Shown: positions 1 to 46,541 of the stretch, in pieces
Numbering within the stretch: position 1 is the stretch's first letter
Layout of the letters: the number at the start of each line of letters is the position of its first letter
Source: a virus
Lineage: Duplodnaviria; Caudoviricetes
Length of the DNA: 46,541 nt
Direction: 5' to 3' (one strand)
Virus record (IMG/VR): IMGVR_UViG_3300023100_000002
Span: 1 to 46,541 of that record
Notes under the pieces: model-generated
The model's input: the letters and a program-made list of their open reading frames with translations, nothing else
The model's database searches: none
Told to the model about the DNA's origin: nothing
Made by a program: the position numbers and the translations under genes

Positions 1-127
1 GGTGAAGGGCTATATGGATGGCATGGACTGGAACAGCTTTTATGAGCCAGCCTCGCTAGAGCATAAGCCGCCATCCTATAAGCATGGATTCCGTAATGGC
101 ATGGATGATCGAAAGGGACAGCCACGT
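1..127. repeat. Terminal direct repeat (127 bp), identical to 46415-46541; probable circular-assembly overlap
   Basis: Exact match of both ends; 127 is a common assembler k-mer; an ORF reads through the junction. Confidence 0.9.
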
Positions 128-174
128 GATACGGCTGATGTTCTTCGCCGCCGTGCTGAAATGATTATCGGGAG

Positions 175-372
175 TTGAAGGTGTCTAGCATTGAAGATGC
201 AGTAGTAGCCAAGATCAAAGATCGGGCTATCGATGGACTGATTAAGTATCAGCAGACGATGGAGCGGACAGACCTATCTACCTTGGACTGGCTGATCCAC
301 GCGCAAGAAGAGGCAATGGACTTGGCCGTATACCTTGAGAGATTGATCCAAGATGAGCGCGCCAAGGTTTAG
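175..372 (+). CDS. Small phage protein, possibly all-alpha NTP-pyrophosphatase (MazG-like) fold
   Basis: GLIKY...DWLIHAQEEAMDLAVY with EExxD-type acidic helix; start may be GTG 181. Confidence 0.5.
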   Translation: MKVSSIEDAVVAKIKDRAIDGLIKYQQTMERTDLSTLDWLIHAQEEAMDLAVYLERLIQDERAKV

Positions 373-553
373 CCAGTACACAGACGATGAACTAGAAATC
401 GTCATGCGTCTAAGTAGAGAGCTAGCCAAGTCAGTTTTCTATATACACCGAAAGGGTTATGACGTTAGCGAGGTCATGCAAGAGGCTAGAGACTTCGCGG
501 CTGAGGCTAGGATGATGGATAGAGAACTTCAACGACGAAAGAGGGGGAAGTGA
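353..553 (+). CDS. Hypothetical protein
   Basis: ORF tightly overlapping neighbours in + strand operon. Confidence 0.65.
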   Translation: MSAPRFSQYTDDELEIVMRLSRELAKSVFYIHRKGYDVSEVMQEARDFAAEARMMDRELQRRKRGK

Positions 554-771
554 TGAGTTGGGAGCCGATTGAGACAGCGCCTCTAGACGGTAGCGCAATT
601 CTGGCCTGCGTTGCTAGTCACTATGGAGATAATGGATTTCTGCCAGTATCCGTTCGCTGGCGGTGTTATCACCCTAACGCTAAGGGTAAAGAAGCGTTTC
701 GTGACCACACTGGTGCGAAATGCGATTACCTCACACACTGGATGCCGCTTCCGGCTCCGCCAACCAAGTAA
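550..771 (+). CDS. DUF551-like phage protein
   Basis: WEPIETAPLDG...THWMPLPAPP termini. Confidence 0.75.
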   Translation: MMSWEPIETAPLDGSAILACVASHYGDNGFLPVSVRWRCYHPNAKGKEAFRDHTGAKCDYLTHWMPLPAPPTK

Positions 772-773
772 GG

Positions 774-1289
774 ATGAATATGACCGATAGCAACTCTACC
801 GCCCTGCGCGGCGCTCTGGCTCGGGCGATCAAGAGCCACGTTGAGATGAAGGGATTGAACGGCGTACAGGCTGCGAAGGAATGCGGCATCGCCAATAGCC
901 GTATGAGTACGATCCTGCGCGGCCAGGTTGAGAAGATCAGCTCCGATGCGCTGGTGGATATTCTCGGCACGCTGGGCTACCGGCTGGATAGCGTGATTGG
1001 CGCGACTGAGGGGCATGAGTTCACGCTGACGCTGGATGAGGGCTTGGGTCTGCCTAAGGATATTGAGCCGCCCGTTTCTGCCTATAAAATTGAGGTAGGT
1101 CGCGATGATGCTGGCGCTATGGTTGTAGAAGGGCTCTCCGTAAATAACAATAATGCTCAGGGTGAGCCGTTTGGGGTGTTGGTCGGAACCGTAAAAGATG
1201 GAAAGGTGGTTTCCGAAAAGATTGTTATGTCAGATGAACTTGAAGAATCCGACCCCGACGCCGACCGAGTGGTGAGCGACGATGAGTGA
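774..1289 (+). CDS. XRE-family helix-turn-helix protein with acidic C-terminal extension
   Basis: GLNGVQAAKECGIANSRMSTILRGQVEKISSDALVDIL is an XRE HTH pattern; ATG 774 follows the upstream stop. Confidence 0.75.
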   Translation: MNMTDSNSTALRGALARAIKSHVEMKGLNGVQAAKECGIANSRMSTILRGQVEKISSDALVDILGTLGYRLDSVIGATEGHEFTLTLDEGLGLPKDIEPPVSAYKIEVGRDDAGAMVVEGLSVNNNNAQGEPFGVLVGTVKDGKVVSEKIVMSDELEESDPDADRVVSDDE

Positions 1290-1818
1290 CGTATACACTC
1301 TTACGCCGGGTGTCATGGGCGGGGCGGGGTTGCCATTTAAGATGGCCGCTGCTGATTTCAAGCTTGCCAATGAAATCAGCAGCTTAGGCCAGCCAGAGCT
1401 AATTAACATCAAGCGCCTCCACCCGTCCGCAGTAATTCCGACCTACGCCACCGATGGCTCAGGCTGCTTCGACATTACGGCACTTGAGATGGTGCAGCAG
1501 GAGGGTAATACGGCGTTCTACACCACTGGCCTAGCGTTTGAGGTTCCGCCAGGCAAGGTGCTGATGCTTTACAGCCGTAGCGGGCATGGGTTCAATCGGG
1601 GCATCCGGCTTGCTAATTGTGTGGGGGTGATCGATTCAGATTACCGTGGAGAAGTCGCCGTAAAGCTGACTCGGGACAATGAGGGCATTTGGTTCCCTGC
1701 GGCTGGTGAGCGGATTGCTCAGGGGCTTATTCAGGATGCCCAGCAGGTCAGGTTCGTTGAGGTCCAAGAGCTTAGTGAAACGGCGCGCGGAACTGGTGGC
1801 TTTGGATCGACTGGCTGA
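1282..1818 (+). CDS. dut: Trimeric dUTPase
   Basis: Motifs GCFD, RSG, GVIDSDYRGE, RIAQ, RGTGGFGSTG. Confidence 0.97.
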   Translation: MSDVYTLTPGVMGGAGLPFKMAAADFKLANEISSLGQPELINIKRLHPSAVIPTYATDGSGCFDITALEMVQQEGNTAFYTTGLAFEVPPGKVLMLYSRSGHGFNRGIRLANCVGVIDSDYRGEVAVKLTRDNEGIWFPAAGERIAQGLIQDAQQVRFVEVQELSETARGTGGFGSTG

Positions 1819-1884
1819 TCGTTCCACCACTGCACCACTGAATCCTACGCACGATGTTGCATAGGATTCTAGTAAGAGTAAGAT
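1817..1884 (+). promoter_or_regulatory. Putative promoter of the RNA island (repeated promoter module)
   Basis: GATCGTTCCA box at 1817, TTGCAT 1857-1862, 16-bp spacer, TAAGAT 1879-1884. Confidence 0.55.
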
Positions 1885-1893
1885 TCGATTCAA

Positions 1894-2097
1894 GGGATTT
1901 AGCTGAGCCGAGCAGCCCGCACAGGCGGATACCTCGGAAGTCGAGCAGCCGCAGGTCTTGGCTTGACGAAACAACGGCGGCACCTAGAGCGTCGTGTAGC
2001 CTTCGGGCGTCTCCGCAGCGTGATCTAGGCGAGTAACTAGCGTAACTAGGAGTAGAGGGGCTAAATTGGGGATGGTATAGCGCCCACTCGGCCTAGA
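1894..2097 (+). ncRNA. Putative structured ncRNA (multi-stem, UUCG tetraloop, possible pseudoknot)
   Basis: Several nested helices directly downstream of a promoter; no credible ORF. Confidence 0.5.
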
Positions 2098-2128
2098 CTT
2101 GGATTGTGAGATAAGTAGCATGTAGGAA

Positions 2129-2167
2129 CCCGCCAGTGGCTCTAGAGGGCTTAGGGCTGCTGGCGGG
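2129..2167 (+). other. 16-bp hairpin (with G-U pairs), possible processing signal
   Basis: CCCGCCAGTGGCTCTA / TAGGGCTGCTGGCGGG; no U-tract. Confidence 0.55.
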
Positions 2168-2184
2168 GGAAGTGAGTTATCGCA

Positions 2185-2260
2185 TGACCATGTAGTAGCT
2201 CAATAGGTAGAGCGACGTTTACGTCAGGTTTGAGGTTCAAGTCCTCACTCATGGTCAGCC
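2185..2260 (+). ncRNA. tRNA-like RNA with intact D and T arms but truncated anticodon arm
   Basis: TA-GCTC-AATAGGTA-GAGC D arm; TGAGG-TTCAAGT-CCTCA T arm; anticodon arm only GACGTTTACGTC; no CCA. Confidence 0.65.
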
Positions 2261-2275
2261 GATAGTTCATTTAAA

Positions 2276-2399
2276 GTGTTGCTTGTAGTGGAGAATGCCA
2301 AGTGGTGATTGGCAGGGAGGACCAGTCGGGTAAGCCGTAGCGCTGCGGGGTTAACGCGACAAGCCAGAGAATCACCACTGGCCTCCACTACAAACAGCA
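2276..2399 (+). ncRNA. Putative rod-shaped ncRNA with branched apex
   Basis: 2283-2293/2383-2393, 2297-2300/2379-2382 and 2302-2310/2370-2378 pair perfectly. Confidence 0.6.
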
Positions 2400-2420
2400 T
2401 TTCTAGTAAAATAGATTTAA

Positions 2421-2507
2421 GGGATCATGGCAGAGTGGCCGAATGCAGCCGGTTGCTAACCGGTAAGCCGCAATGGCTCAGAGGTTCAAATCCTCTTGAT
2501 CCCGCCA
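2421..2507 (+). tRNA. tRNA-Ser(GCT)
   Basis: GGGATCA/TGATCCC acceptor, GCCGG-TTGCTAA-CCGGT anticodon arm, long variable arm, G73, CCA. Confidence 0.93.
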
Positions 2508-2512
2508 GTTTT

Positions 2513-2599
2513 GGGTTGTTCCGCTGTGTTGGACGGCGAGCGGTCTTGAAAACCGTGGGAACCGAAAGGTTCGGGGTTCGACTCCTCAGCAACCCGCAA
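2513..2599 (+). tRNA. tRNA-Ser(TGA)
   Basis: GGGTTGT/GCAACCC acceptor, GCGGT-CTTGAAA-ACCGT, long variable arm, TTCGACT loop; ends G-CAA rather than CCA. Confidence 0.85.
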
Positions 2600-2629
2600 T
2601 TTATTCTATAGACGACTAAGGAGTCAGTC

Positions 2630-2998
2630 ATGGATAAAAAAGCATTAAAGCTTGGTATGAATTACAGCACTGCAGCAAATAGGCTGAGGTCTGATCTCCT
2701 CTATCATTTTGCAATAAAGTTTGGTCACAAATGCCATAGGTGTAGCAAGGATCTGACAAGGGAAACTTTTTCAGTCGAACATATTGACCCATGGCTGAAT
2801 TCAGATGATCCGGTTAAGAACTTCTTTGATATAAGTAATATAGCTTTTAGCCATCAATCTTGTAACTACAGCCATGGCGGAAAGGGTGCTGTTAGGAGAT
2901 TTTCAAAAGAGCAAATGGTTGAAAGGAAGAGGACAAAGAAAAGGGAATCGTACTGCCCTATAAAAAGGGCACAGAAATACGAGAGACTTGGCACTTAG
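2630..2998 (+). CDS. HNH endonuclease (putative free-standing homing endonuclease)
   Basis: CHRC...SVEHIDP...NIAFSHQSCN; visibly AT-richer than its flanks; lies inside the tRNA cluster. Confidence 0.85.
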   Translation: MDKKALKLGMNYSTAANRLRSDLLYHFAIKFGHKCHRCSKDLTRETFSVEHIDPWLNSDDPVKNFFDISNIAFSHQSCNYSHGGKGAVRRFSKEQMVERKRTKKRESYCPIKRAQKYERLGT

Positions 2999-3018
2999 CG
3001 ATCCTCAACAACCCGCCA
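2999..3018 (+). repeat. Second copy of the tRNA-Ser(TGA) 3' end, with CCA
   Basis: CGATCCTCAACAACCCGCCA vs CGACTCCTCAGCAACCCGCAA at 2579-2599. Confidence 0.8.
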
Positions 3019-3022
3019 TATT

Positions 3023-3098
3023 GGGACTGTAGCTTAAAGGTCAAAGCAACCGACTCATAATCGGTTGAGTCTAGGTTCAAGTCCTAGCGGTCCCACCA
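3023..3098 (+). tRNA. tRNA with CAT anticodon (Ile2-like, or elongator Met)
   Basis: GGGACTG/CGGTCCC, ACCGA-CTCATAA-TCGGT, CTAGG-TTCAAGT-CCTAG, ACCA; lacks initiator features. Confidence 0.92.
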
Positions 3099-3100
3099 TT

Positions 3101-3197
3101 TCATGGTAAGTGTCGCGGGCAGCAACCACACGCGGAGGTAGACCAGATGTAGCTGGTGAACTAAGTTCTAAGGCATATCGAAAAGCTGTCACCATGA
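3101..3197 (+). ncRNA. Putative structured ncRNA between two tRNAs
   Basis: Closed by TCATGGT/ACCATGA; three internal hairpins. Confidence 0.5.
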
Positions 3198-3203
3198 TTC
3201 ATT

Positions 3204-3277
3204 ACGAGCTTGCCCGATTGGTTAGGGACCAGCCTTCCAAGCTGAGGAAATCGGTTCGATTCCGATAGTTCGCTCCA
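3204..3277 (+). tRNA. tRNA-Gly(TCC), atypical A1xC72
   Basis: CAGC-CTTCCAA-GCTG, ATCGG-TTCGATT-CCGAT, U73, CCA. Confidence 0.85.
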
Positions 3278-3306
3278 GTTTCAACCACGGAAGAGAAGAG
3301 GGAAGT

Positions 3307-3633
3307 ATGGGTAAGTTGGCAGAAGCGCTTGGGAAGTTCTTAATCTCACTGTCGTTTGCAATTGTTCTTGGCATCTACAATGCGTGGCTGTTCAAAGATT
3401 TGTGGAATTGGTTTGTAGTTCCGACTTTTGATGTTGGGCAAATCGGAACGGCGATGGCCTATGGACTGCTTATGGCTTTCGCATGGCCACTTACTCACCT
3501 GCTGTTCTTCACGAATCAGGTTTACGATAAGCAGGAGGGTGCCGTAGGTGTGTACGGTCGAGGGTTTGTGCTTAGCTTCGCGCATACCTTCATTTGGGTT
3601 ATCGCATACGTTGTCGCTCACAACTTCATCTAA
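3307..3633 (+). CDS. Membrane protein (about 3 TM segments)
   Basis: Hydrophobic segments; GAGG RBS. Confidence 0.8.
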   Translation: MGKLAEALGKFLISLSFAIVLGIYNAWLFKDLWNWFVVPTFDVGQIGTAMAYGLLMAFAWPLTHLLFFTNQVYDKQEGAVGVYGRGFVLSFAHTFIWVIAYVVAHNFI

Positions 3634-3638
3634 GGCTA

Positions 3639-3666
3639 TTGCCAGCCGCGCATGAGTCGCTATAAT
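3639..3666 (+). promoter_or_regulatory. Sigma70-like promoter
   Basis: TTGCCA-16bp-TATAAT. Confidence 0.7.
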
Positions 3667-3672
3667 GAACTC

Positions 3673-3782
3673 GCACGGCTGCTCAAGCGCCTGCCCACGG
3701 TCCCTCCCCGTGGTTAAGTCCGGCCTCATCCACCGGCACGCGCCCTAGGCTATCGTCCTCCCCGATAGTGCTAGGGTTTTTT
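3673..3782 (+). ncRNA. Putative small regulatory RNA with three CCUC(C)-loop hairpins
   Basis: Bounded by promoter and intrinsic terminator; loops TCCCTCC, CCTCATCCA, TCCTCCC. Confidence 0.65.
3743..3782 (+). terminator. Intrinsic terminator
   Basis: CCCTAGGCTATCG/CGATAGT-G-CTAGGG stem followed by T6. Confidence 0.85.
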
Positions 3783-3793
3783 ATGGGCGAAAT

Positions 3794-3862
3794 CCATCGT
3801 TCTATTCATGGCGAAGATAGTTCTATCCATGATGTTGATCGGATCGTGTAAGTTGGTACTCT
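3794..3862 (+). promoter_or_regulatory. Repeated promoter module copy
   Basis: CATCGTTCTA, GATAGTTCTA, GATGTTGATC, TACTCT 3857-3862. Confidence 0.55.
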
Positions 3863-3993
3863 TTAGTAACTGGGGCGACAGCAGCGACCGGGACACAACT
3901 AAGGCGGCAACAGAATGTCTTAGCCGAGAACTCCGACTAGCGGTCCCATCTACTTTCAGACACACAACGGCCACGGGCCAATAGGGAGATGAG

Positions 3994-4194
3994 ATGATGA
4001 TGTTTAGCGCAAGCGTATTGGCGTATTTTAGCCCTCAGCATTTCCGTGGGATGCGTGTTGGTCAGGCGTATCACAATTTCCTAAGCCTTGATAAGGTAAA
4101 GGGCGTTGAAAAGGAATGGTGCGATAAGTTTTATGAGGCGGATGGTGAAATTGCTTATGCCATGCTTCGTGAGCGAACGGATTTCACGCAATGA
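3994..4194 (+). CDS. Hypothetical protein
   Basis: GGAG RBS; MRVGQA motif seen in small phage proteins. Confidence 0.7.
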   Translation: MMMFSASVLAYFSPQHFRGMRVGQAYHNFLSLDKVKGVEKEWCDKFYEADGEIAYAMLRERTDFTQ

Positions 4195-4337
4195 CTGACC
4201 AAGAGCGCGCAATGCAGCGGGCGAAGAATCCAGGCAAGTCATCTTGGCGAGCATGGCACGGAACGTCGGAGCAGGTTAAGCGGGATAAGGAGAAGGCGGA
4301 GCGAGTCGCGCCGCTACATTCGAGGGTTATCCGATGA
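4191..4337 (+). CDS. Hypothetical 48-aa protein (not in ORF track)
   Basis: ATGA overlaps at both ends. Confidence 0.6.
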   Translation: MTDQERAMQRAKNPGKSSWRAWHGTSEQVKRDKEKAERVAPLHSRVIR

Positions 4338-4528
4338 AGAAAGAAGTATTTGAGAAGATGCTAGAAGAATATCTGTCTAGCTGCACTCTTACGGTCGAGC
4401 ATGATAATGGCGAGGGCTATTACGGCACGGCTCAAATCGTAGTCGGCCTAGAGTCTCCTGATGGGAAGCATCTTTTGGGTGGCGTTGGCTACACCAGCAC
4501 CTTTGAAAAAGCTAAGAATGAGTGGTAA
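4334..4528 (+). CDS. Hypothetical protein
   Basis: GAGG RBS, ATGA coupling. Confidence 0.7.
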   Translation: MKKEVFEKMLEEYLSSCTLTVEHDNGEGYYGTAQIVVGLESPDGKHLLGGVGYTSTFEKAKNEW

Positions 4529-4532
4529 CTAG

Positions 4533-4661
4533 ATGAAAGCATGGTTCGCAGAATGGATATCCAAGCCGCGCCATTGGGTGTTCTGGCTGCTGGCGGCTAA
4601 CTTCACGGCATGGCTTGTGCTTGGAGTCGGCGCTATTGGGTTGTGGGCTGTATTTAAATAA
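4533..4661 (+). CDS. Small membrane protein (42 aa, not in track)
   Basis: MKAWFAEW...LVLGVGAIGLWAVFK fills the gap. Confidence 0.55.
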   Translation: MKAWFAEWISKPRHWVFWLLAANFTAWLVLGVGAIGLWAVFK

Positions 4662-4672
4662 GGAGAGGCGGG

Positions 4673-4912
4673 ATGAAGGTGAGAGAACTGATTGAGTGGC
4701 TGCAAGCATTTGAGGACCAGGAAGCTACTGTTAGGGTTCTGCATTGTGAATCAGGCAGCGGCTACTATCAGCAAGGCGGCGTGACACATGCCGTAGAGTT
4801 CAGTCCAGAAGATCATGTGGATTACTCTGATTTCAGAGGTAATAAGTTCGTTGAAGAGTCTTCTCATTGGTATAACTCACGCACACTTTTGCTGGGTTTG
4901 AATGAAGGCTAA
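4673..4912 (+). CDS. Hypothetical protein
   Basis: AGGAGAGG RBS; MKVRELIEWLQ start. Confidence 0.75.
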   Translation: MKVRELIEWLQAFEDQEATVRVLHCESGSGYYQQGGVTHAVEFSPEDHVDYSDFRGNKFVEESSHWYNSRTLLLGLNEG

Positions 4913-4913
4913 T

Positions 4914-4942
4914 TTGCATCAGGCAAGGCGCAGGGGTATCCT
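4914..4942 (+). promoter_or_regulatory. Putative promoter for the lysis cassette
   Basis: TTGCAT-17bp-TATCCT. Confidence 0.45.
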
Positions 4943-4968
4943 TTCGGAAACCTGCGCCTTGTGTATAT

Positions 4969-5655
4969 ATGATCACTGCTGAATCCATCGTCCGAATCGC
5001 CCCAGCCGCTCAGCCGTATGCCCAAGAACTCGTCCGGCAGATGAAAGCTGCTGGGATCATGAATAACGTTCGGCGAGCATCTATGTTTTTGGGGCAGGTT
5101 CATGTGGAGTCTGCGGGCTTCAAGGCTGTTCAAGAAAACTTGAACTACTCTGCGGATGGAATGGCTAATACATGGCCGGGCCGGTACGGCGAGAAGGATT
5201 CGGCTGGTAAGTATGTAAAGGTCAATCTCGGCACCGCCTCAAATCCGCGCTGGCGAATTAAGCCTAATGCCTTGGCAAATAAGCTTCAGCGCAACCCACG
5301 AGCCATCGCTAACAATGTCTACGCCAACCGCATGGGTAATGGGAATGAGGCATCTGGCGATGGCTGGAAGCATCGCGGCCAAGGTCTGAAGATGCTTACC
5401 GGCAAGGAAAATCAAGGCAAGTTCAGCAAGGCATGGAAAGGCGATGATTCTGTCGTGAAGAATCCTGACCTGCTGGCCACTCCGGCTGGGGCTGTGGCCT
5501 CGGCAATTTGGTATTGGGTTGCCAATGGACTGAATGAAATCGCTGACCGTGGCTCTGTAGACAGAGTTACGGAGTTGGTAAATGGGGGGCAAATCGGTCT
5601 AGCGGATCGGAAGTCATGGACTCAGAAGTACGCGGCAGCTTGGACTATCCGATAA
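4969..5655 (+). CDS. Endolysin, glycoside hydrolase family 19
   Basis: FLGQVHVES, ENLNYS, YANRMGNG...GDGWKHRGQG, VNGG...GLADR. Confidence 0.93.
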   Translation: MITAESIVRIAPAAQPYAQELVRQMKAAGIMNNVRRASMFLGQVHVESAGFKAVQENLNYSADGMANTWPGRYGEKDSAGKYVKVNLGTASNPRWRIKPNALANKLQRNPRAIANNVYANRMGNGNEASGDGWKHRGQGLKMLTGKENQGKFSKAWKGDDSVVKNPDLLATPAGAVASAIWYWVANGLNEIADRGSVDRVTELVNGGQIGLADRKSWTQKYAAAWTIR

Positions 5656-5680
5656 TGGGGCAAACCATGGAGGGGCTATC

Positions 5681-6082
5681 TTGAATGCAACGACCTACAT
5701 AGCCGCCTTCCTGGCCGCTGCAACCGGCTCTGAGATTGCTCGGCAGATTCAGCAGGCATCTCCATGGTGGCACCTGACGTTGGGAACATCGTTCAACACC
5801 CTTTTTTTCATTGGGCTAGGTTGCTTCATGGTGGTTCTGAAGAATAAGAAGAAAGATCACGCCGACCTTCTATACCTTTTCCTATACTCCTTTGGTCTAA
5901 CCTCTTTGGTTATTGTTGGGATTCCGGAATACTTTGGATACAAGTGGCCTAGCAATGGACTTCAAGCGTGCGCGGGATGGGTGCTTGGCATGACCTCTCA
6001 GAATTGGGGTGGATACTTGCTTGAATGGGGCAAAGAAAAGTTCCAGAAGGCACTAGGAAAAGGAAGCGCTACCGATGAGTAA
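5681..6082 (+). CDS. Membrane protein, holin candidate
   Basis: About 3 TM segments and basic C-tail, right after the endolysin. Confidence 0.6.
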   Translation: MNATTYIAAFLAAATGSEIARQIQQASPWWHLTLGTSFNTLFFIGLGCFMVVLKNKKKDHADLLYLFLYSFGLTSLVIVGIPEYFGYKWPSNGLQACAGWVLGMTSQNWGGYLLEWGKEKFQKALGKGSATDE

Positions 6083-6707
6083 TATTTGGTCTTATGCGAC
6101 TATCCCGGCCCTCTCTGTTATTTGGCTGACCGCATTCTTTGGGCTTAATGCCGTACGCCCGCCTAATTGGCGCGCACTGCTGACGTGGCCTGGCGCGGTA
6201 GACTTCGGTCTTGGGATTGGATTCCTATCCATGACGGCCAGCAGCTTCATGATGCTCCTAGCCTGCATCATGGGTGCCAACATCTATACATGGCGCGGCG
6301 CTCTGCTGATGTGGAGCATTGCAACGGTGTTCGCGCTGGCTGGGAAGTTCTATCCATGGCGGCGCATCTTCCGGCGCACTACGGATATGGATCGGCTAGA
6401 GAAGAAGTGGCGTGGTGAGGCTGTGCCCACGATGGATGAGCTATCTGAACTGATTGCAGAAAGCCGTAGGGCGCTTTCAACGCGAGGCTCAACGCGGGCC
6501 GATGAGTGCATGAGGGTTCTGCCCACAGTAGTTGCAGCGCTGGAAAAGATGGCCCTCCGGCAGCATCAGATTTATACTATTCGCGTGGAACTGAAGACGG
6601 CCTTGCAGGAACTCAAGCGGGCGTCAAACGAAGATGACCTAGAGCCGCTGGTGACTCGGGTTAACCTGCTACTGGATCGGCTGGAAGGAATCATCCACCA
6701 TGAATAA
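6075..6707 (+). CDS. Membrane protein with cytoplasmic helical C-domain (lysis-associated?)
   Basis: About 3 TM segments then a charged helical region; within the lysis cassette. Confidence 0.6.
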   Translation: MSNIWSYATIPALSVIWLTAFFGLNAVRPPNWRALLTWPGAVDFGLGIGFLSMTASSFMMLLACIMGANIYTWRGALLMWSIATVFALAGKFYPWRRIFRRTTDMDRLEKKWRGEAVPTMDELSELIAESRRALSTRGSTRADECMRVLPTVVAALEKMALRQHQIYTIRVELKTALQELKRASNEDDLEPLVTRVNLLLDRLEGIIHHE

Positions 6708-6975
6708 CGATTTGGAACGGACACTTGATCGTCTTGATAAGGTCCTTCCGCACCTGAGTTCCAATAACACCGTTGGAACTTCTACTATCAATGTCAACGC
6801 AGGCGGGATCGGCGTATGGCTAGCTGTTACATGTACCGCAGTGGCTACCACTCTTTGCATGGTTATGGTTCTGATGTACGTAGACACGAACCGAAAGTAT
6901 GACCGAATGCAGGATTTGCTGAGTGTCATCTATCAGCAGGCACCTTGGCTTAAAGAACCCCCCAAAGAAGAGTGA
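6700..6975 (+). CDS. Single-TM protein (holin/antiholin candidate)
   Basis: GIGVWLAVTCTAVATTLCMVMVLMY TM segment. Confidence 0.6.
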   Translation: MNNDLERTLDRLDKVLPHLSSNNTVGTSTINVNAGGIGVWLAVTCTAVATTLCMVMVLMYVDTNRKYDRMQDLLSVIYQQAPWLKEPPKEE

Positions 6976-6981
6976 TTGCAA

Positions 6982-7140
6982 ATGTCGACCATTATCATTG
7001 TGACCCCGCCTAAGAAAGAAAACCGAATCGCAGGCGTCCAGCACTTCACCGCCGAGCATATCGAAGGCGCGCGAGTGTCGGATATTCTGCGCGAAGTAGC
7101 GAATCAGATGGATCAGGCTGAAGAGGCCGACGAAGGCTAA
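6982..7140 (+). CDS. Hypothetical 52-aa protein (not in track)
   Basis: Fills the gap; TAATG overlap with the i-spanin. Confidence 0.55.
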   Translation: MSTIIIVTPPKKENRIAGVQHFTAEHIEGARVSDILREVANQMDQAEEADEG

Positions 7141-7688
7141 TGAACGCCATCATCCTAGCGCTAGGCGGTGTACGGGCAAGCATCTTTGCGGGTGTGGCAC
7201 TCCTTATCCTCCTAGCCGCTGGCGTGCAGACGTGGCGTCTTGGGAATGCTCAGGATGCCTACGCTGCGTATCAGGATAAGGTAGTGGCCGCTACGGCCAA
7301 GGCGTATCAGGCGGCTGCTACGGCCCGAGAGAAGGCCCAAGAGGCGGTCATCGAGTACCAATCCAAGTCGGCTGAGGCCGAGCGAAACTACCAAGCCGGA
7401 CGGGAGTCGGCAATCCATGCGCAAACTACTCTTGTCAGCGATCTTCGCAACGGTAATCAGCGGTTGCAGCAGCAGTGGCGGGGCTGTGAGTCAAATCGAG
7501 TACGTGAAGGTCAAACCATTGCCGGAACTGCCAGCGGACCGGATGCAGAAGCCGACCTACGGGCAGAAGGTGCGGGCTATCTTATTGGAAGCGCCGACCA
7601 AGCCGACTCCGTAATCACGTGGCTCCAATCCGAACTGACCGCAACCCGCGAACTCTACGGCAAGTGCATGGTTCCTAAGGAAAAGTAA
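7140..7688 (+). CDS. Rz-like inner-membrane spanin
   Basis: N-terminal TM, coiled coil, ADQADSVITWLQ end; embedded lipoprotein gene. Confidence 0.88.
   Translation: MNAIILALGGVRASIFAGVALLILLAAGVQTWRLGNAQDAYAAYQDKVVAATAKAYQAAATAREKAQEAVIEYQSKSAEAERNYQAGRESAIHAQTTLVSDLRNGNQRLQQQWRGCESNRVREGQTIAGTASGPDAEADLRAEGAGYLIGSADQADSVITWLQSELTATRELYGKCMVPKEK
7417..7614 (+). CDS. Rz1-like outer-membrane lipoprotein spanin (embedded, +1 frame)
   Basis: Signal MRKLLLSAIFATVISG-C lipobox; Pro-rich; GGAG RBS. Confidence 0.88.
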   Translation: MRKLLLSAIFATVISGCSSSGGAVSQIEYVKVKPLPELPADRMQKPTYGQKVRAILLEAPTKPTP

Positions 7689-7888
7689 TGTTTGGTCTTC
7701 CTGACTGCGAAGAGATTCGGACATTCAAGCCTGAATGTGTGTGCCATCAATGCTTGCCAGATTGGTACAAGATGACGCATATGGTCCTTTGCCCTGAATG
7801 CGGCAACAAACGCTGCCCTCGCGCCAACGATCACCGCAACGAATGTACCAACAGCAATGCCACGGGCCAGCCGGGAAGTGCCTACTGA
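7688..7888 (+). CDS. Cys-rich putative zinc-binding protein
   Basis: CVCHQC...CPECGNKRCPRANDH. Confidence 0.75.
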   Translation: MFGLPDCEEIRTFKPECVCHQCLPDWYKMTHMVLCPECGNKRCPRANDHRNECTNSNATGQPGSAY

Positions 7889-8073
7889 TGCGCCACGTAG
7901 TAATGGACGTACTGTCCCCGTGGGTAGAGATTGAGTGCCCCCGCTGCGGCATCGACTACGATCTAGAGCCGGAAGACGCTTACGTAGGGATGAGCTGCTA
8001 TTGCGGCTACCGCTACACAAAGGCTGACTTGGCCGACCGAGCCACCCTATACGCCCCGGATTGCGACGAATAG
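7888..8073 (+). CDS. Zinc-ribbon protein
   Basis: CPRC...CYCG; TGATG coupling at 7888. Confidence 0.65.
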   Translation: MRHVVMDVLSPWVEIECPRCGIDYDLEPEDAYVGMSCYCGYRYTKADLADRATLYAPDCDE

Positions 8074-8166
8074 CGCAACTCAACGTTCTATCTGTGTAGG
8101 CCTACGGCAGGCACGGGTTTGCTAGGATTGACCTATCGCGGCGATGGCCGGTTTAGGAGAGATGCT

Positions 8167-8337
8167 ATGGATCACAGCAATTGTTACCTCAGTAGCGGAA
8201 TCTGCGGTTCAATCACTGCGGGTCAGGGGAAGCTTGATGAGAATGGGTATTTTGAAATCCCATGCATTGAGTGTGCCAATCGGGCTGAAGAATATTGGTA
8301 CTCTGAGCCAGAGCAGGCCAAAGAAAATAACAACTGA
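8167..8337 (+). CDS. Hypothetical protein
   Basis: AGGAG RBS before ATG 8167. Confidence 0.6.
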   Translation: MDHSNCYLSSGICGSITAGQGKLDENGYFEIPCIECANRAEEYWYSEPEQAKENNN

Positions 8338-8349
8338 GAGGGATAAGGG

Positions 8350-8532
8350 ATGAGGATCGGAGATTTGAGTGAAGATGTATATGGCACGCTTGCAGCTCGC
8401 GGCCATTCTGATGAGGAAATCAAGAGCATGACTGTCGGCGAGGCTTTCAGCGAATATTGCTGCTGGAATGGAATGCATGGTTGGGGCGCTACGCTTATGA
8501 GGGTTATTCGAGAGTTGGAGTATGCGCAATGA
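8350..8532 (+). CDS. Hypothetical protein
   Basis: RBS and operon continuity. Confidence 0.65.
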   Translation: MRIGDLSEDVYGTLAARGHSDEEIKSMTVGEAFSEYCCWNGMHGWGATLMRVIRELEYAQ

Positions 8533-8843
8533 ACCTCGAACAGATCGACACCAGCACTACGGCGGGGAAGGCCCGTGTGATGCAGCTTGCGGCTGAGGGG
8601 CGGAAGGTGGCTGCTGGCCCGGCTGGGTCCGTGCCGTTCGCCGAAATTAGGAATGACCCATCGTGGGATTGGAAGTCCAATACATACGCCATCATCGCCG
8701 AGCCGGTTGGGCCGGATGAGGTGTGGGGCCTCATCCACAACGACGGTTCTGTACTTGTCCTATCTTCAAACCGCCTTGAAGCGGCGGAGCGTCAATCGCT
8801 CATCCGCTACATCCGCGCCGACCTCGCTGGGGAGGTGGGCTGA
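8529..8843 (+). CDS. Hypothetical protein
   Basis: ATGA coupling at 8529 (MNLEQIDT...). Confidence 0.65.
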   Translation: MNLEQIDTSTTAGKARVMQLAAEGRKVAAGPAGSVPFAEIRNDPSWDWKSNTYAIIAEPVGPDEVWGLIHNDGSVLVLSSNRLEAAERQSLIRYIRADLAGEVG

Positions 8844-9106
8844 TGGAGATGATTCTTGGCCTCGTCGGCATCGCAGCCTTCCCGCTGATCTTCTTCGTGG
8901 TGACGATACCCACGTTCCGGGCACTGTTGTGGACCGTGGACCGTGTGCTGGATGGCCGCGACCCATTCGACAACTTCAGGGATTGGCAGGCCTGGGTTGC
9001 GTACGTGCTGTACTTCACCGGTGCGGCGTGGAGTCTCGGGCTGGGCATTGCGGCATGTGCGGCTTACGGCTTCTGGTTGACGTCCCCGCCGGAGGCGCAG
9101 CCATGA
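8843..9106 (+). CDS. Membrane protein (2 TM)
   Basis: GGAGG RBS; hydrophobic segments. Confidence 0.7.
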   Translation: MEMILGLVGIAAFPLIFFVVTIPTFRALLWTVDRVLDGRDPFDNFRDWQAWVAYVLYFTGAAWSLGLGIAACAAYGFWLTSPPEAQP

Positions 9107-9387
9107 GCGCGATTGAGCAGAGGGCGAGGGCGTGCTTTGCAGAGTGGCATCGTCAGCGAGGGTGTTCGGAGCAAGTAATCGCGGACTGTCTTAACGGGCA
9201 AATCCAGATGCCGGAGCTTGCCGCTGATCTTCTCCGCTTGGCCCTCATGCCTCCGCAGGGGTTGGTGCTGGTGCCGGTTGAGCCGACTGAGGCGATGACC
9301 GCTGCGGCAGAGGAAGCACACATGCCGTTCGGCGATATGGAATTTGCTATAAAGGCGGCAATTTCAGCGCGTCCGGAGGCCAAATGA
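9103..9387 (+). CDS. Hypothetical protein
   Basis: GGAGG RBS at 9103; PQGLVLVPVEPTEAM motif typical of phage early proteins. Confidence 0.7.
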   Translation: MSAIEQRARACFAEWHRQRGCSEQVIADCLNGQIQMPELAADLLRLALMPPQGLVLVPVEPTEAMTAAAEEAHMPFGDMEFAIKAAISARPEAK

Positions 9388-9548
9388 CCCCTATCGCATG
9401 GGTATTAGAGCAATCGCTCCAGGCTAGCGAGCGGTTTAGGCATTTGACGGTGTTGCCGCCTGTATGGACAAAGAAGATGCTTGAAGATACAGAGCGGCGC
9501 GGAACGGAGATTTGGGAGTCAATAAATTGGAAAGGAGCGGAATTATGA
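9384..9548 (+). CDS. Hypothetical 54-aa protein (not in track)
   Basis: ATGA overlaps at both ends. Confidence 0.55.
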   Translation: MTPIAWVLEQSLQASERFRHLTVLPPVWTKKMLEDTERRGTEIWESINWKGAEL

Positions 9549-9751
9549 CTAAGGGTGACAGAGTCAAGCTGAGGGCTGAGCTGGCTGGGAAGGCGATGGC
9601 GGCATTGATTTGTAATGCACAAGCAATGGGTCGAATCGACTTTGCAATAGGTATTGATAAGTCTAGGAGGCGCGATCAGATAGTTGCAAAAGAAGCAACA
9701 GCATTCGCAGACGCCCTAATGGCTGAGCTTGGCATTAAGGGGGAGGAGTGA
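9545..9751 (+). CDS. Hypothetical protein
   Basis: AGKAMAALI...FADALMAEL motif common in small phage proteins. Confidence 0.7.
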   Translation: MTKGDRVKLRAELAGKAMAALICNAQAMGRIDFAIGIDKSRRRDQIVAKEATAFADALMAELGIKGEE

Positions 9752-9984
9752 TGAGCCATTGTGAGTGGAGGCCTATCGAGGAGGCGCCGCGAGACGGCAC
9801 TGATATTCTTATCTCTGGCGGGACGTACAGCTACGGCATGTGGGAAGATGAGAAGTACAGCGGAGTGACTATCGCCCGTTGGTATCACGATCATTGGCGC
9901 GGTGAAGACCGACAAGCTCATGACGACTGGTATTCGCACAAGCCGACCCATTGGGTGTCACTGCCGCCGCCACCGGAGGCATGA
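9748..9984 (+). CDS. DUF551-like phage protein
   Basis: WRPIEEAPRDG...PTHWVSLPPPP. Confidence 0.75.
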   Translation: MMSHCEWRPIEEAPRDGTDILISGGTYSYGMWEDEKYSGVTIARWYHDHWRGEDRQAHDDWYSHKPTHWVSLPPPPEA

Positions 9985-9985
9985 G

Positions 9986-10240
9986 ATGAAACTTAGGGAT
10001 GATTGGTCTGCAAGGCTCTGGCGAAACAAGATATTGTTCATCCGAATGTTACTTGCGGCTTCGGTGATGCTTCCTTTCTGGCTGATTGAGAAGGTCATTG
10101 AAGTGCAAAATGATTTCTCAGATTGGTTGTATTGGAAATGGCGTAATGCTGGATGGCTAGAGTGGATGACTGGAACTCTTACTACATGGGTTGGCAAGAT
10201 TGAAGAAAACAAGCCAAAGGGGAGGAAGGTAGATGAGTAA
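9986..10240 (+). CDS. Hypothetical protein with TM segment
   Basis: GGAGG RBS upstream of ATG 9986. Confidence 0.6.
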   Translation: MKLRDDWSARLWRNKILFIRMLLAASVMLPFWLIEKVIEVQNDFSDWLYWKWRNAGWLEWMTGTLTTWVGKIEENKPKGRKVDE

Positions 10241-10406
10241 GGTAGACTACAAAGCGGCATTTGATGAATTCATTGAAAAGACAGAATGGGTCCAGAAGAC
10301 AGTTCAGCCTCATGAGCTTGGCTATCACCGGGCTGACATTCTGCGAATGAGGATCGATGCGCTAGAGGCGGAAGTATCTCATTTGTACCGATGCTTGGCA
10401 GAATGA
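10233..10406 (+). CDS. Hypothetical 57-aa protein (not in track)
   Basis: GGAGG RBS; MSKVDYKAAFDEFIEKTEWVQ. Confidence 0.6.
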   Translation: MSKVDYKAAFDEFIEKTEWVQKTVQPHELGYHRADILRMRIDALEAEVSHLYRCLAE

Positions 10407-10427
10407 CCCTGATTGGAAGATCGTGTA

Positions 10428-10583
10428 ATGGCTGACAATGATTGGGATGAGAAGTGTCCCAAGTGCGGCGAGAGCATGTTTGTAACCTATATGGAGGCAT
10501 TGGACGGAGAGCGTTTTGGCTACGGAGTGAGGCAGTGCGCTTGTCAGCGGTACGATGAGCAGGAAGAGGTTCTTAGGGTTTAG
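10428..10583 (+). CDS. Small zinc-ribbon protein (not in track)
   Basis: CPKCG...CAC. Confidence 0.5.
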   Translation: MADNDWDEKCPKCGESMFVTYMEALDGERFGYGVRQCACQRYDEQEEVLRV

Positions 10584-10600
10584 TGCTTTGGAGGCAGGGT

Positions 10601-10810
10601 GTGAATAATTGGATTGATAGTCTTCCGAGTCGAGAATGGTTGGAGATTCAATCTTTCGACTATTGGAAGTTGGTTCCCTTAGATGAAGATAGGGAAACGC
10701 TTCGGGTTGTATTCGCTAACGATGAGGAAGGTTCGCTGCTGTATAGCGAAAGGCTGCATGGCATCGAATGCCGCTGGGATCAACTGATGAAGCGCCGCGA
10801 GCAGGTTTGA
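10601..10810 (+). CDS. Hypothetical protein
   Basis: GGAGG RBS before GTG 10601. Confidence 0.6.
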   Translation: MNNWIDSLPSREWLEIQSFDYWKLVPLDEDRETLRVVFANDEEGSLLYSERLHGIECRWDQLMKRREQV

Positions 10811-10834
10811 TGTAGTATTCGATATATTTAGGAT
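10807..10834 (+). promoter_or_regulatory. Putative promoter for the packaging/morphogenesis operon
   Basis: TTGATG-16bp-TAGGAT in an AT-rich gap. Confidence 0.4.
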
Positions 10835-10848
10835 AGCGTTATCTATAT

Positions 10849-11226
10849 ATGGCAGCCGTAGGAAGACCTAGGACAAAACTAGAAGACCTCCCGTCCGACT
10901 GGAAGGATCGGATGCTTGCTGCTGCCTCAGAGGGTAAGTCGGCTGTCGAGGTCAGGCATGAAATTGGAATCGGGCGCTCAGCATGGGAAACATTGCTAGA
11001 AGATAGTGATGAGTTTCGAGCAGCCGAAAAAGACGCAAGGGAACTGTGCGAGGTATGGTGGGAGCGATCCGGGCGCACCCTGGCTATGGCTGGGGGCGGG
11101 AATAGCGCCATCTGGATTTTCAATATGAAGAACCGGTTCGGCTGGCGGGATAAGAAGGAAGAAGAAGAGAAGAAGGACGACATGTCCGATGTTATCCGCG
11201 ACCTGATTGCCAAGCTCCCCGGATGA
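10849..11226 (+). CDS. terS: Terminase small subunit
   Basis: GRP N-terminus, HTH-like core, IWIFNMKNRFGWRDK; upstream of TerL. Confidence 0.88.
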   Translation: MAAVGRPRTKLEDLPSDWKDRMLAAASEGKSAVEVRHEIGIGRSAWETLLEDSDEFRAAEKDARELCEVWWERSGRTLAMAGGGNSAIWIFNMKNRFGWRDKKEEEEKKDDMSDVIRDLIAKLPG

Positions 11227-12539
11227 AAACGGGCAATATCCTGCTAGACCGCCAGCTAGCCCGTTGGTACGCGCTCAGGGACCATCCAGTACAGCTAGCC
11301 CTTATGTCGGCTGTGCCTAACGGTATGCGCTTCCCCTTGGTGCCTGCGGGGCGCCGTAGCGGCAAGACTGAGCGGTTTAAGCGATTCCTAGTAAAGCAGG
11401 CTAGCGCTGACTCAGGACCATACTTTGCTGCCGCTCCTACGCATGCACAAGCGAAGAAGATATTCTGGGATGACCTGAAGGCTTTCACTCTTTCGGCTAC
11501 CCATAAGCGTAGGCCATCTGAGTCTGAGCTAATCATCTACATGGACTGCGGGTCTGAAATCCATGTGATCGGATTGGATAAGCCTCAGCGTATCGAGGGT
11601 ATCCCTTGGCGAGGCGGTGGCATTGATGAGTTCGCCGATATCAAGTCAGACGCATGGGAGGCCAATATCCTCCCTGCACTCAATACCGTTAACCCGACTG
11701 ATCCGGACTACCGTGCGTGGTGCTGGCTCCTTGGTGTGCCTGACGGCTTGAACCACTACTACGACCTCTGTGTTAAGGCTGAGAGTGGGGCTGATCCTAA
11801 CTTTGGCGTATTCCATTGGAAGTCAGCAGAGATTCTGCCGCCTGACGTGATGGATGCCATGCGCCGCGCCATGTCGGCCAAGCAGTTCAAGCAGGAGTTT
11901 GAGGCCAGCTTTGAGACGGCTGGCGGGCGTATATATGAGGACTACGGCAAGCACAACACTACGCATGAGACGATCCAGCCTCATGAGCAGCTAATGTGGA
12001 TGCACGATCAGAACTTCACCCCCCTGTCTTCTGCCATTGGGGTTAGGCGTAACAAGGATGACCTGTACCTACTGGATGAGATTGTGCTCACTAGCGCAGT
12101 ATCCAGGCAGTCGGCGGTTGAGTTCGTGGAAAAGTATAAGAATCATCAGAATAAACACGTCCTGATCTATGGTGATCCGGCAGGTAAGGCGGGCGAGAAG
12201 CACGGCCATGCGTCCGATTACACGGATATTGAGGGAGTGCTAAAAGAGCATGGCTGGCGATATACCCGAAAGGTTAAACCTGCCCATCCAGCGATTAAGG
12301 ACCGTCAGAATGCGGTGAGGACTAAGATTCTTACTGCCGCTGGCGAAACATCGCTATACGTCAATCCTGTAACTGCTGAGTGGTGTCATAAGGGCTTAGC
12401 TACGGTCCAGCTAAAGGAAGGCTCTACTTTCCAAGAGGACCAAACGAATCAATACCAGCACATAACCACAGCTATCGGTTATTGTATTGATGTAGAATGG
12501 CCGAGTAAGCCTAAATTCAATATCACAGCTATGGCCTGA
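11223..12539 (+). CDS. terL: Terminase large subunit
   Basis: Walker A AGRRSGKT, Walker B GGIDE, FKQEFEASF, nuclease domain YGDPAG. Confidence 0.95.
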   Translation: MKTGNILLDRQLARWYALRDHPVQLALMSAVPNGMRFPLVPAGRRSGKTERFKRFLVKQASADSGPYFAAAPTHAQAKKIFWDDLKAFTLSATHKRRPSESELIIYMDCGSEIHVIGLDKPQRIEGIPWRGGGIDEFADIKSDAWEANILPALNTVNPTDPDYRAWCWLLGVPDGLNHYYDLCVKAESGADPNFGVFHWKSAEILPPDVMDAMRRAMSAKQFKQEFEASFETAGGRIYEDYGKHNTTHETIQPHEQLMWMHDQNFTPLSSAIGVRRNKDDLYLLDEIVLTSAVSRQSAVEFVEKYKNHQNKHVLIYGDPAGKAGEKHGHASDYTDIEGVLKEHGWRYTRKVKPAHPAIKDRQNAVRTKILTAAGETSLYVNPVTAEWCHKGLATVQLKEGSTFQEDQTNQYQHITTAIGYCIDVEWPSKPKFNITAMA

Positions 12540-12546
12540 GGTTTAA

Positions 12547-13839
12547 ATGTCCCGATTCGCTCAATTCAGAGATGGCCTGCTTAACGTAGTAGCCAATCTA
12601 GGCACCGGACGGGACAAGGCCGCTAGTACCCATGTTGTCCAGACATTCAAGACTGACTATGAACTCCTGACGGCCTACCGCGAACTGTGGATGGCTAAGA
12701 AGATTGTCAACATTCCGGCCCGTGATGCGGTTCGTGAGTGGCGTAGCTGGCAGGCTAGTTCTGAGCAGATCACCAAGCTTGAGAGGGTAGAGGCGAAGTA
12801 TGGGCTACGCCTGAAGACCGAGGACGCGCTACGCAAGGCTCGTCTCTTTGGCGGTTCAGCCATCTATATTGGCACCTATGACAGCGACCCGTCCAAGCCG
12901 ATGATGGAAAACTCTAGGCTTCGCTATCTGACTGTCATGCCTCGGGCCAAGCTGACTGCGAAGGAGCTGGTAGACGATATTCGATCCCCTTACTACGGTC
13001 AGCCAGAGTATTTCACTGTAGCTAACACCCAGGAGGAGATTCACGTCTCCCGCCTAGTGCTTTTTGTGGGCCAGGTCATTCCCGACGACATTATCGCCAA
13101 TGTTGGCTATTTGGGGTGGGGCGACTCTGTGCTGGCATCCTGCCTTGCCGCCGTGATGCGCGCGGAGTCGTCGTATGCCAACGCTAACTCCCTCATCTAT
13201 GAGGCTCGGGTAGACGTTCTTTCGATCCCCGGCTTGACGGATGAGGTGCAGACCAAGGAAGGCGAGGAGCGAGTAACCAATCTGGCCCGCGTTGCTGCCA
13301 CGTCCAAGGGCAACAATGGCATGATGATGATCGACAAGGAGATGCTATATGACTCCAAGTCGGCATCCTTTGGTGGTTTGAATGAGTTGATGGAGAAGTT
13401 CATTCAAGAGGGTGCGGGCGCTGCGGATATTCCGGCCACCCGCCTTCTCGGCATGTCCCCGTCTGGACTGAATAGTACGGGAGAGTCTGATCTTAGAAAC
13501 TACTATGACAGTATCCGGTCCATGCAGACGCTGGATATCGGCCCTGCGATGGCGTGGCTGGATGAGTTGCTGATTCGTGAGGCACTGGGCGGACGGCCTA
13601 CTGAAGTTCACTACAACTGGAATGTTCTTTGGCAACCCACCGCTAAGGAAATGGCGGATATTGGCAAGACCACGGCTGACACTCTGAAGACGCTGGTTGA
13701 TACCTCCCTGTTCAATAGCGAGGCTCTGTCAGTAGCGGGCGCTAATCTACTCACTGAACGTGGCGTAGTGCCCGGACTAGAGAATGCACTACAGGCTTCT
13801 ATGTCGAAACCTGAAGAAGACGATCCCCAGCAAGAGTAA
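12547..13839 (+). CDS. Portal protein (DUF1073-type)
   Basis: ARLFGGS, AADIPATRLLGMSPSGLNSTGESDLRNYYD; follows TerL. Confidence 0.9.
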   Translation: MSRFAQFRDGLLNVVANLGTGRDKAASTHVVQTFKTDYELLTAYRELWMAKKIVNIPARDAVREWRSWQASSEQITKLERVEAKYGLRLKTEDALRKARLFGGSAIYIGTYDSDPSKPMMENSRLRYLTVMPRAKLTAKELVDDIRSPYYGQPEYFTVANTQEEIHVSRLVLFVGQVIPDDIIANVGYLGWGDSVLASCLAAVMRAESSYANANSLIYEARVDVLSIPGLTDEVQTKEGEERVTNLARVAATSKGNNGMMMIDKEMLYDSKSASFGGLNELMEKFIQEGAGAADIPATRLLGMSPSGLNSTGESDLRNYYDSIRSMQTLDIGPAMAWLDELLIREALGGRPTEVHYNWNVLWQPTAKEMADIGKTTADTLKTLVDTSLFNSEALSVAGANLLTERGVVPGLENALQASMSKPEEDDPQQE

Positions 13840-13850
13840 GGAGTAACACC

Positions 13851-14213
13851 ATGGACCAATTGCCCACAATCGGAAGTGACACGGGTCCAAGGGAGGCGGT
13901 TCCAGTCGTTATCCTGTCCGCCAATGGTCAATTCACTGGCGCAGCAATGGAGCCGCTTGGTTATGTGCAGGTCCCTCTTACAGTAGGTCAGCCATATGCA
14001 ATCAGCCCGCCTACAGGGTCGCGCATGGTGCTTATTAAGCCTGAGGGTGCGGACATGCGCTATCGGGATGACGGCACAGCGCCCACCGCAAGCATTGGAA
14101 TGCCTGTAGCAGATGGGGAATCACTGCTTTATGACGTGAAGCTTACTCAGCTTCAATTGACTGCTCAGGATGCTGGCTGCATCTGCAATCTCTCTTACTA
14201 TGGAGATGCCTAA
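13851..14213 (+). CDS. Hypothetical virion-associated beta-rich protein
   Basis: RYRDDGTAPTASIGMP motif; position in head module. Confidence 0.7.
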   Translation: MDQLPTIGSDTGPREAVPVVILSANGQFTGAAMEPLGYVQVPLTVGQPYAISPPTGSRMVLIKPEGADMRYRDDGTAPTASIGMPVADGESLLYDVKLTQLQLTAQDAGCICNLSYYGDA

Positions 14214-15205
14214 TGCCTAGGTTCTCTCCAACATCCTTTACTAATGAGTTCATTGCAGCGCGCATCCGCGAATACATGCTCGCCAATCCTCCTGTTGGTG
14301 GTCAGCCACCTACTAATGCTCAGGTTGAGATGGCTGTTTCAAAGTACATGGCTCAATTCCCTGCGGAAAGGGGCGCTCAAGGCCCGCAAGGTCCGGCAGG
14401 CATGGACGGCAAAGATGGGCTGTCAATCACCGGCCCTGAGGGCCCTAGCGGCCAGAATGGAAAGGATGGTCAGTCCATCAAAGGTGACACTGGGGCATCA
14501 GGGGCGGATGGACGTGAGGTAGAGATTCGACGTGCCGCTGACTCTATCCAATGGCGCTATAAGGGCGATTCCTCATGGGCGCAGATGGTCGCTATTTCGG
14601 AGTTGATGCCAACGGCTGAGCAGGTTCAGCAGGCGGCAAATGCGTGGCTTGCCGCCAATCCACCTTCTGCTGGGAAGGATGGCGAGTCAATCACTGGGCC
14701 GTCTGGGCCAAAGGGTGAGATTGGGCCTCAGGGTCCGAAAGGTGATCGAGGCGAGACGGGTGCAACCGGATCAATCGGTCCCGCAGGCCCGGCTGGGCCT
14801 CAAGGAATTCAGGGCCCTCAGGGCAATAAAGGCGATACTGGGCTGACTGGCACCAAAGGCGATAAGGGGGATATTGGGCCTACTGGAGCAACCGGGGCTA
14901 CAGGCAGTGTTGGGCCAGCAGGCGCAACCGGCCCCAATCCAGCCATTAAACTTGGGAATATCACTGTTTCCCAGTCGGCCACCCTTGCCATTAGCGCTGG
15001 AACTAGGATTGTTGAAGTTGATGCGCCTGGAGTTCTAGCTACGGATAACCTTTTCTCAACTCCAATTACAGATATTCCCTCTGGCTATGTTGTGCACGAG
15101 GTGTGGTCTACCACAAATAACAAGGTGAAAGTTCAGCTAACTGCACCATTACTTGCAATTGGTGCTAGTTATTCGATTACAATGCGCCTAGTTGCGCTGA
15201 GGTGA
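14213..15205 (+). CDS. Collagen-like (Gly-X-Y) fibre protein, possible head fibre
   Basis: Two Gly-X-Y runs and a beta-rich C-terminal domain. Confidence 0.85.
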   Translation: MPRFSPTSFTNEFIAARIREYMLANPPVGGQPPTNAQVEMAVSKYMAQFPAERGAQGPQGPAGMDGKDGLSITGPEGPSGQNGKDGQSIKGDTGASGADGREVEIRRAADSIQWRYKGDSSWAQMVAISELMPTAEQVQQAANAWLAANPPSAGKDGESITGPSGPKGEIGPQGPKGDRGETGATGSIGPAGPAGPQGIQGPQGNKGDTGLTGTKGDKGDIGPTGATGATGSVGPAGATGPNPAIKLGNITVSQSATLAISAGTRIVEVDAPGVLATDNLFSTPITDIPSGYVVHEVWSTTNNKVKVQLTAPLLAIGASYSITMRLVALR

Positions 15206-16317
15206 GTATGCTTAATTTCTCCGACAAGGTATCTACAAGTGCGGTTCGTAAAACGTCTGACGGCTACCTTGTCGCAGATGCGGCCGTGGCGCGGACTGGT
15301 ATTCAAGAATATCTAGGGCGCGAAGTCGGCAAGCCTGAGATGCAGATTGTTAGGGTCTATCGTCCGGCTGAACAAGTGTTCGCCAAAGATGCGATGAAGA
15401 CTTATGCCCATCGCCCCATGACTAATGACCATCCTAAGCAGTCAGTTACTTCCGAAAATTGGAAGGATGTTGCTATCGGCCAGACTGGTGGCGATGTGAT
15501 GCGAGATGGTGAGTTTGTCCGTGTCCCGCTTGTTCTTATGGATCAGAAGGCGATTACCGATTGGGAAGACGGAAAGGTAGAGCTTTCCATGGGGTATTCC
15601 GCTGACATTGTTTTCCAAGCTGGAGTAACTGATTCCGGCGAGGAATACGATGCGATTCAAACCAATCTTCATATGAATCACTTGGCATTGGTCGATAAGG
15701 CCCGTGGCGGTGATAAACTTCGTATCGGCGATTCGGGCAGTGCCGATATTATTCATCCCGCCCAGCCTACAAATGAAGGAGGCCACATGGCCGATAACAC
15801 CCGTAAGGTCATGTTCGATGGCCTTGAAATTGAAGTAACGCCGCAGGGCGCTCAGGCTATTGAGAAGCTGACCAAGCAGGTTAGCGATGCAAAGTCTGAG
15901 TTTGTTGCTCTGGCCGACTCCCATAAGGCTGTGGTTGCTGCCAAGGACACCGAGATTGGCGAACTGACTGCCAAGTTGAAGGATGCCGAAGGCAAGTTCC
16001 TCTCTGATGCCGACATTGATGCCCGCGTTGCCAAGCGCGCCGAACTGGTGGCTAAGGCTACTGCGGTTGTTGCTGATGCCGACTACACCGGCAAGTCGGA
16101 TTCGGAAATCCGTAAGCTGGTTGTGGCTAAGAAGCTGGGCGACTCTGTGGTTGATGGCAAGTCCGATGAGTTCGTGGCTGGCTGCTTCGCTATGCTGGCT
16201 GATTCCAAGGATTCCGTTGCTGATGCAGTGAAGTCCGATGCACACAAGGCTAATCTCAGTGATTCGCAGTCTGAGTATGAGGCCCGTCTCCGCAATGCTC
16301 ATAAGGAGGTCAAGTAA
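15202..16317 (+). CDS. Head maturation/scaffold protein (DUF2213-type)
   Basis: ARTGIQEY, ELSMGY, NHLALVDKARGG, then a helical scaffold region. Confidence 0.88.
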   Translation: MSMLNFSDKVSTSAVRKTSDGYLVADAAVARTGIQEYLGREVGKPEMQIVRVYRPAEQVFAKDAMKTYAHRPMTNDHPKQSVTSENWKDVAIGQTGGDVMRDGEFVRVPLVLMDQKAITDWEDGKVELSMGYSADIVFQAGVTDSGEEYDAIQTNLHMNHLALVDKARGGDKLRIGDSGSADIIHPAQPTNEGGHMADNTRKVMFDGLEIEVTPQGAQAIEKLTKQVSDAKSEFVALADSHKAVVAAKDTEIGELTAKLKDAEGKFLSDADIDARVAKRAELVAKATAVVADADYTGKSDSEIRKLVVAKKLGDSVVDGKSDEFVAGCFAMLADSKDSVADAVKSDAHKANLSDSQSEYEARLRNAHKEVK

Positions 16318-16736
16318 TGGCCGTTCAGAATGCTTACGTTGAAAACATTCCGGCTGGCGTGCCGGGCGCGATTGTTGACATGATTCCGAAGACCCTGATT
16401 TCTCGCACCGTTGAGACGGCTGCGGGTATCGCCTTCGGCCTTCCGGTCTATCGAGGTACTGGCGATAAGGGTGTCGTTGCCACCGGCACTGCTGCTAACT
16501 ATGTTGGCTTTACCGTGCTGGATCGTTCGGTGCGTGAAGGCAGTCTGTTCAGTCAGTATGAGTCGGCCCGAGTCATGACCGATGGCGCTATCTGGATCAC
16601 CGCTCCGGCCAATGTCGCTGACGGCGCTGCTGTTGTTATCGGTGGCGTGACCATTCCTGGTGCGTTCTATCAGACCACCGCCACTTCCGGCCAGTTGGCT
16701 CAGGTCCGCCTGAACCGCGTCGCCCCCGGCGCCTAA
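16317..16736 (+). CDS. Capsid decoration/cement protein
   Basis: GIAFGLPV...VMTDGAIW; lies between scaffold and MCP. Confidence 0.75.
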   Translation: MAVQNAYVENIPAGVPGAIVDMIPKTLISRTVETAAGIAFGLPVYRGTGDKGVVATGTAANYVGFTVLDRSVREGSLFSQYESARVMTDGAIWITAPANVADGAAVVIGGVTIPGAFYQTTATSGQLAQVRLNRVAPGA

Positions 16737-16748
16737 AGGATAATTAAT

Positions 16749-17672
16749 ATGGCATTTTTTAACGATGCACAGGCTGCGCTTGGTTTCGCACTGAGCCAGA
16801 CCAGCTACATTGAGCGAACCGTAAATCAGACCGTATACCCGGACGTACAGTATGCGAACCTGATTCCGGTTGATACCTCGGCTAACCCGTGGGCCAAGTC
16901 GGTCACCTACTTCTCGGGCGATAAGTTCGGCCGTGCGGATTGGATCAACGGCAATTCGGATGACATTCCGATGGCCGGAACCAATCTGACCAAGTTTGAG
17001 ACTCAGGTGTACACCGCTGGTATCGGCTACGGCTGGGGGCTGGAAGAACTGGAACAGGCTCGTATGCTGGGCCACAACCTCCCGGCTGATGACGCCATGG
17101 CTGCCCGCCGTGCCTATGAAGAGATGGTTGACCGTGTTGCATTCTTCGGTGATGCGACCAAGAATCTTCAGGGCCTGGTGAACAGCACTGCCGTCACCGC
17201 AACCTCGGCTGCGACCGGTGATTGGGCTACTGCTACCCCGGCTCAGATTCTTGCTGACATTAACGGCGCTCTGATTGGTCAGTTCAGCGGCACGCTGTTC
17301 ACCTCGTTTGCCGATACGCTGCTGATGCCGTATGAGAGCTACCTGCTGCTGGCAACTCGCATGGTCAGCGAGAACAGCGATATGTCGATCCTGAACTGGC
17401 TGCTGGCGAACAACGCCTACACCGCTCAGACCGGTGGCCGACTGGTGATCCGTGGCATTCGTGGCCTCGGCACCGCTGGCGCGGGCGGCACCGCTCGTAT
17501 GGTGGCGTACCGTCGCGACCCGAACGTGGTCAAGATGCACATTCCGATGCCGCATCGCTTCCTGCCCGCTTATGCGGCTGGTCCGATCCGTGTTGAGGTT
17601 CCGGGCATCTTCCGCCTCGGCGGTGTGGACGTGCGCCGTCCGCGCGAAGTGGCCTATGTAGACGGGATTTGA
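16749..17672 (+). CDS. Major capsid protein (DUF2184-type)
   Basis: Position, strong codon bias, YGWGLEELEQA, FFGD...GLVN, GGVDVRRP. Confidence 0.9.
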   Translation: MAFFNDAQAALGFALSQTSYIERTVNQTVYPDVQYANLIPVDTSANPWAKSVTYFSGDKFGRADWINGNSDDIPMAGTNLTKFETQVYTAGIGYGWGLEELEQARMLGHNLPADDAMAARRAYEEMVDRVAFFGDATKNLQGLVNSTAVTATSAATGDWATATPAQILADINGALIGQFSGTLFTSFADTLLMPYESYLLLATRMVSENSDMSILNWLLANNAYTAQTGGRLVIRGIRGLGTAGAGGTARMVAYRRDPNVVKMHIPMPHRFLPAYAAGPIRVEVPGIFRLGGVDVRRPREVAYVDGI

Positions 17673-17679
17673 TGCACCG

Positions 17680-17708
17680 GCCCCGCTTGGAGTGATCTAG
17701 GCGGGGCC
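17680..17708 (+). terminator. GC-rich hairpin after the MCP (attenuator/stabiliser; no U-tract)
   Basis: GGCCCCGCTTGGA/TCTAGGCGGGGCC. Confidence 0.5.
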
Positions 17709-17724
17709 AATCAGAGGGTTTGAT

Positions 17725-18111
17725 ATGGCTAAGTTGAACGAAGTTACTAATAACCACACTGGACCGCTGGGTGTAGGCGGTGTAGTCATTCCGGCCAAGT
17801 CGTCTGCTGAAGTCCCGAATTGGGATAAGGTCAGTAAGAATGGCGTAGTCCAGCGTTGGCTTGATTCTGGCGTTCTGTCGTTGAGCAAGGGCGACAAGAA
17901 TTCGGTACAAGAGCCAGAAGTGTCTGCTGAAGTTGTCGAGAATGTTCAATTCACTGAGCAGGTTCCGGTGCAGGATGGTGCGGAAGCGGATGATGAAGAT
18001 GAGCAGAAGGCTACCCTGATTGCTCAGTTGAAGGAACTGGATATCAAGGCCGACAAGCGTTCGTCGGTCGAGAAACTGCAAGAGAAGCTGGACGAAGCTC
18101 TGGCTCGGTAA
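17725..18111 (+). CDS. Hypothetical protein with C-terminal HeH-like motif
   Basis: LIAQLKELDIKADKRSSVEKLQEKL; GAGG RBS. Confidence 0.75.
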   Translation: MAKLNEVTNNHTGPLGVGGVVIPAKSSAEVPNWDKVSKNGVVQRWLDSGVLSLSKGDKNSVQEPEVSAEVVENVQFTEQVPVQDGAEADDEDEQKATLIAQLKELDIKADKRSSVEKLQEKLDEALAR

Positions 18112-18151
18112 GAACCCCTCGGCCAAGGACGGCCACCTATTAGAGAATCCC

Positions 18152-18661
18152 ATGCAGATTTACGGAACCATTGCTGGCGCAGACGCCTACGCCCTCTCCA
18201 TCGGCAATACTGCATGGGGCCTGCTGTCCACTGATGCTAAGAACGCAGCCCTTGTGCGCGGCTCGCTGTACGTGGATAGCTACAATCGACGTTACCTTGA
18301 TGGCGACTTCAAGTGCTGGTGGGCCTATATCGGCGGAAAGACTGGCGGATGGGCGCAGGAGCGCGAATGGCCCCGTAGCGGCATCGACGGCCTGCCCGAT
18401 AACGTGATCCCAGTGCAGATCGAATACGCGACGTATGAGGCAGCTATCCGCGAGGGCACTAACCCTGGCTCGCTGAATCCTGACTTCGATCGCACCACGC
18501 TGGTCAAGAGTGAGAAGGTTGATGTTCTGCAAGTAACCTACGCCGTTAGTGATAATTCTAACGCTGGCTCGCTGCTACCGTTCATCCCCGCGATTGAGTC
18601 GCTGCTGTCTGCATTCCTTGTCCGTCGTTGCACTGGCGGGCTGGCGATCTACACCGTATGA
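18152..18661 (+). CDS. Head-tail adaptor (DnaT-like-annotated family)
   Basis: YGTIAGADAY...QEREWPR...KSEKVDVLQVTY. Confidence 0.8.
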   Translation: MQIYGTIAGADAYALSIGNTAWGLLSTDAKNAALVRGSLYVDSYNRRYLDGDFKCWWAYIGGKTGGWAQEREWPRSGIDGLPDNVIPVQIEYATYEAAIREGTNPGSLNPDFDRTTLVKSEKVDVLQVTYAVSDNSNAGSLLPFIPAIESLLSAFLVRRCTGGLAIYTV

Positions 18662-18837
18662 GAATCCATCTTCTAAACTGCCCATTTTGTGGAAGTGAAG
18701 CAAAGCTGCTGCCGCCTGAAGATGGCGATCTAGCATGGCCCGATTTTGAGGTAATTTGCATGGGGCAGTATTGCGATGCTCGCCTTACTGGGAACTCTGA
18801 AAAAGATGTAGCCGATTGCTGGAACCGCCGCGCATGA
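18658..18837 (+). CDS. Lar-like (restriction alleviation family) zinc-finger protein
   Basis: LLNCPFCG...VIC...C...WNRR. Confidence 0.75.
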   Translation: MRIHLLNCPFCGSEAKLLPPEDGDLAWPDFEVICMGQYCDARLTGNSEKDVADCWNRRA

Positions 18838-19781
18838 CCCCCGAACAGCACGCAGCCAAGATTCGTGAACTAGAATCGCCGATGGCTGCGGCCTATATGG
18901 CGGAGGTTCGTGCTGTCGAGTCTGAGGCGACTGTTGCTGAGGTTGAGCGTCTGTTGCGTGAGGGTGATTCGGAAGGGTTGGTGGCATACCTGTCCCTTGG
19001 CGCTATGGCTGGATTCCTTGAGCTATTCCGCTCCGCCTTCATCCAAGGTGCGAATAACGAGGCGTTGGGCCGATTCCGGTTCGATAGCAATACATGGGCA
19101 GTCATCAACCTGCTCATGGGTGCGAACCAAGATATTCAGTCCACTTCCGATATGGACCTTCGCAAGTCGGTTGCTGCGGTCATGGGTAATGGCAATACGA
19201 TCCGAAATCAGGCGCTAGACCTCATCGGCGTGCGTAGTCCGCTCACAGGCCGCAGGAGCAGTGGTGTAGTCGGCCTGCCAATCCAGATGACAGAGTGGGT
19301 GCAGTCGGCTAGGCAGCAGCTTCTAAGTGGCGACCGTGCGGCTATGCGGGCATATCTGACGCGTAAGCTGCGTGACACCGCCTTCGACAAGTTCGTGGTG
19401 CCTGGTCAGGCGCTCACGATCAGCCAAGCCAACACTATTGCGCGCGCCTACGCTGACCGGCTAGTGAAGTCATACGCCAAGCAGCTATCCGAGACGATGG
19501 CCGCTCAGGCTTATAACTCAGGCCGATTTCAGTCTGTTCAGCAGATGGTTGAGCGCGGCCTAATCACGCTGGATCAAGTAAGTAAGAAGTGGCGAACCAT
19601 GCGGGATGAGCGAGTTCGTCATAGTCATGCGGTTATGAATGGTCAGGTGCAGCCGCTCAATGGTGTATTCATTAGTGGAAACGGAAACGCACTCTTGTAT
19701 CCCGCCGATCCCAATGCGCCTGACGATGAGGTATATGGCTGCCGCTGTTCGCTAGAATATGTCATCCGAAGGAGATTTTAA
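18834..19781 (+). CDS. Head morphogenesis protein (SPP1 gp7/Mu gpF-like)
   Basis: KKWRTMRDERVRHSH...YPADP...GCRC. Confidence 0.88.
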   Translation: MTPEQHAAKIRELESPMAAAYMAEVRAVESEATVAEVERLLREGDSEGLVAYLSLGAMAGFLELFRSAFIQGANNEALGRFRFDSNTWAVINLLMGANQDIQSTSDMDLRKSVAAVMGNGNTIRNQALDLIGVRSPLTGRRSSGVVGLPIQMTEWVQSARQQLLSGDRAAMRAYLTRKLRDTAFDKFVVPGQALTISQANTIARAYADRLVKSYAKQLSETMAAQAYNSGRFQSVQQMVERGLITLDQVSKKWRTMRDERVRHSHAVMNGQVQPLNGVFISGNGNALLYPADPNAPDDEVYGCRCSLEYVIRRRF

Positions 19782-20173
19782 TGGCCGACATTCACGACAG
19801 AGGCCGCGCCCTCGCAATCCGAATGCTGGCTCCTAGGCCGCAGGGCAAGGGGCTTGGCCTGGTGCTGCGCCAAAAGATAGTTGGCGAGTACAATCCTGAA
19901 ACTGGCGGGCAGGATGTGGGGTGGGATGAATACATGGGGTCGGGTCTGCGAACCAGTTTCGATCTTCAGGACATTGATAACACCTATATCTTAGAAGGTG
20001 ACGTTGAGATCCTAGTGTCTCCTGTTTTGGTTGACCTAGTTACGGATATGCCGAAGCCAAGCACCAATGACGTTATCGACTTCGACGGCAGCTCCTACAA
20101 TGTCATTGGAGTCCGGCCGGGCGACTACGCTGGATTGAATTGCTTCTATAAGGCACATTGCCGTGGCATCTAA
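19781..20173 (+). CDS. Head closure/neck protein
   Basis: GEYNPETG motif; position. Confidence 0.7.
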   Translation: MADIHDRGRALAIRMLAPRPQGKGLGLVLRQKIVGEYNPETGGQDVGWDEYMGSGLRTSFDLQDIDNTYILEGDVEILVSPVLVDLVTDMPKPSTNDVIDFDGSSYNVIGVRPGDYAGLNCFYKAHCRGI

Positions 20174-20606
20174 TGTTCATCACATGACGCGGAAGTTTGG
20201 CGGACTTAGCGGATCGTTTGCTGAGCAGCTTGAGCAGTTCGCTGAAGAAACCATGGATCAGGCGGATGAGATATTCCGTGACGTTGTCATGTTGGTTGCT
20301 GGCGTCATCATCCGGCTATCGCCCGTGGATGTTGGCACATTCCGTGGAGCATGGCGGCTGAGCATTGATGGCTACGACACGTCTGTTCCTGATACTCCTG
20401 ACAAGGAAGGTAGCGAGACTTTGGCAGCAATGCTGGCTGAGGTCCAATCGCTAACTTTTGGGCAGGCTGCATTTATTCAGAACAACCTAAAATACGCCGT
20501 CCCACTCGAGTTCGGCCATTCCACGCAGGCACCAACGGGCATAGTGCGTATCGCTCAAGCTAGGTTTCAGGAATTGGTGCAGCAGGCCATTAGGGAGAAT
20601 CAGTAA
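20163..20606 (+). CDS. HK97 gp10-like tail completion protein
   Basis: SPVDVGTFRGAW...YAVPLEFGHSTQAPTG. Confidence 0.85.
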   Translation: MASNVHHMTRKFGGLSGSFAEQLEQFAEETMDQADEIFRDVVMLVAGVIIRLSPVDVGTFRGAWRLSIDGYDTSVPDTPDKEGSETLAAMLAEVQSLTFGQAAFIQNNLKYAVPLEFGHSTQAPTGIVRIAQARFQELVQQAIRENQ

Positions 20607-20758
20607 TGATGGATCACGAATGCAAGTGCGGCGGAAGGATGGAGCCTGACTTCAACAATCCAGTCCTTCTAACTTTGCCGCCAAAATATTGCTATAAATG
20701 CAAATCATGTGGCGAAGTTAAATATTTCAGTGAAATTCATTCGCAGGCTATCTCATGA
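20606..20758 (+). CDS. Small zinc-ribbon protein (50 aa, not in track)
   Basis: CKCGG...CKSCG; coupled at both ends. Confidence 0.65.
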   Translation: MMDHECKCGGRMEPDFNNPVLLTLPPKYCYKCKSCGEVKYFSEIHSQAIS

Positions 20759-21171
20759 GCCACGCACTTGCCCGCTCCGCCATTGAGACGAAGCTCTTCA
20801 ATTGGGCCAAGGCTAAGAATCCCGTATTGCCATCTGTGTTTGGAATCCAGAAGGCTGACTTGTCTCGGCCCATCTTCATCAAGGGCAATCTCCTACCCGC
20901 CTCGGCGCGGACTGAGTGTCTGCAAGGGGATGAGATTACCTATATCGGGCTATACCAAGTGATGATTTGCTGTGACCCTTCTCAACCTTTCAATGTGGCC
21001 GAAGGTCTTATTAGCGAGATTCAAGCTTTGTTCCCCGTTGACTCAGATATTGGGGTTTCAGCATTCAATGGCAGCATCACCGACGCAGTAGACCAAGGGC
21101 CTACTATCCCCGAAGATTCACGATACAATGTTCCCGTTACGATCCCGTACCGTGGCGTAGTTTCTACATAA
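20755..21171 (+). CDS. Tail terminator (DUF4128-like)
   Basis: GLYQV...VPVTIPYR; precedes the tail tube gene. Confidence 0.8.
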   Translation: MSHALARSAIETKLFNWAKAKNPVLPSVFGIQKADLSRPIFIKGNLLPASARTECLQGDEITYIGLYQVMICCDPSQPFNVAEGLISEIQALFPVDSDIGVSAFNGSITDAVDQGPTIPEDSRYNVPVTIPYRGVVST

Positions 21172-21183
21172 GAGGTTATAAAT

Positions 21184-21837
21184 ATGGCTAAGCGTATGGC
21201 CCTCCCTAATGGCGCTACGGTGCAGATCGCAACTGCTCTGGATGACGCTATCGTTTTCACCACTATCACCAATGCAGCCCCTCCTGTTCTGACTTCGGTC
21301 GGCCATGGTCTCACTGCTGGCGATTACGTAATCGTTAGCTCTGGCTGGTGCGAGCTGGATCAGCAGGCTTATAAGGTCGGCGTGGTTACGGCGGACACCT
21401 TTACCCTGATTGGCGCTAACACGACCAATACCGTCAAGTATCCGCCTGGTGGCGGCGCTGGCTCGGTAAATCAGGTTCTGGATTGGCAGGATGTTCCGTG
21501 CATCACCGATTCCAGCCTGTCCGGTGGCGAGCCGCAGTATGTGGACGTTGAATGCTTGCAGGAAGACAATCCGAAGCGCCTGTTCAATGGCTTCAGCCCG
21601 ATTGACTGGACCATGCAGGTTGCCGACGACGACACGAACCCGTCGATTGCGATTCTGGAAGACCTGAGTGATACGCAGGATACTTCGGTTCTGCGCATCA
21701 TCCTTCGCAGCCTGAAGGAAAAGCTGTATGCAGGTAGCTTCTCGATCAGCCCGGATAGCACCATGAGCCGTGGCGAAGTTATGACCCGTGCCGTTGGCAT
21801 TGCGGTTTCGAAGATCACCAAGTACCCGGCCCCCTAA
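21184..21837 (+). CDS. Major tail tube protein
   Basis: LPNGATV..., SGGEPQY; strong codon bias. Confidence 0.88.
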   Translation: MAKRMALPNGATVQIATALDDAIVFTTITNAAPPVLTSVGHGLTAGDYVIVSSGWCELDQQAYKVGVVTADTFTLIGANTTNTVKYPPGGGAGSVNQVLDWQDVPCITDSSLSGGEPQYVDVECLQEDNPKRLFNGFSPIDWTMQVADDDTNPSIAILEDLSDTQDTSVLRIILRSLKEKLYAGSFSISPDSTMSRGEVMTRAVGIAVSKITKYPAP

Positions 21838-21849
21838 TAGGAGAGATTT

Positions 21850-22233
21850 GTGGGTAAGAAGTTTTCCATCAAGAGCAACCCCACCTTTCCGGCCAAGGTT
21901 AAATGGCCGGTGGTGGGTGGCGATCCAGTAGAGATTGATTTCACTTTCAATTACTTGGGTCGTGAGGCACTTGCGGAATATCAGGCTAAGAAGACGGAAT
22001 ACAGCAATTCACTGCTTGAACTGGCTAAGAATGATTCCAGTAATAGCGAAATTGCCCATAAAGCCATCTCCTATGAGTTTGAGTTTCTGAAGACGATCAT
22101 TGCTGGATGGGGTGTCGATGAGGAATACAACGATGAGAATCTTCGCATCGCTGTATCTGAGGGCACCCATATCACGCATGCCATTGAAGATGCTTTCTTT
22201 GCTGCATACGACAAGGCGCGTCAGGGAAACTAA
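21850..22233 (+). CDS. Tail assembly chaperone (gpG-like)
   Basis: NPTFPAKV...IAGW...ARQGN end with slippery site. Confidence 0.85.
   Translation: MGKKFSIKSNPTFPAKVKWPVVGGDPVEIDFTFNYLGREALAEYQAKKTEYSNSLLELAKNDSSNSEIAHKAISYEFEFLKTIIAGWGVDEEYNDENLRIAVSEGTHITHAIEDAFFAAYDKARQGN
22224..22230 (+). other. -1 programmed frameshift site G GGA AAC producing a gpGT-like fusion
   Basis: X XXY YYZ heptamer in frame just before TAA; the -1 frame is open and in frame with 22266-22559. Confidence 0.85.
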
Positions 22234-22265
22234 AAGAGGTTGCCCAAGAGCTTTACGCCTCCTCG

Positions 22266-22559
22266 GTGGATTTGAAAACGATGGAGGCGCTAGGCTTTGA
22301 TCCCGAAGACTTCGATGAGTCAGATTTGAGCATCGAAGTTTGGGAGTGTAACGCAGATGCCTTCTATGTTTTTGAGGCCATGTGGACTCAATGGAGAATA
22401 GGCATGGCAGGGGCAACCGGGCTGGACTACGCTGCAATGCCCGTAGTCATGGATATGGTAGGTGTAAAGAAAAAACGTAGACCCGAAGTATTCGCCTCGG
22501 TCCGAATTATGGAAAACGTCGCACTAGAAATACAGGCGGAGAATCGAAACCATGACTAG
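22266..22559 (+). CDS. Tail chaperone gpT-like portion (DUF1799-type)
   Basis: TQWRIGMAGATGLDY; reached by -1 frameshift. Confidence 0.85.
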   Translation: MDLKTMEALGFDPEDFDESDLSIEVWECNADAFYVFEAMWTQWRIGMAGATGLDYAAMPVVMDMVGVKKKRRPEVFASVRIMENVALEIQAENRNHD

Positions 22560-25116
22560 CTTTGCACAACTCGGCATTCAGATTGATTCAAATGCCGATC
22601 AGGCGGCATCAAGTCTAGAAAACCTTGCTGCTGCCGGTGCAAAGGCTGAGAAGTCTACCGAAAGGCTCTCCAAGGCCAGTAGCGATCTATCGGCAGAACA
22701 GCAGAAGATCAATGCGCGTGCGGCTGAGATGGCTGCGCAGGACGCTCGCCGTGCCGCTAGCGCACAGAAGGCCAACAACAGCATCAGGGATCAGCAGCAG
22801 GAGCTATCTAAGCTTCTTGGCACCATTGATCCGACTGTAGCTGCACTGGACAGGCTGGATCAGACCGAGCGCAAGCTTGCTTCGTTCCGGCGATCAGGCG
22901 CTATCGATACTGAGTCCTACACGCTCTATAACAATAAGCTGAAGGAACAGCGCGAGCTGCTTAGTGGCGTAGCTGCTAACGTAAACCGTGCTGGCATGTC
23001 GCAGCGGGCCTACAACGCTGCTCTGCGTAACGTCCCGGCTCAGTTCACCGACATTGCCGTCTCGCTTCAGGCCGGACAGGCCCCGTTGACGGTCCTATTG
23101 CAGCAGGGCGGGCAGCTCAAGGATATGTTCGGCGGTATCGGGCCTGCATTCAGGGCACTCGGTGGCTATATCGTTGGGCTGATTAATCCTGTCACCGTAC
23201 TAGGCGCTGCGGTCGGCACTCTTGGCGTGGCCTGGTATCAGGCAGGGCAGCAGCAAGAGGATTTGGAGAAGGCACTAATCTCTAGCGGGCGTTACGCAGC
23301 GTCCAGCAGCGAGGAACTGAACCGCCTTGCTGATGCTTACGACAACATCGACGGCGTGACCCGTGGTAAGGCCCTAGAGGCGCTTACTCAGGTGGCCGCT
23401 AGTGGCAGGCTGACCGGCGAGCAGTTCCGGCTGGCTACCGAATCGGCGCTTAGGTGGTCAGCGGTCACGGGCGACTCTGTAGACACGATCACGTCCAAGT
23501 TCAACGATATTGCACGCGATCCAGTCAACGCACTGCTGAAGTTGAATGAAACTGAGCGATTCCTTACGGAAACTCAGTATGAGCGGGTGAAGGCGCTTCA
23601 AGAGGAAGGCCGATTCCAAGATGCTGCCACGGAAGCGGCTCGCATTTATGCGGATACGGTCAATGGGCGCGCTACTGAGATTGAGGCTAGCTTGGGCCTG
23701 GTATCGACCGCATGGAAGAACATCAAGAATGAGACTGGCGAGGCATGGGACGCAGTGGTCAGCGGTATCAACCGCGCCCAAGGTCCATTGCAGGCATTCG
23801 CTGACCGTGTTGCAGGACTGAGCGAGCTTCAGCGCAAGTCTGTTATTGCCCTCGTTGGCACCCTAAACCTCCCGGCAGGCATCATCACACGATTCGGGGG
23901 CAATGCCTTCCGTGGCGTTAGTAGCTCGGTCGATAGCACGGCAGGTTCTGGCGATACTGCTGCAATTGATAGTGCTGAGCTGAAGAGGCAGCAGGACGCT
24001 GCCAAGGCTACTGCTGATAGGGCGCGTAGTTGGGACACCATCGTTGCATCCACCGATAAGGCCAAGCGCAATCAGATCGAGCTTCAGCGCATTCAAGAAG
24101 CTGGCGTGGCTGCTGGCGTTGCACAGGTTGATATTGACCGCCAGAAGGATGCGTACCTCGCATCTCAGGTCGAGAAGACTCGAAAGGTTAAAGAAAACAA
24201 GACGGAAGAAGATAAGGCTGCTGTAGCCCTGCTCCGCAACTACACCTCAATCACTGAGCAGCTTGAACGACAAATCGCGCTGACCGGTGACAATACCAAC
24301 CTTGGGCGTATTAACTACGACATTGCGAGTGGCAACCTAAAGGGCCTTGGCGCTGATGAGCAGGCAAGGTTGAGGAATCTTGCGCAGACTGAGGATGCGC
24401 TGTCAGACTTCGAAGCGATCTACGGCAGCAGCTATGCCACGATCACGGCTATCACAAAGGAAAGCACCGACCTAATGGCCCAGTATGGCATTCAGGCTGC
24501 TCGCAACATACAAACCTCGTTTGCTGACTTCCTTTTTGATCCATTCGCCGATGGACTTGGCGGCATGGTCGAAGGGTTCGCAAAGTCTCTTCAGCGCATG
24601 GCTGCTGAGGCCGCATCGGCAAAGGTATTCCAGACAATCGGAAGCTTCGCATCCGGATATACCGGCGCAGGCTCTGGATTCATCAATTCGATTGGCTCGC
24701 TTATTGCTGGCGGAAAGGCCGATGGTGGTTACACGGGTCCTGGCGGCAAGTATGAACCTCGGGGCATCGTCCACGCTGGTGAGGTTGTTTGGAGCCAGCG
24801 GGACGTGGCAGCCGTTGGTGGGCCGAAGCAGGCTAACTCAATGCGGCCTACTTCCGGATACGCTAATGGTGGCATCGTCGGCCAATCCTCCGGATCAATG
24901 TATTCCGGTAAAAATGTACAATTCAACGTGAAAGTGACTAACGCGCCGCAGGGCATGGGTGCAGACGCAAGGGCTACGCCTAATCAGACGGGCGGATTCG
25001 ACATTGAGGTAATGATGAAAGAGATTGCAGTCAATGCCGTGGCAGACAACTTGGCTAATGGCGGGGTCGTGGCTCAGGCAGGTCAAAGCCGATATGACTG
25101 GAATACCCGAGTATGA
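22552..25116 (+). CDS. Tape measure protein
   Basis: PAQFTDI...QQGGQLKDMFGG, long helical Ala-rich body, GGYTGPGGKYEPRGIVH. Confidence 0.95.
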   Translation: MTSFAQLGIQIDSNADQAASSLENLAAAGAKAEKSTERLSKASSDLSAEQQKINARAAEMAAQDARRAASAQKANNSIRDQQQELSKLLGTIDPTVAALDRLDQTERKLASFRRSGAIDTESYTLYNNKLKEQRELLSGVAANVNRAGMSQRAYNAALRNVPAQFTDIAVSLQAGQAPLTVLLQQGGQLKDMFGGIGPAFRALGGYIVGLINPVTVLGAAVGTLGVAWYQAGQQQEDLEKALISSGRYAASSSEELNRLADAYDNIDGVTRGKALEALTQVAASGRLTGEQFRLATESALRWSAVTGDSVDTITSKFNDIARDPVNALLKLNETERFLTETQYERVKALQEEGRFQDAATEAARIYADTVNGRATEIEASLGLVSTAWKNIKNETGEAWDAVVSGINRAQGPLQAFADRVAGLSELQRKSVIALVGTLNLPAGIITRFGGNAFRGVSSSVDSTAGSGDTAAIDSAELKRQQDAAKATADRARSWDTIVASTDKAKRNQIELQRIQEAGVAAGVAQVDIDRQKDAYLASQVEKTRKVKENKTEEDKAAVALLRNYTSITEQLERQIALTGDNTNLGRINYDIASGNLKGLGADEQARLRNLAQTEDALSDFEAIYGSSYATITAITKESTDLMAQYGIQAARNIQTSFADFLFDPFADGLGGMVEGFAKSLQRMAAEAASAKVFQTIGSFASGYTGAGSGFINSIGSLIAGGKADGGYTGPGGKYEPRGIVHAGEVVWSQRDVAAVGGPKQANSMRPTSGYANGGIVGQSSGSMYSGKNVQFNVKVTNAPQGMGADARATPNQTGGFDIEVMMKEIAVNAVADNLANGGVVAQAGQSRYDWNTRV

Positions 25117-25484
25117 GCCGGGGAAATCTAATCTATCCGGGCGGTCGAGCTTGTATTGTCAAGTCAGGCTACTCTGAGTCCTTTGATCCATCTGTTCTGC
25201 GAACTGAGATGGAGAACGGCCCGCCTAAAGAGCGCCTGATGAACACTCAGGTGCTCATGAAGATCAAGGCTTCTTTGCTGTTCCGTAGCGAAGCCACTCA
25301 ACTTGCATTTGAGAACTGGTACTTTAACGTCATTAAGCGAATTGGCTACTTTGACCTTACTCATCCGCGCACCGGTCAAGCGCTTACCGTTAGATTTGAG
25401 AATGGATCAATCGGTGAATTGACTACGGTAGACTCTAGGTTCCGGCATTCAATGCGAAATGTGGTCTTTGAGTATCTGCGATGA
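25113..25484 (+). CDS. Distal tail / minor tail protein
   Basis: RTEMENGPPKER motif; follows TMP. Confidence 0.75.
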   Translation: MSRGNLIYPGGRACIVKSGYSESFDPSVLRTEMENGPPKERLMNTQVLMKIKASLLFRSEATQLAFENWYFNVIKRIGYFDLTHPRTGQALTVRFENGSIGELTTVDSRFRHSMRNVVFEYLR

Positions 25485-25942
25485 GAGATTTTCTAGAAAG
25501 AATCCAGCGGGTAACCGATACCTCGAATCCACTTCTGTTCCTTGAGGTGTCTGCACCTTCCTTTGCTGAGACGCTTAGGATCGTAAACGACACTCAGAAT
25601 TGGGTTAGCAACGGTATCGAATACCTTGCCGCACCCTTTGGATTCAAGCTTCCTGATGACATTACAGGCCAGACGCCTCGCGCCGTTCTGACTATTGATA
25701 ACATCGGTCGTGGCATCGCTGAAGACCTTGAAACTGTCCAGCCCTACGATATCGTGAAGGCTGTGCTGATGATTAGCGACAAGGCCAATCCTAATGTGAT
25801 CGAGCGTCGATATGTCCTCCCAATCACTCAGGTTTCTGTAAACACCAGAACTGCCACGGCTCAGTGTGGATACGATATCGTCATGAGGCAGCAGGCCGTC
25901 AGACTGAGATATAACGCGTTCACTGCACCTGGCGCTTTCTAA
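25481..25942 (+). CDS. Minor tail protein (DUF1833-like)
   Basis: FGFKLPDD...LTIDNI...APGAF. Confidence 0.8.
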   Translation: MRDFLERIQRVTDTSNPLLFLEVSAPSFAETLRIVNDTQNWVSNGIEYLAAPFGFKLPDDITGQTPRAVLTIDNIGRGIAEDLETVQPYDIVKAVLMISDKANPNVIERRYVLPITQVSVNTRTATAQCGYDIVMRQQAVRLRYNAFTAPGAF

Positions 25943-26334
25943 TGCTGCTATCAGAAATCGAACGATTCACTCTCATCCCATACGATGAGGGCAGCTTTGA
26001 CTGCGCCGACTTGGTTGCTTTGGTCCAAAAGGAAATGTTTGGTCGAAACCTAGTTATGCCGTCGCGCAGGCCAAGGGGCGTTCAGGGGCAGGCTGAAATC
26101 GGCGAGCTATCCAAGCCATACGGGGTTAGGACATATTCGCCAAAGGACGGCGATTTGGTCCTAATGGTGGAATTTGGACATAATAGGCCGGGCCACGTTG
26201 GCGTATACTTCTACCTAGCGCATGAGGCATGGGTGCTGCATGCTAACGAGAAAACGGGTTGCAGCATTCTTCACCGCGCTCGTGACTTACCTGATTTTGG
26301 ACTAAGGGTTGAAGGATATTACGCATGGTTGTGA
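25942..26334 (+). CDS. NlpC/P60-like tail tip protein
   Basis: FDCADLV...HVGVY...VLHA. Confidence 0.85.
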   Translation: MLLSEIERFTLIPYDEGSFDCADLVALVQKEMFGRNLVMPSRRPRGVQGQAEIGELSKPYGVRTYSPKDGDLVLMVEFGHNRPGHVGVYFYLAHEAWVLHANEKTGCSILHRARDLPDFGLRVEGYYAWL

Positions 26335-29300
26335 CGGAATCGCCAAAAATTGATCCCGGTCAGCTTATTGTCACGCCTCATCCTCTTCTCCTTGAAGGGC
26401 AGCGTAATGTCGTATGGGAGGCTTCTGCGAATGAAAGCCTTTACTCGATCCTCATGCGAAACGTCCCGGAAATGGATGGTCAGCAGTGGATTGTCTCTAT
26501 TGGTGGCCTTCCGGTTGAGCGGCACCTGTGGCATTGCGTAAAGCCTAAGCAAGGGCAAGTAATTGAGGTGCGCGGCGGCACGGGGCGTTCTGCTCTTGCT
26601 GTCGTAGCGATGATTGCCCTTACCTATTTCACCTTTGGTGGTGGCGCTATTGCTGGCTTCACCCTTGGCACGTCTACGGCACTAGGAACGCTGGCAGTTC
26701 AGTCTGCCGTGTACCTTGCTGGGTCAATGCTGATTAACAAGGTGCTTGCTCCCAAGGTTCCAAAGTCCAGCGCTCAGCAGCAGGATTCTGTCTACTCGCT
26801 ATCTGGCGCTAGAAATCAGCTTCGCGTATATGAGCCGCTGCCTTTGCTGTTTGGTCGTGTGCAAATCACCCCCGACCTGCTCAGTAAGCCCTACACGTGG
26901 TATGAGGGGAATGACCAATACCTTGCCTTGCTGCTTTGCGCAGGCATCAATGTTGGCCGTGTTGAGGAGTTCTTCAACGGCGACACCCCTCTTGCTAGCT
27001 ATGAGGGTGTGCAGGTCTATAACGCTGGCTACACTCAGATGCCGAGCCAGCAGATTCCTCTGTATAGCAATGCAGATGTTATCGACGGTGGGCAGCTTCT
27101 TGATACCAATAGCCAGCCGAAGGGCCAGCCCGGCGCATGGGTCCAGCGTACAACCTCAACCGACACTGTAAAGATAATTGTTGGCATTGAGTATCAGCTT
27201 TACGACAAGACCACTAAGGGCAAGGATAAGAACAACACTGAAAGGGTTGAGATTCAATATCGCCCGTTCGGTACTAGTGCTTGGCTGAACTTTGGCGGCC
27301 AGACTCTCACCAGCAATAAGACCCAGCTATATCGAGCTGGATACTCGCGCGAGGTTACCGCAGGGCAATACGACGTTCGTGTTCGGACGGCTGGCCTTAA
27401 CACTGATGGCAGTGGTGCCAATGCTGCTTTCACGTGGACCACCCTGACTAGCGTGCAGCTAGACACTGCTGACTACACTGGACTGTCGCGCACCGGAATC
27501 CAGTTGAAGGCAACCGGCCAACTCAATGGCTCTCCGGATGAGATTCGAGCGATTGGCTATGCCGATCCAATTCCCGTGTGGAATGGAACGAGCTACGTCA
27601 CTCAGGAATCCAGCAACCCAGGCGCTCAGATCCTCGCATATGCCCGTGGCATCGCCCGCAGTGGCCGACTGCTTGGCGGTATGCAGTTGTCTGAGGATCA
27701 GATTGACGTTGAGGGCCTAAAGGCTTTCACGCTTCACTGTGCAGCCAATAATTACACCTACGATTACTACATCAAGGATGCGCGGAACCATGAGCAGGTA
27801 ATCAGCTCTATCGCGCTCGCAGGGTTCGGCCAAGTCACGTGGGCTGGCGGAAAGTTGGGAATCGTATGGGCGGCTCAGGATCAACCTTTGTCTGGTGTCG
27901 TCAATATGGCGACGATCAGGAAAGGTGAGTTCCAAGTCGATTACAACCTGAGCAATGCTGCTGACGGTATCGAGTACACCTATCTTGATAACCAGACTTG
28001 GGAGACGAAGACGCTTCGTGTTCCCGCGCCAGGCGTGGTCACGATGCTCAACCCTGCTCAGGTCACCGGCGAGGGCGTAGGCACGGAACAGCACGCAGCG
28101 CGCATGGCTCGCTGGCATCTTGGGCAGTCCCTCTATCAGTACAAGGATATTGGGTACAGTACTGACCTTGAGCATATGAGCTATCAGCGGCTCTCTGTGC
28201 TTGCCCTATCCCACGATATGACGCAGTGGGGCTACAGCGGGCGTATCGTTGCAGCAAGCATCGTTGGCGGTGTTGCTAGGCTTACGCTGAACGAGCCGGT
28301 TCCTTCTCCTCCCGCTGGGAGCGCCTATATCGGCGTCCGCATTCCGGGCGAGAAGGTTTACCGAGTCCTTCGAGTTGCATCCTTTACTGGCCCATCTCAA
28401 GAGATTTCACTTGCAGAGCCGTGGCCTTCGGATGCCCCCCTTCCGGGATCGGCTAACAATCCTGCGCACGATACAACGTTCATCTATGACTTCAAGCAGA
28501 CCCCCGGACTTCGCGTCCGTGTGGTCAGTGTTGAGCCAGAGAATGACCTGAAGGGGGCAAAGGTTCGGGCGGTGCAGGAAGGGCCTGAGTTCTGGATTTA
28601 CGTTCTCACCGGCCAATACATCCCCTCGCCTAATGCGTCGCTTCTGCTGACTCGTCCCATCGCTTCCAATCTGAAGATAAGTGAGAATCAGGTTGTTCAG
28701 GGCGATACTACTTTCACCGAACTCTCTGCCACCTTCGACATTAGCGGTCCTGTCGGCAACATCGTTGTCCGCGCGGCGCAAGATGGCAAAGAGCTGGAAG
28801 ACGTTGCACAGACGCAGACTCGCACAGCTACTTGGCGAATCCCCGAGGCAGGCCTGTATCACATTGTGGTACGTCCATACTCTCCCGATGGAGAGCCTGG
28901 CATCGCCGTATCAGGCAGCTATATCACCGCTGGCGCTGACCTTCCGCCCGTATTGGTGGACCTCTTTGACGTAGAGGAGCGCAGCGGAGGCGTTCGGCTG
29001 TATACGTGGGGCTGGCTGTCAGAGACCATCCAATCACCTGACTTCAACGGCGTTGAGATTCGATACGTAGGCGGCATGGTCCCTAATCCCAACTGGGACA
29101 CGATGACGCCCGTTGGTGACACTGGCTATCACACTGCAGCATTTGAAGCGGTCGTGCCTGATGCTGGTCTGTGGACGTTTGCCTGTCGCAGCCGTAATAC
29201 CAGTGGCGTTCTGTCAACCAACATGCGAGTAATCACTAAGACGCTCACTCAGAGTCTTGGTGAAATCATCGGTGACATTGACGGAACGCTTGAGGAGCAG

Positions 29301-31088
29301 ATTGCATATCTGATTGCATTGCAGCAGGCGCTAGAGCAAGAAAAGACTGACCGCTTCAACGAAGACACTCGAGTCTTGCAGGAAGCTGCTGATGATGCTA
29401 CCGAGAAGGCAGATGCCGCTCGGGATGCGGCCATGGCTCAAATAGATGCCTTGGCGGCGGTAGTCAATGACCTGCTTGAAGCCCCCGAGTGGGTGGCGGA
29501 TATGGACTACGCAGATAACGCGTATGTCTCCTATGATGCAAGGCTCTACATTGCTAAACGGCCTAACACGGGCCAGCAGCCGGACATTAGTCCGGACGAT
29601 TGGCAGATGGTTGGCGAGTTCAGTAGCGCAGGCGAGGCATTGGCTGCGGTAATTGCCTTGGCTAATCAGAATGCCAGTGATATTGCTGCTGAAGCTAGTC
29701 GTATTGATGGTGTCATCGCACGCCTGCCCGCTGGCAATGGTGCTGTAGCCTCTGCGGAGGCTTTGGATGAGGTGATCGTAAGGGTTGAGGAAACAGAAGA
29801 GGGCATCGTTGCAACTGGTCAGCGGATTGAGAGCCTTCGCGCCGAAACCGTTGGCACTTATGCTGGCGACGAGGAAACAAATGCTGGCGATACAGAAAGC
29901 AATGCTGGTGTAATAAGCGTTGCTCAGGTTGCAGCTACGGCCACCTACTCGCAGGCCAAGCGCATCGACGTGGTGCAGGCTGAGTTTGGCGACTTCCAAG
30001 CAACTGTAACTGATACGTTTGAGACGATTGCCAGCCAAAACGAGGCTACGGCAGAGCGCATCACGCAGGTCCAGGTTGAGCTGGAGGGCGAGGTCGAGGC
30101 AGTTGCCAACAACCTCAGCATCATGGGTGCGCGGGTAACGCAGAACGAGGAAGGGATTGAGGCGGTGTCCCAGCGCATCGACTCCGTAGAGGCGGACATT
30201 GATGAAAACATTGCCCAAGCAATCAGCGGGTTAGAGGCGCAGGTAAGCATCAACACCCAAGGCGTTGCGGAAACCAAGGCTCGCGCCTATATCCGGGTTG
30301 TAGCTGGTACGGAAGCGAATCCTGTCATCGGCGGCATGACCATCGATAACAATGGTCAGACGGTAGCTACGCGATTCCAGAGTGATATTTTTGAGATGGT
30401 AGCGCCTGACACGGGGAGCGGGACCGAAATTAGGAACGGCAACATCCGTTCATGGGCCGGAATAACTCAGGTTATCCAAGGAAATGGATTCGGTGAGGAT
30501 AATTTCCTACTTTGGGCAGGCCCTAATGTGGGCATTGAAGCAGTTACTCGCGCCATGGCTACCTTCTATATCGATGCCGGTGGCAACGCCTACTTCGGTG
30601 GCACTTTGGCCGCAGGCGTACTTCGCAACGCAGTACAGACGACCACAACACAAACCATAGGAACCTCACTTGTTAATGGTCCGTTCGCTACCTTGGGGCG
30701 CAATAAGAACGTGGTCATAAGCTTCAGTCGTGTGCATACCCGATTCAAAGACGCCCTTGGTTCGGATGGCTTTGTGGCAGGCGCTGGGAACAATACTGCT
30801 ACTGTTAACCTATATCGTAAGTTAGCCAGCGAGGCTAATGAAACGCTTTGGTATACTCTGTCTGTAGGTGGTGGCGTAGATATAACTAACAATCCTGATG
30901 GCACGGACGTAGCTATATCCAGTTGGAGCGCTAGTGCCACACTAAACGATAGTACGGGCGGCACTCAGGACCGTACTTACCGTGCGGAGATTGTAGGATT
31001 CACTGAGCAGTCTGTTACTCACCAGTCTGGCAGCTTCAACCGCCAAACGATTACGCAGAATATGGCGATTGTGTCCGTCGAAGTTTGA
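26325..31088 (+). CDS. Central tail tip / host-specificity protein (lambda I+J-like)
   Basis: 1587 aa; SNPGAQIL, Fn3-like segments, coiled coil, GNAYFGGTL. Confidence 0.92.
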   Translation: MVVTESPKIDPGQLIVTPHPLLLEGQRNVVWEASANESLYSILMRNVPEMDGQQWIVSIGGLPVERHLWHCVKPKQGQVIEVRGGTGRSALAVVAMIALTYFTFGGGAIAGFTLGTSTALGTLAVQSAVYLAGSMLINKVLAPKVPKSSAQQQDSVYSLSGARNQLRVYEPLPLLFGRVQITPDLLSKPYTWYEGNDQYLALLLCAGINVGRVEEFFNGDTPLASYEGVQVYNAGYTQMPSQQIPLYSNADVIDGGQLLDTNSQPKGQPGAWVQRTTSTDTVKIIVGIEYQLYDKTTKGKDKNNTERVEIQYRPFGTSAWLNFGGQTLTSNKTQLYRAGYSREVTAGQYDVRVRTAGLNTDGSGANAAFTWTTLTSVQLDTADYTGLSRTGIQLKATGQLNGSPDEIRAIGYADPIPVWNGTSYVTQESSNPGAQILAYARGIARSGRLLGGMQLSEDQIDVEGLKAFTLHCAANNYTYDYYIKDARNHEQVISSIALAGFGQVTWAGGKLGIVWAAQDQPLSGVVNMATIRKGEFQVDYNLSNAADGIEYTYLDNQTWETKTLRVPAPGVVTMLNPAQVTGEGVGTEQHAARMARWHLGQSLYQYKDIGYSTDLEHMSYQRLSVLALSHDMTQWGYSGRIVAASIVGGVARLTLNEPVPSPPAGSAYIGVRIPGEKVYRVLRVASFTGPSQEISLAEPWPSDAPLPGSANNPAHDTTFIYDFKQTPGLRVRVVSVEPENDLKGAKVRAVQEGPEFWIYVLTGQYIPSPNASLLLTRPIASNLKISENQVVQGDTTFTELSATFDISGPVGNIVVRAAQDGKELEDVAQTQTRTATWRIPEAGLYHIVVRPYSPDGEPGIAVSGSYITAGADLPPVLVDLFDVEERSGGVRLYTWGWLSETIQSPDFNGVEIRYVGGMVPNPNWDTMTPVGDTGYHTAAFEAVVPDAGLWTFACRSRNTSGVLSTNMRVITKTLTQSLGEIIGDIDGTLEEQIAYLIALQQALEQEKTDRFNEDTRVLQEAADDATEKADAARDAAMAQIDALAAVVNDLLEAPEWVADMDYADNAYVSYDARLYIAKRPNTGQQPDISPDDWQMVGEFSSAGEALAAVIALANQNASDIAAEASRIDGVIARLPAGNGAVASAEALDEVIVRVEETEEGIVATGQRIESLRAETVGTYAGDEETNAGDTESNAGVISVAQVAATATYSQAKRIDVVQAEFGDFQATVTDTFETIASQNEATAERITQVQVELEGEVEAVANNLSIMGARVTQNEEGIEAVSQRIDSVEADIDENIAQAISGLEAQVSINTQGVAETKARAYIRVVAGTEANPVIGGMTIDNNGQTVATRFQSDIFEMVAPDTGSGTEIRNGNIRSWAGITQVIQGNGFGEDNFLLWAGPNVGIEAVTRAMATFYIDAGGNAYFGGTLAAGVLRNAVQTTTTQTIGTSLVNGPFATLGRNKNVVISFSRVHTRFKDALGSDGFVAGAGNNTATVNLYRKLASEANETLWYTLSVGGGVDITNNPDGTDVAISSWSASATLNDSTGGTQDRTYRAEIVGFTEQSVTHQSGSFNRQTITQNMAIVSVEV

Positions 31089-31118
31089 CGCTCAATCGCC
31101 CTTTACAAAGGAGGCCGC

Positions 31119-32915
31119 ATGGCTTTGCAACTGATTGACCTAACCACTCCCCAGCCTGGTGGCAAGTTTGGCGACCCTACTAAGACCGCGTGGCAAAAGG
31201 TAAACGACAATTCTGATTACCTAGAAGAAAGGCTGCAGCAGCTCGCTATCGGTGCGGGTGACGGTTCCGAAGCATTAGGTGCCATCCAAGAATTGCAGGA
31301 TTCTATCGACGTAGTGGGAAACACTGCGTCCCAAGCTGTGCCCGCCTCTACTCTTTTGTCTACGGTTGGGGCAACCCTAGTTGGTTTCATTGATACCGGG
31401 GTGGGCGCAGTGTTAAGAACCTTGGATAGTCTGTTGAAGGAAAGGCTTACTCCGGAGAGATACGGAGCTGTTGCAGGACTAGACGTTAGTCCAGAGCAAC
31501 GTCTTTTGAATACGGAGGCATTTAATAATTGCCTCGCGGTAGCAGCTACTAGAAGGTCTGCTATGAAGTTATCGGGCGGCAGCTACGAGGTAGACACTAC
31601 AAACACCCCAATTCTGCATCCTAGCCGTGTACCTGTACTTGGTAACGATTCTTCGGTAATAGCAAAGAACGACAATGCACCTATTTGGGTTTCTAAAAGC
31701 TATTGGGACAGCGGCGCTCCGGCTGGCCGCATGCGCATTTACAATCTTACAGTTTCCGGCACCGATGTGGGGGCCGAGCAGCACGGTATTGTGGTGCGCG
31801 ACTACTACTCCACGCTGTGGGGTGTGACAGTAGCGAATGTGGGGGGCAGGGGCATATTTTTTAATCACCTGAGCAGAACTGGTGTGAGCACGACTGGAAC
31901 TTTGGTGGAGCCCCGTATCATTGACTGTACGGTGAACCTATCCGGGCGGTCCTGCTTTTACTTGGGCGCAAGCAACAACAACAAGATTACGGACGGCTAC
32001 CTAAAGAATTGTATTGCCCGACTTTCGCCCGGAGCTACCGAGGCGCGCATTGTTTGCGGGGCATCCGCAGGCTGGGATTTTGACGGGGTGCACACTTATG
32101 GTGGTTCCCCGGCTTCCGCTGTAATCCTCGCCAACTTCTTCAATAGCCACATCGGATTTATGTACAACGAGGATGGCTGGACGCAGTACGCCCTAGACAT
32201 GCCCAACTACCAAAGAAACGGCAGTATTGACTCGTTGGCTATCTCGGCCGCGTCAGCGGCGACTGGCGCTAATGCGGCGGCTGTGCGACTGTCCCGTTCT
32301 ACTGCTTTTGCACAAGCAACCCTCAACATAAACTCGTTGTGCATCCACGCGGACTCCGGCTCTACCCTGTCTGCGATCAGGAACGAAAACGCGGGTAGTC
32401 TGTCTGTCTCCTTGGCGAACACGCTGCGGGTAACGGGTAACGGGGCGGTATCGACCCCAGGTATCAGCGACGACTGGTTCACTTCGTCTGTGACAGGGCT
32501 TAAGGCCAGTAGTAACGGGAAGATACTCTATTACCGGGGCTACGGTGTCCCGCTCTCAAAATCCGTCACTGCCAACGGGGCAGGGCAGAAGGTTTGCTCT
32601 TTCGACGTACCCTACTTGGGCTTGTCCGCCCAGGCTGTAGTAGACGTTGTGGTCCACGCCCGGCAGAACACTAACGGAACACCACGTGCGTCTTATGTCG
32701 GAAAAGCTGTTATAAATACCAAGGCGGAGATTGACGCGTGGGTTGTTCGAATGTTGGATATAGTACCCCCATCCGGATTTGCGGCCGACCCCTCGGGGGT
32801 TCCTATCGCTTCTGTGCTCAAGGGGGCGGACGGCACTGGGGTTCTTTCTATCACTTTTACATATGCTAACAGCGATGCTTTCGGCGGATGCAACTTTATG
32901 ATGCCTCAATCCTAA
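31119..32915 (+). CDS. Tail fibre/tailspike with probable beta-helix (depolymerase-like) domain
   Basis: N-terminal anchor GDPTKTAWQKVNDN; GAVLRTL..L.ERLTPERYGA...NTEAFN; beta-rich repeats. Confidence 0.8.
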   Translation: MALQLIDLTTPQPGGKFGDPTKTAWQKVNDNSDYLEERLQQLAIGAGDGSEALGAIQELQDSIDVVGNTASQAVPASTLLSTVGATLVGFIDTGVGAVLRTLDSLLKERLTPERYGAVAGLDVSPEQRLLNTEAFNNCLAVAATRRSAMKLSGGSYEVDTTNTPILHPSRVPVLGNDSSVIAKNDNAPIWVSKSYWDSGAPAGRMRIYNLTVSGTDVGAEQHGIVVRDYYSTLWGVTVANVGGRGIFFNHLSRTGVSTTGTLVEPRIIDCTVNLSGRSCFYLGASNNNKITDGYLKNCIARLSPGATEARIVCGASAGWDFDGVHTYGGSPASAVILANFFNSHIGFMYNEDGWTQYALDMPNYQRNGSIDSLAISAASAATGANAAAVRLSRSTAFAQATLNINSLCIHADSGSTLSAIRNENAGSLSVSLANTLRVTGNGAVSTPGISDDWFTSSVTGLKASSNGKILYYRGYGVPLSKSVTANGAGQKVCSFDVPYLGLSAQAVVDVVVHARQNTNGTPRASYVGKAVINTKAEIDAWVVRMLDIVPPSGFAADPSGVPIASVLKGADGTGVLSITFTYANSDAFGGCNFMMPQS

Positions 32916-32916
32916 T

Positions 32917-32989
32917 GTATTAGCGCATATGGCTAGCGCCAATACCGACGCCCTAACAGTTGGCGGCCTCAGACTCGGGTCCGCCGACT
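32917..32989. terminator. Two hairpins between convergent operons
   Basis: GTATTAGCGC/GCGCCAATAC (32917-32945) and AGTTGGCGG/CCGCCGACT (32958-32989), then a T-rich tract. Confidence 0.6.
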
Positions 32990-33021
32990 ATGCTTGTTTT
33001 ATTTATATAAATTACCATTAG

Positions 33022-33663
33022 TTAAGTCATCATATAGCCTCCCCGATAGCGCGTATCAATATCAGCCCCACTAAGCCGCTCAAACGGAAGCGGCGTCGGT
33101 GATCGGTCGATAACTCCACCGGCCTTAATCCATTCCTCAACCGACTGCTTAGGGCCGTTGTACTCTTCTTTTATCTTCTTGGGTGCAATTACCGTGTACT
33201 GCTTTACAGGATAGCGACGCTGACCATTGTTACCCACGCGCCTCGCTGCATTCTTCTTCTCGCGCGCCTCCTCCTTGCTCATTGGCTTCTTTGGCTCGCG
33301 GACAAAAATGTATGTGCCGTCGCCACCCTTTGCCAAGATTCCTGTCTTGACCATATCTCGCATGCAAAGATAAGCACGCTCTGTCGTGACTCCGATCAAC
33401 GCAGCAACCTGTGCCGGTGCCATCTGCTTAATCTTCAACTGGTCGCGGATCAACTGTGCAACGTTCTTCTTGTCCAATGTGTATCCCTTGCTATTCTGAT
33501 ATTTGTACGGCTTCTTACAGCCAATTCGATCAACTGTCCCAACTATAACCATTCGTTGCAGGATGCCTCGGATGGTTGCAATTGGCACGCATACTGATTT
33601 TTGAATCTCCGCAGCCGTCTTAGGTGAGCCAATCAGGCTGCGGATACGTTCGCTTTTGTTCAA
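33022..33663 (-). CDS. Tandem winged-HTH DNA-binding protein
   Basis: Two wHTH-like repeats (TAAEIQ...LQRMV; APAQVAALIGVT...MRDMVKTG); basic. Confidence 0.7.
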   Translation of the reverse strand: MNKSERIRSLIGSPKTAAEIQKSVCVPIATIRGILQRMVIVGTVDRIGCKKPYKYQNSKGYTLDKKNVAQLIRDQLKIKQMAPAQVAALIGVTTERAYLCMRDMVKTGILAKGGDGTYIFVREPKKPMSKEEAREKKNAARRVGNNGQRRYPVKQYTVIAPKKIKEEYNGPKQSVEEWIKAGGVIDRSPTPLPFERLSGADIDTRYRGGYMMT

Positions 33664-33720
33664 ATCATCCAGCCTCGGCGATGAGCAGGCGGGTCATTTC
33701 GGTGGGGAAGAGGTGCACGA

Positions 33721-33954
33721 TCACGACTGCACCGCCGGGGCGTCTTCGCGCCAAGGCCAGTTGATCGGAAGTCCGTCATCGCGAACGAACGCAGGGCCAG
33801 GCTCCTCCTTCATGCATGGCGGAGTGGTTGCGCCCTTGCCGCACGATGCGCAACCTAACTGAACGATGCCGAAGCATGCCCCGCTAACTACGGGGAAGCC
33901 GCTACGGCACGCATGGGATTTGGAATCGTACTGGCTGCACTCTTTGGTGTTCAC
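33721..33954 (-). CDS. Cys-rich hypothetical protein
   Basis: GTGA coupling to the upstream gene. Confidence 0.55.
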   Translation of the reverse strand: MNTKECSQYDSKSHACRSGFPVVSGACFGIVQLGCASCGKGATTPPCMKEEPGPAFVRDDGLPINWPWREDAPAVQS

Positions 33955-35117
33955 GGGGACCTCCGGCGCTGCGCATCACAGCAGCAGGTTTCGGGGTGGC
34001 AGTTGCACGGCCCCAGGTCCACGGCCTGCGCGGGCGGGGCGGCGTAGAGCAACGTACCTTCCGGCACGTCCTTCCGCATGAAGTTGCACTGCGTCTTGTC
34101 GTTGTTCTTGCCGGGGCAGAGGAAGGTGGTGCCTACCGGCTCCTGCCCCACCGGCTGTCCAATGACCGGGTCAATGCGGTAGCCGTCCTCATCACGGATA
34201 AGGGGCAGCTGGACGCCACTGTCCAACGTCAGCAGGGGTGCCTTCACCGGCTTGCGGGTGGCGAGGGCTTCTTGCCATGCGGCCCAAGCATCAGGGGTAA
34301 GGTCGCCCGTGTATTCCCCGTCAGCAAAATGCGTGCTACCGAAGGCGCGGTGCAGGTCATAGTTCTTGGTTGCGGCCCATGCCTCAAACCGCGCCCTATC
34401 CCCCTGCACCTCACCAGCCGACTCAGTCGCTACATACTTCGGATTCCGGATTAGGCCCTGCTCTACGTCGTGCACGTCGCGGATGTACTCGGGATATTGC
34501 CCCTCCTGCTGGCGGGCGGCGAGGGCATCATGCAGAGCCTGCAACTTCTCCGTGTGCGTTTCGTTGCCGCCTTCCGCCATCGTGTTGATGGCATCCTGCA
34601 GCCACCACAGCGCATCCCACTGCACCTCGCCAACCTGCTGCGGCTTCATCTGCTGGATTCGCGCAACATTGCTCTCCATGCACGCCAGTGCGTCGGTTAC
34701 GGTCGAAGCACCATCGCGGATGTTGCGCAGCCACTGCACGCCATTGGTCGCCGCGTCGGCCCATTCGTTGGCAATGTGGGACCAGTCCTCGCCAACCTGC
34801 TGCTTGCCAGTTGCGGAGAGGTAATGCCAACCCTCCCAAGCCGAACGAGTAGCAAGCGCGTTATAGATACCTTTGAACTTCGTAATGTCGAAGCCGCCGG
34901 AATCCGCCCAAGCCTCAAACTCCGCCCGCTCCCCCAGCTCATACCGCAGCCGCCCGGACTCTGGCTTTGAGGGCTGGAGATGCGGCAAGGCGGCTTCGAG
35001 CGCGGCGCGCATGCATTCACGCTCCGCATCGTTGCCCAGCGAGTCACCCCATTCGGATAGCTTTTCGTACGCGTTTATCGCCGCCTCAACCGCCGCATCA
35101 GTAACCTTCCCGTTCAT
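33951..35117 (-). CDS. Modular phage early protein with repeated linkers
   Basis: Repeated QQVGE, FEAWA and GEVQ motifs. Confidence 0.8.
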   Translation of the reverse strand: MNGKVTDAAVEAAINAYEKLSEWGDSLGNDAERECMRAALEAALPHLQPSKPESGRLRYELGERAEFEAWADSGGFDITKFKGIYNALATRSAWEGWHYLSATGKQQVGEDWSHIANEWADAATNGVQWLRNIRDGASTVTDALACMESNVARIQQMKPQQVGEVQWDALWWLQDAINTMAEGGNETHTEKLQALHDALAARQQEGQYPEYIRDVHDVEQGLIRNPKYVATESAGEVQGDRARFEAWAATKNYDLHRAFGSTHFADGEYTGDLTPDAWAAWQEALATRKPVKAPLLTLDSGVQLPLIRDEDGYRIDPVIGQPVGQEPVGTTFLCPGKNNDKTQCNFMRKDVPEGTLLYAAPPAQAVDLGPCNCHPETCCCDAQRRRSP

Positions 35118-35329
35118 TCGGCCCGCTCCTTCATGTAAGAATCGATTGCCCTATCCAAATCCAATCCCGCATACCCTGAAACAATGTGGCCTGCTTCTTG
35201 GTTATGACCTTCTCGCAGCCACCGATACCTAGACGCATCTTTCCTCAAGCTATCAACCTCGCCAAGAAGCTTATCAATCAGTGCTTCTTTAAGTGCAAGC
35301 TCTCTCGCGTGTTTAATGAAATCATCCAT
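35114..35329 (-). CDS. Hypothetical protein
   Basis: KDASRYRWLR...LDRAID motif common in phages. Confidence 0.75.
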   Translation of the reverse strand: MDDFIKHARELALKEALIDKLLGEVDSLRKDASRYRWLREGHNQEAGHIVSGYAGLDLDRAIDSYMKERAE

Positions 35330-35358
35330 TACTAAGCCTACTAGTGATTGATGGCTCC

Positions 35359-35428
35359 ATCATACCCATTACTAGGAACGATGAAGCCATCATGTTTGGA
35401 ACACTATGCGTACAGAAATGGAACTATC
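35359..35428 (-). promoter_or_regulatory. Repeated promoter module copy (leftward)
   Basis: GATAGTTCCA, TAGTGTTCCA and CATCGTTCCT at 22-23 bp spacing, then TATGAT. Confidence 0.55.
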
Positions 35429-35624
35429 GCTTAGACCACACGCCTAGCCCAACGATGCCGCCGATTATCACCACTGCAAGGATGAAACTGATCCAAATGG
35501 GAGAAAGAACCCACCACCATGACCACGCGATAACGCCGGTCAGCTTCAAGATGATGAATACGATGGTCAGGAGCCCAGTGAATCCGATGCCGGCTGTGCT
35601 GGAGCTGCTAGAGCTATTTGCCAT
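35424..35624 (-). CDS. Small 2-TM membrane protein
   Basis: GIGFTGLLTIVFIILKLTGVIAWSWWWVLSPIW, a widespread phage family. Confidence 0.8.
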   Translation of the reverse strand: MANSSSSSSTAGIGFTGLLTIVFIILKLTGVIAWSWWWVLSPIWISFILAVVIIGGIVGLGVWSKR

Positions 35625-36055
35625 TACCAATTTCCTCGCTGCTTAATGAACGGGATGGTATCGGAGTCGAAGTCATCTACTGGGTTATCCGTAGCCCGCT
35701 GCGGACGCTCCCGCTTGGGCGCACCGCCACGCGAACCGCCAGAGCCGCCGCCTTGGCCTTCTTGCTTTCCGCCAAGCAGCTTCAATTCCGACAGGTTCAG
35801 CGTTAGATATGTCTTCCCTTCATGCTCGCGCGTTCCAATGTCACCCTCAACCAAAACCTGGCTACCCTTCGTCAGATACTGCGCGAGCTTCTCGTATCGG
35901 TCGCCCCAACCAGACACGTCAAGCCAATAGGTCTTTTTATTCTCTCCCCAGCCGGTATCGAATGCAGCACTGAATCCAGTAACAGACTTTCCGCCTTGCG
36001 TGGAGCGGGTCACTGCATCCTTGCCAATACGGCAAACATCTTTGAAGTTGCTCAC
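35624..36055 (-). CDS. ssb: Single-stranded DNA-binding protein
   Basis: OB-fold motifs (YLTKGSQVLVEG), Gly-rich linker, DDFDSDTIPF tail; start GTG 36055. Confidence 0.93.
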   Translation of the reverse strand: MSNFKDVCRIGKDAVTRSTQGGKSVTGFSAAFDTGWGENKKTYWLDVSGWGDRYEKLAQYLTKGSQVLVEGDIGTREHEGKTYLTLNLSELKLLGGKQEGQGGGSGGSRGGAPKRERPQRATDNPVDDFDSDTIPFIKQRGNW

Positions 36056-36693
36056 GGCGTCATTTCCTTTTTCAGTGCGGTACGAATCTGGCTCGGCAGA
36101 CGCGTCCAAAGCGCAGTCTTTTCGTCATTATCGATTTCCAGCGTCTTGATGTACTTGGCTGCATCGGCTGCTCGCTCTACGCCAAGGTCAATGATGTGGT
36201 CTGCATGATCCTGCAAGAACGCCTGAGCCTCTTCACTCATGGATTCCCACACCCCAGTTGTCGGCGTAACCTTCGCCGCTGCCGATTTAGCCTGCGGCTT
36301 GCTGTTGTGCGCGGCAGACTGGCCGTCATCATCTTCCTGTGCGATCCCTGCGATAGCAGCAGCAGAGTATCGGCGCAAATAGGTAGTCGCCGCCCCTACG
36401 CCCTGAGCGTCCGTCTTAGCGGGCTTGCATGAGGCGCGGGACGTAATGTATCCGCCTGCCTTGTGGGCAATCACAGTGGATACGCTCACCACCTCGCCAT
36501 CAAACTCCGTGGACTGGATGATGCTCAATCCCTCTTCGCTGAAAACTGGGCGAACAGTGTTAAGAACCTCTGCCAAGTCCGCATAGTTGCTACGGAAGTG
36601 TGGGTTCTGTGCATTTTTTGTTGCATTCTCAATCTTCCCCTGTGCAGCGCTGATAGCTGCAAACAACTCAGGATTGGCGTTGCTAGTGTCCAT
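36052..36693 (-). CDS. erf: ERF-family single-strand annealing recombinase
   Basis: NPHFRSNYADL...GAATTYLRRYS...EDDDG. Confidence 0.93.
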   Translation of the reverse strand: MDTSNANPELFAAISAAQGKIENATKNAQNPHFRSNYADLAEVLNTVRPVFSEEGLSIIQSTEFDGEVVSVSTVIAHKAGGYITSRASCKPAKTDAQGVGAATTYLRRYSAAAIAGIAQEDDDGQSAAHNSKPQAKSAAAKVTPTTGVWESMSEEAQAFLQDHADHIIDLGVERAADAAKYIKTLEIDNDEKTALWTRLPSQIRTALKKEMTP

Positions 36694-36785
36694 TAAAACC
36701 CCTCATAGTCATCAAAAGGCCAGCTAGTCTCATAGCAAGGCACGTCCGGCTCGTTCGGACTCGTTACGTCCGGATACTCATCCAT
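36693..36785 (-). CDS. 30-aa acidic peptide (not in track)
   Basis: AGGA RBS; TAATG coupling to erf. Confidence 0.45.
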   Translation of the reverse strand: MDEYPDVTSPNEPDVPCYETSWPFDDYEGF

Positions 36786-36787
36786 GC

Positions 36788-37009
36788 TTATTCCTTTGTC
36801 TTCTTGTATCGCGGGTCCCAAACACTGTAGTCACCCTTCAACTCAGCAAGCTCCTCAAGATATGGAACCATTTGCTTGATTAGATTGCACATATGCCAAG
36901 GAACTGCACCGGCACTAGGATTCGCAGCATTTCGTCCATAAGCAATTAACCCCTGAAGCGTCAGCGGGTCTACTGGCGTAACACCATCTGGCGGTGAATT
37001 ATTTCCCAT
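36788..37009 (-). CDS. Hypothetical protein
   Basis: ORF with likely ATG at 37009. Confidence 0.6.
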   Translation of the reverse strand: MGNNSPPDGVTPVDPLTLQGLIAYGRNAANPSAGAVPWHMCNLIKQMVPYLEELAELKGDYSVWDPRYKKTKE

Positions 37010-37029
37010 CCTATCTATCCCTCTCAAAG

Positions 37030-37164
37030 TGGTGGAGCTGACAGAGGTGATCCCATCGTGACCGTCCGCCTACATCCCTAGCAATATTCCGCATCATCGG
37101 GTGCCTGAAGTCCCAAAGGTCTATTCTTCAGCCGCATCGCCGGTCACCATACGGCATTCGCTCC
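37030..37164 (-). ncRNA. Putative CCA-terminated structured RNA
   Basis: 5' GGAGC pairs with 3' GCTCC-A-CCA; internal helices; TACGAT 6 nt upstream of G1. Confidence 0.55.
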
Positions 37165-37184
37165 ATATGCATCGTACAGCTATT

Positions 37185-37352
37185 TTACCTTGCTTCCGTC
37201 TCTGTAGATGAGACAGATCGTTCTGCCCCAGTGCTTATTTCAAGACGCTTACATTCGGGGTTGCTGTCATCGAACTTAGCCGAACACTTAGCACCAGCCA
37301 GCACGATCCCAAGCACAATACCCCCTACGAGAAACCAATACTCCCTTTTCAT
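37185..37352 (-). CDS. Small membrane/lipoprotein-like protein
   Basis: Hydrophobic N-terminus followed by Cys. Confidence 0.6.
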   Translation of the reverse strand: MKREYWFLVGGIVLGIVLAGAKCSAKFDDSNPECKRLEISTGAERSVSSTETEAR

Positions 37353-37636
37353 CACTTGCCCCCGATGCAAATCAGGTAAACCTCAGTTTCAAAGTCAGTC
37401 GCGGCATTGTCGCGGTAAATGTCGCTGCTGTAGCGAGGTTCCATGTATGCCAGCCGCACAATCGCCTGAATTCCCTTGTTATCCCCTGCAATCTCCATAG
37501 CCTTGACGATGGACATGCCAGATTGGCGCGCCTTCATTACCGTCTTTGCAAGATCAGCAGCGGGCCCGCAGTTGTTGCTAGCGCTCGCACCGAACGCCAT
37601 GCCCATCATCAATACTGCTGCAATAAAAACCTTCAT
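37352..37636 (-). CDS. Secreted/periplasmic protein
   Basis: Signal peptide MKVFIAAVLMMGMAFGASA; paired Cys; MKARQSG motif. Confidence 0.75.
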   Translation of the reverse strand: MKVFIAAVLMMGMAFGASASNNCGPAADLAKTVMKARQSGMSIVKAMEIAGDNKGIQAIVRLAYMEPRYSSDIYRDNAATDFETEVYLICIGGK

Positions 37637-37755
37637 CACACCCCTCCAATCCAAAGGTACCCAATCCCGATCAAGCCAAGTGCCAGAACTGCCATAGCCA
37701 TCGCACCACCAACATAGATAATCTCATCCAGCATGATCGGCCAGTTGATCTTCAT
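37636..37755 (-). CDS. 39-aa membrane peptide (not in track)
   Basis: Coupled at both ends; one TM. Confidence 0.55.
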   Translation of the reverse strand: MKINWPIMLDEIIYVGGAMAMAVLALGLIGIGYLWIGGV

Positions 37756-38075
37756 GCCTCACCCCGTGCGCGGGCGAGCGCGGTAGCGAAGCGGTCGCGC
37801 TCCCGGCGGCGACGCGCTTGGTAGTTTACGTTCCACTCCGCCTCATCGTCCCAATATTCGCCAGCCAGATATGCTGAGCTGGCCTCGATCAGCTCGGCGA
37901 CTGCGGCGCGGGCTTCACGCACACGGCCACACTGGACTCGCGTCATGAGAGTAGTTCCCTCGGCTAATTCATCCATCACCGCCAGAGCATCGATTCCAGC
38001 ATCCACGGCTTTGTGATCCTCATCTTTATACAGCCTATGATCGAGCGGCAGAACACCGTTGTATCGATTGCTCAT
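37752..38075 (-). CDS. Hypothetical protein
   Basis: EARAAVAELIEA...ALARARG motif; GGAGG RBS. Confidence 0.75.
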   Translation of the reverse strand: MSNRYNGVLPLDHRLYKDEDHKAVDAGIDALAVMDELAEGTTLMTRVQCGRVREARAAVAELIEASSAYLAGEYWDDEAEWNVNYQARRRRERDRFATALARARGEA

Positions 38076-38359
38076 CGCTGATTCCTCCGATAGTCAGTCA
38101 TCTCCAACTCAACATCCTTGCGAACGTCCGCCGCCAGCTTCACCAGATCGCGCAGGGCATGGATATGATGCTGCGGCACCTCTACTGCGTTGCTGAGCCA
38201 GCGCAGCACGTCATCTGCTGCCGCGACAGCCTGGACCATCTCGCCAAGCGCTCCCGTGTCATTGGCGAACTCTGCTGCCACTACCTCTACGGCGTCCGTC
38301 CAGCGCTCCTCGTTCGTGTCCGGAGCATCATCCTTTCGCGCCACATGCCAGTCTGCCAT
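38072..38359 (-). CDS. Hypothetical protein (first gene of the leftward operon)
   Basis: GGAG RBS. Confidence 0.7.
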   Translation of the reverse strand: MADWHVARKDDAPDTNEERWTDAVEVVAAEFANDTGALGEMVQAVAAADDVLRWLSNAVEVPQHHIHALRDLVKLAADVRKDVELEMTDYRRNQR

Positions 38360-38399
38360 CTCTACTCTCCCAAGGGCCTTGGCCCGTCTCGATGTACAG

Positions 38400-38469
38400 A
38401 CTATCCTCCAATTCCATCATCTGATCAACATCATTCATGAGTATGATCCGTTCCATTCTTGGAACAATG
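38400..38469 (-). promoter_or_regulatory. Repeated promoter module copy in the divergent control region
   Basis: Minus strand CATTGTTCCA...GATGTTGATCAGATGATG...GATAGT. Confidence 0.5.
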
Positions 38470-38499
38470 AAATGCCAATATTTGGGGTAAGGTAGACCC

Positions 38500-38736
38500 A
38501 TGACGAAGCAAGTACGACCACCAGTAGGGTGGATGGACCTAAGGGGCGGGGATAGCATAAACACCCGGATCGTGAAGCACCGGCTAGACATTCATCTAGC
38601 CACGATGAGAGAGGCGGGATTCGATGTAGATACAGAAGAGACTAAGCGCGGCTACAGAGTCATTGTGAATCGGTCGCCGCATGACAAACCAGTTAAACCA
38701 AAACTCAAATTACTGAAGGGTGGGAAGGATGAATAA
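38500..38736 (+). CDS. Hypothetical protein (first gene of the rightward operon)
   Basis: AAGG RBS; basic. Confidence 0.65.
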   Translation: MTKQVRPPVGWMDLRGGDSINTRIVKHRLDIHLATMREAGFDVDTEETKRGYRVIVNRSPHDKPVKPKLKLLKGGKDE

Positions 38737-39031
38737 GTATACAAAGGGTCCATGGCAGGTGCTTCCGGAGGAGATGGGTAAAAGATATCTGCGAGTTCGC
38801 GGAACTCAGCTTGGGCTGCGCTACAAAATTGCGGATGTTCGGCATGTTGAATACGAGGGTGCGCCAGAAACAGAAGTGCAGATTACTAAAGCCAACGCCC
38901 GCCTGATCGCCGCAGCGCCGGAGCTGCTGGAGGCGCTGCAAAGGCTCGTTGATGCGGTCGATCCAGAGTCAACTGGATGGAGTGAGGCTGTATCTGCTAT
39001 CCAGAAGGCAGTAGGAGATAGCAATGCCTGA
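38729..39031 (+). CDS. Hypothetical phage protein
   Basis: YTKGPW...ANARLIAAAPELLEAL family motif. Confidence 0.8.
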   Translation: MNKYTKGPWQVLPEEMGKRYLRVRGTQLGLRYKIADVRHVEYEGAPETEVQITKANARLIAAAPELLEALQRLVDAVDPESTGWSEAVSAIQKAVGDSNA

Positions 39032-39392
39032 CCGAAGCGAATACTGGCGCGAGCGTAGCGCCAAGCGTCGTCAAGATCCGGCGTACAAACAAAAGCAAGC
39101 AGAGTGGAATCGTGCTTGGCGCGAAATTAACGGACAAGACGCGGTGCGAAAAGCTAGGAAGGCAGAGCAAATGCGCGGCTACCGAATAAAACATGCTGAA
39201 CGTCATGCCGCACGCCTTGCTGTTCGACGTGCAATCCAATCTGGCACGCTTGTACGGCAGCCTTGTGAACTATGCGGCTCGAGCCCTACGCACGGGCATC
39301 ACGACGATTACAGCAGGCCGCTACATGTTCGCTGGTTATGTCCGAAACATCACCGTGAGCACCACGCCAAAGCCACCGGAGAATCAGCATGA
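39024..39392 (+). CDS. HNH-like zinc-binding nuclease
   Basis: CELC...HGHHDDYSRPLHVRWLCPKHH. Confidence 0.8.
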   Translation: MPDRSEYWRERSAKRRQDPAYKQKQAEWNRAWREINGQDAVRKARKAEQMRGYRIKHAERHAARLAVRRAIQSGTLVRQPCELCGSSPTHGHHDDYSRPLHVRWLCPKHHREHHAKATGESA

Positions 39393-39541
39393 GCCTCGCA
39401 AAACGAATGCTCAGCATCACAATCGACCACTGCACCGCATCGGCTGGCTATCGCCGCAAGCGCCGTGAGTCGAGCGTCGGAACTATCGCCCTATGGGTAT
39501 GTGTCGCGGCTCTTGTAGTCGCCTACGTTGTTTTTAAGTGA
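39389..39541 (+). CDS. 50-aa protein with C-terminal TM (not in track)
   Basis: ATGA coupling; GGAG RBS. Confidence 0.55.
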   Translation: MSLAKRMLSITIDHCTASAGYRRKRRESSVGTIALWVCVAALVVAYVVFK

Positions 39542-39551
39542 GGAGAGAGGA

Positions 39552-39743
39552 ATGAAAGTTGTTTTCAAGATCGCAGCAGCATGGGCCGCAATTTTTTTCA
39601 TAATTTACGTGGCAGGAAGCTTCACTGCCGCTAGCTTCAATATTTCGGAGTGGACATATGCGAGCCGATCTCTTTGCGGACTATTTGGCGCGGTAGGCGC
39701 TGTATTTTCCGGCGTAATTCTCTTGACTATTGAGGAGAAATGA
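39552..39743 (+). CDS. 2-TM membrane protein
   Basis: GAGG RBS; hydrophobic. Confidence 0.7.
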   Translation: MKVVFKIAAAWAAIFFIIYVAGSFTAASFNISEWTYASRSLCGLFGAVGAVFSGVILLTIEEK

Positions 39744-39952
39744 CTTTGGACTTCGCCGACCAGGGCAGTGAGTTCCAAGAGTTGGACCTGCAATTGGCCC
39801 TTCGCCAACATGCCAGCCGTTGCCAGAAGCCTATGCCGCATCCTACCTGTGAATTCTGTGAAGAGCAGGATGTGTACGTTTTCTCAAATGGGGCGAAGTG
39901 CCGGTACTGCTTTGACTGCCGCACTGAACTTCTTTTGGAGGGTGTCAAATGA
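39740..39952 (+). CDS. TraR/DksA-like C4 zinc-finger protein
   Basis: N-terminal DFADQG (DxxDxA-like) helix plus CEFC...CFDC. Confidence 0.7.
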   Translation: MTLDFADQGSEFQELDLQLALRQHASRCQKPMPHPTCEFCEEQDVYVFSNGAKCRYCFDCRTELLLEGVK

Positions 39953-40245
39953 AAATTGATGGAACCGAAGTGATGGAGAACTCGGCTTGGGCCAGTGTTG
40001 CCTACTCCGCTGCGAAGAAGATCATCGCCCGCAAGTATCGGGCCAAGTCATTCCTCAGCGAAGAACTGCTGAAGGACATTGTGGCTCAGGTCGGAGAGCC
40101 GTGGGACAAGCGAACCATGGGTACTGTGATCCGTGGCCTGAACTGCGATGGGCTTATCATCCGCTGCGGCGCTGCTGGGGCTAAGAGCAGCAATGGGAGC
40201 CTCAAGCCGGTTTGGATCAAGGTTCCAATGTGGAGTAAAGCGTGA
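39949..40245 (+). CDS. Hypothetical protein (possible wHTH)
   Basis: GGAGG RBS, ATGA coupling. Confidence 0.7.
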   Translation: MKIDGTEVMENSAWASVAYSAAKKIIARKYRAKSFLSEELLKDIVAQVGEPWDKRTMGTVIRGLNCDGLIIRCGAAGAKSSNGSLKPVWIKVPMWSKA

Positions 40246-40436
40246 TCCGGCTATCCGACGAACAGGCTAAGGAAGTCATCCGCCAAAACCTGGCGGGTGT
40301 ACCTCGTGAATACCTAGCAGAGCGCACGGGATTCAGCTACTCATGCATCAAAGCTCTGTGCGAGGGAACTAACCGCTCTCATCTGCTGAGGGATGTTGAG
40401 GAGGAGAATTTTAAGGATGAGGGGAAGATTGGATGA
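40242..40436 (+). CDS. Small HTH protein
   Basis: GVPREYLAERTGFSYSCIKAL. Confidence 0.65.
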   Translation: MIRLSDEQAKEVIRQNLAGVPREYLAERTGFSYSCIKALCEGTNRSHLLRDVEEENFKDEGKIG

Positions 40437-40783
40437 GCTATTGCCGCTGGTCAACTGACGACCATATGTGCGATTTGTATGTGTACGATTCCGTCTCTGG
40501 CGGTATCGCAATTCATGTTGCTGGCAACCGTCTGATCTACAAGGAGGCGCTTCCTGATCCTGTCAGTTATCTAGACATTGATGCCTTCATGGCACGCCAT
40601 GCGAAGGTCAATCAGATGATTGATGAGGCTGATCGGGTGGACATTGATCTTAAGTATTCTGGCGAGTCGTGGGATGGGCTTAGCAATGATATGGCTATCG
40701 ACGTGCTGATTGAGCTACGCCAGCTTGGCTATCGGTTTCCTGAGCATGTTATAGGGATGATCCAAGAGGAAGATGATGCGTAA
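40433..40783 (+). CDS. Hypothetical protein
   Basis: MSYCRWS...DLYVY family motif. Confidence 0.8.
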   Translation: MSYCRWSTDDHMCDLYVYDSVSGGIAIHVAGNRLIYKEALPDPVSYLDIDAFMARHAKVNQMIDEADRVDIDLKYSGESWDGLSNDMAIDVLIELRQLGYRFPEHVIGMIQEEDDA

Positions 40784-40789
40784 CCCCAC

Positions 40790-40813
40790 GCCCCTCTAGA
40801 CAGAGGGGCTTTT
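40790..40813 (+). terminator. Intrinsic terminator
   Basis: GCCCCTCT-AGAC-AGAGGGGC-TTTT. Confidence 0.85.
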
Positions 40814-40831
40814 GTTTGGTCTACTATGTCA

Positions 40832-40988
40832 GCCAGCGTTCTGCGTTGGCCCGGTTGGCAAGCCGGTTATAAATAAACGGAGCAAGACCTCAGTAGTGGT
40901 GGATTGTGATAGGACCCCTTTGGTCCCATGACCTCTCCTCCGTTGGGGATTGCCTCCTGTTGGCAATCCACCACTACTGAGGTTTTCT
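40832..40988 (+). promoter_or_regulatory. Structured leader with a 20-bp inverted repeat covering the downstream RBS
   Basis: 40887-40906 is the exact reverse complement of 40964-40983, which contains GAGG before ATG 40989. Confidence 0.75.
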
Positions 40989-41426
40989 ATGTCTGATGAC
41001 ATTGTTTCACGCGCCAAAGCACTCGCCTATCGCGCTCACGCAGGCCAGGTAGACAAGGCCGGTCGCCCCTATATCGAACACGTCGCCCGAGTGGCAGCAG
41101 CGGTCAGCGATGATCCGGTGGCTGAGGCTGTCGCGTGGCTGCATGACGTTCTAGAGGATTGTGACGAATCTTTCGGAATGGATATTCGGCATGGATTTTC
41201 CATTGGCGTCCTGAAGGCTGTATACGCCCTGACGCGAACCGTTGGCTCTGACAGTAACGCCTACTACTGGCGGATTAGTAAAAATCGCTTGGCCCTGCGC
41301 GTAAAGCTGGCCGACATTGCCGACAACTCATCCGAAGAGCGGCTTGCGCTGCTGGATGAGAAGACGGCTGCACGCCTGCGCCGGAAGTACGCTAAGGCTA
41401 TCGCTGCTTTTACTGGTGAAGGCTGA
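40989..41426 (+). CDS. HD-domain hydrolase, (p)ppGpp hydrolase/Mesh1-like
   Basis: AHAGQVDKAGRPYIEH, AWLHDVLED, VKLADIADN. Confidence 0.85.
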   Translation: MSDDIVSRAKALAYRAHAGQVDKAGRPYIEHVARVAAAVSDDPVAEAVAWLHDVLEDCDESFGMDIRHGFSIGVLKAVYALTRTVGSDSNAYYWRISKNRLALRVKLADIADNSSEERLALLDEKTAARLRRKYAKAIAAFTGEG

Positions 41427-42427
41427 TGGCAAATCCTTGGTTCCGCATGTATTCGGAAATCATTGACCACGAGAGCATTAGGCTCTTGTCTTTTGAAGAT
41501 CGGTGGCATTACGTTGCCCTCCTGTGTTGCAAGAATTCAGGGCTGCTCGATAAGGAGCAGGATCAGTCCATGATGATGAGAAAGCTAGCCGTAAAACTTG
41601 GATTGGCTAAGGCTGAGCTTGATTCCGCACTTCTGCGTCTTTCTGAGGTCGGTTTGATAACGATGCCTGAGTGCCAGCCTACCTCGTGGGAAAAGCGGCA
41701 ATATCTTCCTAATAAGGGCTTGCCAGGATCAGAAGACTCCGCCGATAAGAGGTGCTATGTGTACTTCATTGGTGAGCAATCTAGTGGGCGCGTGAAGATT
41801 GGGTTTTCTAGGAATCCATGGGCACGCCTTACTAACCTTCAAACGGCGAATAGCTCCAAGCTTGAAATTCTTTGTCATCTTCGCACCAATGGTGTCAGCG
41901 AGTCGGAAATTCATCGTCTACTTTCGGGGCACAGTATTGGTGGGGAGTGGTTTGTAAACGAAGGCCTAGTGTCTGCTTCTATTGCGGCTATCAAGGCCGG
42001 TAAGGTTTCTGATGCATCTGCGCTTGAGGCTCTTCTAACTAGCGGTGCTATTCTAGATGTAGCAAAATCAGTAGCTGCTACGGTAGCTGCTACAACAGAT
42101 ACAGATACAGATACAGATACAGATACAGATCAGAAGAAGAAAGCTTTGGCGTCGCCTACCGGCTCTCGCTTGCCCGACGACTGGACTCCGCCAGAAGAGT
42201 GGCTGGCATGGGCAAGGTCAGAGAAGCCGGGGATCAATGCTTTGCAGGAGGCAGATAAGTTTAAGGACTTCTGGCATTCCAAGGCTGGCAAGGATGGTAG
42301 AAAGGCTAACTGGCAGGCTACGTGGAGGAATTGGATTCGCAATTCTCGGCACACCAATGGTTACGCAAGTTCGGGATATGGAAACAATGGCTCATCTGAG
42401 CCGATTCGTCGGAGGAATGAACTTTGA
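41426..42427 (+). CDS. Replication initiator with internal GIY-YIG (T5orf172-like) domain
   Basis: N-terminal PWFRMYSE; YVYFI...KIGFS...GEWF; (TD)n linker; C-terminal NWQATWRNW; upstream of dnaB. Confidence 0.8.
   Translation: MANPWFRMYSEIIDHESIRLLSFEDRWHYVALLCCKNSGLLDKEQDQSMMMRKLAVKLGLAKAELDSALLRLSEVGLITMPECQPTSWEKRQYLPNKGLPGSEDSADKRCYVYFIGEQSSGRVKIGFSRNPWARLTNLQTANSSKLEILCHLRTNGVSESEIHRLLSGHSIGGEWFVNEGLVSASIAAIKAGKVSDASALEALLTSGAILDVAKSVAATVAATTDTDTDTDTDTDQKKKALASPTGSRLPDDWTPPEEWLAWARSEKPGINALQEADKFKDFWHSKAGKDGRKANWQATWRNWIRNSRHTNGYASSGYGNNGSSEPIRRRNEL
42095..42130 (+). repeat. (ACAGAT)6 tandem repeat encoding a TD linker
   Basis: Six exact hexamers. Confidence 0.95.
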
Positions 42428-43698
42428 GCGTTACAGCTACATTTGCAGAAGAGGCGGTGATTGGCGGGCTTCTGCTGGATAACATGCGGTTTCACGACAT
42501 TGCGTCATTGGTGTCGGAATACCACTTCACTTCACCGACCCGTAAGCGCCTTTTCTCGGCCATCAAGTCGCGGGTGCTGGCCGGCGAGCCAGCCGATGCG
42601 GTTACGATTGGCGAGGCTGACGGCGACCTGTTCACGGAAGCGCTAGACCTTGCCAGCACCACCCCGTCTGCGGCCCAAGTTCCAGCCTATGCCAACATCG
42701 TCCGGAACAATTGGCGGCGGCGTGAGGTGGTTCAGATTGCGTTGGAGCTTTCGGCTGGCGCACGGGCTGGCGAGGATGATGCGGTGGATTCGGCGATTGG
42801 CCGACTGCTCTCGCTCAATTCTTCGGTTACCGATTGCGAGTACACCGGCAAGCAGGCGATGAAGCTGGCATGGGAAGCCATTTCCTTCGCTCACGCCAAC
42901 AATGGAAAGCTTCCTGGCATTCCGACTGGATTGGTTGAACTGGATGACATTCTTGGGGGCTGGCAGAACAGCGACCTGACCTTGATCGGCGGACGGCCTG
43001 CAATGGGTAAGACGGCCTTCATCGGCGGTCTTGTTGAGGCTGCTGCTGAGGCTGGATTCAAGCCGGGGTTCTTCTCTGCGGAACAGCCTGCCGTGCAGAT
43101 GGCATTGCGTCGTGTGAGCCTCCTGAGCCGCGTAGCAGCCACCAAGCTGCGTAACGGTAGCTTTGACGATGAAGACTGGCCGATGCTCACAGCGGGGGTG
43201 CAGAAGGCCAATGAACGCGATCTAATGATCTACGACCGGTCGGCAATCACTCTGGATGAGCTTGTAGGCGTTTCGCGCAAGTGGGTTCACAGCCATGGCG
43301 TAAAGATCATCTTCATTGACTACGCACAGCGGATCACGGTTCCTGGCGCTGACCGGACTCAAGAGGTTGCCAGTATTGCCCGTGGCCTCAAGAACCTTGC
43401 CCGCGACCTTGAGGTTCCGGTGGTAGCGCTGGCGCAGGTTGTGAAGGGTGTGGATAGCCGGACTGGCGACAAGCGCCCGAACGCTGGTGACTTGGCGAAC
43501 AGCGATGAACTGACCCGAGAGGCCGATCAAATCCTGATGCTGTATCGGGATGAGGTCTACAACCCTGACTCGCCTGACCGTGGATTGGCTGAAATCCTGA
43601 TCGAGAAGAATCGCCACGGCCCGACCGGGTTCAAGAAGGTCAGGTTTGAGGCTGAGACGATGGCCTTCCAGTCTTTGGCGCGAGAGCGAGACTTCTGA
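42424..43698 (+). CDS. dnaB: Replicative DNA helicase DnaB-like
   Basis: GIPTG...LD, GGRPAMGKT, IFIDYAQ, KNRHGPTG. Confidence 0.97.
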   Translation: MSVTATFAEEAVIGGLLLDNMRFHDIASLVSEYHFTSPTRKRLFSAIKSRVLAGEPADAVTIGEADGDLFTEALDLASTTPSAAQVPAYANIVRNNWRRREVVQIALELSAGARAGEDDAVDSAIGRLLSLNSSVTDCEYTGKQAMKLAWEAISFAHANNGKLPGIPTGLVELDDILGGWQNSDLTLIGGRPAMGKTAFIGGLVEAAAEAGFKPGFFSAEQPAVQMALRRVSLLSRVAATKLRNGSFDDEDWPMLTAGVQKANERDLMIYDRSAITLDELVGVSRKWVHSHGVKIIFIDYAQRITVPGADRTQEVASIARGLKNLARDLEVPVVALAQVVKGVDSRTGDKRPNAGDLANSDELTREADQILMLYRDEVYNPDSPDRGLAEILIEKNRHGPTGFKKVRFEAETMAFQSLARERDF

Positions 43699-43765
43699 TC
43701 GTTCCATCCATGAGCATGATCGTTCTACTGGTGATGTTTATCCGATGATGTAACAGGCGTAGGAT
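43697..43765 (+). promoter_or_regulatory. Repeated promoter module copy
   Basis: GATCGTTCCA, GATCGTTCTA, GATGTTTATC-17bp-TAGGAT. Confidence 0.6.
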
Positions 43766-43800
43766 GTAGTCATCGGGCAGCGGCCTAACGGGAGAGTGAG

Positions 43801-43965
43801 ATGAAGAAGTTCGAAATGCCTAAACTTCCTGACTTTGATAGCTTTGAAGAGTTCCAAGTTGAATGCGCGCGTGTTCGCTGGCAGAACGCTGATTCTTCTG
43901 ATTTTCGCGATTACTATTGGAATGAATATCAAGAGCGCAAGCACCGCTATGAGGCCCGACTGTGA
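43801..43965 (+). CDS. Hypothetical 54-aa protein (not in track)
   Basis: GGAG RBS; GTGA coupling to the next gene. Confidence 0.65.
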   Translation: MKKFEMPKLPDFDSFEEFQVECARVRWQNADSSDFRDYYWNEYQERKHRYEARL

Positions 43966-44165
43966 ACCGTTCAATTCGCCATCAAGACAGGTACACCGAA
44001 ATTCGCCGCGAGACTCAGGCTGACGTAGACCGTGCAGCCATGTGGAAGAGGCTGAATGAACGTAAGGCTCGGAATGCAAAGATCAAGGATCGCATTGTTA
44101 CTTGGTCAGTGATTGGATGCCTGATGATTGTCGTGAAGATGCTTTGGAATGCGGCGGCGGCATAA
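43962..44165 (+). CDS. Hypothetical protein with C-terminal TM
   Basis: Coupled ORF. Confidence 0.6.
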   Translation: MNRSIRHQDRYTEIRRETQADVDRAAMWKRLNERKARNAKIKDRIVTWSVIGCLMIVVKMLWNAAAA

Positions 44166-44167
44166 GT

Positions 44168-44605
44168 ATGAATGTCGTTACCTTGCCGCCAAAAAACCGT
44201 GAGCGCGAGATTGAGCGGGTAGTCATGCTTTGTAGGACGTTTCAGATTGGCAAGCCGGTCAATATTAAGTTCACGATTGCCCGGCCTGAGCGGAGCATTC
44301 CAGAGCTGCGCTACCTGCACGGCGTGCCTTACAAAATGCTATCAGAAGCAATGGGTTATGAGCCGGATGAAATCGCTGAATATCTTTTAGGCCAGTTCTA
44401 CGGGTGGAAGTCCAAGAAGCTGCCGGGCGGTCGAGTTAGCGAATCACCAATCCGGACTACGACAAAAGATGAAGAGGGAAACAGGGATGTAATAAGTGGG
44501 GAGGCATTTTGGTCCTACGTTTCATGGATTCAGCGCGTGGGGGCGAGACACGGAATCATAATTCCTGACCCTGACAAGGAATACGGAGTTGAGAAGCGAC
44601 AATAA
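44168..44605 (+). CDS. NinB-like recombination accessory protein
   Basis: RS...YLHG...TT...F..YV..I...GA..GIIIPDP pattern. Confidence 0.65.
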   Translation: MNVVTLPPKNREREIERVVMLCRTFQIGKPVNIKFTIARPERSIPELRYLHGVPYKMLSEAMGYEPDEIAEYLLGQFYGWKSKKLPGGRVSESPIRTTTKDEEGNRDVISGEAFWSYVSWIQRVGARHGIIIPDPDKEYGVEKRQ

Positions 44606-44768
44606 CCAACTTGATCTATATGACCATGCGCCTAGTCGGATGCTAGCCGCAGCAATAGACCAGCTAGAGACGGCCAAGGTCGATCCCAATTTTTACGGTG
44701 TGGTTAAACAAGACCGCATCGACTTTTATCAGAACGAGGTTAATAGGTGGAAAGCGTTATGCACGTAG
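44589..44768 (+). CDS. Hypothetical 59-aa protein (not in track)
   Basis: TTG start; fills the operon gap. Confidence 0.45.
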   Translation: MRSDNNQLDLYDHAPSRMLAAAIDQLETAKVDPNFYGVVKQDRIDFYQNEVNRWKALCT

Positions 44769-44941
44769 ACTTTAAGCTGCCGAAGATGGGTTCGGCCTAT
44801 TCGCATATCATCAATGAAGGCTGTCACCAGGCTTTGATGGGCATGGCCTACCGCAATCCGTATGAGGGTGAGATTGAGCGTCAGGCGTTCGACTACGGCC
44901 ACGCTAGCGGCATGGCTCATTTCAAGTGGGTGACGCCATGA
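44759..44941 (+). CDS. Hypothetical protein, Rmf-like pattern
   Basis: EG...G...NPY...RQAFDYG. Confidence 0.55.
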   Translation: MHVDFKLPKMGSAYSHIINEGCHQALMGMAYRNPYEGEIERQAFDYGHASGMAHFKWVTP

Positions 44942-45078
44942 AGCGCGGACTGGCTGAATTGGCTGCATTCGTGGTTGGCTATCTGGCCCTGCGATACCTA
45001 AGTGATGCCCCTGCGTGGGGCGCATGTATCGGCGGCTGGGTTCTGGCTATGTGGGTCAGCCTTGGTCTTAAGAAGTGA
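44938..45078 (+). CDS. 46-aa membrane protein (not in track)
   Basis: ATGA/GTGA coupling; 2 hydrophobic segments. Confidence 0.55.
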   Translation: MKRGLAELAAFVVGYLALRYLSDAPAWGACIGGWVLAMWVSLGLKK

Positions 45079-45443
45079 AGTCAGGCCGATCTACCGGCAC
45101 GCCAACCAAGGCTGAGGCTGCACGAATCATTGCAGTAAAAGATTTGGGTTTATGCATGGCCTGCGAGGTTCTTAGGTCGGCAGGCCTTTCCGGCTCAGAT
45201 ACTGAGGGTGTCGATTACCACCACATGAAATCCGGCAACATTCGGCGAGGCCATATGTTCGGCGTCGGACTCTGTACCTGGCATCATCGCCGCTATCCTT
45301 TTGAAGGTGCGACCTGTAAAGAGATGGTGGTTTTGTTTGGGCCAAGCCTGATTGATGGTGGCAAGGCATTCGCTGCTGTATTCGGAAATGACGAAGAACT
45401 TCTCGAAAGGCAGAATCAACTACTAGGAGAGGGTGATGAGTGA
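45075..45443 (+). CDS. Ref-like (recombination enhancement) HNH-fold nuclease
   Basis: CMAC...YHH...GH...GLCTWHH...GPSL...F...FG.DEELL. Confidence 0.75.
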   Translation: MKSGRSTGTPTKAEAARIIAVKDLGLCMACEVLRSAGLSGSDTEGVDYHHMKSGNIRRGHMFGVGLCTWHHRRYPFEGATCKEMVVLFGPSLIDGGKAFAAVFGNDEELLERQNQLLGEGDE

Positions 45444-45747
45444 CTGGCGGCCAATTGAGACTGCACCAAAAGATGGCACTGTAATTGACTTGTGGCTTAA
45501 TTGTTCACGAGATGGAGGGCACAGGGTTGCTGATGCGTATTGGAATCCAAACGGTGAGCACAGCACTTGGAAGGATGGTCGGTGGCGTGATGTAAGAGAG
45601 CCTTGCTGGTATGCGCCTAACTTTGACTATGATGGAGCCGATGGTTGCTGCGAGAAGAGGCGTGTATATGTAGATCATTACATGAAAAATAAATGGGTGT
45701 GGGATGAGCCTACACATTGGATGCCAACGCCTGAGCCGCCTAAATGA
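45436..45747 (+). CDS. DUF551-like phage protein
   Basis: WRPIETAPKDG...PTHWMPTPEPP. Confidence 0.75.
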   Translation: MSDWRPIETAPKDGTVIDLWLNCSRDGGHRVADAYWNPNGEHSTWKDGRWRDVREPCWYAPNFDYDGADGCCEKRRVYVDHYMKNKWVWDEPTHWMPTPEPPK

Positions 45748-45911
45748 CCCGCCAAGAGCAAGCCTACCAAGCGGGCCAATGGGCTAGGCAAGAGGGCAGG
45801 ACTGAGGCGGCAATGCCGCTCTACGGCCCGACTGAGGAATGCATGGTTCTTCGCAAGAAATGGCGCGAAGGCTGGCGGGCTGAGGATGCACAACGGAGTA
45901 AGAAGAAATGA
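45744..45911 (+). CDS. Rmf-like small protein (55 aa, not in track)
   Basis: EQAYQAG...EGR...PLY...RKKWREGWR; ATGA coupling at both ends. Confidence 0.6.
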   Translation: MTRQEQAYQAGQWARQEGRTEAAMPLYGPTEECMVLRKKWREGWRAEDAQRSKKK

Positions 45912-46366
45912 TCTTAGGTATTGATCCAGGCGCTAGTGGCGCATTGGTAGCGCTAGATGAACATCATGAGCCGATTGAGTGGATGCGGATGCCGGTGATG
46001 AAGGAAGGCTCTGCGACTCGCGTTAACGCTTTGGCCGTAGCTGAGTTCATCCGTAGCCTGCCAAGCGATAATATCCGCGCCTACGTCGAGTCAGTTCACT
46101 CTATGCCTAAGCAGGGTGTAACGAGTAGCTTCAATTTCGGCCACTCCGCTGGCGTCATTGCGGGCGTTCTGGCGGCACTGGAAATCCCGACTCTTATGGT
46201 CACGCCTCAGCGCTGGAAGAAGCGAGCCGTTCTGATCGGAACCAATAAGGACGCAGCCCGCAGCAAGGCTATCCAGAAGTGGCCTAAGTGGCGCGAGCTG
46301 GATAGGATCGGTGCAGGGCAGGCATACGCCGATGCTGCATTTATTGCTATCTACGGGCAGGAATGA
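45908..46366 (+). CDS. RuvC-like Holliday junction resolvase
   Basis: ILGIDPG, YVE, FNFG, VTPQRWK, ADAAFIA. Confidence 0.88.
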   Translation: MILGIDPGASGALVALDEHHEPIEWMRMPVMKEGSATRVNALAVAEFIRSLPSDNIRAYVESVHSMPKQGVTSSFNFGHSAGVIAGVLAALEIPTLMVTPQRWKKRAVLIGTNKDAARSKAIQKWPKWRELDRIGAGQAYADAAFIAIYGQE

Positions 46367-46394
46367 GTAGTACAATCGGATAACAGGAGGCGGG

Positions 46395-46541
46395 ATGAGC
46401 AAGCTAGATGAGATGGTGAAGGGCTATATGGATGGCATGGACTGGAACAGCTTTTATGAGCCAGCCTCGCTAGAGCATAAGCCGCCATCCTATAAGCATG
46501 GATTCCGTAATGGCATGGATGATCGAAAGGGACAGCCACGT
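46395..46541 (+). CDS. Hypothetical 65-aa protein continuing across the junction to TGA at 176-178
   Basis: AGGAGG RBS; frame continues through the terminal repeat. Confidence 0.7.
   Translation, partial: MSKLDEMVKGYMDGMDWNSFYEPASLEHKPPSYKHGFRNGMDDRKGQPR
46415..46541. repeat. Terminal direct repeat copy
   Basis: Identical to 1-127. Confidence 0.9.

Follow-up and report, generated by a model that had tools for sequence, protein, structure and literature searches.

The window analysed here, 46,541 bp of DNA that form a complete phage record with direct terminal repeats, contains a tRNA-Ser(UGA) gene (2513-2599, + strand) that has received a 419-bp insertion carrying one HNH endonuclease gene and flanked by a 16-bp direct repeat of the tRNA's own positions 59-74 (2582-2597 and 3001-3016; positions counted from the T-loop). 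Read from the sequence, it is the target's own tail that has been duplicated; no donor has supplied a new end. We propose that the one-gene cassette is probably a free-standing homing endonuclease: its product would cut tRNA genes that have not been invaded, and recombination would then copy the cassette in. It encodes an intact nuclease domain of a homing family, lies outside any intron or intein, and is optional at its locus, being present or absent at the same place in close relatives (X contigs and GenBank pairs). The cassette is probably a selfish gene, and the filled tRNA is likely still working. The original prediction had placed an integrase-free HNH cassette at the T-loop and 3' end of tRNA-Ser, between two tail copies at 2579-2599 and 2999-3018. 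Both copies are there, with the repeat now refined to 16 bp and spanning positions 59-74, and the complete genome yields zero matches to either PF00589 (tyrosine integrase) or PF00239 (controls 14/14 and 12/14), in line with the absence of an integrase.

The nearest GenBank relatives of the window are vB_AbaS_Silvergun, whose match covers 76% of the packaging region at 90%, and Stenotrophomonas phages. ARAGORN predicts four tRNA genes, namely tRNA-Ser(GCT) (2421-2507, +), tRNA-Ser(TGA) with its end drawn at 2597 (2513-2597), tRNA(CAT) (3023-3098, +), and tRNA-Gly (3204-3277), and the HNH reading frame is placed between the second and the third. Both neighbours of the target, tRNA-Ser(GCT) and tRNA(CAT), encode their CCA according to ARAGORN and the sequence. 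Upstream of the tRNA cluster, 1902-1985 resembles Proteo-phage-1 RNA below threshold (32.5 bits versus a cut-off of 42), 2189-2254 holds a tRNA-like element with a collapsed anticodon arm (33 bits with Rfam tRNA, missed by ARAGORN), and 2263-2413 forms a 31-nt inverted repeat around 89 nt, of which relatives swap the interior and retain the arms.

Delineated by ARAGORN, by pairing in the sequence, and by alignment with three empty alleles, the target is a tRNA-Ser of the 8/4 type. It shows an 8-bp acceptor (2513-2520 with 2588-2595), a 4-bp T-stem (2573-2576 with 2584-2587) around the T-loop (2577-2583), a long variable arm, and G73 at 2596, features that are conserved in the three empty alleles. 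Because the tRNA is of this type, the upstream tail copy gives a complete stem, closing the 8/4 acceptor with one G-U pair, and for the same reason Rfam scores the target as tRNA-Sec. The same acceptor, T-stem, variable arm, and G73 are described for 8/4 tRNA-Ser of phages and proteobacteria in PMC5389517, a likeness that concerns the target and not the cassette. The 3' end of the filled gene reads CAA, not CCA. Genes of the 8/4 serine type also precede the nearest homologue (L012) and several others (L009, L013, L233, L238).

The upstream repeat copy (2582-2597, +), located by the 419-base offset of the joints in the X3 and X7 contigs, lies within the intact tRNA gene. Joints and composition define the unique part of the insertion (2598-3000, +), whose 403 bp comprise a 32-nt leader, the HNH gene, and 2 nt, so that 401 of 403 bases are leader and reading frame and only 34 are non-coding. 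Its G+C content of 39.5%, versus 53.8% for the genome, is below that of every 403-base window sampled at 50-base steps. The downstream copy, positions 59-74 followed by CA (3001-3018, +), represents the displaced original CCA end with the original flank, as identified from the empty alleles and from the ends of L252 and RiverRider. Because the left junction follows C74, inside the CCA, the change from CCA to CAA is the one that is constant. The two copies match at 14 of 16 positions in the window; in X4, whose filled allele has A at 2589 and C at 3001, they are identical over all 16. The filled allele of X2 has G at 2589 and likewise C at 3001, and the ‘CGA’ that seems to open the downstream copy in the window is therefore partly coincidental. 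An exact 16-nt search for the downstream end returned 13 contigs, 12 of them without a tRNA. The locus displays a feature of genomic islands, the regenerated tRNA gene accompanied by a displaced 3' fragment.

Filled and empty alleles were compared in assembled contigs only, from 8 of 24 listed sequencing runs, with X4 and X5 counting as one data set and X1 being possibly the source of the window; runs labelled as RNA are probably DNA. Contigs in X3 and X7, from two studies, join 2582 to 3002 and omit the 419 bases (the shorter side of these joints measures 125 and 129 bases), and X2 and X10, from two further studies, present the empty form as a loose end after 2597. Filled alleles were found in X2, alongside the empty one, and in X4/X5, with pieces of the reading frame in X6 and X3; 10 of the 13 listed changes of the reading frame in close relatives are synonymous. 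All four empty alleles (X2, X3, X7, X10) read A at position 66, then CCA and the downstream flank, which identifies the downstream copy as the original end, and the more distant empty allele L252 also resembles that copy and ends with CCA. The earlier view of the downstream copy as ancestral is thus upheld, whereas that of the upstream copy as a ‘recoded’ replacement end has to be abandoned: among more distant HNH-less genes RiverRider, L230, and L252 have A66, but L231 has G66 together with CCA, so that G66 is ordinary variation and not recoding, and the filled allele of X4 carries A66 in both copies. The accompanying expectation that HNH-less relatives would end like the downstream copy, an upstream-type end in any of them speaking against it, held for X2, X3, X7, X10, and L252 and failed for L231 with its upstream-type G66. 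Precise deletion between the repeats could explain the empty alleles, or they could be genes that were never invaded; of the 30 Pakpunavirus matches listed only 2 are filled, which fits insertion.

GenBank supplies further pairs of filled and empty alleles. The repeat measures 19 bp in phiPsa300 (empty counterpart PE09), 12 bp in 37F and PT07 (empty counterpart B55), and 15 bp in SalP219 (empty counterpart KE23), and in each of these the CCA is missing upstream and present in the empty allele. In the pair KoPa-4 and Amme-3, CCA is changed to CCC and the remnant is short, and phiPsa397 keeps its CCA and has no remnant.

The HNH gene (2630-2998, +) encodes a protein of 122 aa that matches Pfam HNH PF01844 (24.8 bits versus a cut-off of 21.4) and PHROG 23251 (E 1e-20). 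A conserved core extends up to N79, with C35, C38, E50, H51, H75, C78, and N79 invariant, and is followed by a variable, basic, helical tail; the zinc-binding and active-site residues are invariant in 16 sequences. The predicted structure (pLDDT 86) consists of an HNH-type core and two C-terminal helices. Its fold matches are weak and all to HNH domains, the best being the Gme nicking enzyme (E 0.013); Foldseek returned nothing under E 0.001 and a sequence search of the PDB nothing under E 0.3. Across 62 proteins the mean identity is 58-60% in the core and 27-30% in the tail. Pairs with 80-86% core but 34-39% tail identity adjoin different tRNAs, and near-identical cores occur at different tRNAs (86% core identity, Gln versus Trp). 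On a weakly supported tree of the 62 proteins the target label changes 38 times versus 45.4 +/- 1.6 times when shuffled (0 of 1000 as low), which implies some inheritance and much switching. The idea that the tail decides the target found no support, as tail similarity was not correlated with target-sequence similarity (partial rho -0.001, p 0.47, 57 proteins). Many tails of the family hold a second Cys-rich motif (C-x-C-x-x-C), and others, including that of the window, are plain basic helices; the two types are mixed across the tree, which points to repeated tail exchange.

A single-protein query found no relative in viral contigs, whereas a query alignment of 16 proteins did. From the viral loci we took the 80 best of 228, from the metagenome loci the 80 best of at least 569, and from the genome loci all 60, and added five GenBank loci and the window; tblastn matched 88 GenBank phage records. 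The resulting family set of 233 genes was grouped at 80% identity into 151 clusters. In 81 of these clusters the start codon lies at most 50 nt from the discriminator base of a tRNA, 46 of them at 29-33 nt, and the tRNAs in question represent 27 anticodons and 18 amino acids. The other 70 did not score as immediately following a tRNA; among them are genes in reverse orientation, loci that are truncated, ends resembling tmRNA, and cases that the scoring missed.

Enough flank for tail analysis was available in 56 phage or metagenome clusters and 24 clusters from genome contigs. Scored on positions 61-73 only, with at least 10 of 13 matches, a tail copy follows the stop codon directly in 15 of the 56, versus 0.19% in label-swapped controls, and together with the X3 and X7 contigs that skip 419 bases this places the duplication beyond chance. 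All 15 copies lead into CCA and 13 of them start at positions 57-60. Remnants starting right at the stop codon number 17 of 56 versus 0.63 expected; with a bonus for CCA, 24 of 80 clusters score positive (control 4%), and among the genome contigs 1 of 24 has a tail copy. Furthermore, CCA is encoded by 23 of 56 target tRNAs versus 221 of 244 neighbouring tRNAs (p 1e-14). Duplication and CCA loss are nevertheless not obligatory in the family, for a tail copy is not recognisable in 41 of the 56 cases, among which 20 keep the CCA. CCA is retained in 3 of 15 cases with a remnant versus 20 of 41 without, a difference that is not significant (p 0.07). Within 18 cases, all four perfect repeats lack the upstream CCA and the three that keep it differ from their remnant at two or more places, a pattern that could alternatively arise from age. 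Pairing with the 5' half is better for the upstream copy in 10, worse in 1, and equal in 13 of 24 cases.

Several loci of the family are organized differently. L180-L228, from genome contigs mostly of Pyrinomonadaceae, form a divergent branch of 12 clusters behind tRNA-Glu(CTC) in which the tail copy is nearly absent. By eye, the stop codon of L197, L207, L226, L047, and L038 runs into the reverse strand of tRNA-like sequence in opposite orientation, and L115 and L141 have the same leader behind the ends of tmRNA-like or other tRNA-like RNAs, L115 with a short tail copy. L101 (419-802) follows a tRNA-Trp, from which its remnant differs at 9 of 13 positions, the nearest ends being those of tRNA-Asn (3 mismatches), and this remnant is possibly a tail brought from an earlier target. 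In L100 and L108 the upstream copy is degenerate or missing and the 5' half finds a good pairing partner in the downstream end, so that these tRNA genes are apparently split at the T-loop; a computed search for such split tRNAs lacking a replacement end (74 loci, 10 joins called, unscored) yielded no clean class.

The 32-nt leader carries a Shine-Dalgarno-like AAGGAG (2618-2623) buried in a hairpin (2611-2629, +) of 3+3 bp with a bulged A at 2626, which abuts the start codon (fold z -3.5). A 3+3-bp stem with a one-base bulge, at most 4 nt from the start codon, is present in 43 of 50 leaders versus 6% of 5,901 random places. In an alignment of 45 of the 50 leaders, which omits the five that do not fold so and is to that extent biased in favour of the result, pairing holds in 99.6% of cells and both sides change at 5 of 6 pairs (54 cells; 0 of 500 shuffles). 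In the filled relative X4, G2611T breaks the outer pair. Neither a sigma-70-like promoter on the + strand before the HNH gene nor a + strand terminator within 1700-4000 was found. The hairpin may keep the nuclease at a low level on the transcript of the tRNA cluster.

How might such a cassette move? We think it quite likely that the nuclease nicks or cuts the empty allele between T-loop and CCA, and that Erf, SSB, and resolvase copy the cassette across in a mixed infection. Outside the cassette, the genome codes for such candidate helpers of homologous repair, among the 35 of 73 long reading frames scanned: an Erf-like single-strand annealing protein (36055-36693, - strand; PHROG 2324, E 3e-44), an SSB, and a Holliday junction resolvase (45908-46363, +; PHROG 1770, E 4e-33). 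The position of the cassette suggests that it has inserted into its own presumed target, which would set it apart from the distant cleavage described for T4. In the filled gene the upstream copy retains the T-loop but no CCA, and the downstream copy the CCA but no T-loop, an arrangement that would account for immunity; that the filled allele is spared in this way, neither copy keeping both halves of a T-loop...CCA site, seems to us nearly as probable as its opposite. With somewhat less confidence, jumps to a new tRNA may proceed via micro-homologies common to all tRNA genes, the CC of the 3' end and the TCC at the exit of the T-loop, where template switches would use the new target to rebuild the same duplication; as an alternative, a staggered cut followed by fill-in is more doubtful. 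Illegitimate repair at micro-homologies has been discussed for T4 introns (PMC2988022).

Since it is the upstream copy whose pairing with the 5' half has been preserved, this copy probably yields the tRNA, and its CCA would be completed by the CCA-adding enzyme of the host. Such a host enzyme adds CCA to phage tRNAs without an encoded one. PMC3014915 makes no mention of CCA or RNase BN. A wider and tentative reading is that integrase-free cassettes of 0.4 kb hop between tRNA types, their core reading shared landmarks, their tail being swappable, and their insertion writing both the repaired tRNA and immunity. It is equally tentative that in such hopping the tail would be exchanged at each move and the T-loop-to-CC duplication with the broken CCA would constitute the immunity.

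Homing into the tRNA gene has to be weighed against three other explanations. The nuclease could be mere cargo, if tRNA 3' ends are recombination hot spots where illegitimate recombination lands cassettes, and the HNH protein cuts the DNA of a competitor or host elsewhere. Known free-standing endonucleases indeed have their cleavage sites at distances of hundreds to thousands of bases (PMC2988022), and the tail is not predictive of the target. However, one family holds the 29-33 nt spacing behind tRNAs of 18 amino acids, its remnants begin right at the stop codon far above expectation (17 of 56 versus 0.63), and the CCA loss is specific to the tRNA in front and spares the neighbours, so that we consider cargo improbable. 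More unlikely still is a minimal island, in which a tyrosine integrase of the host or a prophage would act in trans and insert the cassette at a T-loop site from a 419-bp circle. The footprint is admittedly the island signature, a whole tRNA plus a displaced 3' fragment with a crossover at the T-loop/T-stem boundary (PMC4383910). Yet the genome encodes no PF00589 or PF00239 protein; with 401 of the 403 unique bases taken by leader and reading frame there is no room for attP arms, which measure about 250 bp in PMC4383910; near-identical cores (86%) sit at different tRNAs, Gln and Trp; and the upstream copy is cut inside the CCA.

The original prediction had also considered an intron-like insert or alternative acceptor pairings, that is, a switch in which the 5' half pairs with the downstream CCA copy and the reading frame is either removed or looped out from the T-loop. 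In the 506-nt precursor, equilibrium folding does bring the 5' strand together with the downstream copy (P about 1); the same tendency is seen in 17 of 24 family cases, and in L100 only the downstream copy pairs well. Equilibrium folding was nevertheless rejected as evidence for a switch, since 40 of 40 codon-shuffled controls also favour the downstream copy and the preference is thus generic. Moreover, Rfam detects no intron family within 1800-4000, the insert leaves no space for a ribozyme core, 10 of the 11 unequal cases show better pairing of the upstream copy, and the joined form occurs in DNA-type runs with strain-specific changes. The intron-like reading, left without support, is the least probable of all.

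Among known systems the proposed homing cassette comes closest in behaviour to SegB of T4 and T6. SegB, whose gene has a predicted RBS hairpin, recognises a T-loop motif, cuts just 3' of the CCA, and is responsible for homing of the T4 tRNA region (PMC2330249); its homologues favour no tRNA type (PMC13096335). The likeness extends to residence in a phage tRNA cluster, absence from close relatives, the lack of a tRNA-type preference, and the RBS hairpin; and SegB's two landmarks, T-loop and CCA, are the same two that bound the duplication here. However, SegB is a GIY-YIG enzyme, whereas the cassette protein, with 122 aa, is HNH only and shows no GIY-YIG assignment. The cassette is located within its presumed target, where the tail is duplicated and the CCA broken. 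SegB, by contrast, has a tRNA gene on either side, cleaves another gene (tRNA-Asn of T2L), and brings about the conversion of about 1250 bp (PMC2330249); the word ‘duplication’ is absent from the main text of that paper. The cassette therefore works like SegB at most and is not a SegB.

T4 Mob and T5 F-Tfl are comparable in combining an HNH core with a distinct C-terminal part, in being promoterless on the transcript of host genes, and in some RBS hairpins (PMC2988022, with F-Tfl as cited in PMC2330249), but their described cleavage sites are far from the gene and the accessible descriptions include no tRNA tail duplication. No T4 or T5 record is among the matches listed (60 of 88 tblastn rows). 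The islands and prophages of Islander share the intact tRNA upstream, the displaced 3' fragment downstream, and the T-loop/T-stem boundary; unlike these, as presented in PMC4383910, the cassette has no tyrosine integrase, consists of one gene in 0.4 kb, targets a phage genome, and has lost the upstream CCA. HNH genes near phage tRNA clusters are already in print (PMC6409571 and PMC8421152). In a search of the openly accessible literature, mostly at the level of listings, no paper was found on HNH cassettes that duplicate a tRNA tail and break its CCA. Free-standing homing, SegB-like T-loop and CCA landmarks, and the island footprint are thus known; the HNH cassette with tail duplication and CCA break appears to be new.

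For phage genomics, a tRNA gene accompanied by a 3' fragment need not imply an integrase, cassette insertion explains some phage tRNA genes without CCA, and attention is drawn to genes that lack annotation in several GenBank records. Arguments about how a free-standing homing endonuclease first settles at a new site harmlessly have so far come mostly from T4, and here one small family has colonised sites repeatedly, at tRNAs of 18 amino acids and with a precise, recurring footprint. The cultured filled and empty pair KoPa-4 and Amme-3 on Pseudomonas putida KT2440 makes homing, self-immunity by CCA loss, and retargeting directly testable. If true, hopping cassettes would produce the footprint of an island by a nuclease alone and would serve as a minimal model for the spread of homing genes to new sites.

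Follow-up and report, generated by a model that had tools for sequence, protein, structure and literature searches.

A Conserved and Apparently Undescribed Family of Predicted Small RNAs with C/U-Rich Loops in CUB19-like Phages

The Phage Genome and the RNA Locus

The window, which is the whole stretch of 46,541 nt analysed here, is a complete virus record representing a CUB19/Kintu/Silvergun-like phage genome, and it encodes siphovirus head, tail, replication and lysis genes. The closest cultured relatives are Silvergun, CUB19, S72/SBP2phi2, Kintu, and SOVA965. Published descriptions of CUB19 and SBP2phi2 (PMC9612306, PMC11881566) present Stenotrophomonas phages that have no lysogeny or integrase genes, and Silvergun is reported as an A. 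baumannii phage (10.1101/2024.06.15.599013). The terminase of the window (11223-12539) and that of Silvergun share 100% identity; Stenotrophomonas or Xanthomonas are the hosts of the remaining cultured relatives.

Behind a tRNA cluster, the window contains a promoter followed by a predicted small RNA with a weak 5' hairpin and three hairpins with C/U-rich loops, the last of which is an intrinsic terminator (Table 1). An earlier note on this DNA had described the promoter, three hairpins and their loops, the terminator and the T6 tract, and each base of them was confirmed; the weak 5' hairpin adds to that description. It had also proposed that every loop is complementary to GGAG/GAGG ribosome-binding sites (RBSs). 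This holds for the two loops of Shine-Dalgarno (SD) type, while the middle loop CCUCAUCCA pairs with the start-codon context UGG-AUG-AGG and not with a plain SD. Including its closing C, the loop of hairpin 3 has GGGGAGGA as its complement.

Table 1. Coordinates of the predicted RNA element, its upstream context and predicted target sites in the window.
Feature	Position	Strand	Remarks
tRNA cluster (Ser-GCT, Ser-TGA, Met-CAT, Gly-TCC)	2421-3277	+	upstream of the RNA; conserved context
Promoter, sigma-70-type, TTGCCA/16 nt/TATAAT	3639-3666	+	score 11/12, top score in 1-9000
-35 box, TTGCCA	3639-3644	+	
-10 box, TATAAT	3661-3666	+	
Predicted small RNA, about 110 nt	3673-3782	+	putative start by distance from the -10 box, putative end by the U-tract
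Weak 5' hairpin	3673-3694	+	predicted fold; similar one in the MFE fold of most homologues
Hairpin 1, CCACGG-[TCCCTCC]-CCGTGG	3695-3713	+	loop UCCCUCC, complement GGAGGGA
Hairpin 2	3718-3739	+	loop C-CUCAUCC-A; heptamer invariant, complement GG-AUG-AG
Hairpin 2 core, CCGG-[CCTCATCCA]-CCGG	3720-3736	+	
Hairpin 3 = intrinsic terminator, then T6	3742-3782	+	loop UCCUCCC, complement GGGAGGA
Terminator stem	3742/3743-3776/3777	+	
Terminator loop, TCCTCCC	3756-3762	+	
T6 tract	3777-3782	+	
Predicted target GGGGAGGA, RBS of ORF 10233-10406	10219-10226	+	
Predicted target GGGGAGGA, RBS of ORF 9751-9984	9740-9747	+	
Predicted anti-AUG-loop target GG-ATG-AGG, start of ORF 8350-8532	8348-8355	+	duplex -15.1 kcal/mol, loop only

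Four other sigma-70-like sites in positions 1-9000 score 9/12, against 11/12 for the RNA promoter. The four-hairpin fold of 3673-3783 has an energy of -43.1 kcal/mol (z -3.34), equalled by 0/200 shuffles. The terminator is absent from the output of a simple terminator scanner because of a bulge in its stem. The 5' half of the element is covered by a minus-strand ORF of 127 aa (3346-3729), and a plus-strand frame of 21 codons begins within the promoter spacer, with an ATG that is missing from most homologues. A protein-coding reading was rejected, as the ATG of the CDS predicted in Silvergun lies in the promoter spacer and is likewise missing from most homologues.

Several other elements were observed around the locus. 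The interval 3799-3865 of the window, downstream of the terminator, holds twin GTTCTATCCATG-like direct repeats followed by a second promoter-like site, TTGATC-16-TACTCT (3838-3865), and is conserved in all 10 loci aligned. A further copy of the repeat, with 1 mismatch, is located at 43701; the twin repeats may serve as the operator of a phage regulator, for instance the HTH protein encoded at 780-1289. An insert of about 80 nt behind this promoter (window 3872-3955; L002 2596-2680) was found only in the window and Kintu among the 10 loci, and the same hairpin is predicted in both (z +0.64 and -2.26). At another locus, an HNH-type ORF of about 470 nt (L007 1610-2075; domain recognized by eye) is inserted directly 3' of the RNA terminator. 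In the tRNA region, the ORF-free stretches 3100-3203 and about 1880-2170 are conserved in Silvergun; they show no convincing Rfam match and are possible further non-coding RNAs. ARAGORN missed a degenerate element at window 2189-2254 (33 bits) that resembles a tRNA but has a shortened anticodon arm.

Homologues and Conservation of the RNA

A pattern scan yielded 10 viral, 67 metagenome and 45 genome loci. A profile search over 213 sources returned 47 matches at E<1e-8, separated by a clear gap from noise. It confirmed 10/10 viral, 22/67 metagenome and 1/45 genome pattern loci, plus previously found loci; the remaining 45/67 metagenome and 44/45 genome loci are chance matches. After removal of one truncated copy, the homologue set comprises 33 distinct sequences, 106-122 nt long as extracted, which come from genomes of the CUB19-like phage group and from metagenome contigs. 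The sole real match in a genome contig (L199) is a 377-nt contig with a coverage of about 1 within a Streptomyces assembly, and is probably stray phage DNA. A single RNA copy was found in each of 10 complete records searched.

Three C/U-rich loops of at least 7 nt are present in 33/33 homologues. The heptamer CUCAUCC is found in a loop and symmetrically centred in its hairpin in all 33, so that the loops, which under the earlier note's reading had to be conserved, are indeed conserved. A CUCUCC loop is present in 30/33 homologues and missing from the window, L088 and L165. The CUCAUCC loop is located in hairpin 3 in 31/33 homologues; in the window (3718-3777) and Silvergun (L001 2584-2640), hairpins 2 and 3 have exchanged their loops, the anti-AUG one and the second anti-SD one, compared with the other 31. 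A TTG..TA..T promoter lies upstream of 31/31 homologues with enough flanking sequence, in 11 sequence variants with spacers of 16-18 nt, and a tRNA is found at most 900 nt upstream in 28/31.

The stems vary in sequence and remain paired. Covariation was analysed for the 31 co-linear sequences; the window and Silvergun were left out because of their swapped loop order. Both sides change in 8/16 named pairs, 99% of cells are paired, and 0/500 shuffles match these values, where the structure was derived from the same alignment and kinship inflates the shuffle test. Slid-alignment controls pair only 25-51% of cells. In the window, the arms of stem 1 (CACGG/CCGTG against the usual CGGTG/CACCG) and of the terminator differ in sequence from those of the family, yet they pair.

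The transcribed strand bears on one alternative, in which the opposite strand would act as a CsrA/RsmA sponge, since its loops read GGAGGGA, UGGAUGAGG, and GGGAGGA. The earlier note had disfavoured this reading on account of promoter and terminator, and the homologues agree: promoter and U-tail are on the plus strand in all complete ones, and no minus-strand promoter is seen near 3790-3900. The minus strand of 3673-3783 folds less well against shuffles (z -2.09), with an unstable centroid in which the hairpins are lost. Among 1174 predicted pairs across the homologues, 89 are G-U pairs, and conserved G-U pairs become A-C mismatches on the minus strand, which also speaks against a sponge. The raw MFE is not discriminating, as it favours the plus strand in only 20/33 homologues. 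A sponge on the antisense strand is thus very improbable.

Across the 61 S. humi family genomes searched, the phage RNA model gave weak matches only (best 30.8 bits), and these represent a host 3'-end element, not the phage RNA. A spanin search of the genome contigs found no relatives. The host element was observed on Xanthomonadaceae chromosomes at the 3' end of a gene that we take to be phasin-like (L257, L258, L259, L260, and L263, each at about 1500-1640). It consists of two hairpins with GUCCCUCCCC and AUCCCUCCCU-type loops, the first of which is the same as loop 1 of the window, and it shows sub-threshold ar14 matches. It is a candidate for a host 3'-UTR-derived C-rich small RNA.

Constant loops on exchangeable stems, behind an exchangeable promoter, indicate a functional RNA with the loops as its working part, and judged from these sequence patterns the RNA gene is very probably real. 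In the records of the cultured members (CUB19, SBP2phi2, S72, Kintu, SOVA965, and Silvergun), the RNA is unannotated or lies under a short predicted CDS. The main text of the CUB19 and SBP2phi2 papers mentions no small or non-coding RNA. No description of the RNA was found in the largely open-access literature searched, and 6 supplementary files of the catalogue of Fremin et al. (PMC10690425) gave 0 matches. The predicted RNAs thus appear to constitute a conserved and apparently undescribed phage small RNA family.

Complementarity of the Loops to the Phage Gene Starts

Gene starts were collected from 12 complete family genomes with a codon-based caller without an RBS term, which recovered 71/79 stops and 56/79 exact starts of the CUB19 annotation. 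The block from terminase to tail was classified as structural and all else as non-structural; "non-structural" stands as a proxy for "early", the timing of the gene classes being inferred from function. One genome (G066) has a duplicated end, so that a few starts are counted twice. Sites were defined as perfect complements of at least 6 nt to the SD-type loops of the same genome at positions -22 to -3.

Such sites precede 170/755 non-structural starts and 9/328 structural starts. A generic anti-SD motif served as a comparison, and its matches of at least 5 nt do not differ between the classes (241/755 non-structural, 121/328 structural). Matches of at least 7 nt to the anti-AUG loop are found at 60/755 non-structural and 6/328 structural starts, and GGAG is followed by AG in 90/263 non-structural versus 2/83 structural cases. 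The skew persists when counted per gene family (70/260 versus 3/90), among length-matched genes of 80-300 aa (72/357 versus 6/215), and with or without stop-start overlap. Its direction is the same in 12/12 genomes, with p<0.05 in 9. The window alone shows 11/59 versus 0/23, and the deposited starts of CUB19, counted by eye, show 13/51 versus 0/28.

After de-duplication, GGAGAG ranks at the top of 643 tested hexamers (50/494 non-structural versus 2/193 structural), and loop complements account for 6 of the top 25 hexamers versus 26 of the 643 overall. The start contexts G-ATG-A (90/494 versus 9/193) and GG-ATG-A (26/494 versus 2/193) are skewed in the same direction. With own-loop sites at 0/10 endolysin and 0/12 spanin genes, these two kinds of lysis gene behave like structural genes; one gene of the lysis cassette in the window (5681) has a loop-complementary site. 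Among long non-structural genes, 11/15 have a site. Besides its anti-AUG-loop target, ORF 8350-8532 of the window has an upstream GAGGGA that fits loop 1.

The RBS of window ORF 10233 is kept in all 12 genomes, reading GGAGAGGA in ten, GGATAGGA in one, and GGGGAGGA only in the window. GGAGAGGA matches the CUCUCC-type loop of those other complete genomes. Only the window among the 12 has an RNA without a CUCUCC loop; it has UCCUCCCC instead, and its RBS GGGGAGGA fits. The RNA of the L088 phage is also without CUCUCC, and the corresponding change predicted for its RBS was not found, as L008, which does not overlap with L088 and is probably the other half of the same phage, keeps GGAGAGGA. Compensatory change of loop and RBS thus has one case for it (the window) and one against it (L088/L008). 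Within its non-structural regions, the window retains 7 GGAGAG sites that precede an ATG.

The invariant hairpin could also be read as a decoy, mimicking the anticodon loop of tRNA-Met and soaking up a host anticodon nuclease or another tRNA-binding protein, with the other loops binding protein or G-rich RNA. CUCAU occupies positions 1-5 of the centred heptamer, CUCAUCC being centred in all homologues as CUCAUAA is in the tRNA-Met of the window; the gene sits behind a tRNA cluster in 28/31 cases, and the loop survives the change of position between hairpins 2 and 3. tRNAs carry a purine at position 37, whereas the phage loop has CC at the positions equivalent to 37/38 and an open loop of 9-11 nt. 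The CC extends pairing to the GG before AUG, and non-structural starts are enriched in G-ATG-A and GG-ATG-A. CUCA is also compatible with the YUNR U-turn found in antisense recognition loops. A decoy is rather unlikely in our estimation.

Controls

The controls without the RNA show no match to the phage RNA model. In four annotated control phages, 9/177 non-structural starts match. In 40 terminase-related control loci, the CUB19 loops match 41/497 starts upstream and 21/331 downstream of the terminase. With the same caller, GGAGAG is found upstream of the terminase at 10/497 starts in these 40 loci versus 8/50 in three family loci. The loops of the window are also skewed on the control loci (55/497 upstream versus 9/331 downstream), and its own 11/59 is not clearly above the control 55/497 (p=0.09). 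For the loop variant of the window, the skew is partly generic, and the window is a divergent member that fits the GGAGAG/CUCUCC signal less sharply.

Duplex energies show a similar generic component. With their own loops, the gap between gene classes is 1.25-1.56 kcal/mol when pooled and is not significant in Silvergun; foreign loops give 1.25 (cuckoo motif), 1.0 (sX13 loops), and 0.56 kcal/mol (anti-SD). The cuckoo and sX13 loops also separate the gene classes because the non-structural RBSs are more G-rich. Given this generic energy skew and the control result for the window, the family-specific signal consists of the GGAGAG/CUCUCC pair and the AUG context. The 6-mer sites are present in only about a fifth of non-structural genes, the seeds are short, and the genomes are kin.

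GGAGAG could also have spread independently of any RNA, by way of recombination linkers shared at gene boundaries. In another alternative, the RNA has a positive or structural role, as a translation chaperone or enhancer, or as a terminator insulating the tRNA operon, and the RBS bias has a separate origin, for example shared modular linkers. Identical RBS linkers recur ahead of unrelated genes, non-structural RBSs are generally more purine-rich, and the second promoter comes after the terminator. A terminator, however, needs neither its own promoter, present in 31/31, nor three conserved loops on covarying stems. Pairing over SD and AUG is expected to block initiation and not to help it, as is established for loop-type small RNAs (PMC3771888, PMC4615179). 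A positive or structural role is considered improbable.

The host may be the target instead. In this alternative, the RNA is a mimic of sX13 or of toxic anti-SD RNAs that represses G-rich host mRNAs, for example those for the pilus and hfq, reshaping the cell or blocking superinfection. Its size and three-loop plan are the same as those of the host sX13. The reverse test with the phage RNA model scores sX13 weakly (19 bits, E 0.025), against 60-126 bits for family members, and CCUCCCC, which the window loops form with their closing C, is also the core of loop 2 in sX13 of S. humi. sX13 uses 4G motifs to repress the mRNAs for hfq and the type IV pilus (PMC3771888). A CCCC run, though, is present in a loop in only 11/33 homologues. 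In samples of two Xanthomonadaceae genomes, where starts are less reliable, 6/257 start regions match, compared with 170/755 of the phages' own non-structural starts; still, 2% of about 4000 host genes amounts to as many sites, in absolute numbers, as the phage offers. A host-directed role leaves unexplained why structural genes are poor in sites alongside others enriched beyond controls, and it is regarded as unlikely. The earlier note had proposed a repressor of host or phage mRNAs; the comparative counts of loop complements point to non-structural mRNAs of the phage itself, and not to those of the host, as the principal set of pairing sites.

Proposed Function

The loops match the RBSs of many non-structural but almost no virion genes, so that the RNA likely turns these many non-structural genes down in the course of infection. 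We give roughly even chances to its being a trans-acting translational repressor, mainly of the phage's own early and middle mRNAs, that spares virion and most lysis genes. The host sigma-70 polymerase would transcribe the RNA from the start of infection, and the stable, structured RNA would accumulate. Two loops of the CUCUCC/CCCUCC type would cover GGAGAG/GGAGGG-type SDs, and the invariant CUCAUCC loop would cover G(G)-AUG-A(G). Initiation would then fall on the paired non-structural mRNAs, as expected from the complementarity and from sX13. Virion and most lysis mRNAs would escape because their SDs, equally strong, are without the extension, in agreement with the observed distribution. The outcome would be an early-to-late hand-over at the level of translation. 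In a co-infecting relative, these genes would be dampened as well, and so would a small minority of host mRNAs.

Early-to-late switching in tailed phages is usually attributed to proteins. That a lytic phage times its own programme by RNA, with early and middle mRNAs carrying the GGAGAG address silenced and the virion and lysis SD variants escaping, is a tentative proposal that we hold at somewhat below even chances. If it is true, the two RBS dialects of the genome are the imprint of an RNA switch, and a small RNA that sorts its own mRNAs by RBS dialect represents a different way to time infection. The few characterised base-pairing small RNAs of phages considered here come from temperate phages. 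Several cultured members are studied for phage therapy, and the hypothesis is directly testable there. One anti-start-codon loop together with two anti-SD loops would also make a compact natural design for programmable translational repression.

A 55-aa ORF in the window (45744-45911) shows a weak match to ribosome modulation factor (PF04957, E 4e-4, below the cut-off), and its family has 8 members among 12 genomes. It is a possible second translation-control function.

Comparison with Known RNAs

At the gathering threshold, Rfam recognizes only tRNAs over the window, and at E<=10 no match covers the RNA element. The sX13 model (RF02232) matches nothing in the phage genome at E<=10, while it recovers sX13 at 108-118 bits in 2/2 Xanthomonadaceae genomes. 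The ar14 model (RF02344), representing the cuckoo RNAs, also has 0 matches at E<=10. The likeness to sX13 and cuckoo RNAs proposed earlier therefore stands as analogy between C/U-rich-loop non-coding RNAs, and not as membership in either family.

Like the phage RNA, sX13 (RF02232; PMC3771888) has about 115 nt, a short 5' leader and three stems with apical C-rich loops, the last stem being the terminator, and pairing of its loops with G-rich sites close to start codons has been proposed. Repression by sX13 requires C-rich loops in the RNA as well as G-rich motifs in the mRNA (PMC3771888). This repression is independent of Hfq. The host family of sX13 is that of most cultured phage relatives. 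The sX13 gene is chromosomal, downstream of polA, while the phage RNA gene lies behind the phage tRNA cluster, and the stems of the two RNAs are unrelated. Loops of sX13 have 4C/5C, whereas the phage RNA has CUCUCC/CCCUCC and the invariant CUCAUCC, the latter without CCCC in the window. Unlike those of sX13, the predicted targets of the phage RNA are the phage's own genes.

The cuckoo RNAs (RSs0680/CcsR, ar14; PMC4615179) share with the phage RNA 2-4 adjacent hairpins, variable compensating stems and conserved anti-SD-like loops. Their loop motif CCUCCUCCC, as defined there (PMC4615179), occurs in 0/33 phage homologues. They repeat one motif and are located on alphaproteobacterial chromosomes, unlike the phage RNA with its three different loops. 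Cuckoo RNAs are linked to DUF1127, and neither DUF1127 nor a known RNA-binding domain was found among the 49 window ORFs scanned.

Betaproteobacterial toxic small RNAs have pyrimidine-rich loops complementary to RBS-like sequence. Their model (RF02278) has no match in positions 2000-4000 at E<=10, and these RNAs (PMC4603805) are bacterial and of another size and architecture. Likewise, the C-rich loops of the S. aureus RNAIII type, as outlined in PMC3771888, are pyrimidine-rich and RBS-complementary like those of the phage RNA, but belong to bacterial RNAs of different size and architecture.

PreS of lambda and VpdS of a Vibrio phage (10.1101/2024.10.31.621285) are trans-acting, base-pairing small RNAs made by phages in support of the lytic cycle. 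The mRNAs regulated by VpdS are those of host and phage alike, PreS is Hfq-dependent with host targets, and both come from temperate phages. The phage RNA described here differs from them in that its phages are described as lytic, and in that it is fully structured, has three loop seeds and matches a class-wide signature of its own RBSs. Judged by its loops and their complements, the phage RNA would work like C-rich-loop small RNAs, yet it is a member of neither the sX13 nor the cuckoo family.
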